Below are positions 1 to 64,000 of a DNA stretch of 64,000 nucleotides, piece by piece; within the stretch, counting starts at the first letter, position 1, and every line of letters starts with the position of its first letter. Made by a program: the position numbers and the translations under genes. The stretch comes from Thermodesulfobacteriota bacterium. Its GTDB lineage: Bacteria; Desulfobacterota_D; UBA1144; Nemesobacterales; Mycalebacteriaceae. The notes below the pieces were generated by a model. It did no database searches and was not told the origin of the DNA. It saw only the letters and a program-made list of their open reading frames with translations. The stretch covers positions 256,001 to 320,000 of the forward strand of contig OZ242184.1 of assembly GCA_965205855.1 (NCBI GenBank), given 5' to 3'.

Positions 1-1861
1 CGGCGATTACAATCTCAACCGTTTCGCCTGCGGCGGCCTCCAGCGCGGCGAGCAGCATTGTGTGCGAAGACGGAATTTTTTCAACCGACAGCGAATATGA
101 ACGCGCGGTTTTAAGAGCAATGTCTTCGTATTTCGCATTTCCCGTGATTGCGGAGATTTTCATAAGGTTCATAACCGCGACTGAGTTTCCGCATGGCACC
201 GCACCGTCGTGAAACTCTTTTTTCCTGACTATCAACTCCTCGCAATCCTTTCGGGTGAAGAAAAAACCGCCTTTTTCGGGGTCTGAAAACAGCCGAATCA
301 TTTCCTCATTGAGAGACAGAGCGGTTTCAAGCCGTGAGGTTTCAAACCCCGCTTCATAAAGCTCAAGAAGCCCCCATATTGTGAAAACGTAATCGTCCAG
401 ATGTCCGTCGATTGATGCTTCGCCTTGCCGGAATCTGTGGAGAAGCCCACGCCCGCCGGTCATTTTTTCCGTTATAAAGTCCGCCGCATCCCGCGCCGCG
501 AGCAGGTATTGGTCTTTCCTGAAAGCGCGCGCGGCTTTGGAAAACGCGGCTATCATCAGACCGTTCCAATCCGCAAGTATTTTGTCGTCCTTGTAAGGCC
601 TCGGCCGTTTTTCTCTGTGTGCGAAAAGTTTTTTCCGCACCGATTCCAGATATTGCGCCGCTTGTTTTTCCGTTATGCCGAACTGTCCGGCAAGTTCCGG
701 AATATCCCTTGCCCTGTGGGGGATGTTGGTTCCGGGCATTTTGCCCGAGGCTTCGTCCGTAAAGTTCCCGCCGCTTGAGATTCCGAGCGCTTGTGCCGCC
801 AAACGCGCCTCGTCGCCGCCGCTGCCGCCGAGTGCGCTGTTGAAGTCCCCCTCGCTCCAGACATAGAATTTCCCCTCCTCCCCTTCGCTGTCCGCATCTT
901 CGGCGGAAAAAAACGCTCCTTCGCCGGTCATGTCCCTCATCACATATTCCAGAATTTTTTCCGCCCCGTCCCGGTAGATGTTTTTCCCTGTTGCCAGCCA
1001 CACTTCGGTTAGCGCCAGAGAGATGAGCGCCTGGTCGTGGAGCATTTTCTCAAAGTGCGGAACAAGCCAGCGGCGGTCGGTGGAATACCTGTGAAATCCG
1101 CCGCCGATATGGTCGTTTATGCCTCCCTTAATCATCGCGCCGAGGGTTTTTTCCGCCATCTCAAGGGCTTTTGGCTCTCCGGTTCTTTTCCAGTGCCGTA
1201 TGAGAAAAATCAGATTGTGGGGCGTGGGAAATTTCGGAGAATTACCGAATCCTCCGAATGTCGGGTCAAAATTGCCGGCAAGTTGTACAAAGCCGTTCCT
1301 CAGCCATTTCCCCGTATCCGTTTCCCCTTCGGACTGCATGACCTCCTGCGCGTTTCTGATTGCCAGGGTTATTTCCGTTGCGGATTTCTCAATATCCTTT
1401 CTTCTGTCGTGCCACACTCCGCTTATCCGCGGTATGAGATCAACCATTCCCGCCCTGCCGAATTTGTTGTGTTTAGGTATATACGTGGCGGCAAAGAAGG
1501 GTTTTTTACGGGGGGTCATAACGACATTCAGCGGCCATCCGCAATTTCCCTCGGAAACTATCTGGCATACGCTCATGAGAACGCCGTCTATGTCGGGCCT
1601 TTCTTCCCTGTCAACTTTTATTGATACGAAAGCGTTATTCATAAGAGCCGCGACTTCGGTGTTTTCAAATGACTCTTTTTCCATTACATGACACCAGTGG
1701 CAGGTTGAGTATCCGACGGAGACAAAAACGGGTTTGTCTTCACGCGCCGCTTTTTCAAACGCTTCATCGCACCAGGGATACCAGTCCACGGGGTTGGCGG
1801 CGTGCTGTAGAAGATACGGGCTTTTTTCTTTGGAGAGTCTGTTTGTATACTTTTCCGGCAT
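1..1861 (-). CDS. Thioredoxin domain-containing protein, YyaL/SSP411 (DUF255) family; runs off the window edge
   Basis: Not in the ORF track because no stop lies in the window. Manual translation from ATG 1861 gives [30 protein letters not shown]...[17 protein letters not shown], the signature N-terminus of the family. Confidence 0.9.
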
Positions 1862-1972
1862 GGTGAAAAAATACCCGTCATTTCTTCGCTGTTCCATTGT
1901 TGCTATGGACTGCTACGGGGCGGACAGTTTATATTGAAGGAAAGTTTGCCGCGTATATAAAGACGAGTTTCC

Positions 1973-2359
1973 ATGAAAGTTTACAAAAAAGCCGGAGTTG
2001 TGGTTCGCAGGCATGTGAAGGGAGGCGAGGATGAGATACTTCTTATCAGCGCGCGCCGTTACGCCGGTTCATGGGTTTTTCCTGCGGGGACTGTTGAAGA
2101 GGGCGAACTTCCGCAACAGGCCGCCGCACGCGAATGCGAGGAGGAAAGCGGCTATACGGTGCAAACCGGAGATGAAATGGGAGTTGTTACGGTTTCCGAA
2201 TCGGACTGGGAGAAAAGGTTTGTTTTTTTCTCCGCGAATGTTACAGGCGAGGTTGAAAGAGAGGAAAAAGACAGGCAGCGCAAGTGGGTGAAGGTCTCCT
2301 CGCTTGAAAATGAGGTTGCCGAAATTTTTATCCCCATAGCACGGGCAGCCTGCCGGTAG
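1973..2359 (+). CDS. NUDIX hydrolase
   Basis: Nudix box GTVEEGELPQQAAARECEEESG. Confidence 0.88.
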   Translation: MKVYKKAGVVVRRHVKGGEDEILLISARRYAGSWVFPAGTVEEGELPQQAAARECEEESGYTVQTGDEMGVVTVSESDWEKRFVFFSANVTGEVEREEKDRQRKWVKVSSLENEVAEIFIPIARAACR

Positions 2360-2419
2360 AACCGCCCCTTGAGGACTCGTGCCGTTCTGTTAGACTTGGC
2401 GGCAAGCCGGAAAGCCAGT

Positions 2420-3181
2420 ATGGAAAACTACTACACCAGAATCGCCGACAGATACAGAACCTTGCGCACAACGGACAGAGAGCCCGTTGATTTTATGTGC
2501 GGACTGCTTCCCACAACGGGTCGCATTCAAGCCGCCGATATGGGTTGCGGCGTCGGGCGATATGTGAAGCTGATTCTTGAAACTCTGCGGGACAGGGTTT
2601 TTATTTACTGTTTTGACACAAATGAGTATATGCTCAACCGGCTTGAACACCACCTTGCAGAGGAAGGGAAGTCCGGTTTTTCCGCGAAAGTCGCGGATGC
2701 GAGGGAGGTGCCTCTTGAAGATATGTCCCTTGATGCCGTTTTCTGCTTCAACTCCATTCACCACATAGGGATTGTCTCCTTTCTTCGGGAAGTTTCCCGG
2801 ATTCTTAAGCCCGGCGGTTCGTTGTTTGTCTACACAAGGTCAAGAACACAGAACGCTCGCACTGTTTGGGGGCGTTATTTTCCGCTTTTCCGACGCAAGG
2901 AGTCGCGTCTTTACGAGCCGGAGGAGTTTGAATTCAAAGTCGGGAAGTTTCTGGAATTTGAAATTGAGACGGCAAAGACTTTCCTTTACGAACGTAAAAA
3001 CTCAAAGCGTGATCTTATGGAAAAAGCGTCCGAGCACCACTACTCCACCTTTCACTTCTACGAGCCGGAGGAGTTTGACAGGGCTCTCAAATCCTTCAAA
3101 GAAAATCTGGAACGGGAGTTTGAAGGCGATGTGGAATGGGAAGATGAAAAAACCATGTATGTGCTAAAAAAGCGCGCCTGA
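2420..3181 (+). CDS. Class I SAM-dependent methyltransferase
   Basis: ADMGCGVG motif I, DAREVP, SLDAVF and RILKPGG. ATG 2420 preferred over the track start 2369. Confidence 0.85.
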   Translation: MENYYTRIADRYRTLRTTDREPVDFMCGLLPTTGRIQAADMGCGVGRYVKLILETLRDRVFIYCFDTNEYMLNRLEHHLAEEGKSGFSAKVADAREVPLEDMSLDAVFCFNSIHHIGIVSFLREVSRILKPGGSLFVYTRSRTQNARTVWGRYFPLFRRKESRLYEPEEFEFKVGKFLEFEIETAKTFLYERKNSKRDLMEKASEHHYSTFHFYEPEEFDRALKSFKENLEREFEGDVEWEDEKTMYVLKKRA

Positions 3182-3190
3182 GCTTTCCGT

Positions 3191-4135
3191 TTATCTTTTC
3201 CCTGTCTCAAGGCACGTCTTTATCGTTCGCGCGAGGTTTTCCATCATTTCAAAATACAGTCCGGTTCCGGGCTCGATGCCGACTCCGATGGGGTCAAGAG
3301 GAACGATTTTTGCATCCGTTCCCTCAACTGCAGCCAGCACAAGTTTGTCTTTAAACTGCGGCTCGCTGAAAACGCAACCGGCTCTGGATTTGCGTATTCT
3401 TGCCCTGATTTCTTTGAGAGTCCGCGCCGACTGAGACATTGCGGGACTTGTGGTTATTGAGCCTACGATGTTCAGTCCGTAGTCGCGCTCAAAATAACCG
3501 TAGGCATCATGGAAAACGGCCAGGGGAGCGTTTTCCATTCCCGCAAATTCCCGTTCGAATTTTTCGTCAAGAGTTCTCAGTTTTTTTATGGTATTACGCG
3601 CATTTGTGTTGTAGGCGTTTTTGTTTTGCGGACTGATTTGGGACATCTGTTTTGTTACGTTTCTTACAATTTTCTCCGCATTTCTGAGTGAAAGCCAGAT
3701 ATGCAGATTGTACTTTCCGTGGTCGTGTTCGTCCGATTCCCAGCTTCCGCCCCGTCTTGATTTCTCAAGACGGATGCCCGAACCGGACGCGACGGAGAAT
3801 TTGCGGATTTTCTCCGGAAGCAAGCGCAGAGCGCCTGTGATAAAAGACTCAAAATTCTCGTCTATGTAGAACACGGCCTTTGCGCCGTACATCTCTTTTA
3901 TATGAGACGGTCTCAGGTCGAAATCATGAGGCGATTTGTTCGCCGGAACAATTAAAACCGTTTTATCGACGCCTTGCGTTACTCCCGCGACAAGTGAATG
4001 TAGCGGCGCTATGGTTACGGCAATCGCACCGGACTGCCGTGCGTATGCTTTATATGTAAGAATTGCTGTGAAAAACCCAATCGCAATCGGGACAATTAAA
4101 ATTCCAAGGATTGTTTTTATCCTGTTGTCTGTCAT
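3191..4135 (-). CDS. znuA: Zinc ABC transporter substrate-binding protein
   Basis: SPHDFDLRPS, HIWLS, FHDAYGYF and LDPIG motifs; divergent from zur-znuCB. Confidence 0.9.
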   Translation of the reverse strand: MTDNRIKTILGILIVPIAIGFFTAILTYKAYARQSGAIAVTIAPLHSLVAGVTQGVDKTVLIVPANKSPHDFDLRPSHIKEMYGAKAVFYIDENFESFITGALRLLPEKIRKFSVASGSGIRLEKSRRGGSWESDEHDHGKYNLHIWLSLRNAEKIVRNVTKQMSQISPQNKNAYNTNARNTIKKLRTLDEKFEREFAGMENAPLAVFHDAYGYFERDYGLNIVGSITTSPAMSQSARTLKEIRARIRKSRAGCVFSEPQFKDKLVLAAVEGTDAKIVPLDPIGVGIEPGTGLYFEMMENLARTIKTCLETGKR

Positions 4136-4141
4136 AATGTA

Positions 4142-4158
4142 ATGTTATAATATAACAT
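4142..4158. promoter_or_regulatory. Zur box overlapping divergent extended -10 elements
   Basis: Perfect 8-1-8 palindrome ATGTTATA-A-TATAACAT in the 25-bp znuA/zur gap, matching the proteobacterial Zur consensus core. Contains TGtTATAAT (+) and TGtTATATT (-). Confidence 0.88.
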
Positions 4159-4160
4159 AA

Positions 4161-4640
4161 ATGGGAGTCAAATCCTCAATTTTGAATATGAAAAACAGCA
4201 AAGACCGCGGCGGATGCGTTAACAAGACTATTATCATTGTAAAGAAAATATGCGCCGAAAGGGGAATTCGTCTTACGCCCTCAAGAATGCGCGTTATGGA
4301 TATGATTTTGCGTAGTCGCCAGCCGGTAAAGGCGTATGCCATATTGAAGTCTTTTTCCGACTCTTCCGCGCCGCCGACTGTTTACCGGGCTCTGAATTTT
4401 CTAATAGAGAACGGGTTTGTCCACAAAATCGCGAGCTCCTCTTCGTATGTCGCGTGTATTCATCCCGAAAGCCGGCATCCGGAGTGTTTTTTTCTCCTAT
4501 GTTCGGTTTGTGGTAACACAAAGGAATTTTGCGGCGGACTGTCCAAAACCATTGTGGAGGCGATTGGACACGAAGGTTTCGGCAAGGAAAAAATTGTTCT
4601 GGAAGTGCATGGAGTCTGCGCCGGATGCGGCGGAGTTTAG
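4161..4640 (+). CDS. zur: Fur-family zinc uptake regulator (start may be ATG 4188)
   Basis: RLTPSR, PPTVYRALNFL, CSVCG and CAGC motifs; adjacent to znu genes. Confidence 0.88.
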   Translation: MGVKSSILNMKNSKDRGGCVNKTIIIVKKICAERGIRLTPSRMRVMDMILRSRQPVKAYAILKSFSDSSAPPTVYRALNFLIENGFVHKIASSSSYVACIHPESRHPECFFLLCSVCGNTKEFCGGLSKTIVEAIGHEGFGKEKIVLEVHGVCAGCGGV

Positions 4641-4642
4641 AT

Positions 4643-5395
4643 ATGGAAACACTTTTAAAAACACACCGTGTTTGTTTTGCGCGGCACGGGGTTGAGATAC
4701 TACGGGATATTTCACTTGAGGTGAAAAAGGGGGACTTCTTGTCCGTTGTGGGTCCCAACGGCGCCGGAAAGACAACGCTGTTAAAAATTCTCACCGGTAT
4801 CTTGCGGCCCGATTCCGGTTCGTGCGAACGCGGTTCGGGGTTGAAGATTGGCTATATGCCTCAGAGGCTTGAAGGAGACGGGGTTATGCCCATTTCGGCG
4901 AAGCGGTTTATAAGCCTTTGCTACGATAAAAACGGGACGGATTTTGATTCGGTCTGCCGGGAGACTGGTGTTTCCAGTGTTCTGGACAGGCCGCTTTACA
5001 ATCTTTCCGGAGGAGAGATGCAGCGCGTCATGCTTGCAAGGGCGCTTATGAACAATCCCGACCTTCTTGTGCTGGATGAGCCCGCCCAGAACCTTGATGT
5101 TTCGGGACAGTTGCATTTTTACAAAGCGCTTCAGGAAATTCACCTCAGGCGCGGTATCGCCATCCTGATGGTTTCCCATGACCTTCACATGGTTATGTCT
5201 TCCACAAAAACGGTTATCTGTCTTTATGTTCATGTCTGTTGCGCGGGCAAGCCGACAACGGTCGTGAAAGATCCTGAATTTATCGCCATCTTAGGCGAGG
5301 AAATGGCGCGACTGATGTCCGTTTATCCTCATTCCCATGACCATGAGCACGCCGGTTCCCATACCGAACCCGCCGTGCGGGAGAACAATGCCTGA
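4643..5395 (+). CDS. znuC: Zinc ABC transporter ATP-binding protein
   Basis: GPNGAGKTT, LSGGEMQR, LLVLDEP, His-rich tail. Confidence 0.9.
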   Translation: METLLKTHRVCFARHGVEILRDISLEVKKGDFLSVVGPNGAGKTTLLKILTGILRPDSGSCERGSGLKIGYMPQRLEGDGVMPISAKRFISLCYDKNGTDFDSVCRETGVSSVLDRPLYNLSGGEMQRVMLARALMNNPDLLVLDEPAQNLDVSGQLHFYKALQEIHLRRGIAILMVSHDLHMVMSSTKTVICLYVHVCCAGKPTTVVKDPEFIAILGEEMARLMSVYPHSHDHEHAGSHTEPAVRENNA

Positions 5396-6209
5396 ACCTT
5401 TCATACTTCGCGCCTTGGTTGCGGGGGTCGGTGTTGCCATTGTCGCGGGGCTGCTTGGATGTTTTGTAATATGGAGGCGGATGGCTTATTTCGGCGACTC
5501 GCTTGCCCATGCCGCGCTTGCGGGTATTCCTCTCGGTATTCTTATGAAGATAGGAGAAGACTACGGGATTTTATTGGTTGCATCGGTTTTTTCCATTCTG
5601 CTTTTATACATCGGCGGCCACAGTCGTCTTTCCTCGGACGTGGTGCTGGGTATAATCGCGCACTCAACCCTCGCAATCGGAATAGTGGCGGTTTCTCTGA
5701 TCGATTTTTCGGTTTTCAACTTACATTCGGTTCTTTTCGGCGATATTTTAACTGTGGGCACTGCTGACATAGCGCGGATATACATCTGTGCGGCTGTTGT
5801 GATTGTCGTACTGGTATTGAAATGGGATTCTTTCCTGCTTGCTACAATCAACAGGGATTTGGCAAATGCCGAAGGCATCAACACATTCGGGATTAACCTG
5901 CTTCTTGTTTTTCTTATGGCGTTTGTTGTTTCAGTGTCTTTTCAGGTGGTTGGCGTTTTACTTATAACATCGGCCCTGATCATTCCGGCGGCGGCGGCGC
6001 GTATGATTGCCCGTTCGCCAGAATCAATGGCGGTTTTCTCCTGTGCCGTCGGCATGGTGTCCGTTATTGCGGGAATCTATCTTTCCCTTAATTTTGACAC
6101 TCCGTCGGGGCCTTCAATTATTTTGGCGTCAACCGCGCTTTTTGTTTTGTTTTTCACAGCTTCAATACTTTTTGAAAAAGTCTTTCGTAAAAAAAGAAAC
6201 ATTTTTTAA
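5388..6209 (+). CDS. znuB: Zinc ABC transporter permease
   Basis: WRRMAYFGDSLAHAALAG, LFGDIL and DTPSGPSI motifs. Confidence 0.9.
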   Translation: MPEPFILRALVAGVGVAIVAGLLGCFVIWRRMAYFGDSLAHAALAGIPLGILMKIGEDYGILLVASVFSILLLYIGGHSRLSSDVVLGIIAHSTLAIGIVAVSLIDFSVFNLHSVLFGDILTVGTADIARIYICAAVVIVVLVLKWDSFLLATINRDLANAEGINTFGINLLLVFLMAFVVSVSFQVVGVLLITSALIIPAAAARMIARSPESMAVFSCAVGMVSVIAGIYLSLNFDTPSGPSIILASTALFVLFFTASILFEKVFRKKRNIF

Positions 6210-6320
6210 TTTTTAACTATGAGAGATATTTTGACGCTTCCGGTTACGTTTTTCTTGTCGTCAACCCTTTTTGCTTTCCCCGTCCGGTGGTGGCGATGAA
6301 AGGCACGGCCATTGATTTCT

Positions 6321-6701
6321 TCAAATGAAGTATCCGACAAGAAACGCGAAAAAGAACCCAACAAGATACAATGCGACTGAAAACACCACAATCACAAGAC
6401 TAAATCTCCGCAGACGCATGCACATCCGCGCCGCCTCCGGCTCTGCGGGGCAGGGAGCGTTCCTCTGCGCATAACGTCCCCAAGCCGCGATTGCGAGCAT
6501 TATTCCCGCGACTGCGAAAACCCATGCCTTATGCTCCGAAAGCCACACAAGTTGCGGAAACGCGCTCACAAGCCCCGCCGTTACTGCTCCGAGACCAATG
6601 CTCACAAGCAGCGCGGGCAGAGCGCAGCAGACAAGAGTTCCCGCCGATGTAAAAAGTGAAAAAAACGGCAAGGTTGCGTCCTTCCAGCCGAAATTTTTCA
6701 T
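6321..6701 (-). CDS. MerT/MerF-like heavy-metal transporter membrane protein
   Basis: Intramembrane CC pair (TLVCCALP), several TM segments, second Cys pair (APCP...MC). Confidence 0.7.
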   Translation of the reverse strand: MKNFGWKDATLPFFSLFTSAGTLVCCALPALLVSIGLGAVTAGLVSAFPQLVWLSEHKAWVFAVAGIMLAIAAWGRYAQRNAPCPAEPEAARMCMRLRRFSLVIVVFSVALYLVGFFFAFLVGYFI

Positions 6702-7090
6702 TCTGCGTCTCCCGTTCTGTAGCGCGATATGGACACAACTTCATAGCCGGAATCGTTTATCAATTTCCTGATTTTTCCGTCTGGCAGATTTCCCCCCTTT
6801 TTGAGATAAACCGTAACAAATCCGCGCCTGAGATTGACATCCGTTTCCTCAACCACGTCGGTTTTGAGAAAAACCTTGTATATGGAGCGGGCGCAGAAAT
6901 CGCACACAAGCCCGTTGACACGGATGTGAACAATCTCTCCCGCAAGTATGGGTTCTCCCGCCTTTTCAGTGCGCGCGGGTGGCCTGTGGTCGTGTTCTCC
7001 GTATCTGTCATGACCCGCGTTTGCATTTCCGAACGCGATAAAAGCCGCAACCGTAAATATTAAAATTGCTGTTGTTAATTTCATTTTCAT
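6698..7090 (-). CDS. Exported heavy-metal-associated (HMA) domain protein
   Basis: Signal peptide, His-rich linker, VNGLVCDFC metal motif, DSGYEV C-terminus. Confidence 0.8.
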   Translation of the reverse strand: MKMKLTTAILIFTVAAFIAFGNANAGHDRYGEHDHRPPARTEKAGEPILAGEIVHIRVNGLVCDFCARSIYKVFLKTDVVEETDVNLRRGFVTVYLKKGGNLPDGKIRKLINDSGYEVVSISRYRTGDAE

Positions 7091-7102
7091 TCCTCCTTTT
7101 TA

Positions 7103-7747
7103 TTAAAACCGCCGGATAAAGTTTAGTAGAAAATTCCCCTTGCTTCCGTATCCGACCTCAAGAAGCGACGCGCCCTTGAAAAAGCGCACAAGCGGGGTTA
7201 TTTCCGTCTTGTTTGCACAATTCGCCGTTGGGCAATAAGTAATTTCCGTCATAATCCAGGTATGCAGAGAGCCGTAATCCGCCACATACGGAGCGATTCC
7301 AACTCTCCCCGACTGCCAGAACCGCTTGTCAAACCTTCCCAAACTCCGGGCGCGATTCTCATAGCGGACAAAAAACCTTCTGTTTTCCCAGTCCGCGGAT
7401 ATTCCCGCAAACACCGCGGGAGACAAATCGCCGTTTTTCAACGCCCCGCCGGCTGCGAGTTTGAGATACAAGTTTGCCTGCGAATGGCTCCGGTTGAGTC
7501 GTTTCAGCAGGGAGTTGAGCTGAAAAACCAGTCCTATGGTGTCACGTCCGCGCGCGTGAAATCCCCTCAGCCCGACCGAATGCCGCGCCGAGGGCGAATA
7601 ATGCAGATGAACAGATGTGTTCATCGCGTTATGCATCTGCATTACGGTCCACCCGCCCTTATGGGAAACGGGTCTCCCCCACGCGCCGTGAATCTGAGGC
7701 AGAAAAGCCGCCAATGTGAAAGCGCAAGCTACGCAAAGTTTTTTCAT
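7103..7747 (-). CDS. Exported hypothetical protein, probably beta-barrel, in metal operon
   Basis: Signal peptide, amphipathic beta pattern, C-terminal Phe, upstream SD GGAGG. Confidence 0.6.
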   Translation of the reverse strand: MKKLCVACAFTLAAFLPQIHGAWGRPVSHKGGWTVMQMHNAMNTSVHLHYSPSARHSVGLRGFHARGRDTIGLVFQLNSLLKRLNRSHSQANLYLKLAAGGALKNGDLSPAVFAGISADWENRRFFVRYENRARSLGRFDKRFWQSGRVGIAPYVADYGSLHTWIMTEITYCPTANCANKTEITPLVRFFKGASLLEVGYGSKGNFLLNFIRRF

Positions 7748-7819
7748 TTTTCCTCCGCTTTGAGTTTTGAGTCTGGTGACAAAGCCGTCGTTTAACGACT
7801 TTGAAGTGAAAGCGGGGAA

Positions 7820-8194
7820 TTAAACAAGGATGCGAAGGGTCAGCAGATAGATATGCAGTTCCGCCTGCCGGACGGCGCGGGACGGCAAAATCTTTTTCCG
7901 GTTTGCCACTCCGTTGAAAGCCGCCGGAAATTCCGTCCGCGCAAAGAGGACAGAGAGTTTTGAGCCGGCGCTTTCTTTTTTCACAACCGTCTGTTGAAAA
8001 TCAAGACAGTCTCCAAAAGCCGAGTGTTCGCAGTTTTCGTCCGGACTGTGGTCGGGGCAAACCCTTTTGTTTTCTGAATGGGATGCGTGAACCGCCGCGC
8101 TGTCCTGTTCCAGCATTGGACACGGGGCGGAGTTTGCCGCGGAGACGGCAAAGCCGAAAATTAAAACAAAAAATACAACGGCAACACGCAACAT
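7820..8194 (-). CDS. Exported His/Cys-rich hypothetical protein (first gene of the metal operon)
   Basis: Signal peptide plus CPM, HASH, CPDH and CEH motifs. Confidence 0.55.
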   Translation of the reverse strand: MLRVAVVFFVLIFGFAVSAANSAPCPMLEQDSAAVHASHSENKRVCPDHSPDENCEHSAFGDCLDFQQTVVKKESAGSKLSVLFARTEFPAAFNGVANRKKILPSRAVRQAELHIYLLTLRILV

Positions 8195-8203
8195 AACGAA
8201 AGA

Positions 8204-8232
8204 AAACTATAGTTGAATCGGCGGACTGTCAA
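8204..8232 (-). promoter_or_regulatory. Sigma70-type promoter for the metal operon
   Basis: TTGACA-N17-TAGTTT ending about 10 nt before ATG 8194. Confidence 0.5.
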
Positions 8233-8254
8233 ACCGCATTTGAGAGTTTGGAAG

Positions 8255-8321
<67 letters not shown>

Positions 8322-8331
<10 letters not shown>

Positions 8332-9122
8332 GGGTTTTCTTTCAATTCCGCCACTACCATTTTCATATCGTCCCAGAGAGGGCGTTTGTATTTTTCAAAC
8401 CTCAAAAGGGCGGCGGGGTGGTATGTTACCGCAAGTTTTATCCCTCCGTAGTTGTGAAACACGCCGCGTAAAGAACCGAGCGAAGGATTTTGAAGTTTCA
8501 AAAGCGCCTTTGCCGCCACAAGCCCCAGACACACTATAACCCGCGGAGAAACGGATTTTATCTGATTTACCAGAAACGGCTCGCATTCCGCCGCCTCATC
8601 CGCCTCGGGGTTCCGGTTTTCGGGCGGTCTGCATTTCACAACATTGCAGATATACACGTCTTCGCGTTTCATTCCCATCGCCTCTATTATCTTGTCCAGA
8701 AGTTTTCCGCCTCTTCCCACAAAAGGCCTTCCCTGCTCATCCTCGTCCCTACCCGGGCCTTCTCCGACAAAAACAAGCTCGGCTTTCGGGTTTCCTTCGC
8801 CGAAAACAATCGTTCTTCTTCCGGAATGAAGTTTGCATCTTTCGCAGTCGCCGAGTTCCTTTCTTATCTCTTCAAGACTTTTTTCGCCGCCGGATTCAAA
8901 AAGGTCTGAAAACTGGCTGACCGTAACGGCTGGGTTCGTCTTTTCCGTCTGCGGTATTTTTTGAGCAGCGGCTTCCTTTTGCTTCCCAGCCGCTTTGGCA
9001 CGCACGGGGGTTTGTGCGGTTTCTTTTTCAATCATAATTTTTCCGTTTCCCACACGCGCCTGAAATTCCAGATAGGCTTTTAGCTCGTTTATTACCGCTT
9101 TTACTTCGTCGTTTCCGTTCAT
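8322..9122 (-). CDS. Uracil-DNA glycosylase family 4 (Fe-S)
   Basis: CERCKL, GEGPG, GRPFVG, NVVKCRPP and TYHPAALL. ATG 9122 preferred start. Confidence 0.9.
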
Positions 9123-9210
9123 CCGCCGCACGGCTTTGTATTTGAAAGCCAACTTCCTGTTGTCTACAATATACATTCCAACAAGACGGTAATGAAGGTT
9201 GCCGCCGTAA

Positions 9211-11679
9211 ATGTCCATAATGGAAAAAATCTACAATCCCCAAGCGGTTGAGAAAAAGTGGCGGAAGATATGGGAGAAAAACGGCTCCCGCAGTCGCGGC
9301 GCGGATTGCGCAAAACCCGGATTCTATGTTCTGGAGATGTTTCCATATCCGTCCGGACGCATACACATGGGGCATGTCCGCAACTATACGATAGGGGATG
9401 TGATAGCCCGTTACAAAAGAGCGTCCGGTTTTGAAGTTCTTCACCCGATTGGCTGGGACTCTTTCGGGCTGCCCGCGGAAAACGCTGCGATACAAAAGGG
9501 TGTTCATCCCGCTGAATGGACAAAAACAAACATCGATCAGATGCGAACCCAGCTGAGAAGTCTCGGTTTTTCATATGACTGGGCAAGGGAAATCTCAACC
9601 AGTGACCCGTCATACTACAAGTGGGAGCAGTGGCTTTTTACCAGAATGTTTGAAAAAGGTCTCGCCTATCGCAAAAAAACTTTTGTGAACTGGGACCCCG
9701 AAGATAAAACCGTGCTTGCCAACGAGCAGGTCATAGATGGAAAGGGCTGGCGTTCCGGCGCGCCCGTAGAGCGCAGGGAGATAGATCAGTGGTTTCTGCG
9801 CATAAGCGACTACGCGGACGAGCTTCTGGACGGGTTGGAAAAACTTGACGGCTGGCCCGATTCGGTCAAAACCATGCAGTCAAACTGGATAGGGCGTTCC
9901 GAAGGCGTTGAGATGGAGTTTTACTCGGACGACCTTGAAGCTCCGATAACAATTTTCACCACCAGACCCGACACTGTTATGGGTGTCTCCTGTCTTGCCG
10001 TTGCTCCCGAACATCCGGCCTCTTTGAAAGCCGCGCAAACGGACGGAAAAGTGGCGAATTTTATCAAAGAGGCAAAGACGTTTGCGGTTTCCGAAGCCGA
10101 AATTGAAACTGCCCTGAAAAAAGGGGTTCCGCTTGGAATTTCCGCCGCGCATCCGGTTTCGGGCGAAAAAATACCGGTTTGGACCGCAAATTTTGTTCTG
10201 ATGAGCTACGGGTTCGGGGCGGTAATGTCCGTTCCCGCTCATGACAAACGCGATTTTGACTTTGCAAAAAAATACCGGTTGCCCGTAAAACAGGTGGTTT
10301 TTCCCCAAAGCGGGGATTTAGATACAGATTCCGGTGCCTACACCGGAAAAGGGGTTTTGAAAAATTCCGGACAGTTTGACGGGTTGTCTTCGGAAGAGGC
10401 GTTTTCCAAGGTGGCGGATTTTCTCAAACGGAGCAAAAAAGGCGGACGCGTTATCAACTACCGTTTGCGCGACTGGGGAATATCACGCCAACGCTACTGG
10501 GGGGCGCCGATTCCCGTAATTTACTGTTGCGAATGCGGAGCCGTTCCGGTTCCCGACGGGGATTTGCCCGTTACACTGCCCGCAGATGTGAATTTCGAGG
10601 GAGATGACATACCGTCCCTTGCGTCAATAGAGAGTTTTGTTTCCACGGTGTGTCCGCGTTGCGGCGCAAAGGCCCGCAGGGAAACCGACACAATGGACAC
10701 CTTTATGGAGTCTTCATGGTATTTTCTCAGATACGCCTCGCCGGATTTTAAACAGGGGATTTTTGATCCCGATGCCGTAAAAAAATGGCTTCCCGTGAAC
10801 CAGTATATAGGCGGAGTGGAGCATGCTATTCTGCACCTGCTTTATTCAAGATTTTTTGTCCGCGCTCTCAGGGATTTGGGGCTTTGTGATTTTGACGAGC
10901 CCTTTGGCGCGCTGCTTACGCAGGGAATGGTTATCAAGGATGGGGCAAAGATGTCAAAATCTCTCGGCAACACGGTTGACCCCGATGCGATGATAGAGAA
11001 ATACGGCGCGGACTCAGTGCGGCTTTTCATACTTTTTGCGGCTCCGGCGGAAAAGTTTCTGGACTGGAACGAAAAGGGCATTGAGGGGATGAGCAGGTTT
11101 CTGAAAAGGCTGTGGAATGTGGCCGTTGAGATTTCGGAAAATTACGCCGGAGAACTTTCCGATAAAAATTCTGACTCTTATATTTCCACTATTGTGGAAA
11201 GTGAAAAACTTGAAATTGAAATAAACAAGACAATAAAGAAAGTGACCGATGATATCGAGCGGTTTCATTTCAACACCGCGATTGCCGCGCTTATGGAGTT
11301 TCTCAACCGGTTTCCAAAAAAGGTGGATGGCAATATGTCATTTTTCCTGAAGGGTTTTGTCGAAAAAATTGCAGTGCTTCTTTCGCCGATAGCTCCCCAT
11401 TTTGCCGAAGAGATTTGGGAAATTCTCGGCAATAAAAAATCCGTGTTTCTTGAGCCGTGGCCAGAATGGGACAAATCCCGCGTTAAAAGTGAAACTGTTA
11501 CGGTTGTTTTTCAAGTTAACGGAAAAGTTAGGGCGCAAATGGAAATGCCCGCAGGCTCAACCGAAGACGAGATAATACAAACCGCTTTTGCAAATGAGTG
11601 CGTGAAGAATTTTACCGGTGGAAAGAAAATAAAAAAAACCGTTGTTGTGCCGGACAAACTTGTAAATATTGTTGTTTAA
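9211..11679 (+). CDS. leuS: Leucine--tRNA ligase
   Basis: MFPYPSG, HMGH, FTTRPDT editing domain, KMSKS. Confidence 0.97.
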
Positions 11680-11700
11680 AACACGAGAGGTTTATGAAAA

Positions 11701-12756
11701 TTGGACAAAAAATTGCTTGATAAAAAAGTTGAAGCAGTGGAAGTTTCCGCCGGGCAAAGCGTTTCGGATTTAATTTCCGCGATGTCAAAAACCGGGTTTC
11801 AGGGCAGGAGCCTCGCCCGTACGGTTGGGGTTTTTGAGAAAATAATATCCGATCCGGATGTTACGGTATTCCTTGGTTACGCGGGCTCTCTGTCCACAAC
11901 CGGACAGTGGAAAATAATTAACTGGCTTATTGAAAACCGTTTTATAGATGTGCTTGTTCCCACCGGAGCGAACATCTCCGAAGACATAGTTGACGCAATG
12001 GGTTTTGATTATTTTCAGGGTTCTGCGAAAGCGGATGATACGACGCTTTTTTCCGAGGGAATAAACCGTTATTACGATGTTTACGGTAAAGAAACGGACT
12101 ATCTTGAGATGACGGAGATGATAGCGGATTTTATTATGACGCTTGACGATAAAAACAGATATTCGTCCCGCGAGTTTCTGCGGCTTTTCGGCATGTATCT
12201 TTCCGGAAAGAAAATAGACTCTATCGTCTGCGCCGCCGCAAAAAACGGCGTTCCAATTTTTTGTCCCGCAATTGTCGACAGTCCATACGGGGACGCCGCA
12301 CTTATTGCCGAAAGCAAAGGTTTTCACCTTACGATAGACGCGATAAAAGACTATGTGGAATTTATGGAAATGGGAGAAAAAGTCAGGGAGACGGCGGTAA
12401 TTTACATAGGTGGCGGAGTTCCGAAGGATTTTATTCAACTTTTCGCGGTAACCGGCGACCTGCTTTACAAGGAAAGGGCTGTTCCCGGAAGAAAGCAAGG
12501 GCTTGTCAGAAAAGGAACCGGCTCCACCGAAACCTATTATCCGCACAAATACGCGATTCAGATAACAACCGATTCGCCGCAGTGGGGCGGTTTGAGCGGC
12601 TGCACTTTTGAGGAGGCGGTTTCCTGGGGAAAGGAAAACCCCGAAGGCGGGCTTGTGCAATGTTATTGTGATGCCACAATCGCGCTGCCGATTCTTTCTC
12701 AGGCGCTTGCGGAGAGGGTAAAAAAACCGAGAAAGGGAACCGAGTTCGGATTTTGA
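11701..12756 (+). CDS. Deoxyhypusine synthase-family protein (probable homospermidine synthase-type)
   Basis: TGFQG, IGGGVPKDF, GGLSGCTFEEAVSWGK with catalytic Lys, DATIALP. Confidence 0.88.
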   Translation: MDKKLLDKKVEAVEVSAGQSVSDLISAMSKTGFQGRSLARTVGVFEKIISDPDVTVFLGYAGSLSTTGQWKIINWLIENRFIDVLVPTGANISEDIVDAMGFDYFQGSAKADDTTLFSEGINRYYDVYGKETDYLEMTEMIADFIMTLDDKNRYSSREFLRLFGMYLSGKKIDSIVCAAAKNGVPIFCPAIVDSPYGDAALIAESKGFHLTIDAIKDYVEFMEMGEKVRETAVIYIGGGVPKDFIQLFAVTGDLLYKERAVPGRKQGLVRKGTGSTETYYPHKYAIQITTDSPQWGGLSGCTFEEAVSWGKENPEGGLVQCYCDATIALPILSQALAERVKKPRKGTEFGF

Positions 12757-12778
12757 GAGTCTAAGGAGGATTTATAAA

Positions 12779-13540
12779 ATGAGATTAAAGGGAAAAACCG
12801 CCTTAATAACGGGCGGGAGCGAAGGGATTGGAAAAGCGACCGCTTTGTTTTTTTGTAAAGAGGGCGCGAAGGTGGGAATTATGTCCAGAACCGCGAAGAA
12901 TCTCCGCAAGGTTGTCTCCGAAGCGAAAGGGCGCGGAGAGATAAAGGTGTTTGCGGGCGATGTTTCAAAGGAAAAAGACGCAAAAAAAGTTGTAAACGCA
13001 TTTTACAAAAAATTCGGCAAAATTGATATTTTATTCAACAACGCCGGAATTTTTGAAGGCGGAACCGTTGTTACGACTTCAAATGATGTGTGGCAGAGAA
13101 CGATGGACATAAATGTAAAGGGTGTTTTTCTGATGAGTAAATATGTTGTTCCCCTGATGGCGAAACACGGCGGTGGTTCAATAATAAACAATTCAAGCGT
13201 TCTCGGAATTGTGGGAATGGAAGATTGCATGGCGTATAACGCCTCAAAAGGTGCGGTCAGGCAAATCACCCGAAGCATGGCGCTTGACCATGCCAAGCAG
13301 AATATAAGGGTTAACTCTGTCTGCCCCGGTTACATAAAAACAAAAATGGATGTTGAATTTATGGGAAATCCTCCGGACGCCGAGGAGCGGCTTGATGAGA
13401 TAGCGGCGGGGATGATACCGATGGTTAGAAGGGCGGAGCCGCTTGAAGTGGCGCAGTCGGTTCTTTTTCTCGCTTCGGACGAATCAAAATATATGACGGG
13501 TTCGGACTTGGTTATTGACGGGGGTTGGACGGTTCTTTAG
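12779..13540 (+). CDS. SDR family oxidoreductase
   Basis: TGGSEGIG, NNAG, YNASK, DGG motifs. Confidence 0.92.
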   Translation: MRLKGKTALITGGSEGIGKATALFFCKEGAKVGIMSRTAKNLRKVVSEAKGRGEIKVFAGDVSKEKDAKKVVNAFYKKFGKIDILFNNAGIFEGGTVVTTSNDVWQRTMDINVKGVFLMSKYVVPLMAKHGGGSIINNSSVLGIVGMEDCMAYNASKGAVRQITRSMALDHAKQNIRVNSVCPGYIKTKMDVEFMGNPPDAEERLDEIAAGMIPMVRRAEPLEVAQSVLFLASDESKYMTGSDLVIDGGWTVL

Positions 13541-13544
13541 AAAA

Positions 13545-13955
13545 ATGGGCGATATAGAAACAAGGGAAGATATAGAACTGCTTATAGACAGGTTTTATGA
13601 CAAAATTCTTGCCGATATGATTATCGGTTTTATATTCTCCGATATTGCGAAAATAGATCTTGATAAACACAAGCCGGTTATCTGTGATTTTTGGGAAACG
13701 GTTCTTTTCAACAAAGCGGTTTACAAGCGCGGCGGAGAGGTTATGAATGTTCACAAGGAATTGAATAAAAAAATTCCTCTTAAGAAGGGGCATTTTACTA
13801 GGTGGCTTTTTCTTTTTTCTTCAACGGTGGACGAGTTGTTTGCTGGCAAATGCGCGGAATTTGCTAAAGAAAGGGCGAATTCTATTGCGGCGTTGATGCA
13901 AAAGAGGATAGCAGGGAATGTTTCGGCACAGGGTTTGGCGATTGACAGACTATGA
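13545..13955 (+). CDS. Group III truncated hemoglobin
   Basis: DIETREDIELLIDRFY, HKPVICDFWET, HFTRWLFLF...TVDELFAG. Confidence 0.88.
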   Translation: MGDIETREDIELLIDRFYDKILADMIIGFIFSDIAKIDLDKHKPVICDFWETVLFNKAVYKRGGEVMNVHKELNKKIPLKKGHFTRWLFLFSSTVDELFAGKCAEFAKERANSIAALMQKRIAGNVSAQGLAIDRL

Positions 13956-14582
13956 CTCATTTCCAAACTTCCCCGTAATTCTCCGCGCCGCCTCTTCTGC
14001 ATCCTGTTGCCCGAAAATTGCCGTAATTACGGCAATCCCATCCACGCCGGTTTTCAAAACATTGACTACATTCTCCGGAGTTATTCCGCCAATGGCGAAG
14101 ACAGGGATTTTCAGTTTTTCCTTCGCTTCTCTCAAAATTTCAAATGGGGTCGGTTTTCTGTCCGGTTTTGTCGGGGTGAAATACGGGGTTCCGAATGCAG
14201 CGTAGTCCGCGCCCGCTTTTTCGGCGTTTATTCCACTTTTAATCTCCCCGTAACACGAAACGCCTATAATCGCATTTCCGCCGAGCAGTTTTCTTGCTTC
14301 TTTTACCGATTTGTCCTCTCCGCCGAGGTGAACCCCGTCCGCTCCGATTTTTTTCGCAATCTCAGGGCTGTCGTTGATTATCAACGGTGCTTTATATTTT
14401 TGCGTGATTTCAAGAAGGGCTTTTCCCTTTCGGATGATTTCGTCCTCATTTTCGTTTTTTTCGCGCAGTTGAATGATTGCCGCGCCGCCCTTTATAGCCG
14501 CCTCCACGGTTTCAGCAAAGCGGTTTGCCGGAATAAGTTTCGCATCTGTTATCGCGTAAAGTCCGCGCGGGTCAAAATTCAT
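13950..14582 (-). CDS. thiE: Thiamine phosphate synthase
   Basis: QLREK, INDS, GVHLG, TPTK, AIGGI. Confidence 0.93.
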   Translation of the reverse strand: MNFDPRGLYAITDAKLIPANRFAETVEAAIKGGAAIIQLREKNENEDEIIRKGKALLEITQKYKAPLIINDSPEIAKKIGADGVHLGGEDKSVKEARKLLGGNAIIGVSCYGEIKSGINAEKAGADYAAFGTPYFTPTKPDRKPTPFEILREAKEKLKIPVFAIGGITPENVVNVLKTGVDGIAVITAIFGQQDAEEAARRITGKFGNES

Positions 14583-15967
14583 CGGGTGTCTGTTTTTTCA
14601 ATCCGTCTGAAAATGGCGTCCCGAACGGTCTGGTAATTGTTGGGCAGTTCCAACGGACTGTTGCGGAATTTGCGGTTTGTTCCGCTGATTTTGCCTTCGT
14701 GGTATCCGATTTTGAACTCAACAAATTTTAAGCCGTGCGCAGTTGAGATAATGACCACTTTGTCTGTTTTTTTGAAAGTTTTTTGCGCTTGAAGTTTCAG
14801 AAAAACCGCAAGCGCCACTCCGGTGTGCGGACAGTTGAAGGTTCCGGTTCTGTCCGCCATTGCCGAAGCATCCGAAAGCTCCTTTTCGGACGCCTGTTCA
14901 ACAATTCCGTTGAACTCTTTGAGCGTTTTTATAGCCTTATTCACGCTTACGGGGTTTCCTATCTGAATCGCGTTGGCGAGGGTCTTTTTCGCCCTTACGG
15001 GTTTGAATTCCTTGAATCCTTTTTTGTAACTCAAATACAGCGGGTTGGCATTTTTGGATTGCGCGCACACAATACGCGGCAGCTTTTTTATCAATCCCAG
15101 TTCGCGCATCAAAAGAAACCCTTTTCCGAGCGCGGACACATTGCCGAGGTTTCCGCCCGGAATTATTACCCAATCCGGCACATCCCACTTGAACTGCTGG
15201 CACAGTTCAATGCTTATGGTTTTCTGCCCCTCAATTCGAAGGGAATTGATGGAATTGGCCAGATATATATTGTGGTCGCCGGTTATTTTTTGAACCATTT
15301 TCATACAGCCGTCAAAATCGGTGTCGAGAGAGAGGACTATCGCTCCGTTTGAAATGGGCTGAACAAGTTGAGCAAGAGACACTTTCCCTCTGGGAAGAAA
15401 AACTATCGCGGGAATATCCGCCGCCGCGCAGTAGGCGGCAAGCGCCGCGGATGTGTCTCCGGTTGAGGCACAGGCAACCGCTGGAATGTCTTGTTTTTTT
15501 CTCCTCATATGCCGGACAACCGATACGAGAACGGTCATTCCGAGATCTTTGAAAGAGCCCGTGTGACTGTTTCCGCACATCTTTATCCAGATGTCGTTCA
15601 TGCCAATCTGTTTGCCGAACCGCTCCGCCCAGAACAGGTTGGTTGAGCCCTCATACATTGAAACTATGTCTTCGTCCCGCACGACGGGGCAGACCCATTC
15701 TTTTTTCCCCCACACGGAGCTACCGTGGGGCCATGACTGGTTTTTGTAGCGATGGTCAAACAGATCTTTCCACTCTTTCGGCGAAGTTTTCGCAAGAAGT
15801 TTTCTGTCGTGCGTAACTTCAAGCAGTTCGTTGCAGCTGCGGCAACGGTATATAACTTCATCAATCTTGTAGGTTTCTTCGCATTCGGGATTGATGCAAC
15901 TGAGCCAAGCGCGGTATTCGGGAACGGTTTTTTGTTTTCCGGCGGACTTGGCGGTGGTTTTGGGCAT
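14579..15967 (-). CDS. thrC: Threonine synthase
   Basis: HTGSFKDLG PLP lysine, CASTGDTSA, PGGNLGN. ATG 15967 preferred start. Confidence 0.93.
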   Translation of the reverse strand: MPKTTAKSAGKQKTVPEYRAWLSCINPECEETYKIDEVIYRCRSCNELLEVTHDRKLLAKTSPKEWKDLFDHRYKNQSWPHGSSVWGKKEWVCPVVRDEDIVSMYEGSTNLFWAERFGKQIGMNDIWIKMCGNSHTGSFKDLGMTVLVSVVRHMRRKKQDIPAVACASTGDTSAALAAYCAAADIPAIVFLPRGKVSLAQLVQPISNGAIVLSLDTDFDGCMKMVQKITGDHNIYLANSINSLRIEGQKTISIELCQQFKWDVPDWVIIPGGNLGNVSALGKGFLLMRELGLIKKLPRIVCAQSKNANPLYLSYKKGFKEFKPVRAKKTLANAIQIGNPVSVNKAIKTLKEFNGIVEQASEKELSDASAMADRTGTFNCPHTGVALAVFLKLQAQKTFKKTDKVVIISTAHGLKFVEFKIGYHEGKISGTNRKFRNSPLELPNNYQTVRDAIFRRIEKTDTR

Positions 15968-16023
15968 AGCGAAAAATACAGCACGCAACGGGCGGGTGTC
16001 AATTGCTTCCGTTCCCCATACGC

Positions 16024-16052
16024 TTGACACAAAATCCCTTTTGAAAGACAAT
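16024..16052 (+). promoter_or_regulatory. Sigma70-type promoter of tRNA-Val(GAC)
   Basis: TTGACA-N17-GACAAT 15 nt upstream of the tRNA. Confidence 0.6.
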
Positions 16053-16067
16053 AACCCCGCTTTTAAC

Positions 16068-16142
16068 GAGCGCGTAGCTCAGCGGGAGAGCGCTTGCCCG
16101 ACACGCAAGAGGTCGCTGGTTCAATCCCAGCCGCGCTCACCA
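16068..16142 (+). tRNA. tRNA-Val(GAC), with C at position 33
   Basis: Cloverleaf; anticodon arm CTTGC-CCGACAC-GCAAG; GGTTCAATCCC; ACCA end. Confidence 0.9.
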
Positions 16143-16328
16143 TCTCATAATTTTGGTTAATTTCTTGTCAACACGGTCGGTTTTTTCTCAGTCATTGCAC
16201 AATGCAGACTGCCAAATCCGACCCAGACTAAAAGCAAGAGGTAGGAAAAATTCCTTGTTTTTCATAAGCGGACTTTAATCGATTTCTTTGACTTTTTCCT
16301 TAATTCAAAAGAATATGAACACTTCATA

Positions 16329-16403
16329 GGGCTCGTAGCTCAGGGGGAGAGCGTTCGCCTCACACGCGAAAGGTCGCTGGTTCAATTCCAGCCGGGCCCA
16401 CCA
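16329..16403 (+). tRNA. tRNA-Val(CAC)
   Basis: Anticodon arm TTCGC-CTCACAC-GCGAA; ACCA end; 9 nt upstream of thrS. Confidence 0.95.
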
Positions 16404-16412
16404 GTTTAAGAG

Positions 16413-18341
16413 ATGTCTAAAATAAAAGTCATATATAAAGACACCGCCGCCGAAATTGAATCCGGCACGACAGTTGCTCGGGCGCTTTCCGCCGTTGGTG
16501 CGGACAAAGGCGCAATCGGGGCGACAGTGGATGGCGTTCTTATGGATTTGACCCAGTCCGTGAGCGCAGACGTTTCGCTTGAGCCGGTCAAACAGAACTC
16601 AAAGGAAAGTCTCGCGCTTGTTCGCCATACAGCCGCACATGTTATGGCGGAAGCGGTTCAGGGGCTTTATCCGGGGGTCAAGGTAACAATCGGCCCCGTT
16701 ATTGAAAACGGGTTTTATTACGACTTTGACGCATCTGAGCCTTTCACTCCCGAAGACCTTGAGAAAATAGAGAAGCGAATGGCAGAGATTGTGAGCGAAA
16801 ACAGACCGCTTTTGCGCAAAACCGTCTCGCGCAAGGAAGCGGTTAAAACCTTTTCGGACATGGGAGAAAACTACAAACTGGAAATTATAGACGGATTGCC
16901 CGAAGGCGAAGACATAACGATTTACGACCAGGGCAAATGGTTTGACCTTTGCAGGGGGCCTCACGCGCCTTCAACGGGGGCGGTAAAGGCGTTCAAACTC
17001 ACCGCGACTGCGGGCGCATACTGGCGCGGGATTGAGACAAATCCCATGCTTCAACGCATATACGGAACCGCGTTTGCGGACAGAAAAGAGTTGAAAAAAC
17101 ATCTGGCAATGCTGGAAGAGGCGAAAAAGCGCGACCACAGAAAACTCGGCAAAGAACTTGACCTTTTCAGCATTCGGGACGATGTTGGTCCCGGGCTTGT
17201 GCTTTGGCACCCGAAAGGCGCGCGCGTCCGCGGCGTAATAGAGGATTTCTGGCGCAATGAGCATAGAAAAGCCGGTTATGACATCCTTTACACACCGCAC
17301 CTTGCTCGCCTTGACCTGTGGAAAACAAGCGGACATCTGGACTTCTACTCCGAAAATATGTTTCCGCCGTCCCAGGTTGACAACTCGGACTATCAGATAA
17401 AACCGATGAACTGTCCGTTTCATATCCTGATCTACAAATCCGCCATCAGAAGTTACAGAGACCTGCCGCTCCGTTGGGCGGAAGTGGGAACGGTCTACAG
17501 ATATGAGCGCTCCGGCGTTCTTCACGGTCTTTTAAGGGTCAGGGGTTTTTCTCAGGATGACGCTCACGTATTCTGCCGTCCCGACCAGATAGGCGATGAA
17601 GTCGGTGGCGTTATAGACTTGACGCTTCTGTTTCTCAAAAAGTTCGGGTTTGAGGATTTTGAAGTCTTTCTTTCAACAAGACCGGACAAGTTTGTCGGAG
17701 AGGAAGAAGACTGGGAAAACGCGACCGAAGCCATCAAATCTGTGCTTGCGGCAAAGAATCTGAATTACTCAATTGATGAAAAAGGCGGCGCTTTCTACGG
17801 GCCGAAGATAGACCTCAAAATCAAGGATGTTATCGGCAGGTCTTGGCAGTGCTCCACCGTTCAGTTAGATTTCAACCTCCCGAAACGGTTTGACATGGCG
17901 TTTGTGGGTGAGGATAATGTACGCCATGTTCCGATAATGATTCATCGGGCGATATTCGGTTCGCTTGAGAGATTTTTCGGGATTCTGGTTGAGCATTACG
18001 GCGGTGCTTTTCCGCTTTGGCTCAGCCCGGTTCAGGTGAGAGTGGCGACAATAGCCGACAGGTATGTGGAATACGCAAAATCCGTTGTGAACACACTTCG
18101 GGAGCAAGGCGTCAGAGTTGAAGAAGATTTCAGAAATGAGAAACTTGGTTATAAGGTCAGAGAAGCGCAACTTATGAAGATACCGTATCTGCTTGTAATC
18201 GGAGAGAAAGAGGCGGAAAATTCAACGGTTGCTCCGAGAAAATATGGAAGTGAAAATTTGAACCCGATGGGGATTGGAGAATTTATTGAAGTTCTGAGCG
18301 GCGAGGATGCGAATGTTTCCGGCGGGGAGATTCTGCTATAA
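16413..18341 (+). CDS. thrS: Threonine--tRNA ligase
   Basis: HTAAH, DLCRGPH, RDHRKLG, KPMNCP, FYGPKID. Confidence 0.97.
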   Translation: MSKIKVIYKDTAAEIESGTTVARALSAVGADKGAIGATVDGVLMDLTQSVSADVSLEPVKQNSKESLALVRHTAAHVMAEAVQGLYPGVKVTIGPVIENGFYYDFDASEPFTPEDLEKIEKRMAEIVSENRPLLRKTVSRKEAVKTFSDMGENYKLEIIDGLPEGEDITIYDQGKWFDLCRGPHAPSTGAVKAFKLTATAGAYWRGIETNPMLQRIYGTAFADRKELKKHLAMLEEAKKRDHRKLGKELDLFSIRDDVGPGLVLWHPKGARVRGVIEDFWRNEHRKAGYDILYTPHLARLDLWKTSGHLDFYSENMFPPSQVDNSDYQIKPMNCPFHILIYKSAIRSYRDLPLRWAEVGTVYRYERSGVLHGLLRVRGFSQDDAHVFCRPDQIGDEVGGVIDLTLLFLKKFGFEDFEVFLSTRPDKFVGEEEDWENATEAIKSVLAAKNLNYSIDEKGGAFYGPKIDLKIKDVIGRSWQCSTVQLDFNLPKRFDMAFVGEDNVRHVPIMIHRAIFGSLERFFGILVEHYGGAFPLWLSPVQVRVATIADRYVEYAKSVVNTLREQGVRVEEDFRNEKLGYKVREAQLMKIPYLLVIGEKEAENSTVAPRKYGSENLNPMGIGEFIEVLSGEDANVSGGEILL

Positions 18342-18922
18342 GGTCTCCCAGAAGAAAGCCGGATAAACGCCCACCGGTAACAAGAATTAACCACAGAATA
18401 AGGGCTTCTCAGGTGAGAGTTATAGACAATGACGGGAAACAACTCGGAGTTATGAGCATAGATGAAGCCATTCTGAAAGCAAAACAGGCGGAACTTGACC
18501 TTGTTGAGATTGCTCCCGATACACAACCTCCGGTTTGCAGGCTTGTTGATTATGGAAAATACAAATATCTCCAGAAGAAGAACACGCGCAAGCAGAAGCC
18601 CAGCTCCATCAAAGAGGTTAAGTTGAGGCCTCACATCGGACAGCACGATCTGGAAGTGAAAATGGGAAGGATAAAATCTTTTCTTGAAGACGGATGCAAG
18701 GCGAAACTCAGGGTGATGTTCAGGGGAAGGGAGTTTGTACATCAGAACATTGGGTTTGAGCTTATCTCTTCAATAGTGGAAGAAGTCTCGGATTTGGGTA
18801 AAGTTGATTCTCCCGCGAAACTTGAGGGCAGAAACATTATCGCCGTTCTCTCGCCCATAAAGACCGCCGGAGCTGAAAAGACGGCGGAGAAAAAGGAAGA
18901 AAGCGGAGTACAGCAGCAATGA
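18338..18922 (+). CDS. infC: Translation initiation factor IF-3 with non-canonical ATA start
   Basis: The conserved RINHRIRASQVRVID lies upstream of the track GTG. In-frame ATA at 18338 follows SD GGGGAG and overlaps the thrS stop. Confidence 0.9.
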   Translation: MRSPRRKPDKRPPVTRINHRIRASQVRVIDNDGKQLGVMSIDEAILKAKQAELDLVEIAPDTQPPVCRLVDYGKYKYLQKKNTRKQKPSSIKEVKLRPHIGQHDLEVKMGRIKSFLEDGCKAKLRVMFRGREFVHQNIGFELISSIVEEVSDLGKVDSPAKLEGRNIIAVLSPIKTAGAEKTAEKKEESGVQQQ

Positions 18923-19119
18923 AAAACAAGATAAAATCAAACAGAAGCGCGGCAAAGAGGTTTTCTCTTATGGGTAGCGGAAAGGTCAAAATGGCAAGAG
19001 GTGGCAAATCGCACCTCAATGTCAAAAAGAATTCCAAAAGAATGAGGCGTCTCGGCTCGGCGCTTTATTTTGAAGGAGCACCGGCAAAGAGGATTGCCTC
19101 TTATATTTCCGGTAAATAG
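18919..19119 (+). CDS. rpmI: 50S ribosomal protein L35
   Basis: KIKSNRSAAKRF...GSGK; position in the thrS-infC-rpmI-rplT operon. Confidence 0.92.
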   Translation: MKNKIKSNRSAAKRFSLMGSGKVKMARGGKSHLNVKKNSKRMRRLGSALYFEGAPAKRIASYISGK

Positions 19120-19137
19120 GTTCGGGGGAAACGAAAA

Positions 19138-19482
19138 ATGAGAGTAACACCATCGGTCGCGTCCCGTAACAGACGCAAAAAGATTCTCAAGCAGGCAAGG
19201 GGTTTCTGGGGTCGCAGAAAAAACAACCTCAGAAAAGCGAAAGAAACCCTTCTGCGCGCGATGGCTTATTCCTATCGCGACAGGCGCAACAGAAAAAGAG
19301 ACTTCCGCGCGCTTTGGATAACAAGGATAAACGCGGCGGTCAGGCCATACGGTTTTTCTTACAGCCGTTTTATGGCGGAGCTGAAAAAATCCGGCGTGGA
19401 GCTTGACAGAAAATCCCTTTCCGAACTCGCAATCAGAGACCCGCAGGGATTTGAAAAGATTGTGAAAACCGTTGGCGAATAA
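19138..19482 (+). CDS. rplT: 50S ribosomal protein L20
   Basis: [32 protein letters not shown]. Confidence 0.97.
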
Positions 19483-19803
19483 GGGGCGACCTGCGCTGTA
19501 TACGGAGGGGAAGCATACACCGAGACGGTGCTTTGCTATATTTGCAAGGACAAAATGAATGAGGTTGAAGATTGAGTCATTGGAGGAAGTTGGTCTACGA
19601 TATGGCTTGCGGTGTTGGCTTTATTCATAATTTCCTTGATGCGGACGTGGCATAGCCACTATTTTCCCTCATAACATTTTCAATTGCTTCAAAGTATGTC
19701 TTGCCTTCTTCACTCATTTTACAGACTATCTTTGTTAAAAATCAGTGTCTACTATAGTGAGACATAAGCATAGCCGTCAAAAGCACAATCACTACAACCA
19801 ATT

Positions 19804-20508
19804 TCAACTTAGCCTTATCCCCGCTTCTTTCAAATCCGCTTCAAGGGGACATCCCGCGCAGTCCGGTTTTTTTTTGTGGCAACGCTCCTTTGCGGTTCGC
19901 ACAATCAGCGCGTGATATTCGTTGAATATCGTGGCTTTGCGCGGAAGGTTGTCCATAAACAGTTTACGGACGCTGTCATACGGCGCTTTTTCGTCTGCCA
20001 AGCCGTGCCTTGAAAGTATTCTTTTTGTGTATGCGTCCACAACAAACGAGGGCCTGCCCGCAGCGTAGAGAACTATGCTGTCGGCTGTTTCGGGGCCTAT
20101 TCCCTCAATTTCGAGAAGAGTTTTCCTGAGTTTTTCCGTTTTTTCAGAAAGAAGTTTGTTAATGTTTCCGTCGTAGTTTTCCGTTACAAAGCGGGCGAAA
20201 ATTTTCAGTCGGCGTGCCTTCTGGTTGAAATATCCGGACGGTCTCACAAGGCGCGCGAGAGCTTGCTCCGGGGTGTTTTCAATTCCCTCAACCGTAATCT
20301 CCGTTTTCCGCCTTATCAGCCCGATGGCTTTTTCAACATTCGTCCAAGCCGTATTCTGTGTCAGAATTGCCCCGACCACGCACTCAAAAGCGGTTTTGGC
20401 GGGCCACCACTTTTGCTCGCCGTAGTGTTCCAACATCCGGTCGTGGATGCCGCGAAGCCTTTTGCGCGTCTTTTTCACAAAGGCAATAATATACGGAAGC
20501 AAAGGCAA
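19804..20508 (-). CDS. Endonuclease III-like HhH-GPD DNA glycosylase (start uncertain)
   Basis: GAILTQNTAW, EGIGPETADSI, VVDAYT, C-terminal Cys cluster. Confidence 0.87.
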   Translation of the reverse strand: MPLLPYIIAFVKKTRKRLRGIHDRMLEHYGEQKWWPAKTAFECVVGAILTQNTAWTNVEKAIGLIRRKTEITVEGIENTPEQALARLVRPSGYFNQKARRLKIFARFVTENYDGNINKLLSEKTEKLRKTLLEIEGIGPETADSIVLYAAGRPSFVVDAYTKRILSRHGLADEKAPYDSVRKLFMDNLPRKATIFNEYHALIVRTAKERCHKKKPDCAGCPLEADLKEAGIRLS

Positions 20509-20521
20509 TCAAGCGGTTTTG

Positions 20522-20549
20522 TTGACAATTTTCCCTTGTGATGTTTAAT
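20522..20549 (+). promoter_or_regulatory. Putative gcv operon promoter
   Basis: TTGACA-N16-TTTAAT 15 nt before the gcvT ATG. Confidence 0.45.
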
Positions 20550-20563
20550 CATAGAACTTTAGG

Positions 20564-21655
20564 ATGCGAACCGCCCTCCATAACAAACACATTGAAAACG
20601 GAGCGAAAATGACGGAATTTGCCGGCTGGCAGATGCCGCTTTTTTATTCGGGAATAACCGATGAACACCGCGCTGTGCGTTCCAAATGCGGCGTTTTTGA
20701 CGCAAGCCATATGGGAGAAATAGAGATAAGCGGTCCAGACGCTCAATCCCTGTGCCAGTGGCTTGTTACAAACGACATAACGGCGATGGCGGAGATGAGC
20801 GTTCAATACAACCTGCTTTGCAATGAGGCGGGCGGAATTCTGGACGACCTTATGGTGTACCGGTTTTCTCCGGAAAGGTTTATTTTTTGTGTCAACGCCT
20901 CCAACACAAAGCGCGACTTTGAGTGGGTGGTTTCACAGTCTGAAAGGTTTGATGCGGAGGTTTCGGATATAAGCGGCGCGCTGTCCCTTGTTTCCGTTCA
21001 GGGCCCGAAATCCGAGGAAGCGGCGCGCTTTGCGTTGGGCGCGAGCGTTGAGTTGCCCGAAAGGTTCCGCTTCACGGCTTTTGAGCGAGGCGCAGAGGCG
21101 TTTGTTTCGCGAACCGGTTACACTGGGGAAGAAGGTTTTGAGATTTTTGTCCCATGGGAGCGCGCGGCGGACATCTGGGACAGTCTTGTTTCCGACAGCG
21201 GATTTGAAGTCGCCATGTGCGGTCTCGGATGCAGGGATACTCTCCGGCTGGAAATGGGATATTCTCTCTACGGTAATGAGATAAGCGAGGACACAAACCC
21301 TTTTGAGGCGAACCTCGGGAAATATGTAAAGATGAACGGAGAAGATTTTTGCGGCAAAAGCGCCCTTGAGAAAATCTTTGAGAGCGGCACGCGGCGCTCC
21401 CTTTGCGGACTTGAAATGATTGAGCCCGGAATCCCGCGCGGAAGTTACAAGCTGTTTTGCGAAAACCGGAAAGCGGGTTTTGTAACAAGCGGAACAATGT
21501 CTCCCAGTCTCGGCAAGTCGGTTGGGCTCGCGATGATTGACTCTTTGTCGCTCCCCGCTGCGCTACGCGAGGGCGTGGATGTTCAGATCAGAAAAAATCG
21601 CATAAAAGCGGTTATTACGGCCCCGCCTTTTTACAAACGGAGCGGAAGCGGTTGA
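20564..21655 (+). CDS. gcvT: Glycine cleavage aminomethyltransferase T
   Basis: FAGWQMP, FDASHMG, SRTGYTGEEGFE, GLGCRDTLRLE. Confidence 0.95.
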   Translation: MRTALHNKHIENGAKMTEFAGWQMPLFYSGITDEHRAVRSKCGVFDASHMGEIEISGPDAQSLCQWLVTNDITAMAEMSVQYNLLCNEAGGILDDLMVYRFSPERFIFCVNASNTKRDFEWVVSQSERFDAEVSDISGALSLVSVQGPKSEEAARFALGASVELPERFRFTAFERGAEAFVSRTGYTGEEGFEIFVPWERAADIWDSLVSDSGFEVAMCGLGCRDTLRLEMGYSLYGNEISEDTNPFEANLGKYVKMNGEDFCGKSALEKIFESGTRRSLCGLEMIEPGIPRGSYKLFCENRKAGFVTSGTMSPSLGKSVGLAMIDSLSLPAALREGVDVQIRKNRIKAVITAPPFYKRSGSG

Positions 21656-21706
21656 GACGGCGAATTTCCCGCGGAAAAAACACCGGAACTCAAGGAGGTA
21701 AAACAG

Positions 21707-22096
21707 TTGAGCGTTCCTGACAGTTTGAGATACACTGAAGACCATGAATGGGCGTTGTTTGAAGACGGCGGTGTTGTGACTGTGGGCATAACCGATTACG
21801 CACAGCAGTCTCTTGGCGAGATAGTGTTTGTAGAGATTCCCTCCGAAGGCGATGTTTTCACAAAAGGCGAAATCTTCGGCGCGGTTGAGTCAACCAAGGC
21901 GGTTTCAGACCTTTTGTGTCCGGTTTCGGGCAAAGTTGTTGAAACAAACGAAGTCCTTGTTGATTCTCCCGACATCATAAACGGCTCACCCTACAAAGAC
22001 GGGTGGGTGATAAAACTTGTTCCCGATGATATTTCACATCTTGAAGATCTTATGGACTGCTCGGTTTACCGGAAATTCCTTGAGACATCCGAGTGA
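21707..22096 (+). CDS. gcvH: Glycine cleavage H protein
   Basis: HEW, GITDYAQ, VESTKA lipoyl Lys; SD AAGGAGG. Confidence 0.95.
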   Translation: MSVPDSLRYTEDHEWALFEDGGVVTVGITDYAQQSLGEIVFVEIPSEGDVFTKGEIFGAVESTKAVSDLLCPVSGKVVETNEVLVDSPDIINGSPYKDGWVIKLVPDDISHLEDLMDCSVYRKFLETSE

Positions 22097-22102
22097 AGAA
22101 TT

Positions 22103-25021
22103 TTGCGCGCCGCAGTGAAAGATAAAAACTCAAATCCGGACGATTTTGCCCGCAGACACATCGGCTCTTTCGGCAAAGACTCCGAAGAGATGCTCAAGAT
22201 GGTCGGCGCGGATTCCATTGAGGAGCTTGTAAAGCAGGCACTTCCCGCAAGCATTTTGAGTGAAGTTCCGCTTTCCCTGTCTCCCGCCGCGGACGAGCAT
22301 TCATTTCTTGAACTTATGAGGGGCATAGCGTCCCAAAACAAGCGGTTTAAATCTTTCATAGGGCTCGGTTACAACGACTGCAAGGTGCCGGAGGTCATAA
22401 AAAGAAACGTTTTTGAAAATCCGGGCTGGTATACGCAATACACACCTTATCAGGCGGAAATCGCGCAAGGTCGTCTGGAAGCGCTTCTCAATTTTCAGAC
22501 CGTTGTGTGCGATATGACCGCGATGGAAGTTGCAAACGCTTCTCTTCTTGACGAAGCGACCGCCGCATGCGAGGCAATGGCTATGATTCACAGAGTTGTT
22601 TGTGCCAAATCGCGCGCCGCCGCTCCGAACAGGTTTTTTGTTGACCGCGACTGCTTTCCCCAAACTCTTGAGGTTTTAAGGTCAAGAACCGAACCGCTTG
22701 GCATAGAAACGGTTGTTGAACATTTTGAGAATTTTGACCCGAAAGGGAATTTTTTCGGCGCCCTTGTTCAGTTTCCGACAATGCACGGAGAAGCGAGGGA
22801 TTATAAGGATTTTATTGAGCGTGTCCACGGCGCGGGCGCTCTTGTGGCGGTTGCCGCGGATATTCTCTCGCTTGCCGTTTTTTCTCCGCCCGGGGAGGTG
22901 GGTGCCGATGTGGTTGTGGGATCAACCCAGCGGCTTGGCGTGCCAATGGGTTGCGGCGGACCGCACGCGGCTTATTTCGCGACACGTAAAGGGTTTCAAC
23001 GGCAGGTTCCGGGGAGAGTTATCGGCGTTTCCGTTGACAACGAGGGAAACCGCGCCTACAGGATGTCCCTTCAGACGCGTGAACAGCACATAAGAAGGGA
23101 GAAGGCGACCTCCAACATCTGCACGGCGCAGTCTCTGCCGGCGATAATGGCGGCGATGTATTGCGTTTATCACGGTCCCGAAGGGATTGAGAAAACGGCG
23201 CGGAAAATCCAGGGTTTTGCCGCCGCGCTTGCGGGTGAACTTGAAAAGACCGGATTTCAACAGACAAATCCGAGCTTCTTTGACACCCTTTCATTTGACC
23301 TCCGTGCGATGCCGGCGGGAACAGGAGAGAAGATCAGAGATATGTCGCTCAAAAACGAGGTTAACTTCTTTCACGCACCCGATAGAGTGGGCGTCTCGCT
23401 TGATGAAACAACGGTGGTTGCGGATTTGAACCTTATCCTGCATATCTTCGCAAGTGCGCTCGGAAAGGACGCTCCGGTTATAACCGACGGCTCCGCCGCG
23501 CAAAGAAACGGCCTGTTTGAGGGAATGGAAAGAAAAACCGGCTTCTTATCTCATCCGGTTTTCAAAAGCCACCGTTCCGAGACCGAGATTGTCAGATACA
23601 TAAAAAGTCTTGAAAACAAAGACCTTTCCCTTACCCATTCGATGATACCGTTGGGTTCATGCACAATGAAGCTTAATTCCGCTTCGGAGCTCGCGCCGGT
23701 CAGCTGGCCTGATTTCGCAAGTGTTCATCCGTTCGCTCCGCGCGACCAGCTGAGGGGATATGAGAGGATAATCGGGGAACTCGGAGACAGTCTTTGCGAG
23801 ATAACGGGATTTGCCGCCTCCTCTCTTCAGCCCAATTCCGGCGCTCAGGGTGAGTTTGCCGGACTTATGGTCATAAGGGCTTACCATCAACACAAGGAAG
23901 AGGGGCACAGGAATATCGTGCTGGTCCCGTCTTCCGCTCACGGAACCAATCCCGCAAGCGCCATCGCGGCGGGAATGAAAGTTGTTACGGTCGGTTGCGC
24001 GAGTGGCGGCGCGATAGACCTCAACGACCTTGAGGAAAAATGCGCGGTGAATTCCCAGAACCTTGCCGCGATAATGGTTACCTACCCTTCAACTCACGGG
24101 GTTTTTGAGCCTGACATACGCGAGGTTTGCTCAACCGTTCACAAGCACGGAGGTCAGGTGTATATGGACGGCGCGAACCTTAACGCGCAAGTCGGAATTA
24201 CAAACCCCGCGCTCATAGGGGCGGATTTGTGCCATGTGAACCTTCACAAAACTTTCAGCATTCCGCACGGCGGCGGCGGACCGGGAATGGGTCCTATATG
24301 TGTCGCCGGGCATCTTGCGCCTTTTCTACCGGGGCATCCGTTTGACAACGGCTCCTCAGGTTCCGATTCCGAACTCCGGTCGGCTCCCGTGGCTTCCGCT
24401 CCGTGGGGAAGCGCGAGCATAGCAATTATTTCCCATGCGTATATAGCCATGCTCGGCCCCGAAGGTGTCAGACGGGCGACCATGCACGCGATTTTAAACG
24501 CCAACTATATGAAACAACGGCTCGAACGTATCTACAAGATTCTCTACGAGGGTGATTCGTGCAGGGTTGCCCATGAGTTTATTCTTGATTTGAGAGAGTT
24601 TAAAAAAAGCGCCGGACTGGATGTTGAGGATTTCGCAAAGCGTCTTATGGACTACGGCTTTCACGCCCCGACCGTTTCATGGCCCGTTGCGGGCACAATA
24701 ATGATAGAGCCGACCGAGAGCGAGTCAAAAGCTGAGATTGACCGTTTTTGTGAGGCTCTTGAGAAAATTCATGAAGAAATCTCGGAGATAAAGGCGGGCA
24801 AAGCCGACCGCGAAGACAATCTTCTGAAAAACAGCCCGCATACGGCAAAAAAAATTGCCTCAGAACCGTGGAATCATTCATATTCACGGCAAAGAGCATG
24901 TTTCCCGACCGGTTTTGTCGCTGAAAACAAATTCTGGCCCCCCGTTTCACGCATAGACAACGCGTTTGGAGACAGAAACCTTTTCTGCATATGTCCTCCG
25001 CCGGAAACGTATGAGGATTAG
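22103..25021 (+). CDS. gcvP: Glycine dehydrogenase (decarboxylating), single-chain
   Basis: YTPYQAEIAQGRLE, KATSNICTAQ, NLHKTF, PHGGGGPG. Confidence 0.96.
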   Translation: MRAAVKDKNSNPDDFARRHIGSFGKDSEEMLKMVGADSIEELVKQALPASILSEVPLSLSPAADEHSFLELMRGIASQNKRFKSFIGLGYNDCKVPEVIKRNVFENPGWYTQYTPYQAEIAQGRLEALLNFQTVVCDMTAMEVANASLLDEATAACEAMAMIHRVVCAKSRAAAPNRFFVDRDCFPQTLEVLRSRTEPLGIETVVEHFENFDPKGNFFGALVQFPTMHGEARDYKDFIERVHGAGALVAVAADILSLAVFSPPGEVGADVVVGSTQRLGVPMGCGGPHAAYFATRKGFQRQVPGRVIGVSVDNEGNRAYRMSLQTREQHIRREKATSNICTAQSLPAIMAAMYCVYHGPEGIEKTARKIQGFAAALAGELEKTGFQQTNPSFFDTLSFDLRAMPAGTGEKIRDMSLKNEVNFFHAPDRVGVSLDETTVVADLNLILHIFASALGKDAPVITDGSAAQRNGLFEGMERKTGFLSHPVFKSHRSETEIVRYIKSLENKDLSLTHSMIPLGSCTMKLNSASELAPVSWPDFASVHPFAPRDQLRGYERIIGELGDSLCEITGFAASSLQPNSGAQGEFAGLMVIRAYHQHKEEGHRNIVLVPSSAHGTNPASAIAAGMKVVTVGCASGGAIDLNDLEEKCAVNSQNLAAIMVTYPSTHGVFEPDIREVCSTVHKHGGQVYMDGANLNAQVGITNPALIGADLCHVNLHKTFSIPHGGGGPGMGPICVAGHLAPFLPGHPFDNGSSGSDSELRSAPVASAPWGSASIAIISHAYIAMLGPEGVRRATMHAILNANYMKQRLERIYKILYEGDSCRVAHEFILDLREFKKSAGLDVEDFAKRLMDYGFHAPTVSWPVAGTIMIEPTESESKAEIDRFCEALEKIHEEISEIKAGKADREDNLLKNSPHTAKKIASEPWNHSYSRQRACFPTGFVAENKFWPPVSRIDNAFGDRNLFCICPPPETYED

Positions 25022-25029
25022 CCGCGCGC

Positions 25030-25965
25030 TTAAATCCTTATGTCTATGTGAGACGACTTAAAGCCTTTCTCTATGAGAGATGAAATTATGCGCTCGCTTT
25101 CCTTGGTGGCTATTTCTTCGACAAGCGCGTTCTTGAGTTCTTCGGGAACGATGGTTCCCTCTTCTTTAATTGACATCACTTTGACTATGTGAAATCCGAA
25201 TTTTGATTCAACCGGCCCGTTGATGTCTCCGGTTTGCGCGCCGTCAACGGCTTGCAGAAGCGGCTTTATAAGCTCTTCGTATTTAAAATATCCGAGGTCT
25301 CCGCCTTTTTCCGCGGTGCTTATGTCAACGGAATGCTTTTTTGCAAGAACGGCAAAATCCTCCCCGCCGCTTTGCGCCTTGTGGGCTATCTGTTTTGCTT
25401 TTCCAAGCGAGCTCTCATCCTCTCTGGGCATGAGAATGTGGGCGATTCTAACCCGAGCGGCCGTATCCGCGCCGGGGTTTTTCAGCATGTAGTATTGCTC
25501 GATTTTCTTGTCGTCTATTGAAAGCCCCGAAAGCGCGACTTCGGACTGAATAAGCTTTCTTGACAGTATCTGAAGCTTTATCTCGTCAAAAAACTCTTTC
25601 AATGAGGAGTTTTTTCCGGCGAGCATTTTCATAAACCCCTCGTCATTCAGTTTGAGCGAATTCTTTATTTCATCGGCTGCGGCTTTCAACTCCTCAGCGG
25701 AAACTTCTATCCCTCTTTTTTTTGTTTCCTGAAGGATGATGATTTCACTTATGATGTTGTTGACAACATCTGTTTTTGAGACTTCGGGCACCTGTCTTTC
25801 AATCTTTCTCCGTTTTTGTTCGTATTCGGAAGTTGTAACAACGAAGTCATTGATAATCACGGCAATTCCGTCCACAAAGGTTTGCGCGCGCGCGCCACCG
25901 GTCTGCAACGCGAGAAAAAGAGTTGCAATCGCCGCAATTGAGAGGATATATCTTGTTTGTCTCAT
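25030..25965 (-). CDS. SurA/PpiC-type peptidylprolyl isomerase
   Basis: Signal peptide, SurA N-domain, RIAHIL...FAVLAKKHS...KGGDLG...SKFGFHIV. ATG 25965 preferred over the spurious track extension. Confidence 0.85.
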   Translation of the reverse strand: MRQTRYILSIAAIATLFLALQTGGARAQTFVDGIAVIINDFVVTTSEYEQKRRKIERQVPEVSKTDVVNNIISEIIILQETKKRGIEVSAEELKAAADEIKNSLKLNDEGFMKMLAGKNSSLKEFFDEIKLQILSRKLIQSEVALSGLSIDDKKIEQYYMLKNPGADTAARVRIAHILMPREDESSLGKAKQIAHKAQSGGEDFAVLAKKHSVDISTAEKGGDLGYFKYEELIKPLLQAVDGAQTGDINGPVESKFGFHIVKVMSIKEEGTIVPEELKNALVEEIATKESERIISSLIEKGFKSSHIDIRI

Positions 25966-25970
25966 TGGTG

Positions 25971-28900
25971 CTATTCTACATCCAAAACCGGCTTGAGGGA
26001 AGAAAGCACGCGCGCGACACGGGTGGCCACGGTGGCTGGCAGGTCTTTTCTGCAAAGAATTTTCCATCCTTTTGAGTCTCCGGAAAACAGCGCCATCGGG
26101 CTTGAATGGTCTTTTGTGCGATAAACTGCCGCATCGTCCGCGTTTATTTCCATAAGAGCGGCCGAGTGTTTTTCCAGTATGGTTTTCAATGCCGCGAGGG
26201 CGAGAAGATTTTGCACGAAAACCGGAAGAGGCCCGAATCTGTCCCGTATCTCCCTTTTCAGTTCGTTCACTTCCCCGATTGTGGACGAGGAGGAGATTCT
26301 TTTGTAGAAAACAAGCCTTTCTCCGCCGTTGGTTACATAGCATTTCGGTATGCGAGACTCGATTTTCGTTTTTATTTCCGGCTCAATTCTTCTCCGCATT
26401 GTTCCGGTTTTCAGGTTTTCAACAGTCTCGCGTAGCATCTCAAGATAGAACTCAACCCCGACTCCGGCGACATGTCCGGACTGCTCAACGCCGAACAGAT
26501 TGCCCATCCCCCTCATCTGCATATCGGAGAAGGCGAGATGGTATCCGGAACCGAAGTTCCAGAGTTCTGAGAACCGCTCAAGGCGTTTCCACGCCGTATC
26601 CGAAACGGGTTGTTTCTCTGGTACAAGGAAACACGCAAACGCCTGCTTCTCTCCTCTGCCCACGCGCCCTTTAAGTTGATACAAGTCGGCTATGCCGAAT
26701 GTGTGGGCGTTGTTGACAATAATTGTGTTTGCCCTCGTAATATCAAGACCCGATTCCACTATTGTGGTTGTTACCAGCATTTCAATTTCTCCGCGCGCAA
26801 ATGCCTCAATTTTGCGCTCAAGGTCTTTTTTTCCCATTTTCCCGTGGGTAACTTCCATTGAAATTCCGGGCACGATTTCCTTCAGCCGCCGCGCGACCGT
26901 GTCTATGTTCTCAATTCTGTTATGGATAAAAAAGATCCCGCCGCCGCGCCGGGTTTCGGTGAGCACCATATCGTGTATCAGTTTCTCGTTCCATTTTTTT
27001 ATCCGTATTTGCACGGGAAGTCTTCCGTGCGGAGGGGAATTGATTGAACTGATGTCCCTTATTCCGGCGAGGGAAAGCTGAAGTGTTCTCGGTATCGGTG
27101 TTGCCGAGAGCGAAAGCACGTCAAGGTTTTTCTTGAGGGTTTTCAATTTTTCCTTGTGTTTCACTCCAAATCTGTGCTCCTCGTCTATTATCAAAAGACC
27201 GGGGCTTTTGAACTTACCCCCGGCTCCGAGAAGTTTATGGGTTCCTATTATAATGTCCGCGGTTCCGCGCTCAATTTCGCTGAGAATTATCTTTTCCTCG
27301 CCCGGAGAGTTGAACCTTGAGAAGGCGACTATTTTCACGGGAAATTTTTCAAGTCGCTTTCTTGCTGTTTTCAAGTGCTGGGACACAAGCAACGTGGTCG
27401 GCGCCATGAAAACGACCTGAACCCCGTCCATTGCGGCTTTGAGCGCCGCCCTCAAAGCCACTTCCGTTTTACCGAATCCCGTGTCGCCGCATATGAGCCT
27501 GTCCATCGGGCGGGGCGATTCCATGTCTCTCATAACATCTTCTATGGCTTTTGCCTGGTCGGGGGTTTCTTCAAACATAAAATCCATCTCAAACTGTCTG
27601 AACTCCGCGTCCGGTTTGGAAAAACTGCGTCCTTCGCCCGAGCTTCTGTCCGCGTACAACTCAAGCAACTCTTTCGCGACCTTTTCCGTCGCTCTTTTCG
27701 CTCCCTTGACGGTTTTTTTCCATGCCGCCGAGCCGAGCTTGTCAATCCTTGGACTGCCGTCTTCTCCGCCGATATATCCGTGCAGAAGTTTGAATTTTGA
27801 CACGGGAACATAAACGTTGTCCCCGCCGTGATATTCACACTCAATAAAATCTCCCTTTGTTTCGCGTATGGTCAGGTTTTTCAGACCCCTGAATATTCCC
27901 ACCCCGAACTCTCTGTGGACTATGAAGTCGCCGTCTTCGATGTCCGCGAAAGCAGAGGCGAATGCCTGAGCGGAGAACTTTCCGTCCGTTGCTGATGGGC
28001 TCGCCGCTTTTTGCGCGGCGGTAAAATCACCCTCGTCTATGAATGCCGTTCCGATGTCAGGAAAAACAAACCCTCCGCCCGCCGCCGCAGCGTAGAAATC
28101 CGCGTCAATTTTTTCCTCATTTGCGATATGCGCCATTTTTTCAATTTCCGCATCGTTTTTGAGGAAAAGTTTCAATTTATACCCTTCGGATTTCAGCCGC
28201 CGCGCCGAGTTCAGAATTTTCGCCGCGGGAGAGGCGGCTTTGCCCTCTTCCCGCACCGGTGAAACATGGAAATCTATCTCTCCAGCGTTAAGGGTTTGCA
28301 CCACAACCGACCGCCGCCGTGATATTTCGCGTTCAATCCTGTCCGAGTTGAAATGTCCGGACGCGTCCCTTTGCGCGGCGGCGTTTCTCAAAGATTCCCC
28401 GATGCTTTCGGCGCCGCGGTTTTCAAAAAATACGACCGGATTTTCCCCGCAGTGGTCAAAAACGCATGATGAAGCGCCGTCTGTACGGGTTTGTTCAAAG
28501 CTCACGGGAAGGATTTGAGCGGAGGACTCACGCCTCGTGGAAATTTGAGTTTGCGGGTCGAACAGTCTGACAGACCTTATTGCGTTACCCGAAAACTCAA
28601 CGCGCAGAGGCGGGTCTCCACCAGCGCGCATGATGTCAATAACCGCTCCCCGGACGCTTATCTCTCCCGCAAGCCGCGCGAACTCTTTTTCCTTATAGCC
28701 CACTTGTGCAAGCTGCCTTATGAACTCGTCTCTGTCGGTTTTGTCCCCCGTTTTAACACGCGGGGAAATTGATTTCAGAAAAGACGGAGAGATTATTTTT
28801 TCCGAGATTGTCTCTACGGTTGAGCATACGGCACGGGAATTTTTCACCCGTGCGAGGAAAGATATATCGCTCCGCTCTGCAATGGCGGGCTTTTCTCCCG

Positions 28901-29159
28901 TGAAAAACCCTATCGCCTCGCTTGCTCTGTGGCAACTTTCACTTGAGTCAGATATGTAGATAAGCTGGGTTTTCAGCGCCTTACAGACAATGCACGCCGT
29001 AAGAAAAGCGGAGCCGCCAGCAAGCCCGGACACTTCAATCCTCGTGCCTTTTCCGCCAGAGCGCAGAGAGTTTGTGAGTTTGCCGATTTTATTTGCGGGG
29101 TCTGATGCGAAACTGGAGAATTCGTCCGCTATGGCAGACGTCTTACGGTGCGGAGTCAT
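25971..29159 (-). CDS. mfd: Transcription-repair coupling factor
   Basis: CarD-like RID, FEETPDQ, GDTGFGKTEVA, DEEHRFG, SATPIPRT, QLKGRVGR, TRCF tail. Confidence 0.95.
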   Translation of the reverse strand: MTPHRKTSAIADEFSSFASDPANKIGKLTNSLRSGGKGTRIEVSGLAGGSAFLTACIVCKALKTQLIYISDSSESCHRASEAIGFFTGEKPAIAERSDISFLARVKNSRAVCSTVETISEKIISPSFLKSISPRVKTGDKTDRDEFIRQLAQVGYKEKEFARLAGEISVRGAVIDIMRAGGDPPLRVEFSGNAIRSVRLFDPQTQISTRRESSAQILPVSFEQTRTDGASSCVFDHCGENPVVFFENRGAESIGESLRNAAAQRDASGHFNSDRIEREISRRRSVVVQTLNAGEIDFHVSPVREEGKAASPAAKILNSARRLKSEGYKLKLFLKNDAEIEKMAHIANEEKIDADFYAAAAGGGFVFPDIGTAFIDEGDFTAAQKAASPSATDGKFSAQAFASAFADIEDGDFIVHREFGVGIFRGLKNLTIRETKGDFIECEYHGGDNVYVPVSKFKLLHGYIGGEDGSPRIDKLGSAAWKKTVKGAKRATEKVAKELLELYADRSSGEGRSFSKPDAEFRQFEMDFMFEETPDQAKAIEDVMRDMESPRPMDRLICGDTGFGKTEVALRAALKAAMDGVQVVFMAPTTLLVSQHLKTARKRLEKFPVKIVAFSRFNSPGEEKIILSEIERGTADIIIGTHKLLGAGGKFKSPGLLIIDEEHRFGVKHKEKLKTLKKNLDVLSLSATPIPRTLQLSLAGIRDISSINSPPHGRLPVQIRIKKWNEKLIHDMVLTETRRGGGIFFIHNRIENIDTVARRLKEIVPGISMEVTHGKMGKKDLERKIEAFARGEIEMLVTTTIVESGLDITRANTIIVNNAHTFGIADLYQLKGRVGRGEKQAFACFLVPEKQPVSDTAWKRLERFSELWNFGSGYHLAFSDMQMRGMGNLFGVEQSGHVAGVGVEFYLEMLRETVENLKTGTMRRRIEPEIKTKIESRIPKCYVTNGGERLVFYKRISSSSTIGEVNELKREIRDRFGPLPVFVQNLLALAALKTILEKHSAALMEINADDAAVYRTKDHSSPMALFSGDSKGWKILCRKDLPATVATRVARVLSSLKPVLDVE

Positions 29160-30235
29160 TGCTTTCGCAGTTTTTCCGCCACTTTTCCACCCATTTCACG
29201 GCACCCGATATTTCTGCTTCCCTCTTCGTATATGTCAGCGGTTCTGAACCCGTCGTCAAGCGTTTCCCGCACGGCGCGGTCTATTTTGTCTGCCACGGCG
29301 TCCATTCCAAATGAGTATTTAAACATCATCGCGACCGAAAGTATTGAGGCAATCGGGTTTGCGATGTCTTTTCCCGCAATATCCGGCGCACTTCCGTGAA
29401 CCGGCTCGTATATTGCCCCCGCGTCCCCCAAGCTCGCGGACGGAAGCATTCCGAGGGAGCCGGTAAGTTGAGCGGCTTCGTCGCTGATTATGTCCCCGAA
29501 AAGGTTTCCCGCGAGTATGACATCAAAGGTTTTCGGTCTTCGTATAAGTTGCATCGCGGCGTTATCGACATAGAGATGGTCAAGTTTTACATCCGCGAAC
29601 TCGGTTTTGCCTATTTTTGTTACCGTTTCTCTCCACAAAACAGTTGATTCAAGCACGTTTGATTTGTCGATTGAAGTTACCACCCCTCTCCGCGCGCGGG
29701 CGGCGGCAAACGCTTTTCGAGCCACACGTTCTATTTCCGCCGTTGAATACGAAAGGGTGTTTATTCCCACGCTCCCGCCTCCGGGCAATTTTTCAATTCC
29801 CCTCGGAGTTCCGAAATAGATTCCGCCCGTAAGTTCCCTCACCACGAGAATGTCGGTTCCCTTTACCACTTCTTTTTTCAGAGTTGAAGCGTCCGCAAGT
29901 GCGGAATACACCTTCGCGGGGCGGAGGTTTGCGAAAGTGTCAAGTTTTTTTCTCAGCCGCAGCAGCCCGTTTTCGGGTTTTATTTCATGCTCAAGGTTTT
30001 CCCACTTTTCTCCTCCGACCGCGCCGAGCAGAACGGCGTCCGCTTCCTTCGCTTTTTTAAGAACTTCGTCCGTTACCGGAACGCCGCAGGCGTCAATGGA
30101 GCATCCGCCGAACAACTCGGTTTCCTTTTCAAAAGAAACTCCTGAGATTTTCTCCGCTTCGCTCAAAACGCCGAGGGCCACTTCTGTAACCTCCAACCCT
30201 ATGCCGTCTCCGGGAATTATAAGGATTTTGTGCAT
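29156..30235 (-). CDS. leuB: 3-isopropylmalate dehydrogenase
   Basis: PGDGIG, FANLRP, RELTGGIYFG, NLFGDIISD, EPVHGSAPDIAG. Confidence 0.96.
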   Translation of the reverse strand: MHKILIIPGDGIGLEVTEVALGVLSEAEKISGVSFEKETELFGGCSIDACGVPVTDEVLKKAKEADAVLLGAVGGEKWENLEHEIKPENGLLRLRKKLDTFANLRPAKVYSALADASTLKKEVVKGTDILVVRELTGGIYFGTPRGIEKLPGGGSVGINTLSYSTAEIERVARKAFAAARARRGVVTSIDKSNVLESTVLWRETVTKIGKTEFADVKLDHLYVDNAAMQLIRRPKTFDVILAGNLFGDIISDEAAQLTGSLGMLPSASLGDAGAIYEPVHGSAPDIAGKDIANPIASILSVAMMFKYSFGMDAVADKIDRAVRETLDDGFRTADIYEEGSRNIGCREMGGKVAEKLRKQ

Positions 30236-30429
30236 GATGCCCTCTTTATAAAAAAGCGAGTATATCACTTTTTCTTTGTGGCATTGTGTTTGCCTGTTTC
30301 ATTTTTCACTCGGGTTTAACATTATGTATATTCAAGGTGTGGCGTGTATTCATGTCATAGGTATCGCCTTATACCGTTCTATTGGTAGGTCAATAAACAA
30401 CTTGTCTTGATGTTGCACAAAGGAGTAGA

Positions 30430-30815
30430 AAGACTTTTTGTCCTCTGGCGGGTTGAGAAGTGCATACCAGCAGCAATGGAGTACAAATTCAACCGTAATA
30501 TCTTCGGAATGTTTACGATAATTCAAACAGGCATCAAAAAGAAAATGGCTGCTACTTTCAGGGTTGCAGCTTAATGTTTAATGCTGGTCTCTACGCGTAT
30601 GCTTCAAGAAATTTTCCGGTTCATTGGTTGAGCTTATAACTCTTTTTTGGTGTTCTTTCTTTATAAAATTGGTGTTTTTGATAATTATCGATTCTTTTCC
30701 TACAATTTCACTTACTATGTGGATACTGGGCAATCTTCATTGAAATAGAGGGTGATTGCTATTTTCAGTTGTTCTCTTGCAGCATCTGGTTTGGTTAGTG
30801 TAATTATTTTCCCAT
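30430..30815 (-). pseudogene. Degraded AT-rich hypothetical gene
   Basis: Fragments ITLTKPDAAREQLKIAITLYFNEDCPVST* and EPENFLKHTRRDQH*TLSCNP...LFDAC, separated by stops and frameshifts. Resembles a hypothetical family recalled as KLDAARRQL...NFFKHADRD (not searched). Confidence 0.5.
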
Positions 30816-30824
30816 ATATGTTTT

Positions 30825-31559
30825 TCAATAATCAACCTTCTCGAGAAACAGCCCCCGCGCCGGCGCGGCTGTCACATCGGCGGTTTTTTTCCCGCTTTTC
30901 AATATCTTCTCAAATCCCGCGGTGTTTAATTTCCCCTTGCCCACGCGCACAAGGGTTCCAACAATCAGCCTGACCATCCGTTTGAGGAATCCGTCCGCTT
31001 CAATTGAAAACACTATAAAATCCCCGTCCCGTTTGACCCCGGCTTCAAACACCGTCCGCACGGTTGTTCTAACCTTTGTGTCCGCCAGCGCAAAGGCGGC
31101 GAAATTGTGCTTTCCGACAATAAACCGGGTCGCGTCGCTCATTGACTCGGTGTCCAGCGGCTCGGTTATGAACCAGCAGGTTTTTCTGTTTAGCGCGGAG
31201 CGGGAAGCGCCGTTCAGTATTCTGTACAGATATGTTTTTTTCTTTGAAGAGATGCGAGAGTGAAAACCGGCGGAGACTTCTTCGGCGGTTTTGACGGAAA
31301 TATCTTCGGGCAGGAAAGAGTTGAGGGCCTTGAGTATGGTCTCGGTTTTCATCCGGCATTCGGTGTGAAAATTCGCCGTCTGCGCAAGCGCATGAACTCC
31401 GGCATCCGTTCTGCCGGAACCGTTAAGCGCGTTTTTCTCTCCAGTGATTTTAAAAACGGCGTCTTCTATTTTTTCCTGAACTGTCTCCGCGTTTTTCTGT
31501 CTCTGCCATCCACTGTAGCGGGTGCCTTCGTATTCAACTGTTATTTTTATGTTTCTCAA
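30825..31559 (-). CDS. truA: tRNA pseudouridine(38-40) synthase
   Basis: YEGTRYSGWQ, GSGRTDAGVHA, FLKRMVR, APARGLFL. Confidence 0.96.
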   Translation of the reverse strand: MRNIKITVEYEGTRYSGWQRQKNAETVQEKIEDAVFKITGEKNALNGSGRTDAGVHALAQTANFHTECRMKTETILKALNSFLPEDISVKTAEEVSAGFHSRISSKKKTYLYRILNGASRSALNRKTCWFITEPLDTESMSDATRFIVGKHNFAAFALADTKVRTTVRTVFEAGVKRDGDFIVFSIEADGFLKRMVRLIVGTLVRVGKGKLNTAGFEKILKSGKKTADVTAAPARGLFLEKVDY

Positions 31560-34521
31560 CTTTTTTTCTTATATAGAAAGTTCGCGCACTGCGAAGATTG
31601 TTTGAGTCTTTTGCCGTGATTATCAGCTTGTTCATCCCACTTTCAAGCGGAATGTTCAACGCAAAACTCTGGCTTTTCCCTTCGGAATTGATGATGTGTA
31701 TTTTGTCGTCCTCTTTGAAAAATGAGATATTTACCACCGACTCCATATCTTTCACGGACCCTTTTATTTCAATCTTCTCGTTCTCAGTTACCAGCAAATA
31801 CGGCTCAAGTTCTATGACGGGCGGGCTTGCGAGTGTGTAACTGAAATCGGGACGAGCTTTCCCCGAAGCGGGGGTGGTGTTTTCGGTTTTTATCCACCCC
31901 GCCCTATCTTTTGCGAGATTCACCTTTGTCCACTCCCCCGTGCTGCCGGCAACCCTGTATGAAGAGCCCGCGCGCGCTAGTGAAACGCTTTGAGCGCGTT
32001 CAAAACTTCCTCCCAGAATCGAGGTGTTCCGCCTTGTTCGTACCGTTCCTTTGTGTTTTGAAAACTCCGCCGGCTCATAAACCGGAATTTTTATCTCGTA
32101 ATTTGAAGAAAAACCTATCTCAAAATCGTTCGCTATAAGTTCAAATTCCGCATACGAGTTTTCTTTTCCGTCCTCCTCCGGGTCGTCTTCAATGCGGAAT
32201 TTCATAACCACATCCCTCGCTTCCCCCGCCGCCATTTCACCCGCTTCCTCTATGGCTTTTTCGAGAAAAAGGTTCTTCCCCGACTTGTTTTTCAGATAAA
32301 AGCCAATTTCCTCCGCTTTGCCCTTTCCTGTGTTTTGAATTCTGAAAAGCAAAGCCACGGTTTCGTCTTTTGTGATTCTTCCATCCCCGTTTCCTTTTGA
32401 GCCGAAACGCCCGTCATCCACTATTTCATAGTTGTAGCTTATCGCGGGGCGATTTCTTCTTTCCGTGCCGACCATGAAGGTTTTTGACATGATCTCTTCG
32501 CCGGTTGAGTCAAAAAAACGGATAACGCACTCATCGTTGCGCGTCTGCGCCCATTTAGGGATTTTTAGTTTCGTCCCCCATTTTGCCTTTTTGCCCGGAG
32601 CGATTTTTCCGAAGATAAACTCTCTGCCGTCCAGAAGGGGATTTTCCGAGTTTGTAACGGCGGTAAGTTTGTAAACGGGAGCGTCACCGACATTCTCAAC
32701 CTCAACCCTGATTTCCGCTTTCTCTCCCGCCTTAAAAACCCCGCCGTCCGGTTTGATTTTCGCCTCTATCACGGGTTTTCCGTCCTCCGGCTTCACGCTG
32801 TCAGACCAGTCCACCTTGAATTTTCGGAGTTTTTTGCTTATGCGCCCATTTTCCTCGTCTCCTATCTCTGCTATAATGCCGCCTGCGGTCTCAAGCATCT
32901 GGCTTCTGTCGCTGTAGGCTCCTTCCGACCCGGTGATTATGCGCCGCGCGGCTTTGATGAGAGGGTCTTTTTCTCTCTTTTCCTTTTTTTCGCGCTCGCT
33001 CAGGGTTTTGGGTATTTCATCTTCCTCATCGTCTTTTTTGGTGAGTGATTCGTTCAGAATTTTGAATGCGTATGAAGGGTTTTCCGGTTCGCGCGTGTCC
33101 TCGTCGTTATCGTCCGCTTCTTTTTCCTTACGGTATTTTTCAAGTAAAAATGCGAACTCCGAGGTTTTGTATATGGATTTGTCTTTGGAAAAATCAACCT
33201 CTTCAATGAAGATGTCCGGAGTTATGCCGATGTTGTGTATGGATATGCCTCCCGGTATCAGATAGTTGGCTATGGTGAGTTTAAAGGCAGAACCGTTGTC
33301 GAGTTCAAAAATGTCCTGTATGGAGCCCTTGCCGAAAGTTTTTGTTCCCATTATGAGTGCCCTGTCATTTTCCTTCAGTGCTCCGGTTACGATTTCCGAA
33401 GCGCTTGCCGAGCCGGAGTTGACAAGCACAACGGTTTTTTCCCGCAGCTCAAGCCGGCTTTGTCCTGATGCGGGACGCGGATTCACATTCTCTCCGCTTT
33501 TGAAGCTGAAAACGGTTCCGTGCTTCAAAAACAAGTCGGATATCTTCGCCGCCTGACGCAGAAGCCCTCCGGGGTTGTCCCTGAGATCAAGGATTATTCC
33601 CGCGAGCCGCCTTTGCTCTTTCCTTTTGACAAGCGCCTCAACGATGCTGTCGGTCGTGTTTCTCTGAAAGTTCTTGATCTTTATGTAGAGAATACCGTCA
33701 TTGAAAAAATGGTCTTCAACGCTCTCCACTTTGATTACATCCCTCACTATCGTCAGCAGTTTCGGTTTTTCCATTGAGTCTCTGAGTATTCGTATGGTTA
33801 CGGGCTCTCCTTTCGGACCCCTGAGCCTGTTCACCGCCTCAATTATTGACATATTCACCGTGGACTCATTTTCTATCTGGACGATTTTGTCTCCGGATTT
33901 CATTCCCGCCCTATATGCGGGAGTGTCTTCAATCGGGGATATAACCGTTATCCACCCCTTGTGCGTGCTGATAACTATTCCAAGACCCGTAAAACTGCCT
34001 TCAGTTTCCACGATGAACTCTTTGTATTCCCGTGGGGTAATGACGCGTGAATGCCTGTCCATCTTTGACAGCATTCCATTTGCCAGCGCGTATTCAATTT
34101 TTCCGTCTTTTTTATCATCCTTGTCGGCGCGGGAGTACACAAAAGCGAACACTTTTCCTGATATTTTTTTCAGATCCTCCCATGTTTTAAGCCGTGTGAA
34201 CCGGAAACTTTTTCTCTTTTCCCCGACCACTATGTCAAAGTTTTTTTCCTTTTCGCGCCAGTCAACAAGAACCTTGTCCAGTTTAATTTCCAGATTATTG
34301 ACCCCTTTCTTGAGCATCTTCTGAAAATCAACCGCGCTTTTGCGCACAAACTTCTCGCTCGCTATGTCAAGGGATTTTTCCATAACCTCCGGAGAGGGTT
34401 GCTGCGCGGTTGCGGCAAACGCAACAAACGCGGCGCACAACAGCGCGACGTGGATCACGATATGTTCTCTTAATTTTTTCAAGAGCAGTCTCCGTATATT
34501 AAAGGATGTGTATAGTATCAC
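31534..34521 (-). CDS. Large S41 carboxyl-terminal protease with PDZ and Ig-like C-terminal domains (MXAN_5808-like); start uncertain
   Basis: GLGI PDZ, DLRDNPGG, SASASE, TFGKGSIQ, long C-terminal extension. Confidence 0.85.
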   Translation of the reverse strand: MILYTSFNIRRLLLKKLREHIVIHVALLCAAFVAFAATAQQPSPEVMEKSLDIASEKFVRKSAVDFQKMLKKGVNNLEIKLDKVLVDWREKEKNFDIVVGEKRKSFRFTRLKTWEDLKKISGKVFAFVYSRADKDDKKDGKIEYALANGMLSKMDRHSRVITPREYKEFIVETEGSFTGLGIVISTHKGWITVISPIEDTPAYRAGMKSGDKIVQIENESTVNMSIIEAVNRLRGPKGEPVTIRILRDSMEKPKLLTIVRDVIKVESVEDHFFNDGILYIKIKNFQRNTTDSIVEALVKRKEQRRLAGIILDLRDNPGGLLRQAAKISDLFLKHGTVFSFKSGENVNPRPASGQSRLELREKTVVLVNSGSASASEIVTGALKENDRALIMGTKTFGKGSIQDIFELDNGSAFKLTIANYLIPGGISIHNIGITPDIFIEEVDFSKDKSIYKTSEFAFLLEKYRKEKEADDNDEDTREPENPSYAFKILNESLTKKDDEEDEIPKTLSEREKKEKREKDPLIKAARRIITGSEGAYSDRSQMLETAGGIIAEIGDEENGRISKKLRKFKVDWSDSVKPEDGKPVIEAKIKPDGGVFKAGEKAEIRVEVENVGDAPVYKLTAVTNSENPLLDGREFIFGKIAPGKKAKWGTKLKIPKWAQTRNDECVIRFFDSTGEEIMSKTFMVGTERRNRPAISYNYEIVDDGRFGSKGNGDGRITKDETVALLFRIQNTGKGKAEEIGFYLKNKSGKNLFLEKAIEEAGEMAAGEARDVVMKFRIEDDPEEDGKENSYAEFELIANDFEIGFSSNYEIKIPVYEPAEFSKHKGTVRTRRNTSILGGSFERAQSVSLARAGSSYRVAGSTGEWTKVNLAKDRAGWIKTENTTPASGKARPDFSYTLASPPVIELEPYLLVTENEKIEIKGSVKDMESVVNISFFKEDDKIHIINSEGKSQSFALNIPLESGMNKLIITAKDSNNLRSARTFYIRKKVEKHKNNS

Positions 34522-34555
34522 AGTCCTTTTTTGTATCTATAGAATACGGTTTCAG

Positions 34556-35734
34556 ATGGAGGTTCTTATTCACTACGGGGATTTGTCGCTCAAGGGGAAA
34601 AACCGAAGCGACTTTGTAAACGTTCTGGCACGCAACATAGAGCGCGCCGCCGGCGGACGTTGCAGCGCGCGGAGAAATCTGATGATTATGCGCGGAGGAG
34701 ATGCCGTGAAACTGAAAACGGTTTTCGGGATTGCATGGTACGCACCGTGCGTAAATTGCCCAAAAAACATGGCGGACATCATTGAACTCGTCTTGCGCGA
34801 GATTGGCGCGAGAATTTCCCGCGGCGGCGGGGATGCGAAAACCTTCGCCGTTTTTACAAAACGTTCGGACAAAAGGTTTCCCGTTAAATCATCCGAAATA
34901 TCTTCCGCGGTCGGCTCCGAGGTTTGCGCGCGCTTCGGAATGAAGGTGAACATTTCCGCTCCCGACCTGCCAGTGTATATTGAGATTACCGATAGCGTGG
35001 CGTATGTGCATTTTGAGAAAAACCCCGGGCCCGGAGGGCTTCCGGTCGGGGCTTCCGCGCCTCTTCTGTGTCTTCTCTCAGGCGGCATAGACTCTCCCGT
35101 CGCGGCTATTTGCGCGATGAAACGCGGATGTGAGGTTGATTTTCTCCATTTTCATGTTTTTCCCGATTCCTCTCTGGTACGGGAAACCAAAATGCCGGAA
35201 CTTGTTGACTCCATCGCCCGCTATAATGCGGGCTCAAGGATGTTTCTCGCCTCATACAAGTTTTTCCAGAGGAAGGCGCTTGGGGTTTTTCCCGCAAGGG
35301 GCATATTTAGGGGATACGAGCTTGTTCTTTTCAGAAGGTTTATGCTCAGAGTCGCGCAATCCCTTGCCGCCTCTCGCGGATACAAAGGTGTTGTCACCGG
35401 CGACTGTATCGGGCAGGTTGCCTCACAGACCGTTGAGAATCTTGCCGCCTCCCGTGGAGGTCTGGACTGTCTTGTCGTCAGCCCGCTGCTTGGCTGGGAC
35501 AAAAAAGACATAGTTGAAAAAGCGCGCCGGAGCGGAACATACGAGCACAGCATTAAGCCCTACAACGAGTGTTGTTCAATTGTTTCCCCGTTTCCGCGCA
35601 CAAAATGCTGTGTTGAGACCGTCCGGCGTCTTGAAGATCTCGTTTCAATTGATGAAGTTGTTGAAGAGACGATGGGAGGCATTGAGCTGTTCAACCCGAA
35701 CTCCGAGAAGGGGGGAATAAATGAAACCGGTTAG
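34556..35734 (+). CDS. thiI: tRNA 4-thiouridine synthase (no rhodanese domain)
   Basis: LKGKNR, THUMP, GPGGLPVG, LLSGGIDSPVA, GQVASQT, ECC. Confidence 0.9.
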   Translation: MEVLIHYGDLSLKGKNRSDFVNVLARNIERAAGGRCSARRNLMIMRGGDAVKLKTVFGIAWYAPCVNCPKNMADIIELVLREIGARISRGGGDAKTFAVFTKRSDKRFPVKSSEISSAVGSEVCARFGMKVNISAPDLPVYIEITDSVAYVHFEKNPGPGGLPVGASAPLLCLLSGGIDSPVAAICAMKRGCEVDFLHFHVFPDSSLVRETKMPELVDSIARYNAGSRMFLASYKFFQRKALGVFPARGIFRGYELVLFRRFMLRVAQSLAASRGYKGVVTGDCIGQVASQTVENLAASRGGLDCLVVSPLLGWDKKDIVEKARRSGTYEHSIKPYNECCSIVSPFPRTKCCVETVRRLEDLVSIDEVVEETMGGIELFNPNSEKGGINETG

Positions 35735-37436
35735 AGTGGCGCTCTGCCAGATGGATTGCTGGGTTGGCGGCATAGCGCGAAACGTATCCGTAATCAAGCG
35801 CCGTATGGACACGGCCCTTGCCAAAGGCGCGGACATAGTCTGCTTTCCCGAACTCGCGGTGTGTGGATATCCGCCCGAAGACCTTTTGCTAAAGCCGGGA
35901 TTCATAGACAGAAACATAGAAGGTCTTCTTGAGATAAAAAAACACTCCCGCTCTCTGACCGTGATAGCCGGTTTTGTCGAGCGTGGTAGCGGGGGAAAAA
36001 CACATTCCGTCCACAACGCCGCTGCGGTCGTCTCGGGAGGCAGAGTGGTGGGAATTCACAGAAAAAACCTGCTTCCGGACTACGGGGTTTTTGACGAAAG
36101 TCGCTATTTCAAGCCCGGGCAAAATACGCCTTTATTTGCCGCGGGCGATTTTAAAATAGGAGTCAATATCTGCGAAGACATCTGGTTTACAGACGGTCCC
36201 GTGGCAGAACAGGCCAAGTACGGCGCCGATTTGATTGTCAATATCTCCGCTTCCCCGTATGCGGTGGAAAAACCCGCGGCGAGGGAGAAAATGATTTCGA
36301 AAAGGGCAAAAAACGCGGGCGCCGCGCTAGCTTTCTGCAACATGGTGGGAGCGCAGGATGAGCTTGTTTTTGATGGGCACAGCGCGTTTTTTGACAAAAA
36401 CGGAACGGTAACTGCAAGGGCGCGGGGTTTTCGCGAAGATATGATTTTTGCCGATTTTTCCGCAAAACCGTCTCGTGCGGCAAAGCCGTCCGCGCGTGCG
36501 GACGAGTATAAAATCAAACCTCCCGGACGGAAGAAAAAACCCCTTTTGCGCCTTGCAATGGCGGGATTCGCGCGCGAAAGAGAGGAGGAAATTTTTTCCG
36601 CGCTGATTGCGGGTACGCGCGGCTATACGCGCAAAAACAGTTTCAAATCCGCAGTTGTGGGACTGTCCGGTGGCATAGATTCCGCGCTTGTCGCCGCGTG
36701 CGCGGTTGAGGCTCTCGGTGCGCGAAATGTGGTCGCGGTCAATATGCCTTCCACGGTAAGCTCAAAAGAAGGAATACGGGATTCCGAACTTATTGCACGG
36801 AACCTGAAAATCGGATTCCGCTCGGTTCCGATAGACAAAATTGTCTCTTCATACGCCAAAAGCGTGCCTGAGCCGTTCAAACTTAAACGGAACGAAACAT
36901 CCAGCATCGCTCTTGAAAACATACAGGCGCGAATAAGGGGCAACATACTTATGGCTTTTTCCAACCGCTTCGGATGGCTTGTGCTGACAACCGGCAACAA
37001 AAGCGAAACAAGCGTCGGGTATTCCACTCTCTACGGAGATAGCGCTGGAGGTTTTGCCGTTATCAAGGATGTGGAAAAGACTCTTGTCTACAAACTCGCT
37101 CTTTACTACAATCGCCTCAGGGGTTTTGATGCCATTCCGAAATCGGTTATTGAGCGAAGCCCGTCCGCCGAGCTCAGAAAGGGGCAGGACGACTCCGATG
37201 AACTTCCCCCGTATGATGTTCTTGACGGGATACTCAAACACTATGTTGAGCATGACCGTAGCCTCGCCGAGACTGTTGCCCTTTCCGGGGTGGGCGTGAA
37301 AACTGTTCGCAAGGTTGTTGATATGGTGGACCGGAGCGAATACAAAAGAAGACAGAGCCCTCCGGGAATCAAACTGACAGACAAAGCGTTCGGTAAAGAC
37401 CGCCGTATGCCGATTACCAACTTCTACCGCAATTAA
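35721..37436 (+). CDS. nadE: Glutamine-dependent NAD+ synthetase
   Basis: Nitrilase domain (FPEL, ICEDIW) plus GLSGGIDS, ENIQARIRG, GNKSE, PSAEL. Confidence 0.95.
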   Translation: MKPVRVALCQMDCWVGGIARNVSVIKRRMDTALAKGADIVCFPELAVCGYPPEDLLLKPGFIDRNIEGLLEIKKHSRSLTVIAGFVERGSGGKTHSVHNAAAVVSGGRVVGIHRKNLLPDYGVFDESRYFKPGQNTPLFAAGDFKIGVNICEDIWFTDGPVAEQAKYGADLIVNISASPYAVEKPAAREKMISKRAKNAGAALAFCNMVGAQDELVFDGHSAFFDKNGTVTARARGFREDMIFADFSAKPSRAAKPSARADEYKIKPPGRKKKPLLRLAMAGFAREREEEIFSALIAGTRGYTRKNSFKSAVVGLSGGIDSALVAACAVEALGARNVVAVNMPSTVSSKEGIRDSELIARNLKIGFRSVPIDKIVSSYAKSVPEPFKLKRNETSSIALENIQARIRGNILMAFSNRFGWLVLTTGNKSETSVGYSTLYGDSAGGFAVIKDVEKTLVYKLALYYNRLRGFDAIPKSVIERSPSAELRKGQDDSDELPPYDVLDGILKHYVEHDRSLAETVALSGVGVKTVRKVVDMVDRSEYKRRQSPPGIKLTDKAFGKDRRMPITNFYRN

Positions 37437-37535
37437 CCTGTTGCGAAAGGTCTCCTTTTTGAAACAGAGCGGCTTTTCCGTTATCTTAAATTCCCTTTTC
37501 AATGCGTGAAAAGGCATGAAAAAAGATTTTTTGTA

Positions 37536-40500
37536 ATGAGTTTCACTTACGCAAAGCAAGGTCTTTATGACCCTTCTCTTGAGCATGATTCATGCGGAGT
37601 CGGATTTGTTGTCAACATAAAAGGTGCAAAATCGCGCTCCATTGTAGAAAACGCGCTCACGGTTCTGGCCAACCTTGAGCACAGGGGAGCGTGTGGATGC
37701 GACCCTGACACTGGAGACGGCGCGGGGATACTGTTTCAGATGCCACACGGTTTTTTCAGCGCCATTTGCGCTGAAACCGGCGTTTCTCTTCCCAATGCCG
37801 AAGACTATGGCGTATGCGTGATGTTCGCGCCGCCAGACGAGAAGGAGCGCACGGTGGTTTTGTCCCAGTTCCGGGCAATAGTTGAGAGCGAAGGACTCAG
37901 AATGTTGCATACGCGCGATGTGCCGACCGATGACTCTTCTCTGGGCGGCGTTTCAAGGGCGAGCTCGCCGTCTGTTTGTCAAATTTTCATAGAACGCGGC
38001 GGTGTGGCGGAGGGGGAGTTTGAGCGCGCGCTGTTTGTTATAAGAAAGCGGGCGGAAAAAACCATCGACTCGGAGATTTTCCATATACCGAGCCTTTCAT
38101 CAAAGACAATTGTCTACAAAGGGATGCTCACGCCCGAACAGCTTCCGAACTACTATCCCGATTTGAAGGATCCGAGGATGGAAAGCGCGATAGCGCTTGT
38201 CCATTCCCGTTTCAGCACAAACACATCTCCGAGTTGGAGCAGGGCGCAACCATGCCGTTTGCTCATCCACAACGGAGAGATAAACACCCTTCGGGGAAAT
38301 ATAAACCGTATGTATTCAAGGCAACCGATGCTCGGACTCTCAAACGGGGCTTTCAGCTCCGAGCCGGAAAAAATCTTTCCCTTTATCGAGCCGGACGGAA
38401 GCGACAGTGCCGCTCTCGACAACAACCTTGAGCTTCTCACCCTTTGCGGTTTTTCAATAGAGCATGCGGTTATGATGACGGTTCCCGAGCCGTGGCAGAA
38501 GAATAAAAAAATGGATGAAGCCAAAAAGGCGTTCTACAGATACTACGGCTCTCTTATGGAGCCGTGGGACGGACCGACCTCGGTTTGCTTCACCGACGGC
38601 GAAAAGGTTGGCGCGGTGCTGGACAGAAACGGCCTCCGACCCAGCAGATACTATGTTACGGGCGACGACACGGTGATACTTTCCTCCGAGGTCGGGGTTC
38701 TTCCCGTCGCGCCAGCGAATGTGATTTCAAAAGGGAGACTTGAGCCGGGCAGAATGCTTCTTGTGGACACTCGCGCCGGACGGATAGTGCGCGATGAAGA
38801 GATTAAATCGGGTCTGGTAAACGCCGCTCCGTACGCTGAATGGACAGGCAAATATATGGTAAAGCTGTCCGATATTGAAGACTCTTTGGCGCGGGAGCCG
38901 CGTCTCACCCGTAAGGAGCTTATGACGCAGCAGAGGATTTTCGGATACACGTTTGAAGAGATAAGGTTGCTTCTTGAGCCGATGGCGAAAAATGGCGTTG
39001 AAGTCATTGGCGCTATGGGACGGGATGTGCCGCTCGCGGTTCTTTCTCTGGATCCGAAGCTGCTTTATAACTACTTCAACCAGCTGTTCGCTCAGATTAC
39101 AAATCCGGCGACCGACCCGATTAGGGAAGAGATAGTAACCGCCACAAACATCAACCTCGGAGTAACCGGAAACCTGTTCAATCCTCTCCCCGAAAGTTGC
39201 AGGGCCATACAGGCGGACAGTCCGCTTCTTTCGGACGGCGAAATAGCGAAACTCAAAACCGTCAAACAGGACGGTTTCAAATCCGCGGTTATTGAAAGTT
39301 TTTACAACCCCGAAGGCGGCGGGCAATCGCTTGAAGCCGCCCTTGAGGAGATGTTTTCAAAAGCCGATTCGGCCATAGCCGCCGGCGCCAACATTCTCAT
39401 AATTTCCGACCGCGGAGCGTGTGCGGGCAAATGCCCGGTTCCCGCGCTTCTTGCGTCAAGCGGCTTGCACCACCACCTTATACGCGCTGGTAGCAGGATG
39501 AAGACGAGTATAGTCGTTGAATCCGGAGAACCGCGCGAAGTGCACCATTTCGCGCTTCTTATCGGCTACGGCGCGGACGCCGTCAACCCTTACCTCGCAT
39601 TTGAGACCCTGAGGGGAATGTGCGAAGAGGGGTTGCTTGAGATTGATATTGAAACGGCTTTTTCCAATTACATTTCGGGCATTGTCAAAGGCGTCGTAAA
39701 GATCATGTCAAAAATGGGAATATCCACGATTCAGAGTTATCAGGGCTCGCAGGTTTTCGAAGCGCTGGGATTCTCTCAGCGGTTTGTGGAAAAGTATTTT
39801 ACCCACACCCAGTCCCGCATTGGCGGAATAGGCATTGATATTGTCGCCGAAGAAACGGCGCGCAGGTATTTCAAGGCGTTTGCGCAAAGGGGCGACAATA
39901 TCTGTGCGCTTGATGAGGGAGGCGTTTACCAGTGGCGGCGCGGCGGCGAGGCGCATATATACTCCCCGCAGACGGTTCACGCGCTTCAAAGGGCCTGCCG
40001 CACGGGAGATTATGTGCAGTTTGAAAAATTCTCCGCAAATGTGGGAAACGAAGAGCGCAAACGGTTCACCCTCAGGGGGATGCTTGACTTCAAATTCGCC
40101 AAAAAGCCGCTTTCTCCTGATGAAGTGGAATCCGAGGAGGAGATACTCAAACGGTTCAAAACCGGCGCGATGTCGTATGGAGCGATAAGCGCCGAGGCGC
40201 ATGAAAGCCTTGCAATTGCGATGAACAGGATAGGCGGCAAAAGCAATTCGGGCGAAGGAGGAGAGGACAGGAGCAGGTGGGTTCCCGATGAAAACGGGGA
40301 TTTGAGAAGAAGTGCTATAAAACAGGTCGCATCCGGTAGGTTCGGGGTTACCGGAGAGTATCTCGCCAATTCCGATGAGATACAGATAAAGATAGCGCAG
40401 GGCGCGAAACCCGGAGAGGGCGGGCAGCTTCCCGGCAGAAAGGTGTATCCGTGGATAGCCAAAGTCCGGCTTTCCACCCCCGGAGTGGGCCTTATCTCTC

Positions 40501-42110
40501 CGCCGCCACACCATGATATCTACTCCATTGAAGACATAGCGCAGTTGATATACGACCTTAAAAATTCCAATCCCGGCGCGAGGATAAACACAAAACTTGT
40601 TTCCGAATCCGGTGTCGGAACAATCGCCGCGGGAGTGGCAAAGGCACATTCCGATGTGATTCTTATCAGCGGAAACGACGGTGGAACCGGTGCCTCTCCG
40701 CAAAGCAGTATCCACTACGCCGGTTTGCCGTGGGAGCTTGGAATAAGCGAGGTTCATCAGACCCTTTTGCTGAACGACCTCAGGAGCCGCGTTGTTCTTG
40801 AGACGGACGGGCATATGAAAACGGGCAGGGATGTTGTAATCGCGGCGCTTCTCGGAGCCGAGGAATACGGATTTTCAACTGCTCCTCTCATAGGGCTCGG
40901 TTGCATAATGATGAGGGTTTGCCATCTGGACACCTGTCCGGTCGGAGTTGCTACACAGAATCCCGAATTGCGCGCGAAGTTCACCGGAGACCCGGCTCAT
41001 GTGGTCAATTTTATGCGTTTTGTCGCCCGTGAGACGCGCGCGCTTATGGCGGAGCTCGGTTTCCGCACCATGAATGAGATGGTGGGAAGAACGGACAAGT
41101 TGAAATTTATCAAACCCGAAGGGCACTGGAAGGCGAAGGGATTGAATCTGGATGCCATTCTGCACTCGCCCGATGTTCCGAAACGTTACGGGACTTATTG
41201 CTCAACGGAGCAGAGCCACGGAATTGAGAAATCTCTGGATATGACAAAATTGCTTCCCCCGTGCGCGCCGGCGATAGAAAATCTCGAAAAGGTTGAAGTG
41301 GAGACGGAGATAAGAAACACAGACCGCACGGTCGGTACGATAGTGGGCAGCAGAATATCATCAAAATACGGCTCATCGGCTCTTGAGAACGACACAATCA
41401 CACTCCGCTTCAAAGGCTCTGCGGGACAGAGTTTCGGGGCTTTTGTTCCCAAGGGAATGACGATGTTCCTTGAGGGTGACTCAAACGATTATTTCGGAAA
41501 AGGGCTTTCGGGTGGAAAGATGGCGGTGTTTCCGCCGAAGGAGTCAAACTTTGCCGCCGAAAAAAATGTCATAATCGGCAATGTCGCCTTATACGGAGCG
41601 ACTTCTGGCGAGGCATACATACGCGGAATCGCGGGAGAGAGGTTTTGCGTAAGAAACAGCGGAGTGAGTGCCGTTGTTGAAGGCGTGGGGGACCACGGTT
41701 GCGAATATATGACCGGCGGGCGCGTTGTGGTTATCGGCAAAACCGGTGTGAATTTCGCCGCGGGTATGTCGGGCGGGATAGCGTATGTCTTTGATGCGGA
41801 AGGGAATTTTGCGGATGAAAACTGCAACGGACGGGGCGTGTCGCTATCTGCTCCCGAAGACGGCGATGAAACCGAGCTCAAAGCCATGATTATGCGCCAT
41901 TTTCAATACACCGGTAGCACGGTTGCGGAAGATATTTTGAACGGCTGGAAGGGCAGTTTGCGCAAATTTGTCAAGGTGATGCCCGATGATTACAAAAGAA
42001 TGCTAGATGCCATAAGTGGGGTTGAGAAGAGGGGAATCAGCGGAGACGAGGCGCTTATGGTGGCTTTTGAGGAAAACATGTCGGACGCTTCGCGCGTAAC
42101 TGGCAATTAG
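37536..42110 (+). CDS. gltB: Glutamate synthase large subunit
   Basis: [44 protein letters not shown]. Confidence 0.97.
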
Positions 42111-42124
42111 AAAACGGAGACTAT

Positions 42125-43609
42125 ATGGGAAATCCCGCAGGTTTTATGCGCTACGGAAGGCGGCTCGCCAAAGACCGTTTACCGGCAAAGAGAATTGCCG
42201 ACTGGAACGAGTTTCACGGCCATACTTCTGATAAAAATCTCGGCGTTCAGGGGGAGAGGTGCATGGATTGTGGGGTTCCGTTCTGCCAAACGGGAGACAT
42301 CCTTGCGGGTGCGGCAGTCGGATGTCCGGTTCAAAATCTCATTCCCGAATGGAACGATCTTGTCCACAAGGGGCGGTGGCGCGAAGCCCTGGAGCGGCTT
42401 CATAAGACGAACAATTTTCCCGAATTTACCGGGAGGGTCTGTCCCGCGCCGTGCGAAGGATCCTGCGTTCTCGGCATAAACGAGCCTCCGGTAACAATCA
42501 AGGCGATAGAGTATGCGATTGTGGAAAAAGGTTTTGAAGAGGGCTGGATAGTCCCAAATTCCCCAGCGAAAAGAACCGGAAAAAAAGTTGCCGTTGTCGG
42601 TTCCGGTCCCGCGGGGCTTGCATGCGCCGCGCAGTTGAACAAGGCGGGGCACAAGGTTGTTGTCTACGAGAGGGACGACCGTGTCGGCGGGCTTTTAATG
42701 TATGGAATTCCGAACCCGCATCTTGACAAAGAGGTTGTTGAAAGACGGGTGGATATTCTGAGAAAAGAGGGCGTTGAGTTTGTCGTAAACGCCGAGATAG
42801 GCAAAGACCTGCCCGCGGACGGGCTTGTTAACTCACATGACGCGGTTGTGCTTTGCTGCGGCGCGACAAATCCGCGTGACCTTGATGTTCCGGGCCGCGA
42901 CTGCGACGGGGTGTATTTCGCGATGGATTTTCTTCGGGAAAACACAAAACGGCTTCTGGACACGGGCTTTGAACAGACGGGAGGCATATCCGCCAAAGAC
43001 AAGGATGTTATCATTCTCGGTGGCGGGGACACCGGAACGGACTGTGTCGCGACCTCAATGAGGCAAAGGTGCAGGAGCATTCTCCAGTTTGAGATTCTTC
43101 CCAAGCCGCCCGGCGAACGCGCCCCGGACAACCCCTGGCCACAGTGGCCCAGAGTTTACAAACTGGATTACGGGCAGGAGGAAGCGATGGCGGCGTTTGG
43201 GGAAGACCCGCGTAAGTATCTTGTGCTTACAAAAAGCGTTGAGCGCGATGAAAAAGGCCGTGTGAAGGGGCTTAACACCGTGCGCATATCCTGGGAAAAG
43301 GACAAAAACGGCAATATGTCAATGGAGGAGCAGCCCGGTTCCGGGCAGTTCTGGAGCGCTCAGCTTGTTTTTCTCGCGCTCGGTTTTCTCGGTCCCGAAC
43401 AGCGCATCATAGACGGGCTTGGCCTTGAGCGGGACGCCCGTTCAAACATTAAAGCTCAATACGGGGATTACCGCACAAGCGTTGAAAAGGTGTTTGCCGC
43501 CGGAGACGCGAGACGGGGGCAGAGTCTTGTGGTCTGGGCAATCAACGAGGGACGGGAAGCCGCAAGGGAATGCGACCGCTACCTTATGGGCTCAACTGAG
43601 TTGCCTTGA
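42125..43609 (+). CDS. gltD: Glutamate synthase small subunit
   Basis: [45 protein letters not shown]. Confidence 0.97.
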
Positions 43610-43611
43610 TT

Positions 43612-44802
43612 ATGAAAGACCTGACCCCCGAGGAGCAAATTGAGATTATCAGGAGGGGAGCCGACAGTGTGGTTTCCGAATCCGAGTTACTTGAAAAATT
43701 GCGTGCTTCGCGGCCTTTGCGCGTAAAAGCCGGATTTGACCCGACCGCGCCGGACCTTCATCTTGGGCACTGTGTTCTTTTGAAAAAACTCAGGGATTTT
43801 CAGGACCTTGGCCATACGGTTGTTTTCCTCATAGGCGATTTCACAGCGCAGATAGGCGACCCCAGCGGCAGGACAGATGAAAGGCCCGTTCTTTCCCCCC
43901 AGCATATAAAAGAAAACGCGCAAACCTACGAAAGTCAGGTTTTTCCGATTCTCATAAAAGAGCAGACCGAGGTGCGTTTCAATTCCGAGTGGCACACGCC
44001 GATGAGTTCCGCCGATGTTCTGAGTCTTGCGGCGATGGCGAATGTGGCGAATTTGCTTGAGCGTGAGGATTTTAAGACCCGTTATAAGGCGGGGACGCCG
44101 ATTTCAATAAAGGAGTTTCTCTATCCGCTCATTCAGGCATATGATTCGTTCGTTTTGAAAGCCGATGTGGAGGTGGGCGGCACAGACCAGACTTTCAATC
44201 TGCTACTTGGCAGGGAGGTTCAGAAGCGGTTTGGGCAGCCCCGTCAGGCGACCGTCTTTCTTCCAATCCTTGAGGGCCTTGACGGCGTCAATAAGATGTC
44301 AAAATCTCTCGGCAACTACATAGCCGTGAGGGATACGGCGGAAGATATATTTGCAAAAGTGATGTCAATTTCGGATGATTTAATGTGGCGGTATTACGAG
44401 CTTTTGAGCGCGAAAACTCCCGAAAAAATCGCGGAACTGAAAAAAGCGCATCCGATGGACGCGAAGAAAACACTCGCTTTTGAGATTGCCGTGTGGCTTA
44501 CCGATGAGGAAAAGGCTAAGGAAGCCGGTGACGTTTTTGCCGGAAAGTTTTCAAAAAGAGAGTTTCCCGAAAACGCGCCGGAAAAAACGGTTTCGCGCGA
44601 AAAAGCTAAAACCGTTCTTGACCTTGTTGCTGAGGTTTCCGGTGCTCTCAAAAGCCGCGCCAAAGCGAAACGGCTTATTGCGCAGGGCGGGCTTGTTATT
44701 GACGGGGAGAAATTCTCCAAATACGGCGATCCGGTTCCCACCGGGGATGTTCTGGAAGTTAAGATTGGAAAGAAGGAGTTTTTGAGGGTGAAAGTTGTTT
44801 GA
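43612..44802 (+). CDS. tyrS: Tyrosine--tRNA ligase
   Basis: GFDPTAPDLHLGH, GGTDQ, KMSKS, S4 domain. Confidence 0.97.
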   Translation: MKDLTPEEQIEIIRRGADSVVSESELLEKLRASRPLRVKAGFDPTAPDLHLGHCVLLKKLRDFQDLGHTVVFLIGDFTAQIGDPSGRTDERPVLSPQHIKENAQTYESQVFPILIKEQTEVRFNSEWHTPMSSADVLSLAAMANVANLLEREDFKTRYKAGTPISIKEFLYPLIQAYDSFVLKADVEVGGTDQTFNLLLGREVQKRFGQPRQATVFLPILEGLDGVNKMSKSLGNYIAVRDTAEDIFAKVMSISDDLMWRYYELLSAKTPEKIAELKKAHPMDAKKTLAFEIAVWLTDEEKAKEAGDVFAGKFSKREFPENAPEKTVSREKAKTVLDLVAEVSGALKSRAKAKRLIAQGGLVIDGEKFSKYGDPVPTGDVLEVKIGKKEFLRVKVV

Positions 44803-44846
44803 TGGCAATGAGTTATGGGATTTATAGCAATATATAAGCGGTTTGG

Positions 44847-44902
44847 CTTATAATACCTTATACAACCTTATATAATCTTATATTGACTTATATATTGTTA
44901 TA
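44847..44902 (+). repeat. 10-bp-phased CTTATA direct-repeat array overlapping a promoter
   Basis: CTTATA at 44847, 44857, 44867, 44877 and 44887, GTTATA at 44897, and an inverted TATAAG at 44833. TTGACT(44883)-N17-TACTAT(44906) overlaps the array. Confidence 0.8.
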
Positions 44903-44921
44903 CTTTACTATTCAACTTGCG

Positions 44922-46115
44922 ATGGACAAAATAGAAAATCCTTTCTCTCCGGGGGCGGGTTTTCCTCCTCCCGAACTTGTCGGGCGTGAGGATATCCTTG
45001 AGCAAGCCCGTATTCTGTTTGCAAGAGTAAAACTTGGTCGTTCGGAAAAGAGCATGCTTCTCACCGGTCTGCGCGGTGTCGGCAAAACCGTTTTGCTAAA
45101 CCGGATGGAAGTATTATCTAAAAAAAAAGGATACCGTTCGATTTTTATTGAGGCATCGGAAGAGGAGCCGCTTGCCTCTTTGCTTGTTCCTCATTTACGC
45201 AAACTGCTTTTCGATTTGGACAGAATGGTGGGAGCGGACAACAAAGCGCGGCGCGCCCTCGCAGTTTTGAAGAGTTTTATCGGAGCCGTAAAAGTGTCTG
45301 TCGGGGATATTAACATAGGTCTGGACATAGATCCGGAAACAGGGACCGCAGACAGCGGAAACATGGAAACTGATTTGCCGGAGTTGTTCACTGTTATTGC
45401 CGAAGCCGCACATGCGAGACAAACTGCGGTCGCAATTCTTATTGACGAAGTTCAATACCTTAAAAACCCCGAATTTGGCGCGCTGATAATGGCTATGCAC
45501 AAAATGCAGCAACGCCAGTTGCCATTGGTTCTTGTAGGAGCCGGTTTGCCTGTTCTGCCGGGTCTTGCAGGCAACATAAAGTCTTATGCGGAGCGGTTAT
45601 TTGATTTTCCAAATATGGGTGCTTTATCCGAGGAAAATGCGAATACGGCTTTGCGCAAACCGGTTGAAGACAGAGGGGTTAGTTTTGAGCCTGAGGTTTT
45701 GAAAGAAATTTTCAAAAAAGCCTGTGGATACCCATATTTCATTCAAGAGTGGGGTTATCAAGTATGGAATCATGCACAAAAATCGCTCATAACCCTTGAA
45801 GTTGCGTATTCCGCTTCACTAACTGTTATTTGTCGTCTTGATAAAAACTTCTTTCGGGTTCGCTTTAACAGGTTGACCCCGAAAGAAAAGGAGTTTTTGC
45901 GCGCCATGGCTGAAATTGAAGGCGAAAACAAGCGTACAAATTCAGTCGTATCCGCTCTGGGGTTGGAGAGAAGCAGCGATATAAGCCCGACCCGTTCAAA
46001 CTTGATTAACAAAGGTATGATATACAGTCCGTCGCACGGAAATTTGGCTTTTACAGTGCCTCTGTTCGGTGATTTTATGCGGAGGGTTATGCCGGATTTA
46101 GACAGGGAAGGTTGA
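44922..46115 (+). CDS. AAA-family ATP-binding protein with C-terminal winged helix
   Basis: NPFSPGAG...LVGRE, GLRGVGKT, ILIDEVQ, GYPYFIQ, C-terminal RSNLINKGMIY...FTVPLF. Confidence 0.85.
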   Translation: MDKIENPFSPGAGFPPPELVGREDILEQARILFARVKLGRSEKSMLLTGLRGVGKTVLLNRMEVLSKKKGYRSIFIEASEEEPLASLLVPHLRKLLFDLDRMVGADNKARRALAVLKSFIGAVKVSVGDINIGLDIDPETGTADSGNMETDLPELFTVIAEAAHARQTAVAILIDEVQYLKNPEFGALIMAMHKMQQRQLPLVLVGAGLPVLPGLAGNIKSYAERLFDFPNMGALSEENANTALRKPVEDRGVSFEPEVLKEIFKKACGYPYFIQEWGYQVWNHAQKSLITLEVAYSASLTVICRLDKNFFRVRFNRLTPKEKEFLRAMAEIEGENKRTNSVVSALGLERSSDISPTRSNLINKGMIYSPSHGNLAFTVPLFGDFMRRVMPDLDREG

Positions 46116-46118
46116 AAA

Positions 46119-46346
46119 ATGAATGATTTAATACAACGCGGATTGAACGAGCATCTGATTAAGTTTGACAATAATGAAGAACCGACACGCATTACTTACA
46201 TAAATCACGATAAAACGCGCAGATACTCAAACCCTGAAGAGAAAATACAGGCGGAAACTTATATCAAGCTGGTTTTGGATTATAACTATCCGCCGGAACT
46301 TATTGACCTGTTTGTGTCTGTTACTCTTGGTTCCTCAAAAAAATGA
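46119..46346 (+). pseudogene. N-terminal fragment of an HsdR_N-domain restriction-modification protein
   Basis: NPEEKIQAETYIKLVLDYNYPPELIDLFVSVTLGSSKK ends abruptly just before the expected AD(I/V)V nuclease motif. Confidence 0.65.
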
Positions 46347-46831
46347 CCGAAGAGATTTTGTCTGATGCAGGGCGTTTTCGACGTGCTGGTGTCGGTGTGC
46401 ATAAAGGCGGTAAAGTGATTCATGTCGCACCACCGGCAGACCGCGTTCAATCTTTAATGAAAGATTTACTACACTGGCTTAAACGCACTGATGAGCATCC
46501 GTTAATTCGCAGTTGTGTTTTCCATTATGAATTTGAATTTATTCACCCCTTTAGCGATGGCAATGGCAGAATAGGGCGGCTTTGGCAGACGTTGATTTTG
46601 GGGCAATGGCGTCCGCTGTTTTATTCTTTGCCGATTGAAAACACCATTAAAAATAATCAGCAAGCCTACTATAATGCGCTCGCCAGTGCGGATGATAAGG
46701 CTGACAGCAGCGTGTTTATTGAATTTATGTTGGCCATTATTTTGGCCAGCATCAATGCCAGCGACCCAGCTACCGACTCAGATAACGACCCAGCTCAAAA
46801 TCAATCGGTGCATGGGTTTGAAAATGCCTAA
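46343..46831 (+). pseudogene. Internal fragment of a Fic-family protein
   Basis: Intact HPFSDGNGRIGR motif; N-terminal part absent; the C-terminus reads into antisense ttcA. Confidence 0.75.
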
Positions 46832-46967
46832 GAATATCAAACAATGACAACGAATCTTTCCCCCCTGACACCGCCAGCAATACCTTGTCGCCATTTTTAA
46901 TCATTTTAAAATCAGCAATCGCCCTGCCAACTGGTTTGGTTAATAGTTTGGGTAATTTTTTTATCAC
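46770..46967 (-). pseudogene. ttcA: 5' fragment of tRNA 2-thiocytidine synthase TtcA
   Basis: VGRAIADFKMIKNGDKVLLAVSGGKDS...APIDFELG, then truncated; its start overlaps the intI stop. Confidence 0.8.
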
Positions 46968-47944
46968 AACTTATCCAACGGCGAAACCACGCCTTGCCCG
47001 CCTTGACGCAAAACATGGGTGTAAATCATCGTCGTTTGTAAATCACTATGCCCAAGTAAGGCTTGAATCGTACGAATATCCGTACCCGTTTGTAACAAAT
47101 GCGTGGCAAAGGAATGGCGAAAGGTGTGTGCTGAGACTTTTTTATGAATATTGCATTGTTGAACTGCGCGCTTAATTGCCTTGTTAATCACCGATTGATC
47201 CACATGATGGCGCCGTTTGATTTGCGTGCGTGGATCAGTAGCAATATTGCGACTGGAAAACACATATTGCCAATTAAAGGCTTTATCCGCACTAGGATAT
47301 TTCTTCGCCAAGGCATAAGGCAAATACACACTGCCGAAGCCATCCTTAAGGTCTTTGTTATGAATAAGTTTTATTTTTTGTAAATGATTTTTTAAAGGTT
47401 TAGTTAAACTATTTGCAAGCGGCGTCACCCGGTCTTTGCTGCCCTTGCCGTCACGCACCGTGATTTGCCTAAATTCAAAATCAATATCTTGCACTCTAAG
47501 GCGCACCACCTCAGAAATCCTCAGCCCGCCAGCGTACAAAAGTTTCACCATCAACCCGACTGTACCGTCCATTAAAGTCAATACTTGCGCTACTTCTACC
47601 TTGCTTAACACCACAGGAATGCGTGGCTCTTTACGCGAACGCGCGGCATTTACCCCTTCTAATGGTTGCTTTAAAACCTTAGTGTACAAAAACACCAACG
47701 CATTCAGTGCCTGATTTTGTGTACTCGGCGCTACTTTTTGTTGAGTAGCCAAATGTGTTAAAAATCGTTCAACTTGCTCTTCAGCATTTTTAAGTAATGC
47801 AAACCTACTTTGAATGTTTGAAAATTTAACAAATCGCCTGACCCAGTCACAATAAGTATTCTCAGTCCCATAAGCATACCCCTGCCTGCGTAACAAAGTT
47901 CGCATTTCTTCTAACAAGGTCTTTTCTTTGGGTATAATAGCCAT
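46964..47944 (-). CDS. intI: Integron integrase
   Basis: APSTQNQALNAL, GLRISE, RDGKGSKDR, IntI-specific patch DLKDGFGSVYLPYALAKKYP, HTFRHSFATH, LLGHSDLQTTMIY; divergent from an attC array. Confidence 0.96.
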   Translation of the reverse strand: MAIIPKEKTLLEEMRTLLRRQGYAYGTENTYCDWVRRFVKFSNIQSRFALLKNAEEQVERFLTHLATQQKVAPSTQNQALNALVFLYTKVLKQPLEGVNAARSRKEPRIPVVLSKVEVAQVLTLMDGTVGLMVKLLYAGGLRISEVVRLRVQDIDFEFRQITVRDGKGSKDRVTPLANSLTKPLKNHLQKIKLIHNKDLKDGFGSVYLPYALAKKYPSADKAFNWQYVFSSRNIATDPRTQIKRRHHVDQSVINKAIKRAVQQCNIHKKVSAHTFRHSFATHLLQTGTDIRTIQALLGHSDLQTTMIYTHVLRQGGQGVVSPLDKL

Positions 47945-48065
47945 AAATATTAAAAACGTCAAATCAATTATTGACAGGTTTTTATTATAATACCCAATAT
48001 TAGGTTATTGTAGATTTTTTTGATAAAAACTGGGTAAATATGCCTGATTTTGTTTTTAATATAGT

Positions 48066-48102
48066 GTATTAAGGCAATAATGCCTTATACTAATAGTTAT
48101 TC
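48066..48102 (+). other. Putative attI site
   Basis: Last GTT (GTTATTC, 48096) before the first cassette ORF, preceded by an L-box-like GCCTTAT and the inverted repeat TAAGGCA/TGCCTTA. Confidence 0.55.
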
Positions 48103-48131
48103 GTTTTTAACCCTTATAAAATTATGAGATC

Positions 48132-48611
48132 ATGAGAAAAATACTTTCAGTAGCCTTTTTAGCGTTGCTTATGAGCGGTTGTATTCCACAAGTAGGAATT
48201 ATGAATTCAGTTAGTAAATATGATTCATCTGCAAATTTAGTTGACCTTGGGGATTCTAAAGAAGATGTTTTATCCGTACTTTTACCGACTCAAGTGGGGT
48301 TAAGTAAACGTTACAGTAAGGCTCCTGATAAGTTTTTAATGGATGAAAAGAGAGTCGAAATATATTTCTTCAGATCATCGTGGAATTCTGATGGGCTAAC
48401 TACAGATGATGAATTTACGCCATACATTTTTATTGATGACACATTAGTAGCTATTGGTTGGTCTGCCATAGGTGGGCCAAAAACTCAGGCACAAGCGGTA
48501 CCATCTACTTCAAACCCCTCAAGTCGCAGTTCTTCAAGGGAGTCTCAGCAAATTTTAAATCATGGTGCTGGAGGGTGTACTCCAAATTTTTCAACTGGAG
48601 GTTGCCTCTAG
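48132..48611 (+). CDS. Cassette 1: lipoprotein (DUF3192-like)
   Basis: Lipobox LMSGC; SDGLTTDDEFTPYIFIDDTLVAIG. Confidence 0.7.
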   Translation: MRKILSVAFLALLMSGCIPQVGIMNSVSKYDSSANLVDLGDSKEDVLSVLLPTQVGLSKRYSKAPDKFLMDEKRVEIYFFRSSWNSDGLTTDDEFTPYIFIDDTLVAIGWSAIGGPKTQAQAVPSTSNPSSRSSSRESQQILNHGAGGCTPNFSTGGCL

Positions 48612-48625
48612 ATCAAGCCCTAGAA

Positions 48626-49279
48626 GCCTAATCGGGTAAAGGCGAGTATCTAGCTCGCCCTCCCCACACCACCGGACATGCGGGTCCGCATCCGGCGGTT
48701 CGTCAGTCTATCTGTTCTGAGGCTGAGAACAAAACCGAACCGTCATGAGTCGACTTGTCGTTCGTCACGACCTTGGCCTCCCAAGAGATACGATTGTCTC
48801 ACTCCTCATCTGACGTTCAGGCCTTCCTGCAAGACCATCGTCCTGATGGGCTGCAGTACTATGCCGTCTGCTGACTTCTGCCCGATCACAGACGCCATTG
48901 CTGGCACCAGCGCTATGCATTCGCATCGCATGTCGGGCAGATCTCCCCAGATAAGAGCATGAACTGTCACTGCACAACCTTGTCATTTACCCTACCACCT
49001 GAACCAAGTGGACTTCGCTATCTTGTGCTAGCTCGTCCCAGTGGCTGGGCCTTCTATGACATTTCTGTTCGTAGGCTCGCAGTTTTGCGCTCGGGCTTCC
49101 TTCAGACCACCCCTCGCGGAGTTGCCTTTGCCGTCGGCTAGTAGTTATCATTGGTTCATGAAAACACAATGTTGGTTCTCCTACAGGGGACTTTCACCCC
49201 ATAAGTTCATGCCCATGCTGGGCGTACACAAGGCACTCCAGCGGACGGCTTACGCCGCCGCTGAGTTTGGCCGTTAGAG
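48626..49279 (+). other. attC1, interrupted by a group II intron
   Basis: GCCTA (48626-30) plus ACAAGGCACTCCAGCGGACGGCTTACGCCGCCGCTGAGTTTGGCCGTTAGAG (49228-79) rejoin into an attC nearly identical to attC7. Confidence 0.9.
48631..49227 (-). mobile_element. ORF-less group IIC (IIC-attC) intron, 597 nt
   Basis: Bottom strand starts GTACGCCCAGCATGGGC and ends with DV GAACCGCCGGATGCGGACCCGCATGTCCGGTGGTGT (CGC triad) and DVI ...TTTACCCGAT. Inserted at TTGT/T. No RT ORF. Confidence 0.9.
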
Positions 49280-49317
49280 CATGAGCATAATAACGAGCTG
49301 ACGGGAAAACAAACAGC

Positions 49318-50544
49318 ATGGCAAACGAGAACCTTTCAAACGCCAAAAGGGCAAAGAACGACGAGTTCTATACCCAGTACGGTGATATTCAGAAAGAGAT
49401 TGAAGCATACCTGGAATACAACCCCGATGTCTTTCGTGGCAAGGTGGTTTACTGCAATTGCGATGACCCATATGAAAGCAATTTCTTTCGCTATTTCGTG
49501 CTCAATTTCAACAAACTTGGATTGAAACAGCTTATCACCACCAGCTACAAGCCTTCGCCTGTTGCCAACACACAGCTGAATTTGTTTGGCAACGATAAAT
49601 CTCTCTCAAAAACAAAAGGCCGCCCAAAAGTAACAGCCAACAAGTTCATTATCAGTGAAGCGCACGACATAGATGGCGATGGCGAGTTCAATCTAAAGGA
49701 TGTTGCCATACAGTTGAAAGCAAACAAACAAAATGAATGGACACCCCTTGAAGGTGACGGCGACTTTCGCAGCGATGAATGCATTGACCTTCTGACGCAA
49801 TCAGATATTGTCGTGACCAATCCGCCCTTTAGCTTGTATCGACAATTTGTAGCACAGCTGGTTGCCTACAAAAAACAGTTTGTGATCATTGGAAGTAAAA
49901 ACACTATTACATACAAAGAGATATTTCCTCTGATAAAAGCAAACAAAATGTGGGTGGGTACAACCAGTTTTAACAAGGATATGCTGTTTATAGCTCCTTC
50001 AAATGCCGACCTTGGCAAGAAACCCAAAACTGCGATTCGCGTAGTGGATGATGTCACATATTTACGATCACCATCTGTTTGGTTTACCAACCTTGATCAT
50101 GGACGCCGTCATCAGCCATTGCCGCTCATGACGATGGAAGATAACAGAAGGTTTAACACCAAAATTCGGAAAAATGAGAACAGTTATAAGCAGTATGATA
50201 ACTATGAGGGAATAGAGATTCCCTACACTAATGCTATCCTGAGTGATTATGATGGAGTGATGGGAGTGCCCATCAGTTTTCTGGACAAATATTGTCCGGA
50301 ACAGTTTGAAATTTTAGGCGCAACTCAAAGAGGTTGCCACGATGAAGTCCCCGATACAAAAAAATACGACGATTACTGGGAAGTAAGACCGGATGGTACC
50401 AAAACAGGATCGCGCGGCGGGAAAACAAATGAGAATGCCAATTTGGTTGGTAATGATGGGAAGAAGAATTACTTCATTAATGCCAAAGGTAGAATAATTC
50501 AATCCGCCTATCAAAGACTTTTTATTAGGCATAGGAAAGGATAG
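49318..50544 (+). CDS. Cassette 2: adenine-specific DNA methyltransferase, EcoRI family
   Basis: [40 protein letters not shown]. Confidence 0.88.
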
Positions 50545-50545
50545 C

Positions 50546-51715
50546 ATGAAAACAACTCTAGAAACCGACATCACTGTCAAAGAAATTTCCGATGGGTTCG
50601 TCTATAACGAACTCGAAGGGAAAGGACTTTTCGGCCTGTCAGGCAAACTCACGATTCAGCCGGATTATCAGCGTAATTACATCTACGCTTCTGATGGTGG
50701 AAAGAGAGAGATTGCGGTTATTGATTCGATACTCAAAGGCTACCCGATTGGCTTGATTTATTTTAACAAGGTCTCTGAATACAATCTGGAGGTGCTGGAC
50801 GGGCAGCAGCGAATCACCAGTGTGGGACGTTTTGTAACCGACAAATTTGCCATCAAAGACGGCAATGGCATGGAGCAGTACTTCAGCGGAATGGCAAAGG
50901 ACAAGAAGTCCAAGATACTGGGTACCAAGTTGCTCATTTATGAATGCGAAGGATCAGAAAGCGAAATCAAAGAATGGTTTAAGACAATTAATATCGCTGG
51001 AGTCCCACTCAATAATCAAGAGTTGCTAAATGCCGTTTATTCGGGCCCATTTGTGACGCTCGGTAAAGAGGAATTTAGCAATAGCCAGAACGCCAACATC
51101 CAAAAATGGAGCGCGTATATAAAAGGTAATGCTAATCGGCAGAATTTCTTAGAACGTGCGTTGGACTGGGTAAGCAAGGGCAATATCGGCGACTATATGA
51201 GCAGTCATCGCTTTGACAAAAACATCAATGAATTAAAAGTATATTTCAACAGCGTTATCGACTGGGTTTCTAGTGTGTTTACTGATGTTGAAAGTGAGAT
51301 GTGCGGGCTTGAGTGGGGGCGCATGTACGAAAAGTATCACACAAAAGCGTTTAGTCCCGCAAAAGTATCAGCCGAAGTACAGAAGCTTTACGGCGATCCA
51401 TATGTGAACAACCGAAAGGGCATTTTTGAGTATGTCCTTGGCGGATCAACAGACACAAAGTTACTGAATGTTCGAGTTTTCGATGAAGCAACAAAGAAGT
51501 CTGTTCATGCATCTCAAACTAAAAACTCCAAAGCGAAAGATGAATCAAACTGCCCCCTTTGCGCCATTGGACATGATGCCAACAAGAGCAAACTCTGGAA
51601 GTTTGTTGAAATGGATGCTGACCATGTAACCGCATGGAGCAAAGGTGGCGCTACAATTAAAGAGAACTGCGAAATGCTATGCAAAACTCATAATAGAGCA
51701 AAAGGCAATCGATAA
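50546..51715 (+). CDS. Cassette 2: DUF262 + HNH endonuclease (GmrSD-like)
   Basis: [19 protein letters not shown]; C-terminal CPLC...DADH...[10 protein letters not shown]. Confidence 0.88.
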
Positions 51716-51723
51716 ATCCTCAC

Positions 51724-51794
51724 CCATAACAAGTTGCTGCACGCGGAAAATTACTCGCTTTGCTCCCAATTTTCCGGTGAGCAGGGCGTTAGCC
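51724..51794 (+). other. attC2
   Basis: CCATAAC...GCTGCACGCGGAAAATT/AATTTTCCGGTGAGC...GTTAGCC. Confidence 0.85.
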
Positions 51795-51818
51795 GTCAAA
51801 ACAAAATATCGAGGTTAC

Positions 51819-52835
51819 ATGAGAAAATTCTATAAAACTAAACTAGGCGGCATCTATCATTCTGATTCTGTAAAATATATGGAAACATTGAATGATGGTG
51901 AGGTGAATTTAATTATGACATCTCCACCGTTTGGCCTAGTAAGAAAAAAAGACTATGGAAATGCCGATGCCCATGATTATTTAGATTGGTTTCGTCCATT
52001 TGCAGAGCAATTCAGTAGAATATTAAAAGAGGATGGCTCTCTAGTAATTGATATAGGTGGCGCATGGATAGCTGGGCAACCAACCAGATCACTATATCAT
52101 TACGAATTGATGATAATGCTGTGTCGTGAATATGGCTTCCATTTGGCGCAAGAGTTTTTTTGGTGGAATCCTTCAAAATTACCAACGCCTGCGGAATGGG
52201 TGAATATTCGCCGCATTCGAGTAAAAGATGCTATAAATTGCGTCTGGTGGCTGTCAAAAACTCCGTGGCCAAAGGCCAGTAATCGCAGAGTATTAGTTCC
52301 TTATAGCAAATCAATGAAGGGGCTATTGGAAAATGGTTATAAAGCGAAGTTGCGTCCAAGTGGGCATGATATTAGTGACAAATTCTCTACAGATAATGGC
52401 GCATCAATTCCACCTAATTTAATAGCAATTGCAAATACAGAGAGCAATTCTTCTTATCTTGTAAAGTGTAAAGAATCTGGAATAAAACCCCATCCAGCAA
52501 GATTCCCCGTCGGTCTCCCAGAATATTTCATAAGAATGCTGTCAGATAAAGGAGATTTTGTTCTTGACCCATTTGGCGGCTCTTGCGTAACAGGTGAAGC
52601 AGCAGAAAGGTTAGAACGTAAATGGGCATGTGTAGAATTAGAAAAAGAGTATATTGAAGGAGGAAAACTTCGTTTTCCAGTCAAGCAAATTGAAAGAAAA
52701 ATACCAACATATAGCTTGTCTCACCCTGGGGCTTTATGGAATGGTGTTGATAATGAAGAACCACTGCCAACAGATGGTGGCAAACAAAGACCTAAGAAAA
52801 AAATAAAACAGGGGCATGACAATGCCAGCAGTTAG
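51819..52835 (+). CDS. Cassette 3: beta-class N4-cytosine/N6-adenine DNA methyltransferase
   Basis: TSPPF catalytic motif, HPARFP, LDPFGGS. ATG 51819, since the track start lies upstream of attC2. Confidence 0.9.
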   Translation: MRKFYKTKLGGIYHSDSVKYMETLNDGEVNLIMTSPPFGLVRKKDYGNADAHDYLDWFRPFAEQFSRILKEDGSLVIDIGGAWIAGQPTRSLYHYELMIMLCREYGFHLAQEFFWWNPSKLPTPAEWVNIRRIRVKDAINCVWWLSKTPWPKASNRRVLVPYSKSMKGLLENGYKAKLRPSGHDISDKFSTDNGASIPPNLIAIANTESNSSYLVKCKESGIKPHPARFPVGLPEYFIRMLSDKGDFVLDPFGGSCVTGEAAERLERKWACVELEKEYIEGGKLRFPVKQIERKIPTYSLSHPGALWNGVDNEEPLPTDGGKQRPKKKIKQGHDNASS

Positions 52836-53828
52836 TCCAAGTCGCATAGTCAACGAAATCATAAATGCCATTCATCAGTCTGGTGGAGTAGCAGCGTATG
52901 TATCTGAATCTACAAGAACTCACCCGCGAAAATTCATAATAAGTTATATGGGAAACACATACAGCCTATGGGTATATGTATGGACACTTACTCACGGAGG
53001 TCGAGCTTCTCTTCCAGATGAATATAGAATACAAATGACCTCGGTAACATCACCACTGCCAAAAAATCCAAATGGGTTAACAGTTTTAATGGGTTATCAT
53101 CCTGATTTAAGAATGCTCGCTGGATTTGATTTAGAAAAACACAGCACCTTTGCAACAGGGTCACCGTCAGTACAAATTAACATATCTGCAATTCATGCTG
53201 CTTTACAAAATGGCTTATCATTCTTCACAAAAGAAAATGATGAAATAGCTATTGGTGTGAGGGCAGATCAATTTCTAAGTTATTCTCTAAATGCTGCTTC
53301 ACTCCATTTGTACGGTGCGGAAAGCCAATTGACAGATATGCTTACAAAAGCAGTAGAATTACAAGAAATACCTGAGCAAGATATTTCGAGTCTTGCCGCA
53401 GACCGTAAACAAATTGTGGAAAATGTAAGTAGGTATTCCCGTGATGCTAATTTTAGAAAATTAGTAATGGGGCTTATGATAATCGGTGTGCGGTAACACG
53501 AACACAGTTACGTTTGGTGGATGCCGCACATATCTTACCTGTGCCATCAGGTGATAGTAGTGATCATGTAACAAACGGAATGGCTTTATCACCCACATTT
53601 CATCGAGCATATGATAACTGTCTTATTTACTTAGATGAAAATTTTGTGATGAAACTTAACGAACAAAAAGCCGAAGAATTAAGAGCAAATAATTTAGATG
53701 GTGGACTTCAGCAGTTCTGTTCATTTCTTGATAAGAAAATACATCTTCCAATTGACGTTAATCAACGGCCAAGAATTGAATATATTAAAATGGCAAATGA
53801 GCATCGTAGAATACCAGGGTATGTATAA
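52816..53828 (+). pseudogene. Cassette 3: HNH restriction endonuclease, frameshifted near 53470
   Basis: RDANFRKLVM then, in another frame, AYDNRCAVT...VDAAHI...NGMALSPTFHRAYD; a 1-nt deletion at ATGGGGCT joins the two track ORFs. Confidence 0.82.
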
Positions 53829-53834
53829 TAAAAC

Positions 53835-53892
53835 GGCTAACAAAAAAATCCAGCGGACGCAAGAAGCCGCGCCGCTGATTTAGACGTTAGCT
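53835..53892 (+). other. attC3
   Basis: GGCTAAC...GTTAGCT; its R'' complements the cassette start GTTAGCC. Confidence 0.9.
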
Positions 53893-53912
53893 GAAAAAAA
53901 CAAGGAGCACCT

Positions 53913-55133
53913 ATGAGTGAATGGTGGTACACAGAAAAGAGCAAAAAGATTGGGCAAATCCAACAAGAAGAGCTTTCAAAGCTATTTCAAAATGGAAAAA
54001 TCACTCCGAATACTATGGTGTGGCAGGAAGGAATGCCGGAATGGAAGCCTCTCGGCAATGTAGAAGCGCTTGAGTCTCTAAAGGCAACTCTTCCGCCGCC
54101 ACTCCCCCCGAAGTCTGAACCTGATGTGCTGAGTTTTCCGTTGGCTAATAGATGGCCACGGTTCTTTGCTCGAATATTTGATGTGTGGTGGTAGGTTTTG
54201 GCTGTTTCCCTCGTCGCAGGTTATACGCTCGGTACTTACTCTGCAGGATTTGTTGAATGGATTAATGGTCCTGGGGCAAGTCAACTATTTGGAATTGCGT
54301 GTTTACCTGTGGCGTTAATGCTCGATGCTTTGATCTACAAGGCCGCAGGTAATACGCCTGGAAAAGCAATACTTGGCCTAAAGGTTACAACTCTAAATGG
54401 ACAACCATTAAGCCTCGGGCAATATCTTGGCCGCAATTTGTCTTTATGGGTGAGTGGTCTTGCATTTGGCCTTCCGCTGATAAATCTTTTTACTCTTGCA
54501 AATCAATCAAGCCGCCTTGGTAAAGGAAAACAAGCAAGCTACGATGAGCCAACAGGATATAGGGTTCATGCGAAGCCATCAGGATGGATCAGAATAACTA
54601 TTTTTTCCTTAGCGTTCATTTCTCTATTTTTCGTTATGGCTGTTCTCAACAGCATGGAGCAAGCTGCTCAACGGGATGCGATACTAAATTACAGCCAGAA
54701 TGATTATTCATGGGAAAACCCTGCCACGAAAATAAGTGCCGAAATAGAATCAAACTGGAAACACTCCGCCAGTAAGAATGAAGATCAGCAAGAAATATAT
54801 ATGTTCAATGAGATTGCTGACAGGGCAGTAGTTGTTTTTGCTGGGGAATACGCGCCCGGGTTTACTCTGCAGGAGTATGTTTCTGCCTTTCGAAAAAGCA
54901 CAGCCTCAAATATGAGATTCTCTGACGGCGGTCGCTTCTTCCAAAAACAGGGGGTTAATGCATGGAGTGGTTCGGGCAGTATGGTTGATAGCGGGACGAA
55001 CCGACTAACCGTAGAGATACGCCAACACGGTTCAGAATTTTGGCGAGTAGTCACAATTCAGGTAATGCCTTATGCCTATTCTGATGATCTGGTACAGACA
55101 CTTAATTCTGCACTTTGGAGTACGGTTAAGTAA
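53913..55133 (+). pseudogene. Cassette 4: GYF_2/DUF4339 + RDD-family membrane protein with an in-frame TAG at 54192
   Basis: WWY...TMVWQEGMPEWKP domain; RWPRFFARIFD*...TPGKAILGLKV; both track ORFs share one frame. Confidence 0.8.
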
Positions 55134-55137
55134 ATTC

Positions 55138-55215
55138 AGCTAACAATCGCATGCACTCGGACAGCAAAAAGCGCCGCTCGTTCCTCGCTCCGCCCCCCTT
55201 ATGTTGGCGTTAGGC
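55138..55215 (+). other. attC4 (chimeric, arms do not pair)
   Basis: AGCTAAC and GTTAGGC are present, but the inner left arm ATGCACTCGGACAGCAAAAAG has no complement on the right. Confidence 0.7.
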
Positions 55216-55232
55216 AATAAATAGGAAATCAA

Positions 55233-55565
55233 GTGGAAATAATTAAAACCTTTGGTTTGTTTTTAGTTACGGCATTAGCAGAAATTATTGGCTGTTATCT
55301 TCCTTATCTGTGGTTAAAGCAAGGGCATTCCATCTGGTTGTTGGTTCCTGCAGCAATTAGTCTCGCAGCATTTGCTTGGCTGCTAACTTTGCATCCCCAA
55401 GCCGCCGGTCGTGTTTACGCCGCATATGGTGGAGTCTATGTAAGCGTTGCATTGCTTTGGTTGTGGGCCGTCGATTCAGTTCGCCCAACGGTAACTGATT
55501 GGGTTGGTGTAGGAGTTGTTCTTATCGGTATGTTCATCATTATGTTTGGGCATCGTTATGCCTAA
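55233..55565 (+). CDS. Cassette 5: YnfA (UPF0060) SMR-like membrane protein
   Basis: [25 protein letters not shown]. Confidence 0.9.
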
Positions 55566-55631
55566 CAAGTCGCTCGTTCGGATGCAAACTACGCTGCGCT
55601 TCGTTTGCACCGCACAGCTTTAACGTTAGGC
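55560..55631 (+). other. attC5
   Basis: GCCTAAC...TGCAAAC/GTTTGCA...GTTAGGC; near-identical to attC8. Confidence 0.9.
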
Positions 55632-55667
55632 TGCACACACGAGGTTTTCGCTTAACAGGAGGAGACA

Positions 55668-56045
55668 ATGAAAGCGATCGCTGTACTCGCGATTATGGCT
55701 ACGGGAATTTTGATCGGCAGCGTGCCCTCAACGGCTAACGCAGCGACAGGGTTTCTAAAGGGTGAACGCGACGAGGGATTGTCAAAAATTTGCTTCTACG
55801 ACGTCCTGGGAGAAACTCACACGCTGAATGTTTCATCTGTTAGCCTTTGTCCGCTTAGCTACAATTTCGACATCACGCCGGATGTCCCAGCACAGCGTCA
55901 GTATGAATCTGGTGGCAAGACAGGTTTCTTATCGGGTGAGCGCGAACAAGGCCTTAGTAAGATTTGCTATTACGATGTGCTTGGCGAGACTTACGCGCTC
56001 ACAATCAGCTCTGTAATGCTATGCCCTCTTACTCACCGTTTTTAG
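55668..56045 (+). CDS. Cassette 6: secreted protein with a duplicated two-Cys motif
   Basis: Signal peptide; TGFLxGERxxGLSKICxYDVLGETxxLxxSSVxLCPL occurs twice; SD AGGAGG. Confidence 0.75.
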   Translation: MKAIAVLAIMATGILIGSVPSTANAATGFLKGERDEGLSKICFYDVLGETHTLNVSSVSLCPLSYNFDITPDVPAQRQYESGGKTGFLSGEREQGLSKICYYDVLGETYALTISSVMLCPLTHRF

Positions 56046-56052
56046 GTGTGAA

Positions 56053-56136
56053 GCCTAACAAATCATTCAAGCTGGCAGCCTGGCGGCTGCCCATCGACGC
56101 CTGCTGCGCAGGCGCCGCTTAATTCAGACGTTAGAT
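56053..56136 (+). other. attC6 (with an extra internal hairpin)
   Basis: GCCTAAC...ATTCAAGC...GCTTAAT...GTTAGAT; internal GGCAGCC/GGCTGCC and GCGCCTGC-type hairpins. Confidence 0.85.
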
Positions 56137-56151
56137 GCAAAAGGAGAAATC

Positions 56152-56455
56152 ATGAAAAAGATCATTCTTGTTGGAGTTTTATCGACTTTATGCAGCTTTG
56201 CTTTCGCAGATGAAGGTATAGTTGTAAAAGAAGATGTGTGGTAGCGGTAATTCGATAATAGAAACGACAGATGGTTGGTATATTGCTGCCGAGCATTATT
56301 CTGGTGTTTATCTTTATGAAGGAGATGTAGTTTACGGTAAAATGAAAACATATGGGTTCCAAACTTTAACGAGAGAAGATGGTGAAGAAGGGAAATTTTA
56401 CATAGAAGACTATGAAAGCGATATTAGCGATGCATTTGAAGAGTTATGCGATTAA
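56152..56455 (+). pseudogene. Cassette 7 gene A: secreted hypothetical protein, frameshifted near 56238
   Basis: SD AGGAG plus MKKIILVGVLSTLCSFAFADEGIVVKED, continuing CGSGNSIIETTDGWY in another frame across a GT dinucleotide run. Confidence 0.65.
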
Positions 56456-56483
56456 TCCAATTTTTAATCAAGGAGTAAACGAA

Positions 56484-56756
56484 ATGACAAAAAAGACAAA
56501 ATACAACAAATCATCAATTGAACAATTACCCAATGACAAACCTGTTTTATATAGGATTGAAACCGAAAGCGGAAATCTTAATTATGCAGGCATTGCCCAA
56601 AGAGGCAGAGTTCAAGATAGAATAAAAGAACATCTCGGTGAGATACCTGGTTCATCTGTATCTATTGAGCAGTTTAAAAGTGTCAGTGATGCCCGAGAAA
56701 AAGAAAAGAACGTGATAAAACGGAATAAACCCAAATACAACACGCAAGACAAATAA
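56484..56756 (+). CDS. Cassette 7 gene B: small GIY-YIG-like protein
   Basis: PVLYRI...NYAG...RVQDRIKEH...EKNVI...PKYN pattern; SD AAGGAG. Confidence 0.7.
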   Translation: MTKKTKYNKSSIEQLPNDKPVLYRIETESGNLNYAGIAQRGRVQDRIKEHLGEIPGSSVSIEQFKSVSDAREKEKNVIKRNKPKYNTQDK

Positions 56757-56762
56757 TGACGC

Positions 56763-56818
56763 ATCTAACAAAACACTCCAGCGGACGGCTACGCCGCCGC
56801 TGAGTTTAATCGTTATAC
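56763..56818 (+). other. attC7
   Basis: ATCTAAC...ACTCCAGCGG/CCGCTGAGT...GTTATAC. Confidence 0.9.
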
Positions 56819-56837
56819 CTAAAAGGGAGAGTAAGAA

Positions 56838-58385
56838 ATGAAACCAATAGTAGCAAATAACAAACCTGCAAAAGTAACGCTTACAAAAGGCGAAGAGTAT
56901 TACTTTTGCGCCTGCGGACAGTCGAGTAATCAACCATTTTGTGACGGCTCACATGCAGGGACGAGCTTTAAACCAAAAGCATTTGTCGCTGAAGAAAGCG
57001 GCGATTCGTATTTATGTCAGTGTAAGCATTCTGCGAATTTACCTTTTTGCGATGGCAGTCATAAGCAGTTTGATGATGCTGCGATTGGAAAAGAAGGCCC
57101 TGGGATTCAAGTCAAATCGGATAATATTCCTGTTGCACGCGCGACAAGTGATGAACCCACAGTTGAATTTATTCACCAATTAGCGAGAGAAGGTTTATCC
57201 AAGATGGGGCATCACGGCCCTATGGTGTCAATGGGTGTGCCACGTCATCTATTGCCGCATTGGGATGATATTCAGGTAATGGTGGCACAAATGGCGACTA
57301 AGCCATTGTTTGAAGATGTATCCGTGAAAACTGAGCTGGTGATAGGTCCAAAAGCCAAAAAACCACTGAAATTAAACATTCCACTGTTTGTTTCCGATAT
57401 GAGTTTTGGTGCGTTATCTGAAGAAGCTAAACTCGCCCTGGCTAAAGGTGCGGAATTAGCCGGTACTGGTATTTGCTCCGGTGAGGGTGGCATGCTGCCA
57501 GAAGAGCAGCAGGCTAATTCTCGCTACTTTTATGAACTGGCGAGCGCGCAATTTGGCTATGATGAGTCGAAGTTAAAAAATGTGCAGGCCTTTCACTTTA
57601 AGGGAGGTCAAGGTGCAAAAACAGGAACAGGTGGACACCTTCCAGGTAATAAAAATACGGGCAAAATTTCCAAAGTTCGTGGCATTCCAGAGGGCGAACC
57701 CGCAATATCTCCTCCAACATTTAAAGACTTGCATACTGCTGTAGACTTTAGAAGATTTGCCGACCACGTTCGCGAAGTGACTGGCGGTATTCCCATTGGT
57801 TTTAAGCTGAGTGCCAACCATATTGAAAAAGATATCCAGTTTGCTTTAGATGCCAGTGCTGACTACATCATTTTAGATGGTCGTGGTGGGGGTACGGGAG
57901 CTGCGCCTGAAATATTTCGTAATCATATCAGTGTGCCAACGATACCGGCACTGGCACGTGCAAGGCGCTATCTTGACGAGCAAGGCGTTGGTAATGACGT
58001 AACCCTTATTATTACGGGTGGCTTGCGTGTGCCGATGGATTTTGTAAAAGCAATGGCATTGGGTGCAAATGGTGTGGCTGTATCAAATAGTGCCATGCAG
58101 TCCATCGGTTGTGTGGCTGCACGTATGTGTAACACGAATAATTGCCCAGCGGGTATCGCCACGCAAAAAGCAGATTTGCGCCAACGACTAAATGTGGATA
58201 AATCAGCGGAGCAATTGAACAATTTCTTTGAAGCATCTGCTGAACTTATGCAAGTCATGGCAAGGGCCTGTGGTCATGACTCCTTGAGTGGATTCAATAA
58301 AGAAGACCTGGCAACGTGGAATCGTGAGATGGCTTTACTGTCCGGCATTAAATATTCAGGGTTTACAAACCTGGAAAGGGTATAA
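56838..58385 (+). CDS. Cassette 8: tandem CDGSH Fe-S domains fused to an FMN-binding glutamate synthase-like domain
   Basis: Two PFCDGSH motifs; MSFGALS, GEGG, GQGAKTGTGG, DGRGGGTG, CVAARMCNTNNCP. Confidence 0.9.
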   Translation: MKPIVANNKPAKVTLTKGEEYYFCACGQSSNQPFCDGSHAGTSFKPKAFVAEESGDSYLCQCKHSANLPFCDGSHKQFDDAAIGKEGPGIQVKSDNIPVARATSDEPTVEFIHQLAREGLSKMGHHGPMVSMGVPRHLLPHWDDIQVMVAQMATKPLFEDVSVKTELVIGPKAKKPLKLNIPLFVSDMSFGALSEEAKLALAKGAELAGTGICSGEGGMLPEEQQANSRYFYELASAQFGYDESKLKNVQAFHFKGGQGAKTGTGGHLPGNKNTGKISKVRGIPEGEPAISPPTFKDLHTAVDFRRFADHVREVTGGIPIGFKLSANHIEKDIQFALDASADYIILDGRGGGTGAAPEIFRNHISVPTIPALARARRYLDEQGVGNDVTLIITGGLRVPMDFVKAMALGANGVAVSNSAMQSIGCVAARMCNTNNCPAGIATQKADLRQRLNVDKSAEQLNNFFEASAELMQVMARACGHDSLSGFNKEDLATWNREMALLSGIKYSGFTNLERV

Positions 58386-58451
58386 CAAGACGCTCGTTCT
58401 GACGCAAACTACACTGCGCTTCGTTTGCGCCGCACAGCTTAATCGTTAGAC
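58380..58451 (+). other. attC8
   Basis: GTATAAC...CGCAAAC/GTTTGCG...GTTAGAC. Confidence 0.9.
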
Positions 58452-58470
58452 AACAGATAAGGAATACATT

Positions 58471-59415
58471 ATGGAAGCATATCTATTGAATGAAGCAGGG
58501 GATGTTGAGAACCTGGTTCTGAGCGAAGTCAAGAAGCCCGAGATCAAGGCAGACGAAGTGCTGGTTGAAACGAAAGCAATCAGCATTAACCCGGTGGATG
58601 TAAAAGCGAGATCGGCGGATGAAGTCCTCACTATGATTCTGGGCACGGAAGATCGTCCGGTCATACTTGGCTGGGATATTGCCGGAACCGTTGTAGCGGT
58701 CGGCGAAGAGGTTAACGAGCTTGAAGTCGGCAACAAGGTATTCGGTATGGTCAATTTTCCGGGTCAAGGTAAAGCCTATGCCGAGTATGTCGCATCACCG
58801 ACTAGTCATCTCGCTATAATGCCAGAAAAGGCAACGTTTGAAGAAGCTGCGGCAACCACATTGGCTGCATTGACCGCTCTGCAGGCACTTCAGCCGCGTG
58901 TCAATAAGGGTGACCGCATGCTAATTCATGCCGGTTCAGGCGGTGTGGGGCATTTCGCGATCCAGATTGCCAAGAAACTCGGCGCGTATGTGATTTCCAC
59001 CTCATCCGCCAAGAACCGCGATTTTATCATGTCACTCGGCGCAGATGAGCACATTGACTACCGTGAGCAGAAGTTCGAAGAGGTTCTGTCGGATATCGAC
59101 TTCGTTCTCGATGGTATGGGTGGAGAGGTCCTTGAAAACTCCCTGAAAGTCGTCAAAGACGGCGGCATAATCGTCTCTTTGCCCACCCACCAATTCCCGG
59201 AAGATTTGCAGTCCAAGGCGGATCAGTGTAACGTCGCGCTGGAGTTCGTTCTTGTCCAGTCGAGCGGCGAAGACATGAATACCCTGAAAGGTATGATCGA
59301 AGCCGACGAACTGAAGCCCCAGGTTTCGAAAATCTTCCCGTTTGAGAAAATGGCAGATGCCCACATCCAGATCGAATCCGGCCGAACCGTGGGCAAGATA
59401 GTTGTTACTCTATAA
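58471..59415 (+). CDS. Cassette 9: NADP-dependent oxidoreductase (MDR/quinone reductase-like)
   Basis: SINPVD, LGWDIAG, HAGSGGVG, GRTVGKIV. Confidence 0.9.
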   Translation: MEAYLLNEAGDVENLVLSEVKKPEIKADEVLVETKAISINPVDVKARSADEVLTMILGTEDRPVILGWDIAGTVVAVGEEVNELEVGNKVFGMVNFPGQGKAYAEYVASPTSHLAIMPEKATFEEAAATTLAALTALQALQPRVNKGDRMLIHAGSGGVGHFAIQIAKKLGAYVISTSSAKNRDFIMSLGADEHIDYREQKFEEVLSDIDFVLDGMGGEVLENSLKVVKDGGIIVSLPTHQFPEDLQSKADQCNVALEFVLVQSSGEDMNTLKGMIEADELKPQVSKIFPFEKMADAHIQIESGRTVGKIVVTL

Positions 59416-59436
59416 GAGGACTTAACTCAATATGAT

Positions 59437-59508
59437 GCCTAACAAGGCGTTGTAGTCGGACTGTTTTTCCGCTACGCTCCAAACCAGCCGCAAAGCGCGG
59501 CGTTCTGT
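59437..59508 (+). other. attC9
   Basis: GCCTAAC...TTGTAGTCGG/CCGCAA...GTTCTGT (non-canonical R' contributed by cassette 10). Confidence 0.8.
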
Positions 59509-59567
59509 AAAAAGTTAAAAATGGAAATCAAAAAAGTGTAATAGTCACCATTTGATTAAAATCACCT

Positions 59568-60152
59568 ATGACGATCAAAGAATTCCAGTGCATAATGCCT
59601 ATCGAGAACATACCCTCGGTTATAAAGCATGGAATCCTTTGTCATATTTTGGCAGGAGCCCTGCCACACAAAAGCATCGCAATGGAAAGTGCTCAGGAAA
59701 AAAGAGCTGGAATTCTACTTCCGGATAAGCGACCTTTGCATGAGTTTGCTAATGTTTATTTCCATGCGAGAAATCCAATGATGTATTTGAGAAGATCACT
59801 CGCTGGAAGCCTATGTGTTTTACAAGTATCACCAAAAATCCTGATGATTGAAGGCTGTTGGGTGAGTGACGGCAATGCTGCAAGTCGTAAATATGTAAAG
59901 TTCTACAGACCCTCAGAAATGGATTCTAAATTGAACTTTGATATGATCTTTGCAAAAAGATGGGTTGATCATAACACTCCGTTCGGATCGGAAAGAAAAC
60001 GTGCCAAATGCGCGGAAGTTCTTGTTCCAGATGAGATTACCCCAGATCACATAACTGGAGCTTATGTCGTCGATCTGATTAGACAGCAGATGTTGGCTGA
60101 TAATGGCTTCAATAAGCCAATAACGATTGACCCAGATTTGTTTTTCCGGTAG
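59568..60152 (+). CDS. darT: Cassette 10: DarT ssDNA ADP-ribosyltransferase toxin (DUF4433)
   Basis: NIPSVIKHGIL, VYFHARNPMMY, SDGNAAS, AEVLVP catalytic Glu. Confidence 0.88.
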   Translation: MTIKEFQCIMPIENIPSVIKHGILCHILAGALPHKSIAMESAQEKRAGILLPDKRPLHEFANVYFHARNPMMYLRRSLAGSLCVLQVSPKILMIEGCWVSDGNAASRKYVKFYRPSEMDSKLNFDMIFAKRWVDHNTPFGSERKRAKCAEVLVPDEITPDHITGAYVVDLIRQQMLADNGFNKPITIDPDLFFR

Positions 60153-60184
60153 ACACCACTGTCGACTGTGAAAGGGTTTATTTA

Positions 60185-60874
60185 ATGGCATGCCAAATAA
60201 TCAAAGGTAATATATTTTGCACGAGAGCACAAACGATCGTCAATACAGTCAATTGCGTAGGAGTTATGGGGGCTGGCATAGCTCTTGAGTGTCGATTGCG
60301 ATACCCGAAAATGTTCATTCGGTATCAGGAATTTTGTAATACCGGACAAATTGATATTGGGAAGATATGGCTTTATAAGGGCGATGATCGTTGGATTCTT
60401 AATTTTCCTACCAAGAAGCATTGGAAGTATCCTTCAAAAGAGGAATATCTGATCAAAGGTTTGGAGAAGTTCACAAATCATTACTCTCGATTAGGAATTC
60501 AATCAATTGCCTTTCCACTTCTAGGCGCAAGTCACGGGGAGTTATCATCCGAGACAAGCCTTAAAATCATGCGTTCATGCTTGGACAGCCTTGAAATCGA
60601 TATAGAAATCTACGAGTATGATCCATTGGCCGCTGATGATCTATTCGACCAAGTGAAAGAGAGAATATTAGAGTCTACCCCCGAGGAATTGGCCAACATC
60701 CTAAATATACGGAGGGATATATGTGAAAAAGTTCTTACGGTTTTTGCGTCTCCAGACGTTCTTCAGCTTAATCAGATCGGTCGAGTCAAAGGTATAGGCA
60801 TTAAAACACTTGAGAAGGTTTTTCAGTGGGCGACGAAGCCTAATAATGGAGACCAAACAACATTACCACTATGA
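60185..60874 (+). CDS. darG: Cassette 10: DarG macrodomain antitoxin with a C-terminal HhH-like motif
   Basis: GNIF, VNTVNCVGVMGAGIA, NFPTKKHWK, SIAFPLLG; VKGIGIKTLEKV. Confidence 0.85.
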   Translation: MACQIIKGNIFCTRAQTIVNTVNCVGVMGAGIALECRLRYPKMFIRYQEFCNTGQIDIGKIWLYKGDDRWILNFPTKKHWKYPSKEEYLIKGLEKFTNHYSRLGIQSIAFPLLGASHGELSSETSLKIMRSCLDSLEIDIEIYEYDPLAADDLFDQVKERILESTPEELANILNIRRDICEKVLTVFASPDVLQLNQIGRVKGIGIKTLEKVFQWATKPNNGDQTTLPL

Positions 60875-60941
60875 CAGAACAAGACGATGGAGGACAACGA
60901 TTTTGGCTGCGCCAAAATCGTGCCTCATCTTTACGTTAGAA
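60874..60941 (+). other. attC10
   Basis: ACAGAAC...ACGATTTTGGC/GCCAAAATCGT...GTTAGAA. Confidence 0.85.
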
Positions 60942-60953
60942 CTCATAAGAATA

Positions 60954-61283
60954 ATGATGAAGAAACTACATATTGCAATTTCTACAAATAAGATAAACGA
61001 GACAATAAACGATTACACTATTCGCCTAGGTGTCGAACCGTGTCTATTTGTTCCGAACGAATACGCATTATGGAGAACGGACTCGCTGAATGTATCGATT
61101 CGCCAAGATTCTTCTTGTACTCCTGGAGACCTTCGACATTTAGGTTGGGAAGATGATTCCGCTGAAGAGTTTAGCCAAGATACTGATGTAAACGGAATTA
61201 TTTGGGAACATTTTAATGCTCAACAACAAGCTGACGGAATTAACGAATTATGGTCAGAAATAAATTATCAGTCAGCAGATTGA
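60954..61283 (+). CDS. Cassette 11: VOC/glyoxalase-like protein
   Basis: KLHIAI...LRHLGW...DVNGIIWE pattern. Confidence 0.65.
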   Translation: MMKKLHIAISTNKINETINDYTIRLGVEPCLFVPNEYALWRTDSLNVSIRQDSSCTPGDLRHLGWEDDSAEEFSQDTDVNGIIWEHFNAQQQADGINELWSEINYQSAD

Positions 61284-61284
61284 G

Positions 61285-61341
61285 TTCTAACAAATCATTC
61301 CAGCCGACCGCTAACGCGGCGGCTGAATTCAAGCGTTATGT
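61285..61341 (+). other. attC11
   Basis: TTCTAAC...ATTCCAGCCG/CGGCTGAAT...GTTATGT. Confidence 0.9.
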
Positions 61342-61369
61342 ATATAAATAAAAACAGAGGCCTTAAACA

Positions 61370-62299
61370 ATGACACTACAATCTGGAAAAAATAGAGTCA
61401 CGTTTCAAAGTGGAGGAAGTACTCTTATTGGGAATTTATACTGCCCCAGCGACTGGGATGCATCAAAGAAATACCCCGCTTTAGTTGTTTCAGGTCCACT
61501 GGGGACAGTAAAAGAGCAAGTATCTGGCAGGTTTTCTCAAAAGCTTGCCGAGCACGGTTTTGTTGCGCTGGCTTTCGACTTCCGAACTCAGGGGGAAAGT
61601 GAGGGGGAGCCAAAGAACTATGACAATCCATTTAATAAGGGCGAAGACATTCAGAATGCCATTAGTTATCTAGGTACTTTAGGTTTAACCGATAATTTTG
61701 GAGTTCTTGGTATATGCGCGGGAGCTACTTACTCAGTACACGGCATAGTCAGTGATTTACGTGTAAAAGCTTTTGCAACCCTGGTTGCTCATTTTTCATT
61801 ACGCGAATTTACAGGCTACAACCCGTTAGTGACGGCTGAAATTAGAACGATGTTGCTGAATCAATCTAACGAGGCCAGGCAGAAATTTTATGAAACAGGA
61901 ATTTCTGAACCTACGAATATAATCTATCCAGACATCTCATCCAAAGAAGAATTGCCCTTTCCTGGCGGGGATGCTGAAGACATATATGACTACTACTATC
62001 AACGAGGTGAGAACACCTGTCCGGGCTTTAGCAAAAAAATGGCTGCAATGTCTTACGAAGCACATATCAAATCAGATGCGCTCAGCCATGCAAAAGATAT
62101 TTCAGTTCCATATATGGGCATCGTAGGCAGTGAGGCATTCTCAAGGCCCTACACAGAACGCTTTATGAATGAAATTCTACACGACAACAAGGAGATAAAA
62201 GTTATTGAGGATGCCAGGCATGTACAAGCATATGATTGTGAGGAATATATTGATAATGCTTTGGAGTACTTGTCGAGTTTCTTTAACCGATATTTGTGA
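61370..62299 (+). CDS. Cassette 12: alpha/beta hydrolase (Cys-nucleophile, DLH-like)
   Basis: VKEQ, FDFRTQGESEG, GICAG, C-terminal His (ARHVQAYD). Confidence 0.85.
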   Translation: MTLQSGKNRVTFQSGGSTLIGNLYCPSDWDASKKYPALVVSGPLGTVKEQVSGRFSQKLAEHGFVALAFDFRTQGESEGEPKNYDNPFNKGEDIQNAISYLGTLGLTDNFGVLGICAGATYSVHGIVSDLRVKAFATLVAHFSLREFTGYNPLVTAEIRTMLLNQSNEARQKFYETGISEPTNIIYPDISSKEELPFPGGDAEDIYDYYYQRGENTCPGFSKKMAAMSYEAHIKSDALSHAKDISVPYMGIVGSEAFSRPYTERFMNEILHDNKEIKVIEDARHVQAYDCEEYIDNALEYLSSFFNRYL

Positions 62300-62306
62300 A
62301 GCATAT

Positions 62307-62379
62307 ACATAACAAGCGTATGCAGTCGGACTGTTAAACCGCTGCGCGCTTCGTCAGCCGCTGATGCGTGGCGTTAGAC
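62307..62379 (+). other. attC12
   Basis: ACATAAC...ATGCAGTCGG/CCGCTGAT...GTTAGAC; similar to attC13. Confidence 0.88.
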
Positions 62380-62401
62380 ATCTATAGGAATCATCCAGAA
62401 T

Positions 62402-62827
62402 ATGAACTTCGACACAACTCAAGCTGATATAGAATTCAAAAATCAAATGGAATCGTGCGATTTCCCGGCATCGGATTTCAATCACCGCGCACATTTGCGC
62501 CTCGCGTATACTTACCTGGCCAATAATAATACCGAAAGATCATCAGAATTAATGCGAGATACGTTAAAGCGCTTTCTTATTCACAATGGTGTCGATCCTT
62601 CAAAGTTTCACGCAACTCTAACGAAAGCATGGATACTGGCAGTGCATCATTTTATGAATAGTACTGGAGATTCTAAATCAGCAGACGAGTTTATCGATAG
62701 GAATCCCGAAATGCTCAATACAAAGATAATGATGACTCACTATTCTGCTGAAGTATTATTTTCTGATGAGGCAAGGGTTGCATTTGTACAACCTAACCTT
62801 GACCCAATACTCAGGCATAGAGAATAG
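62402..62827 (+). CDS. Cassette 13: hypothetical protein
   Basis: FNHRAHLRLAY...KFHATLT...HYS...FVQPNL; bounded by attC sites. Confidence 0.75.
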   Translation: MNFDTTQADIEFKNQMESCDFPASDFNHRAHLRLAYTYLANNNTERSSELMRDTLKRFLIHNGVDPSKFHATLTKAWILAVHHFMNSTGDSKSADEFIDRNPEMLNTKIMMTHYSAEVLFSDEARVAFVQPNLDPILRHRE

Positions 62828-62829
62828 AT

Positions 62830-62902
62830 GCCTAACAAGCGCATGCAGTCGGACTGCCAAACCGTTGCGCGCTTTGTCAGCCGGTGATGCGTGGCGTTAT
62901 GA
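62830..62902 (+). other. attC13
   Basis: GCCTAAC...ATGCAGTCGG/CCGGTGAT...GTTATGA. Confidence 0.88.
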
Positions 62903-62909
62903 GTACAAG

Positions 62910-63237
62910 ATGAAAAAAATTGTCGCAATGATAATATTTCTGACATCCAGATATGTTTCTGCAAATGACATTTGCACTGCTGTAGCTGGTGCTAGTGTCA
63001 TCGCAAATAATGGTAAGTATCTTGGTGAAATTGGAAGTGAATATGAACTCTGAATCGATATTTAATGAATATGGCACATATGGGAGTGAATATAGTTCCG
63101 ACAGCATTTGGAATGAATACGGTCCGTATGGAGGAGAATACTCATCCAATTCACCATTCAACTCTTATATATCAGCCCCACCGGTGTTGGTGAAAAATGG
63201 TAGGGCAATTGCGTATCTTAGAGTTAATAAATTCTTA
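62910..63237 (+). pseudogene. Cassette 14: secreted protein with NEYGxYGxEYS repeats, frameshifted and 3'-truncated
   Basis: MKKIVAM...YLGEIGSEY then, after an extra G near 63046, NSESIFNEYGTYGSEYSSDSIWNEYGPYGGEYS; runs directly into a half attC. Confidence 0.7.
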
Positions 63238-63257
63238 GCTGAATTTAGACGTTATGT
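63238..63257 (+). other. Right half of attC14 (left arm deleted)
   Basis: GCTGAATTTAGACGTTATGT resembles the attC3/6/11 right arms; the expected TCATAAC is absent. Confidence 0.7.
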
Positions 63258-63293
63258 GCTAATTTTATGCAATAGACTTCTGAGGATGAAAAA

Positions 63294-63707
63294 ATGAGAG
63301 CATTAATTTGGTTAATACTGATGACTTTGTTTGTGCCGTTGGTTTCTGCTGAAGAGATCGAAACTGCTATTGTATCCAATACCTTAGCCAAGTCGACACA
63401 TAGCTGGGATGGAAGTCAGCTTCCGTCATATCCAGATGGTCAGCCAGAAGTGACGATATTAAAAATAACAATCCCGGCCGGGGTCAAGTTACCACTTCAT
63501 CAGCACCCGTTCATTAATGCAGGAGTATTAACAAAAGGTGAGTTGACGGTAGTCACTAAAACAGGTGAGAAACTGCTCATGTCGGCAGGCGACACCATTG
63601 TTGAAGTAGTAAATAAATGGCATTTTGGTGAGAACAGTGGAAGCGTACCAGCAGAAATTATAGTGTTTTATTCTGGTATCAAAGGGCAACCAATTACAGT
63701 TAAATAG
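63294..63707 (+). CDS. Cassette 15: exported cupin-domain protein
   Basis: Signal peptide; LPLHQHP...GEL...EVVNKWHFGEN. Confidence 0.85.
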   Translation: MRALIWLILMTLFVPLVSAEEIETAIVSNTLAKSTHSWDGSQLPSYPDGQPEVTILKITIPAGVKLPLHQHPFINAGVLTKGELTVVTKTGEKLLMSAGDTIVEVVNKWHFGENSGSVPAEIIVFYSGIKGQPITVK

Positions 63708-63712
63708 TTCGC

Positions 63713-63892
63713 ACATAACAAGCAATTCTAACGGCAGGCGACAATGGATATTGTCTTTGTGAGACTACGACGCTTCGTGCTCCATCTAACAAAGACAATC
63801 AACGGGAATTTTTTAAATGCGCTTACAGGTAATCCTATGTTAAAAACTCCCGTTATAGTCGGCTACCGTTATAGTTCTCCAGTATCTTAGGT
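63713..63892 (+). other. attC15: long, branched, with degenerate R'
   Basis: ACATAAC matches the cassette start GTTATGT; outer stem TAACGG/CCGTTA encloses two hairpins; ends CTTAGGT instead of GTTAGGT. Confidence 0.55.
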
Positions 63893-63902
63893 GCCAAGGA
63901 AT

Positions 63903-64000
63903 ATGAATATTTCAAGTAGTGAAAAAGTGAGCAATTTTCTTTCTGATGTACAAGCACTATCCACTGATCAGTTTGATATGTTGATTTCAATAAGAGATAT
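63903..64000 (+). CDS. Cassette 16: partial ORF, possibly DUF1801-like
   Basis: SD AAGGA plus MNISSSEKVSNFLSDVQALSTDQFDMLISIRD, open to the window end. Confidence 0.45.
   Translation, partial: MNISSSEKVSNFLSDVQALSTDQFDMLISIRD

Follow-up and report, generated by a model that had tools for sequence, protein, structure and literature searches.

The window analysed here is a stretch of 64,000 nucleotides from the genome of a Thermodesulfobacteriota bacterium (contig OZ242184.1, positions 256,001 to 320,000; positions below are counted from the first letter of the window). It contains a chromosomal integron in which the first recombination site, attC1, is interrupted by a group IIC-attC intron of 597 nt that has no ORF for an intron-encoded protein (IEP). 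This raises the question of where such an intron came from, how it could have reached attC1 and whether it is still mobile.

The intron and its place in attC1

The features of the integron and of the ribozyme are as follows.

46964–47962, minus strand: integron integrase gene intI, 332 aa (NCBIfam TIGR02249, 428.5 bits against a cut-off of 265; Pfam Phage_integrase and Phage_int_SAM_4)
48132–48611, plus strand: ORF of cassette 1, 159 aa, with a weak DUF3192 match; the 3' exon side of the intron lies just past its stop
48626–48630, plus strand: left part of the attC1 R'' box (GCCTA), severed from the rest by the intron
48631–49227, minus strand: the whole ORF-less group IIC-attC intron
48631–48665, minus strand: DVI, with the bulged branch-point A (48637) and the 3' end ...GAT (RF00029 alignment and relatives)
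48666–48699, minus strand: DV, with the CGC triad (48695–48697) and a 2-nt bulge
49022–49026, minus strand: EBS1 (ACAAG), in the loop at 49017–49032
49228–49279, plus strand: rest of attC1 (ACAAGG ... R' GTTAGAG at 49273–49279), whose bottom strand is the intron 5' exon hairpin
56763–56818, plus strand: a paralogous uninterrupted attC of the same array, with the same TTGT/T on the bottom strand

On the minus strand, the intron runs from 49227 (GTACGCCC...) to 48631 (...TTTACCCGAT), between a 5' exon that ends in ...GCCTTGT and a 3' exon that begins with TAGGC, and there is no target duplication. The 5' exon and the intron each end in T, so the boundary could be moved by one base. Three Rfam models, with their gathering scores used as thresholds, identify the element: RF02001 (D1D4-3) with 132.2 bits (gathering 32; 49123–48956, model positions 1–170 of 170), RF01998 (D1D4-1) with 65.1 bits (gathering 35; 48912–48820, 1–84 of 84) and RF00029 (DV-DVI) with 45.0 bits (gathering 40; 48700–48631, the full model, 1–77). 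The first two cover DI–DIII and the third DV and DVI, the core of a group II intron, and the predicted fold of the whole has an MFE of −230.9 kcal/mol (z = −4.32). In DV the CGC triad is aligned under the AGC of the RF00029 consensus, which is the bacterial class C feature. The triad, at intron positions 531–533, is invariant in 31 sequences, as is the run 531–534, and three DV pairs show compensatory changes with respect to relatives. Over the family structure, 83 of the 153 predicted pairs, those of DV and DVI included, carry compensatory changes among 31 relatives.

The general consensus for the 5' end of group II introns is GUGYG. Here the RNA starts with GUACG and ends with AU, and the idea that the unusual start is a defect was rejected because it is the norm of the lineage: all six relatives aligned with the intron begin with GUACGCCC, as do most of the ORF-less relatives listed in a larger comparison.

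EBS1 pairs at 5 of 5 positions with the 5' exon end CTTGT. The pairing covaries in the family, with 138 of 155 EBS1–IBS1 positions paired across 31 ORF-less relatives, a value reached in none of 5000 shuffles. The target logo of the family reads T55 T50 G56 T56 / T59 A52 (each out of 60), the base at +1 thus being T in 59 of 60 relatives.

The intron occupies the R'' box of attC1 at TTGT/T, on the attC bottom strand and antisense to the cassettes, the setting of a IIC-attC site. When it is removed in silico, the bottom strand of attC1 folds as an attC hairpin with R' and R'' paired (−18.6 kcal/mol), and the remainder at 49228–49279 shares 88% identity with the uninterrupted attC at 56763–56818. 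Contigs from public runs end abruptly at ~48096, which suggests that the left boundary of cassette 1 lies there. Comparison of the stretch from intI to attC1 (46900–49400) with 40 relatives matched the intron in none of them and gave short, weak matches in four same-order genomes, with 70–73% identity at the intI end and one 51-nt match of 87% identity in the attC1 part.

The original prediction, made from the letters alone, had described a 597-nt minus-strand intron with these boundaries and no duplication, placed in attC1 at TTGT/T, with an EBS1-like loop complementary to CTTGT, a CGC triad in DV and an AT end to DVI. All of this is borne out, and the scan with group II models proposed alongside it gave the three Rfam matches above. 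The GUACG start to which it also pointed is present, although as a trait of the lineage and not as an oddity.

The RT-encoding parent and the deletion junction

A search for an RT-encoding parent found one in another genome, G041. On its contig C14, positions 22202–22716 match intron positions 1–515 with two differences (513/515), and the contig runs on from there into an ORF with RVT_1; the full-length cluster representative also has GIIM, these two being the only domains recorded for the 437-aa parent IEP. Within DIV, 101 of 102 positions are alike up to intron position 515, the difference lying at 502. Three features of the intron mark what was lost.

48702–48814, minus strand: domain IV remnant of 113 nt, closed by GTCAG/CTGAC, which keeps a GAGGAG SD-like motif and the ORF start region (sequence and fold)
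48703–48768, minus strand: residual ORF of 21 codons, with a GTG start (intron position 460) and a TGA beside DV, its first 18 codons being the N-terminus of the parent IEP (translation compared with P0127 and P0001)
48713–48716, minus strand: deletion junction with AACA microhomology (intron positions 512–515), ~1253 nt of ORF lost

The 5' side of the junction is placed by the end of the identity to the parent at 515 and by contigs from public runs X4 and X7 that link window position 48713 to the start of the parent ORF. On the 3' side, a contig from run X1 links 48716 to the end of the parent ORF, coding ...KELWVKFHYP, and the parent IEP ends in ...HYPNR (P0127 / P0001 comparison). Since the G041 contig stops within the ORF and the 3' end of the parent is not seen as contiguous DNA, the 3' junction is drawn from the 30-letter loose end of one contig together with the protein C-terminus. 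A 24-nt stretch of DIV common to the intron and the parent had no matches in JGI metagenome contigs.

What remains of the parent ORF is thus 18 N-terminal codons, the last 2 codons and the stop. The earlier statement that there is no RT remnant does not stand, whereas the claim of a clean miniaturisation does, as does that of a small DIV closed by GTCAG/CTGAC (113 nt for the predicted 120 or so). The IEP ORF is absent and the ribozyme is otherwise whole; full-length relatives have a DIV of ~1370 nt in place of the 113 nt here (alignment gaps ~1364–1393 nt). About 84 nt of DII found in the six aligned relatives are also absent. A second step of miniaturisation was considered for these and rejected, as the parent, which matches the intron through that region, is without them too. 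By these comparisons, the 597-nt intron is a recent deletion derivative of the RT-encoding parent.

We propose that a parent of ~1850 nt, encoding a 437-aa RT/maturase, would have lost 1253 nt between two AACA repeats and with them almost the whole ORF, DI–DIII, DV and DVI being kept. The deletion would also have spared the DIV stem with the SD and start region of the ORF. In the group II introns that have been studied, this stem is the binding place of the intron-encoded protein.

Copies elsewhere and the lone copy here

Searching for further copies led to the same genome, G041. One copy (C7:11292–11888) is identical to the intron (100%), and two more, with 1 and 2 differences, are found on contig C14. 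These copies (99.7–100% identical) lie at other attC-type sites, and two of them stand head-to-tail with full-length introns, an arrangement read from a metagenome-assembled contig in which assembly errors are possible. The parent is directly beside one of the copies, and a hairpin of the attC type is predicted at the C7 site. The two genomes could be thought to belong to strains of one organism. This was rejected: at E <= 1e-10 the G041 contigs matched the host genome (G000) in nothing more than pieces the size of cassettes and one repeat of 62 nt, and the C7 gene for chorismate synthase had no match in G000, so G041 represents a different organism. An intron-filled site on G041 contig C14 has an empty counterpart in the window, near 61290.

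61280–61345, plus strand: empty attC site, homologous to the filled site of G041 (5' exon 98% and 3' exon 94.6% identical)

Some depths in public runs are set down here as an observation. In X1 the word depth was 22258 for the contig internal to the intron, 204 for the intI contig and ~1200 for cassette contigs, and the corresponding pairs were 224 and ~4 in X4 and 94 and 32 in X5; these depths sum all organisms, are not copy numbers and only hint at an element repeated in the samples. Three RNA runs contained 5% of the sampled words, which says nothing about expression.

The host genome, a single contig of 1.40 Mb, has one copy of the intron and one DV-DVI match. Searches of it for PF00078 (RT), for PF08388 (maturase domain) and for any other group II intron found none. 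At E <= 1e-20 the parent IEP had no match in the host genome or in any of five same-genus genomes, and distant matches (34–57% identity) in 5 of 35 same-order genomes. Of five other genomes that carry ORF-less copies, four also have a related IEP. The exception, G046, has a lone ORF-less copy and no related IEP, so stranded or independent copies are not rare. Given a host genome without RT or maturase, the copy in attC1 is probably stranded and immobile.

The reading that we favour, with a probability of roughly 0.78, is that the intron derives from a mobile group IIC-attC intron, having arisen as a non-autonomous copy by deletion of the ORF, spread in trans and become stranded here. In cells that hold the parent, its RNA would use the parent protein in trans, reverse-splice into the folded bottom strand of an attC at TTGT/T, guided by the pairing of ACAAG with CTTGT and by the T that begins the 3' exon, and then be copied into DNA. 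The co-occurrence with the parent and the near-identity of the copies point to such mobilisation. Most likely the copy in attC1 came in with a captured cassette unit that it already occupied, or during the brief presence of an element bearing the parent.

A wider form of this reading takes in the family. In one scan, to which a DIV length window was applied, 99 loci with ORF-less relatives were found; they form at least three groups by DIV similarity and three singletons, their hosts belong to several phyla, and they nearly always keep the TTGT/T target. They stem from several independent deletions. It could be supposed that ORF-less IIC-attC introns in general are long-lived, MITE-like parasites of cassette arrays, which would arise repeatedly by microhomology deletion, cross phyla on cassettes, fuse cassettes, form tandems by invading sites already occupied and supply outward promoters, with lone copies in streamlined, RT-free genomes like the host's perhaps persisting by protein-free activity of the HYER type on folded attC DNA (see below). 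We consider this general picture unlikely.

Much less probable is that the intron is a dead deletion relic which never moved in its short form, the other copies having come from duplication or recombination of the DNA that carried it. In its favour are the single copy in a genome that lacks an IEP, the visible degeneration of some ORF-less relatives with internal losses (L024 and L035) and the statement in PMC4424553 that bacteria are not expected to retain immobile derivatives. Duplicated DNA would carry its flanks along, and this counts against the idea: the four copies have 0–2 differences, differing flanks and precise ends between TTGT and T, both sides of the C7 copy in G041 differ, and the homologous site in the window is empty. 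The original prediction had held that a single copy with a ragged RT remnant, broken DI tertiary contacts and no splicing would be such a relic; the copy is indeed single in its host, but the deletion is clean and there are other copies in G041.

We give similarly little credence to the idea that the element is a protein-independent ribozyme, kept for cutting or invading single-stranded DNA or RNA with CTTGT, for instance folded attC strands. According to PMC12990946 and bioRxiv 10.1101/2024.08.31.610620, HYERs (Liu et al. 2024, Science) are group IIC introns without an ORF whose 6-nt recognition site serves in the hydrolysis of RNA and DNA, HYER1 being 637 nt long. As these sources describe them, they share with our intron the class, the lack of an ORF, a length of ~600 nt and a short EBS1-type recognition. 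Ours is the only group II element in an RT-free genome, and G046 has the same lone pattern. The first 515 nt of the ribozyme are nevertheless only two positions away from the mobile parent, so there is nothing specialised in it, and it is oriented against the transcription of the cassettes, where no promoter for it is evident. A consensus scan of 49228–49400 found no promoter-like site on the intron strand; sites further upstream on that strand were no commoner than in shuffles and have a terminator-like site between them and the intron.

Known introns and consequences for the array

The favoured reading, a deleted copy spread in trans, places the element within a kind that is already known. 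Bacterial group II introns that lack an ORF and use a related IEP in trans are described by Zimmerly & Semper 2015 (PMC4424553), citing Simon et al. 2008 and Dai & Zimmerly 2003, and are said there to be found nearly always in genomes with such an IEP. Our intron resembles them in its closeness to an IEP-encoding intron, in the co-occurrence of the two (in G041) and in its multiple near-identical copies; it differs in that the host genome has no related IEP and in that the parent, the junction and both kinds of site, filled and empty, are identifiable. C.te.I1 of Clostridium tetani, given in the Figure 3 legend of PMC4424553 as an alternatively splicing example, is likewise a group II intron that lacks an ORF and whose genome has no IEP-related gene, whereas ours lies antisense in a recombination site and has a recent, identifiable parent elsewhere. 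The original view of a non-autonomous, attC-targeting intron mobilised in trans gains from the parent, the clean deletion, the near-identical copies, the empty site and the EBS1 covariation. The novelty that it implied is overstated, since introns served in trans and HYER ribozymes are known. Our literature search found no paper on ORF-less IIC-attC introns as such, nor any on an ORF-less group II intron with Photobacterium profundum; the family may already be present in the lists of the Zimmerly database and among the supplementary sequences of the HYERs.

Kinship is closest with the group IIC-attC introns of class 1 integrons. The consensus site and the class C CGC rule are given by Sonbol & Siam 2021 (PMC7923331) and the names S.ma.I2, E.c.I7 and Kl.pn.I1 by Leon et al. 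2010 (PMC3001079). As these papers describe them, such introns agree with ours in the attC bottom strand, the R'' box, TTGT/T, the orientation antisense to the cassettes and the CGC triad of DV; they share the GUACG start and the ...CCCGAU end. Plasmid records with matches number 364. Two introns between resistance cassettes (L012 and L014) are 74–76% identical to ours over DI; for positions 1–303 the value is 74.5% for the L012 intron, which stands in the opposite orientation in a class 1 integron, with the dfrA14 and arr-2 cassettes on either side. All seven aligned introns, the host's and six relatives, are flanked by TTGT/T, six with TA and one with TG at +1/+2.

A P1out-like site is also shared, at the published position.

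49122–49151, plus strand: outward promoter-like site TTGCCT-18-TATCAT (intron positions 77–106), with 9 of 12 matches in a consensus scan, facing the downstream cassette

Table 3 of PMC3001079 lists P1out at this position of the intron, and the paper demonstrates Pout activity for four of the lineage's introns. The site faces the downstream methylase cassette. Its −35 element lies in a conserved ribozyme motif, so that selection for a promoter may have had no part in its presence. Least probable of all is that the intron is a domesticated regulatory module, kept for this promoter on the downstream methylase/HNH cassette and for locking the cassettes together: the site does face the gene at 49318, has its counterpart in P1out and in the measured Pout activities, and goes with a split R'' box, but the match is to a consensus, the region holds 5 such sites against 2.6 ± 1.5 in shuffles, the copies (0–2 differences) are too young for selection to show and any intron of the lineage would bring the same promoter.

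For the integron, interruption of the R'' box should inactivate the attC and fuse cassettes to one another, here tying cassette 1 to the next, and may re-drive expression of the cassette downstream. The 597-nt form, with its short DII and DIV, is a naturally trimmed IIC ribozyme that can be compared with the HYERs for ribozyme engineering. The census indicates that short forms are common in the attC-targeting lineage. The principle is unchanged by these findings; with the parent, the junction and the filled and empty sites together, they offer a concrete case for direct study of how a non-autonomous group II intron is born and spreads.

Identity of the intron and its target site

The feature originally predicted, a 597-nt group II intron on the bottom strand, is real and was well read. 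Read along the minus strand, the sequence is ...GCCTTGT / GTACGCCC ... TTTACCCGAT / TAGGC..., with the intron between the bars, and a covariance-model scan found three Rfam models that match it end to end, each above its gathering score.

Intron and integron features in the window
49227 down to 48631, minus strand: ORF-less group II intron, 597 nt (sequence and Rfam)
49123-48956, minus strand: RF02001, 132.2 bits
48912-48820, minus strand: RF01998, 65.1 bits
48700-48631, minus strand: RF00029 (DV-DVI), 45.0 bits
46964-47962, minus strand: integron integrase gene (TIGR02249, 428.5 bits against a cut-off of 265)
55140-55215, 55560-55629 and 56763-56818: further attC sites

In the RF00029 alignment, the class C triad claimed for DV appears as CGC under the consensus AGC, and the bulged A of DVI is kept. 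The predicted fold of the whole intron RNA (-230.9 kcal/mol, z = -4.32 against 100 shuffles) includes the expected GUCAG/CUGAC stem closing DIV, and DV and DVI form as they should.

Next to the integrase gene comes cassette 1 (48132-48611) and, after it, attC1. Once the intron is removed in silico, the bottom strand of attC1 folds into a hairpin with R' and R'' paired (-18.6 kcal/mol). The insertion point is TTGT/T, as claimed, and lies within R'', antisense to the cassettes. This is exactly the target described for group IIC-attC introns in the relevant part of PMC7923331. The array extends to at least ~63.9 kb in the window; in the stretch beyond the intron, the pattern used found no attC before 55140. 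Here, 3' of the intron on the plus-strand map (49318-53496), lie in a row an EcoRI-type methylase, a GmrSD_N/HNH protein, an N6_N4 methylase and an MTaX1 protein.

Further copies and the parent intron

Searching a one-genome-per-species collection with a lineage pattern that required a short DIV gave 99 loci. Two of these lie on contigs (C7 and C14) of the 5-Mb genome G041 and match all 597 nt, at 100% and 99.7% identity. The search for further copies in attC sites yielded three in G041.

Copies of the element and their sites
Window, attC1: the element (flank comparison)
G041 C7:11292-11888: identical; in an attC-type hairpin, both flanks different
G041 C14:15917-16513: 1 position different; directly after a diverged full-length intron whose IEP (intron-encoded protein) is 55% identical to the parent's
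G041 C14:21605-22201: 2 positions different; directly before the parent (flank comparison)

The four copies thus differ by 0-2 positions in different surroundings, which speaks for movement of the miniature form itself. An uninterrupted site in the window near 61290 matches the flanks of both C14 sites (5' exon 98%, 3' exon 94.6% identical) and is joined at TTGT/TAGAAC; comparison of filled and empty sites shows no duplication, as had been claimed for the insertion. The G041 contigs and the host genome (G000) have only cassette-sized pieces in common, and these are therefore different organisms drawing on a common cassette pool. Such pieces, 91-98% identical to C7/C14, lie at 63252-63761, 63727-63871, 61180-61339 and 46333-46816 in the window. 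The Fic gene beside intI is truncated in the window (162 aa) and full-length on C7 (326 aa). Outside the window, at G000:C1:545247-547636, nine copies of a 62-nt stretch, 291 nt apart, are 92-95% identical to a G041 sequence (L127:2333-2394), which suggests an array of tandem repeats, or a repeated domain of a protein, common to both genomes.

The stretch abutting the last C14 copy (C14:22202-22716) equals intron positions 1-515 except at 101 and 502 and runs on into an RVT_1 ORF, open to the contig's end; this is the RT-encoding parent that had been sought. The representative of the ORF's 99%-identical cluster (14 members, contigs up to 3.18 Mb) is a 437-aa RT/maturase with RVT_1 and GIIM, and the parent IEP ends in ...KELWVKFHYPNR. 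The element had been thought to keep no RT remnant; in fact, the 18 codons after the GTG at its position 460 equal the N-terminus of a parent IEP variant, P0127. Its remaining DIV retains the GAGGAG motif and the ORF start region, which bind the IEP in studied group II introns. Contigs of two public sequencing runs (X4 and X7) join window position 48713 to the start of the parent's ORF in reverse complement, and a contig of a third (X1) joins 48716 to sequence coding KELWVKFHYP; therefore, both sides overlap in AACA (intron positions 512-515). A 437-codon ORF from position 460 gives, by arithmetic, a parent of ~1850 nt and a loss of ~1253 nt.

From the head-to-tail pairs in G041, whose junctions rest on metagenome assembly, we infer that occupied sites may have been re-invaded, which fits because IBS1, the 5' exon pairing partner, lies upstream of the resident copy. 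The diverged IIC-attC intron on C14 (L127:9067-12187) has a 49-nt 5' end (L127:9067-9115), 94% identical to that of the element, ~1.2 kb upstream of its DI, with a DDE_3 transposase gene (L127:9183-10280) between the two.

Full-length and ORF-less relatives

The DI of the element matches 364 records in a plasmid collection. The nearest are RT-encoding introns on Thiothrix (81% over positions 1-291) and Methylocalor plasmids; others lie between class 1 integron resistance cassettes, for example dfrA14 and arr-2 (L012). All six aligned relatives start GTACGCCC, end CCCGAT, and have the loop GCACAAG and the site TTGT/T. GUACG, originally taken as an oddity, is therefore the norm of the lineage. 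Compared with these six, the element has three compensatory pair changes in DV and lacks ~84 nt of DII. On the Thiothrix subterranea plasmid that carries the closest of the full-length plasmid relatives, the IEP (L002:4148-5349) is annotated as two overlapping CDS, one for the RT and one for the maturase part; this points to a frameshift there.

Sixty complete ORF-less elements, with a GTACGCC start and CCCGAT end, were taken from the 99 loci; the remaining 44 of 104 pattern matches, with one end missing within reach, were left out. Length is 697-710 nt in 38 of the 60, and the target logo is T55 T50 G56 T56 / T59 A52, each out of 60. Together with the element they form DIV groups of 44, 11 and 3 (the element and its two G041 copies) plus three singletons, so the ORF was lost several times. 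The group of 11 is cyanobacterial. In a non-redundant set (n = 31: 30 of the 55 elements of 580-740 nt plus the element, omitting those >92% alike and one of the element's own copies), EBS1, the intron partner, and the five bases that end the 5' exon pair at 138/155 positions (shuffles 116.6 ± 3.3; 0/5000 reach 138), and there are matched variants, for example ACCAG opposite CTGGT and ACAAC opposite GTTGT. The RNAalifold consensus of this set has 153 pairs, 83 with compensatory changes.

Five genomes with ORF-less copies were sampled, and four of them also encode a related IEP, at 53-57% identity in three and at 49% in Marinobacter G043. None was found in the fifth, G046 (Methylophagaceae), where a parent-type IEP gave no match at E ≤ 1e-30; its 2.6-Mb single chromosome carries a lone 703-nt ORF-less intron (C1:1811165-1811867 = L032:3165-3867), the nearest other relative of the element (79% over DI).

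Unannotated introns of the lineage on Photobacterium profundum SS9 plasmid pPBPR1
L015:2601-3304: ORF-less intron, 704 nt
L015:1504-1816: partial second copy, 3' half only, ~1.1 kb upstream

The copy in its host and known ORF-less introns

The host genome (1,401,274 bases in one contig, 98% complete) has one copy of the element and one DV-DVI match; no RVT_1, GIIM or parent IEP match was found in it, nor a promoter-like site just upstream of the intron on the intron's strand. This makes it most likely that the copy is stranded. A plus-strand sequence match at 49122-49151 (intron positions 77-106), TTGCCT-18-TATCAT, resembles P1out, the outward-facing intron promoter, and occupies the same intron position as an example in Table 3 of PMC3001079 (TTGCCC-18-TATCAT at 77-106, another host); this putative promoter faces the methylase gene at 49318. 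One contig of a further run (X5, depth 13.5) skips 120 nt inside DI (48973-49094) and may represent a further-shortened variant or an assembly artefact. Across 46900-51800, word depth in X1 contigs, which is not copy number, rises from ~204 (intI and the 10 kb upstream of it) to ~1200 (cassette 1 and parts of the cassette that follows); other genomes that are more abundant in the sample may carry these cassettes as well.

According to passages of PMC4424553, bacterial group II introns that lack an ORF nearly always share their genome with related introns that may supply an IEP in trans; C.te.I1 was the single known exception. In anatomy, and in how it behaves in G041, the element fits the usual kind; in its own genome it resembles C.te.I1. 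HYERs are described in PMC12990946 and bioRxiv 10.1101/2024.08.31.610620 as ORF-less IIC introns that cut DNA and RNA, and would by that description share the ORF-less IIC anatomy with the element (HYER1 637 nt, the element 597 nt). Thus, the kind is already known and the element is a further example; what it adds is an identified parent, a microhomology junction, sites both filled and empty, and a census in which miniature introns of this sort prove common.
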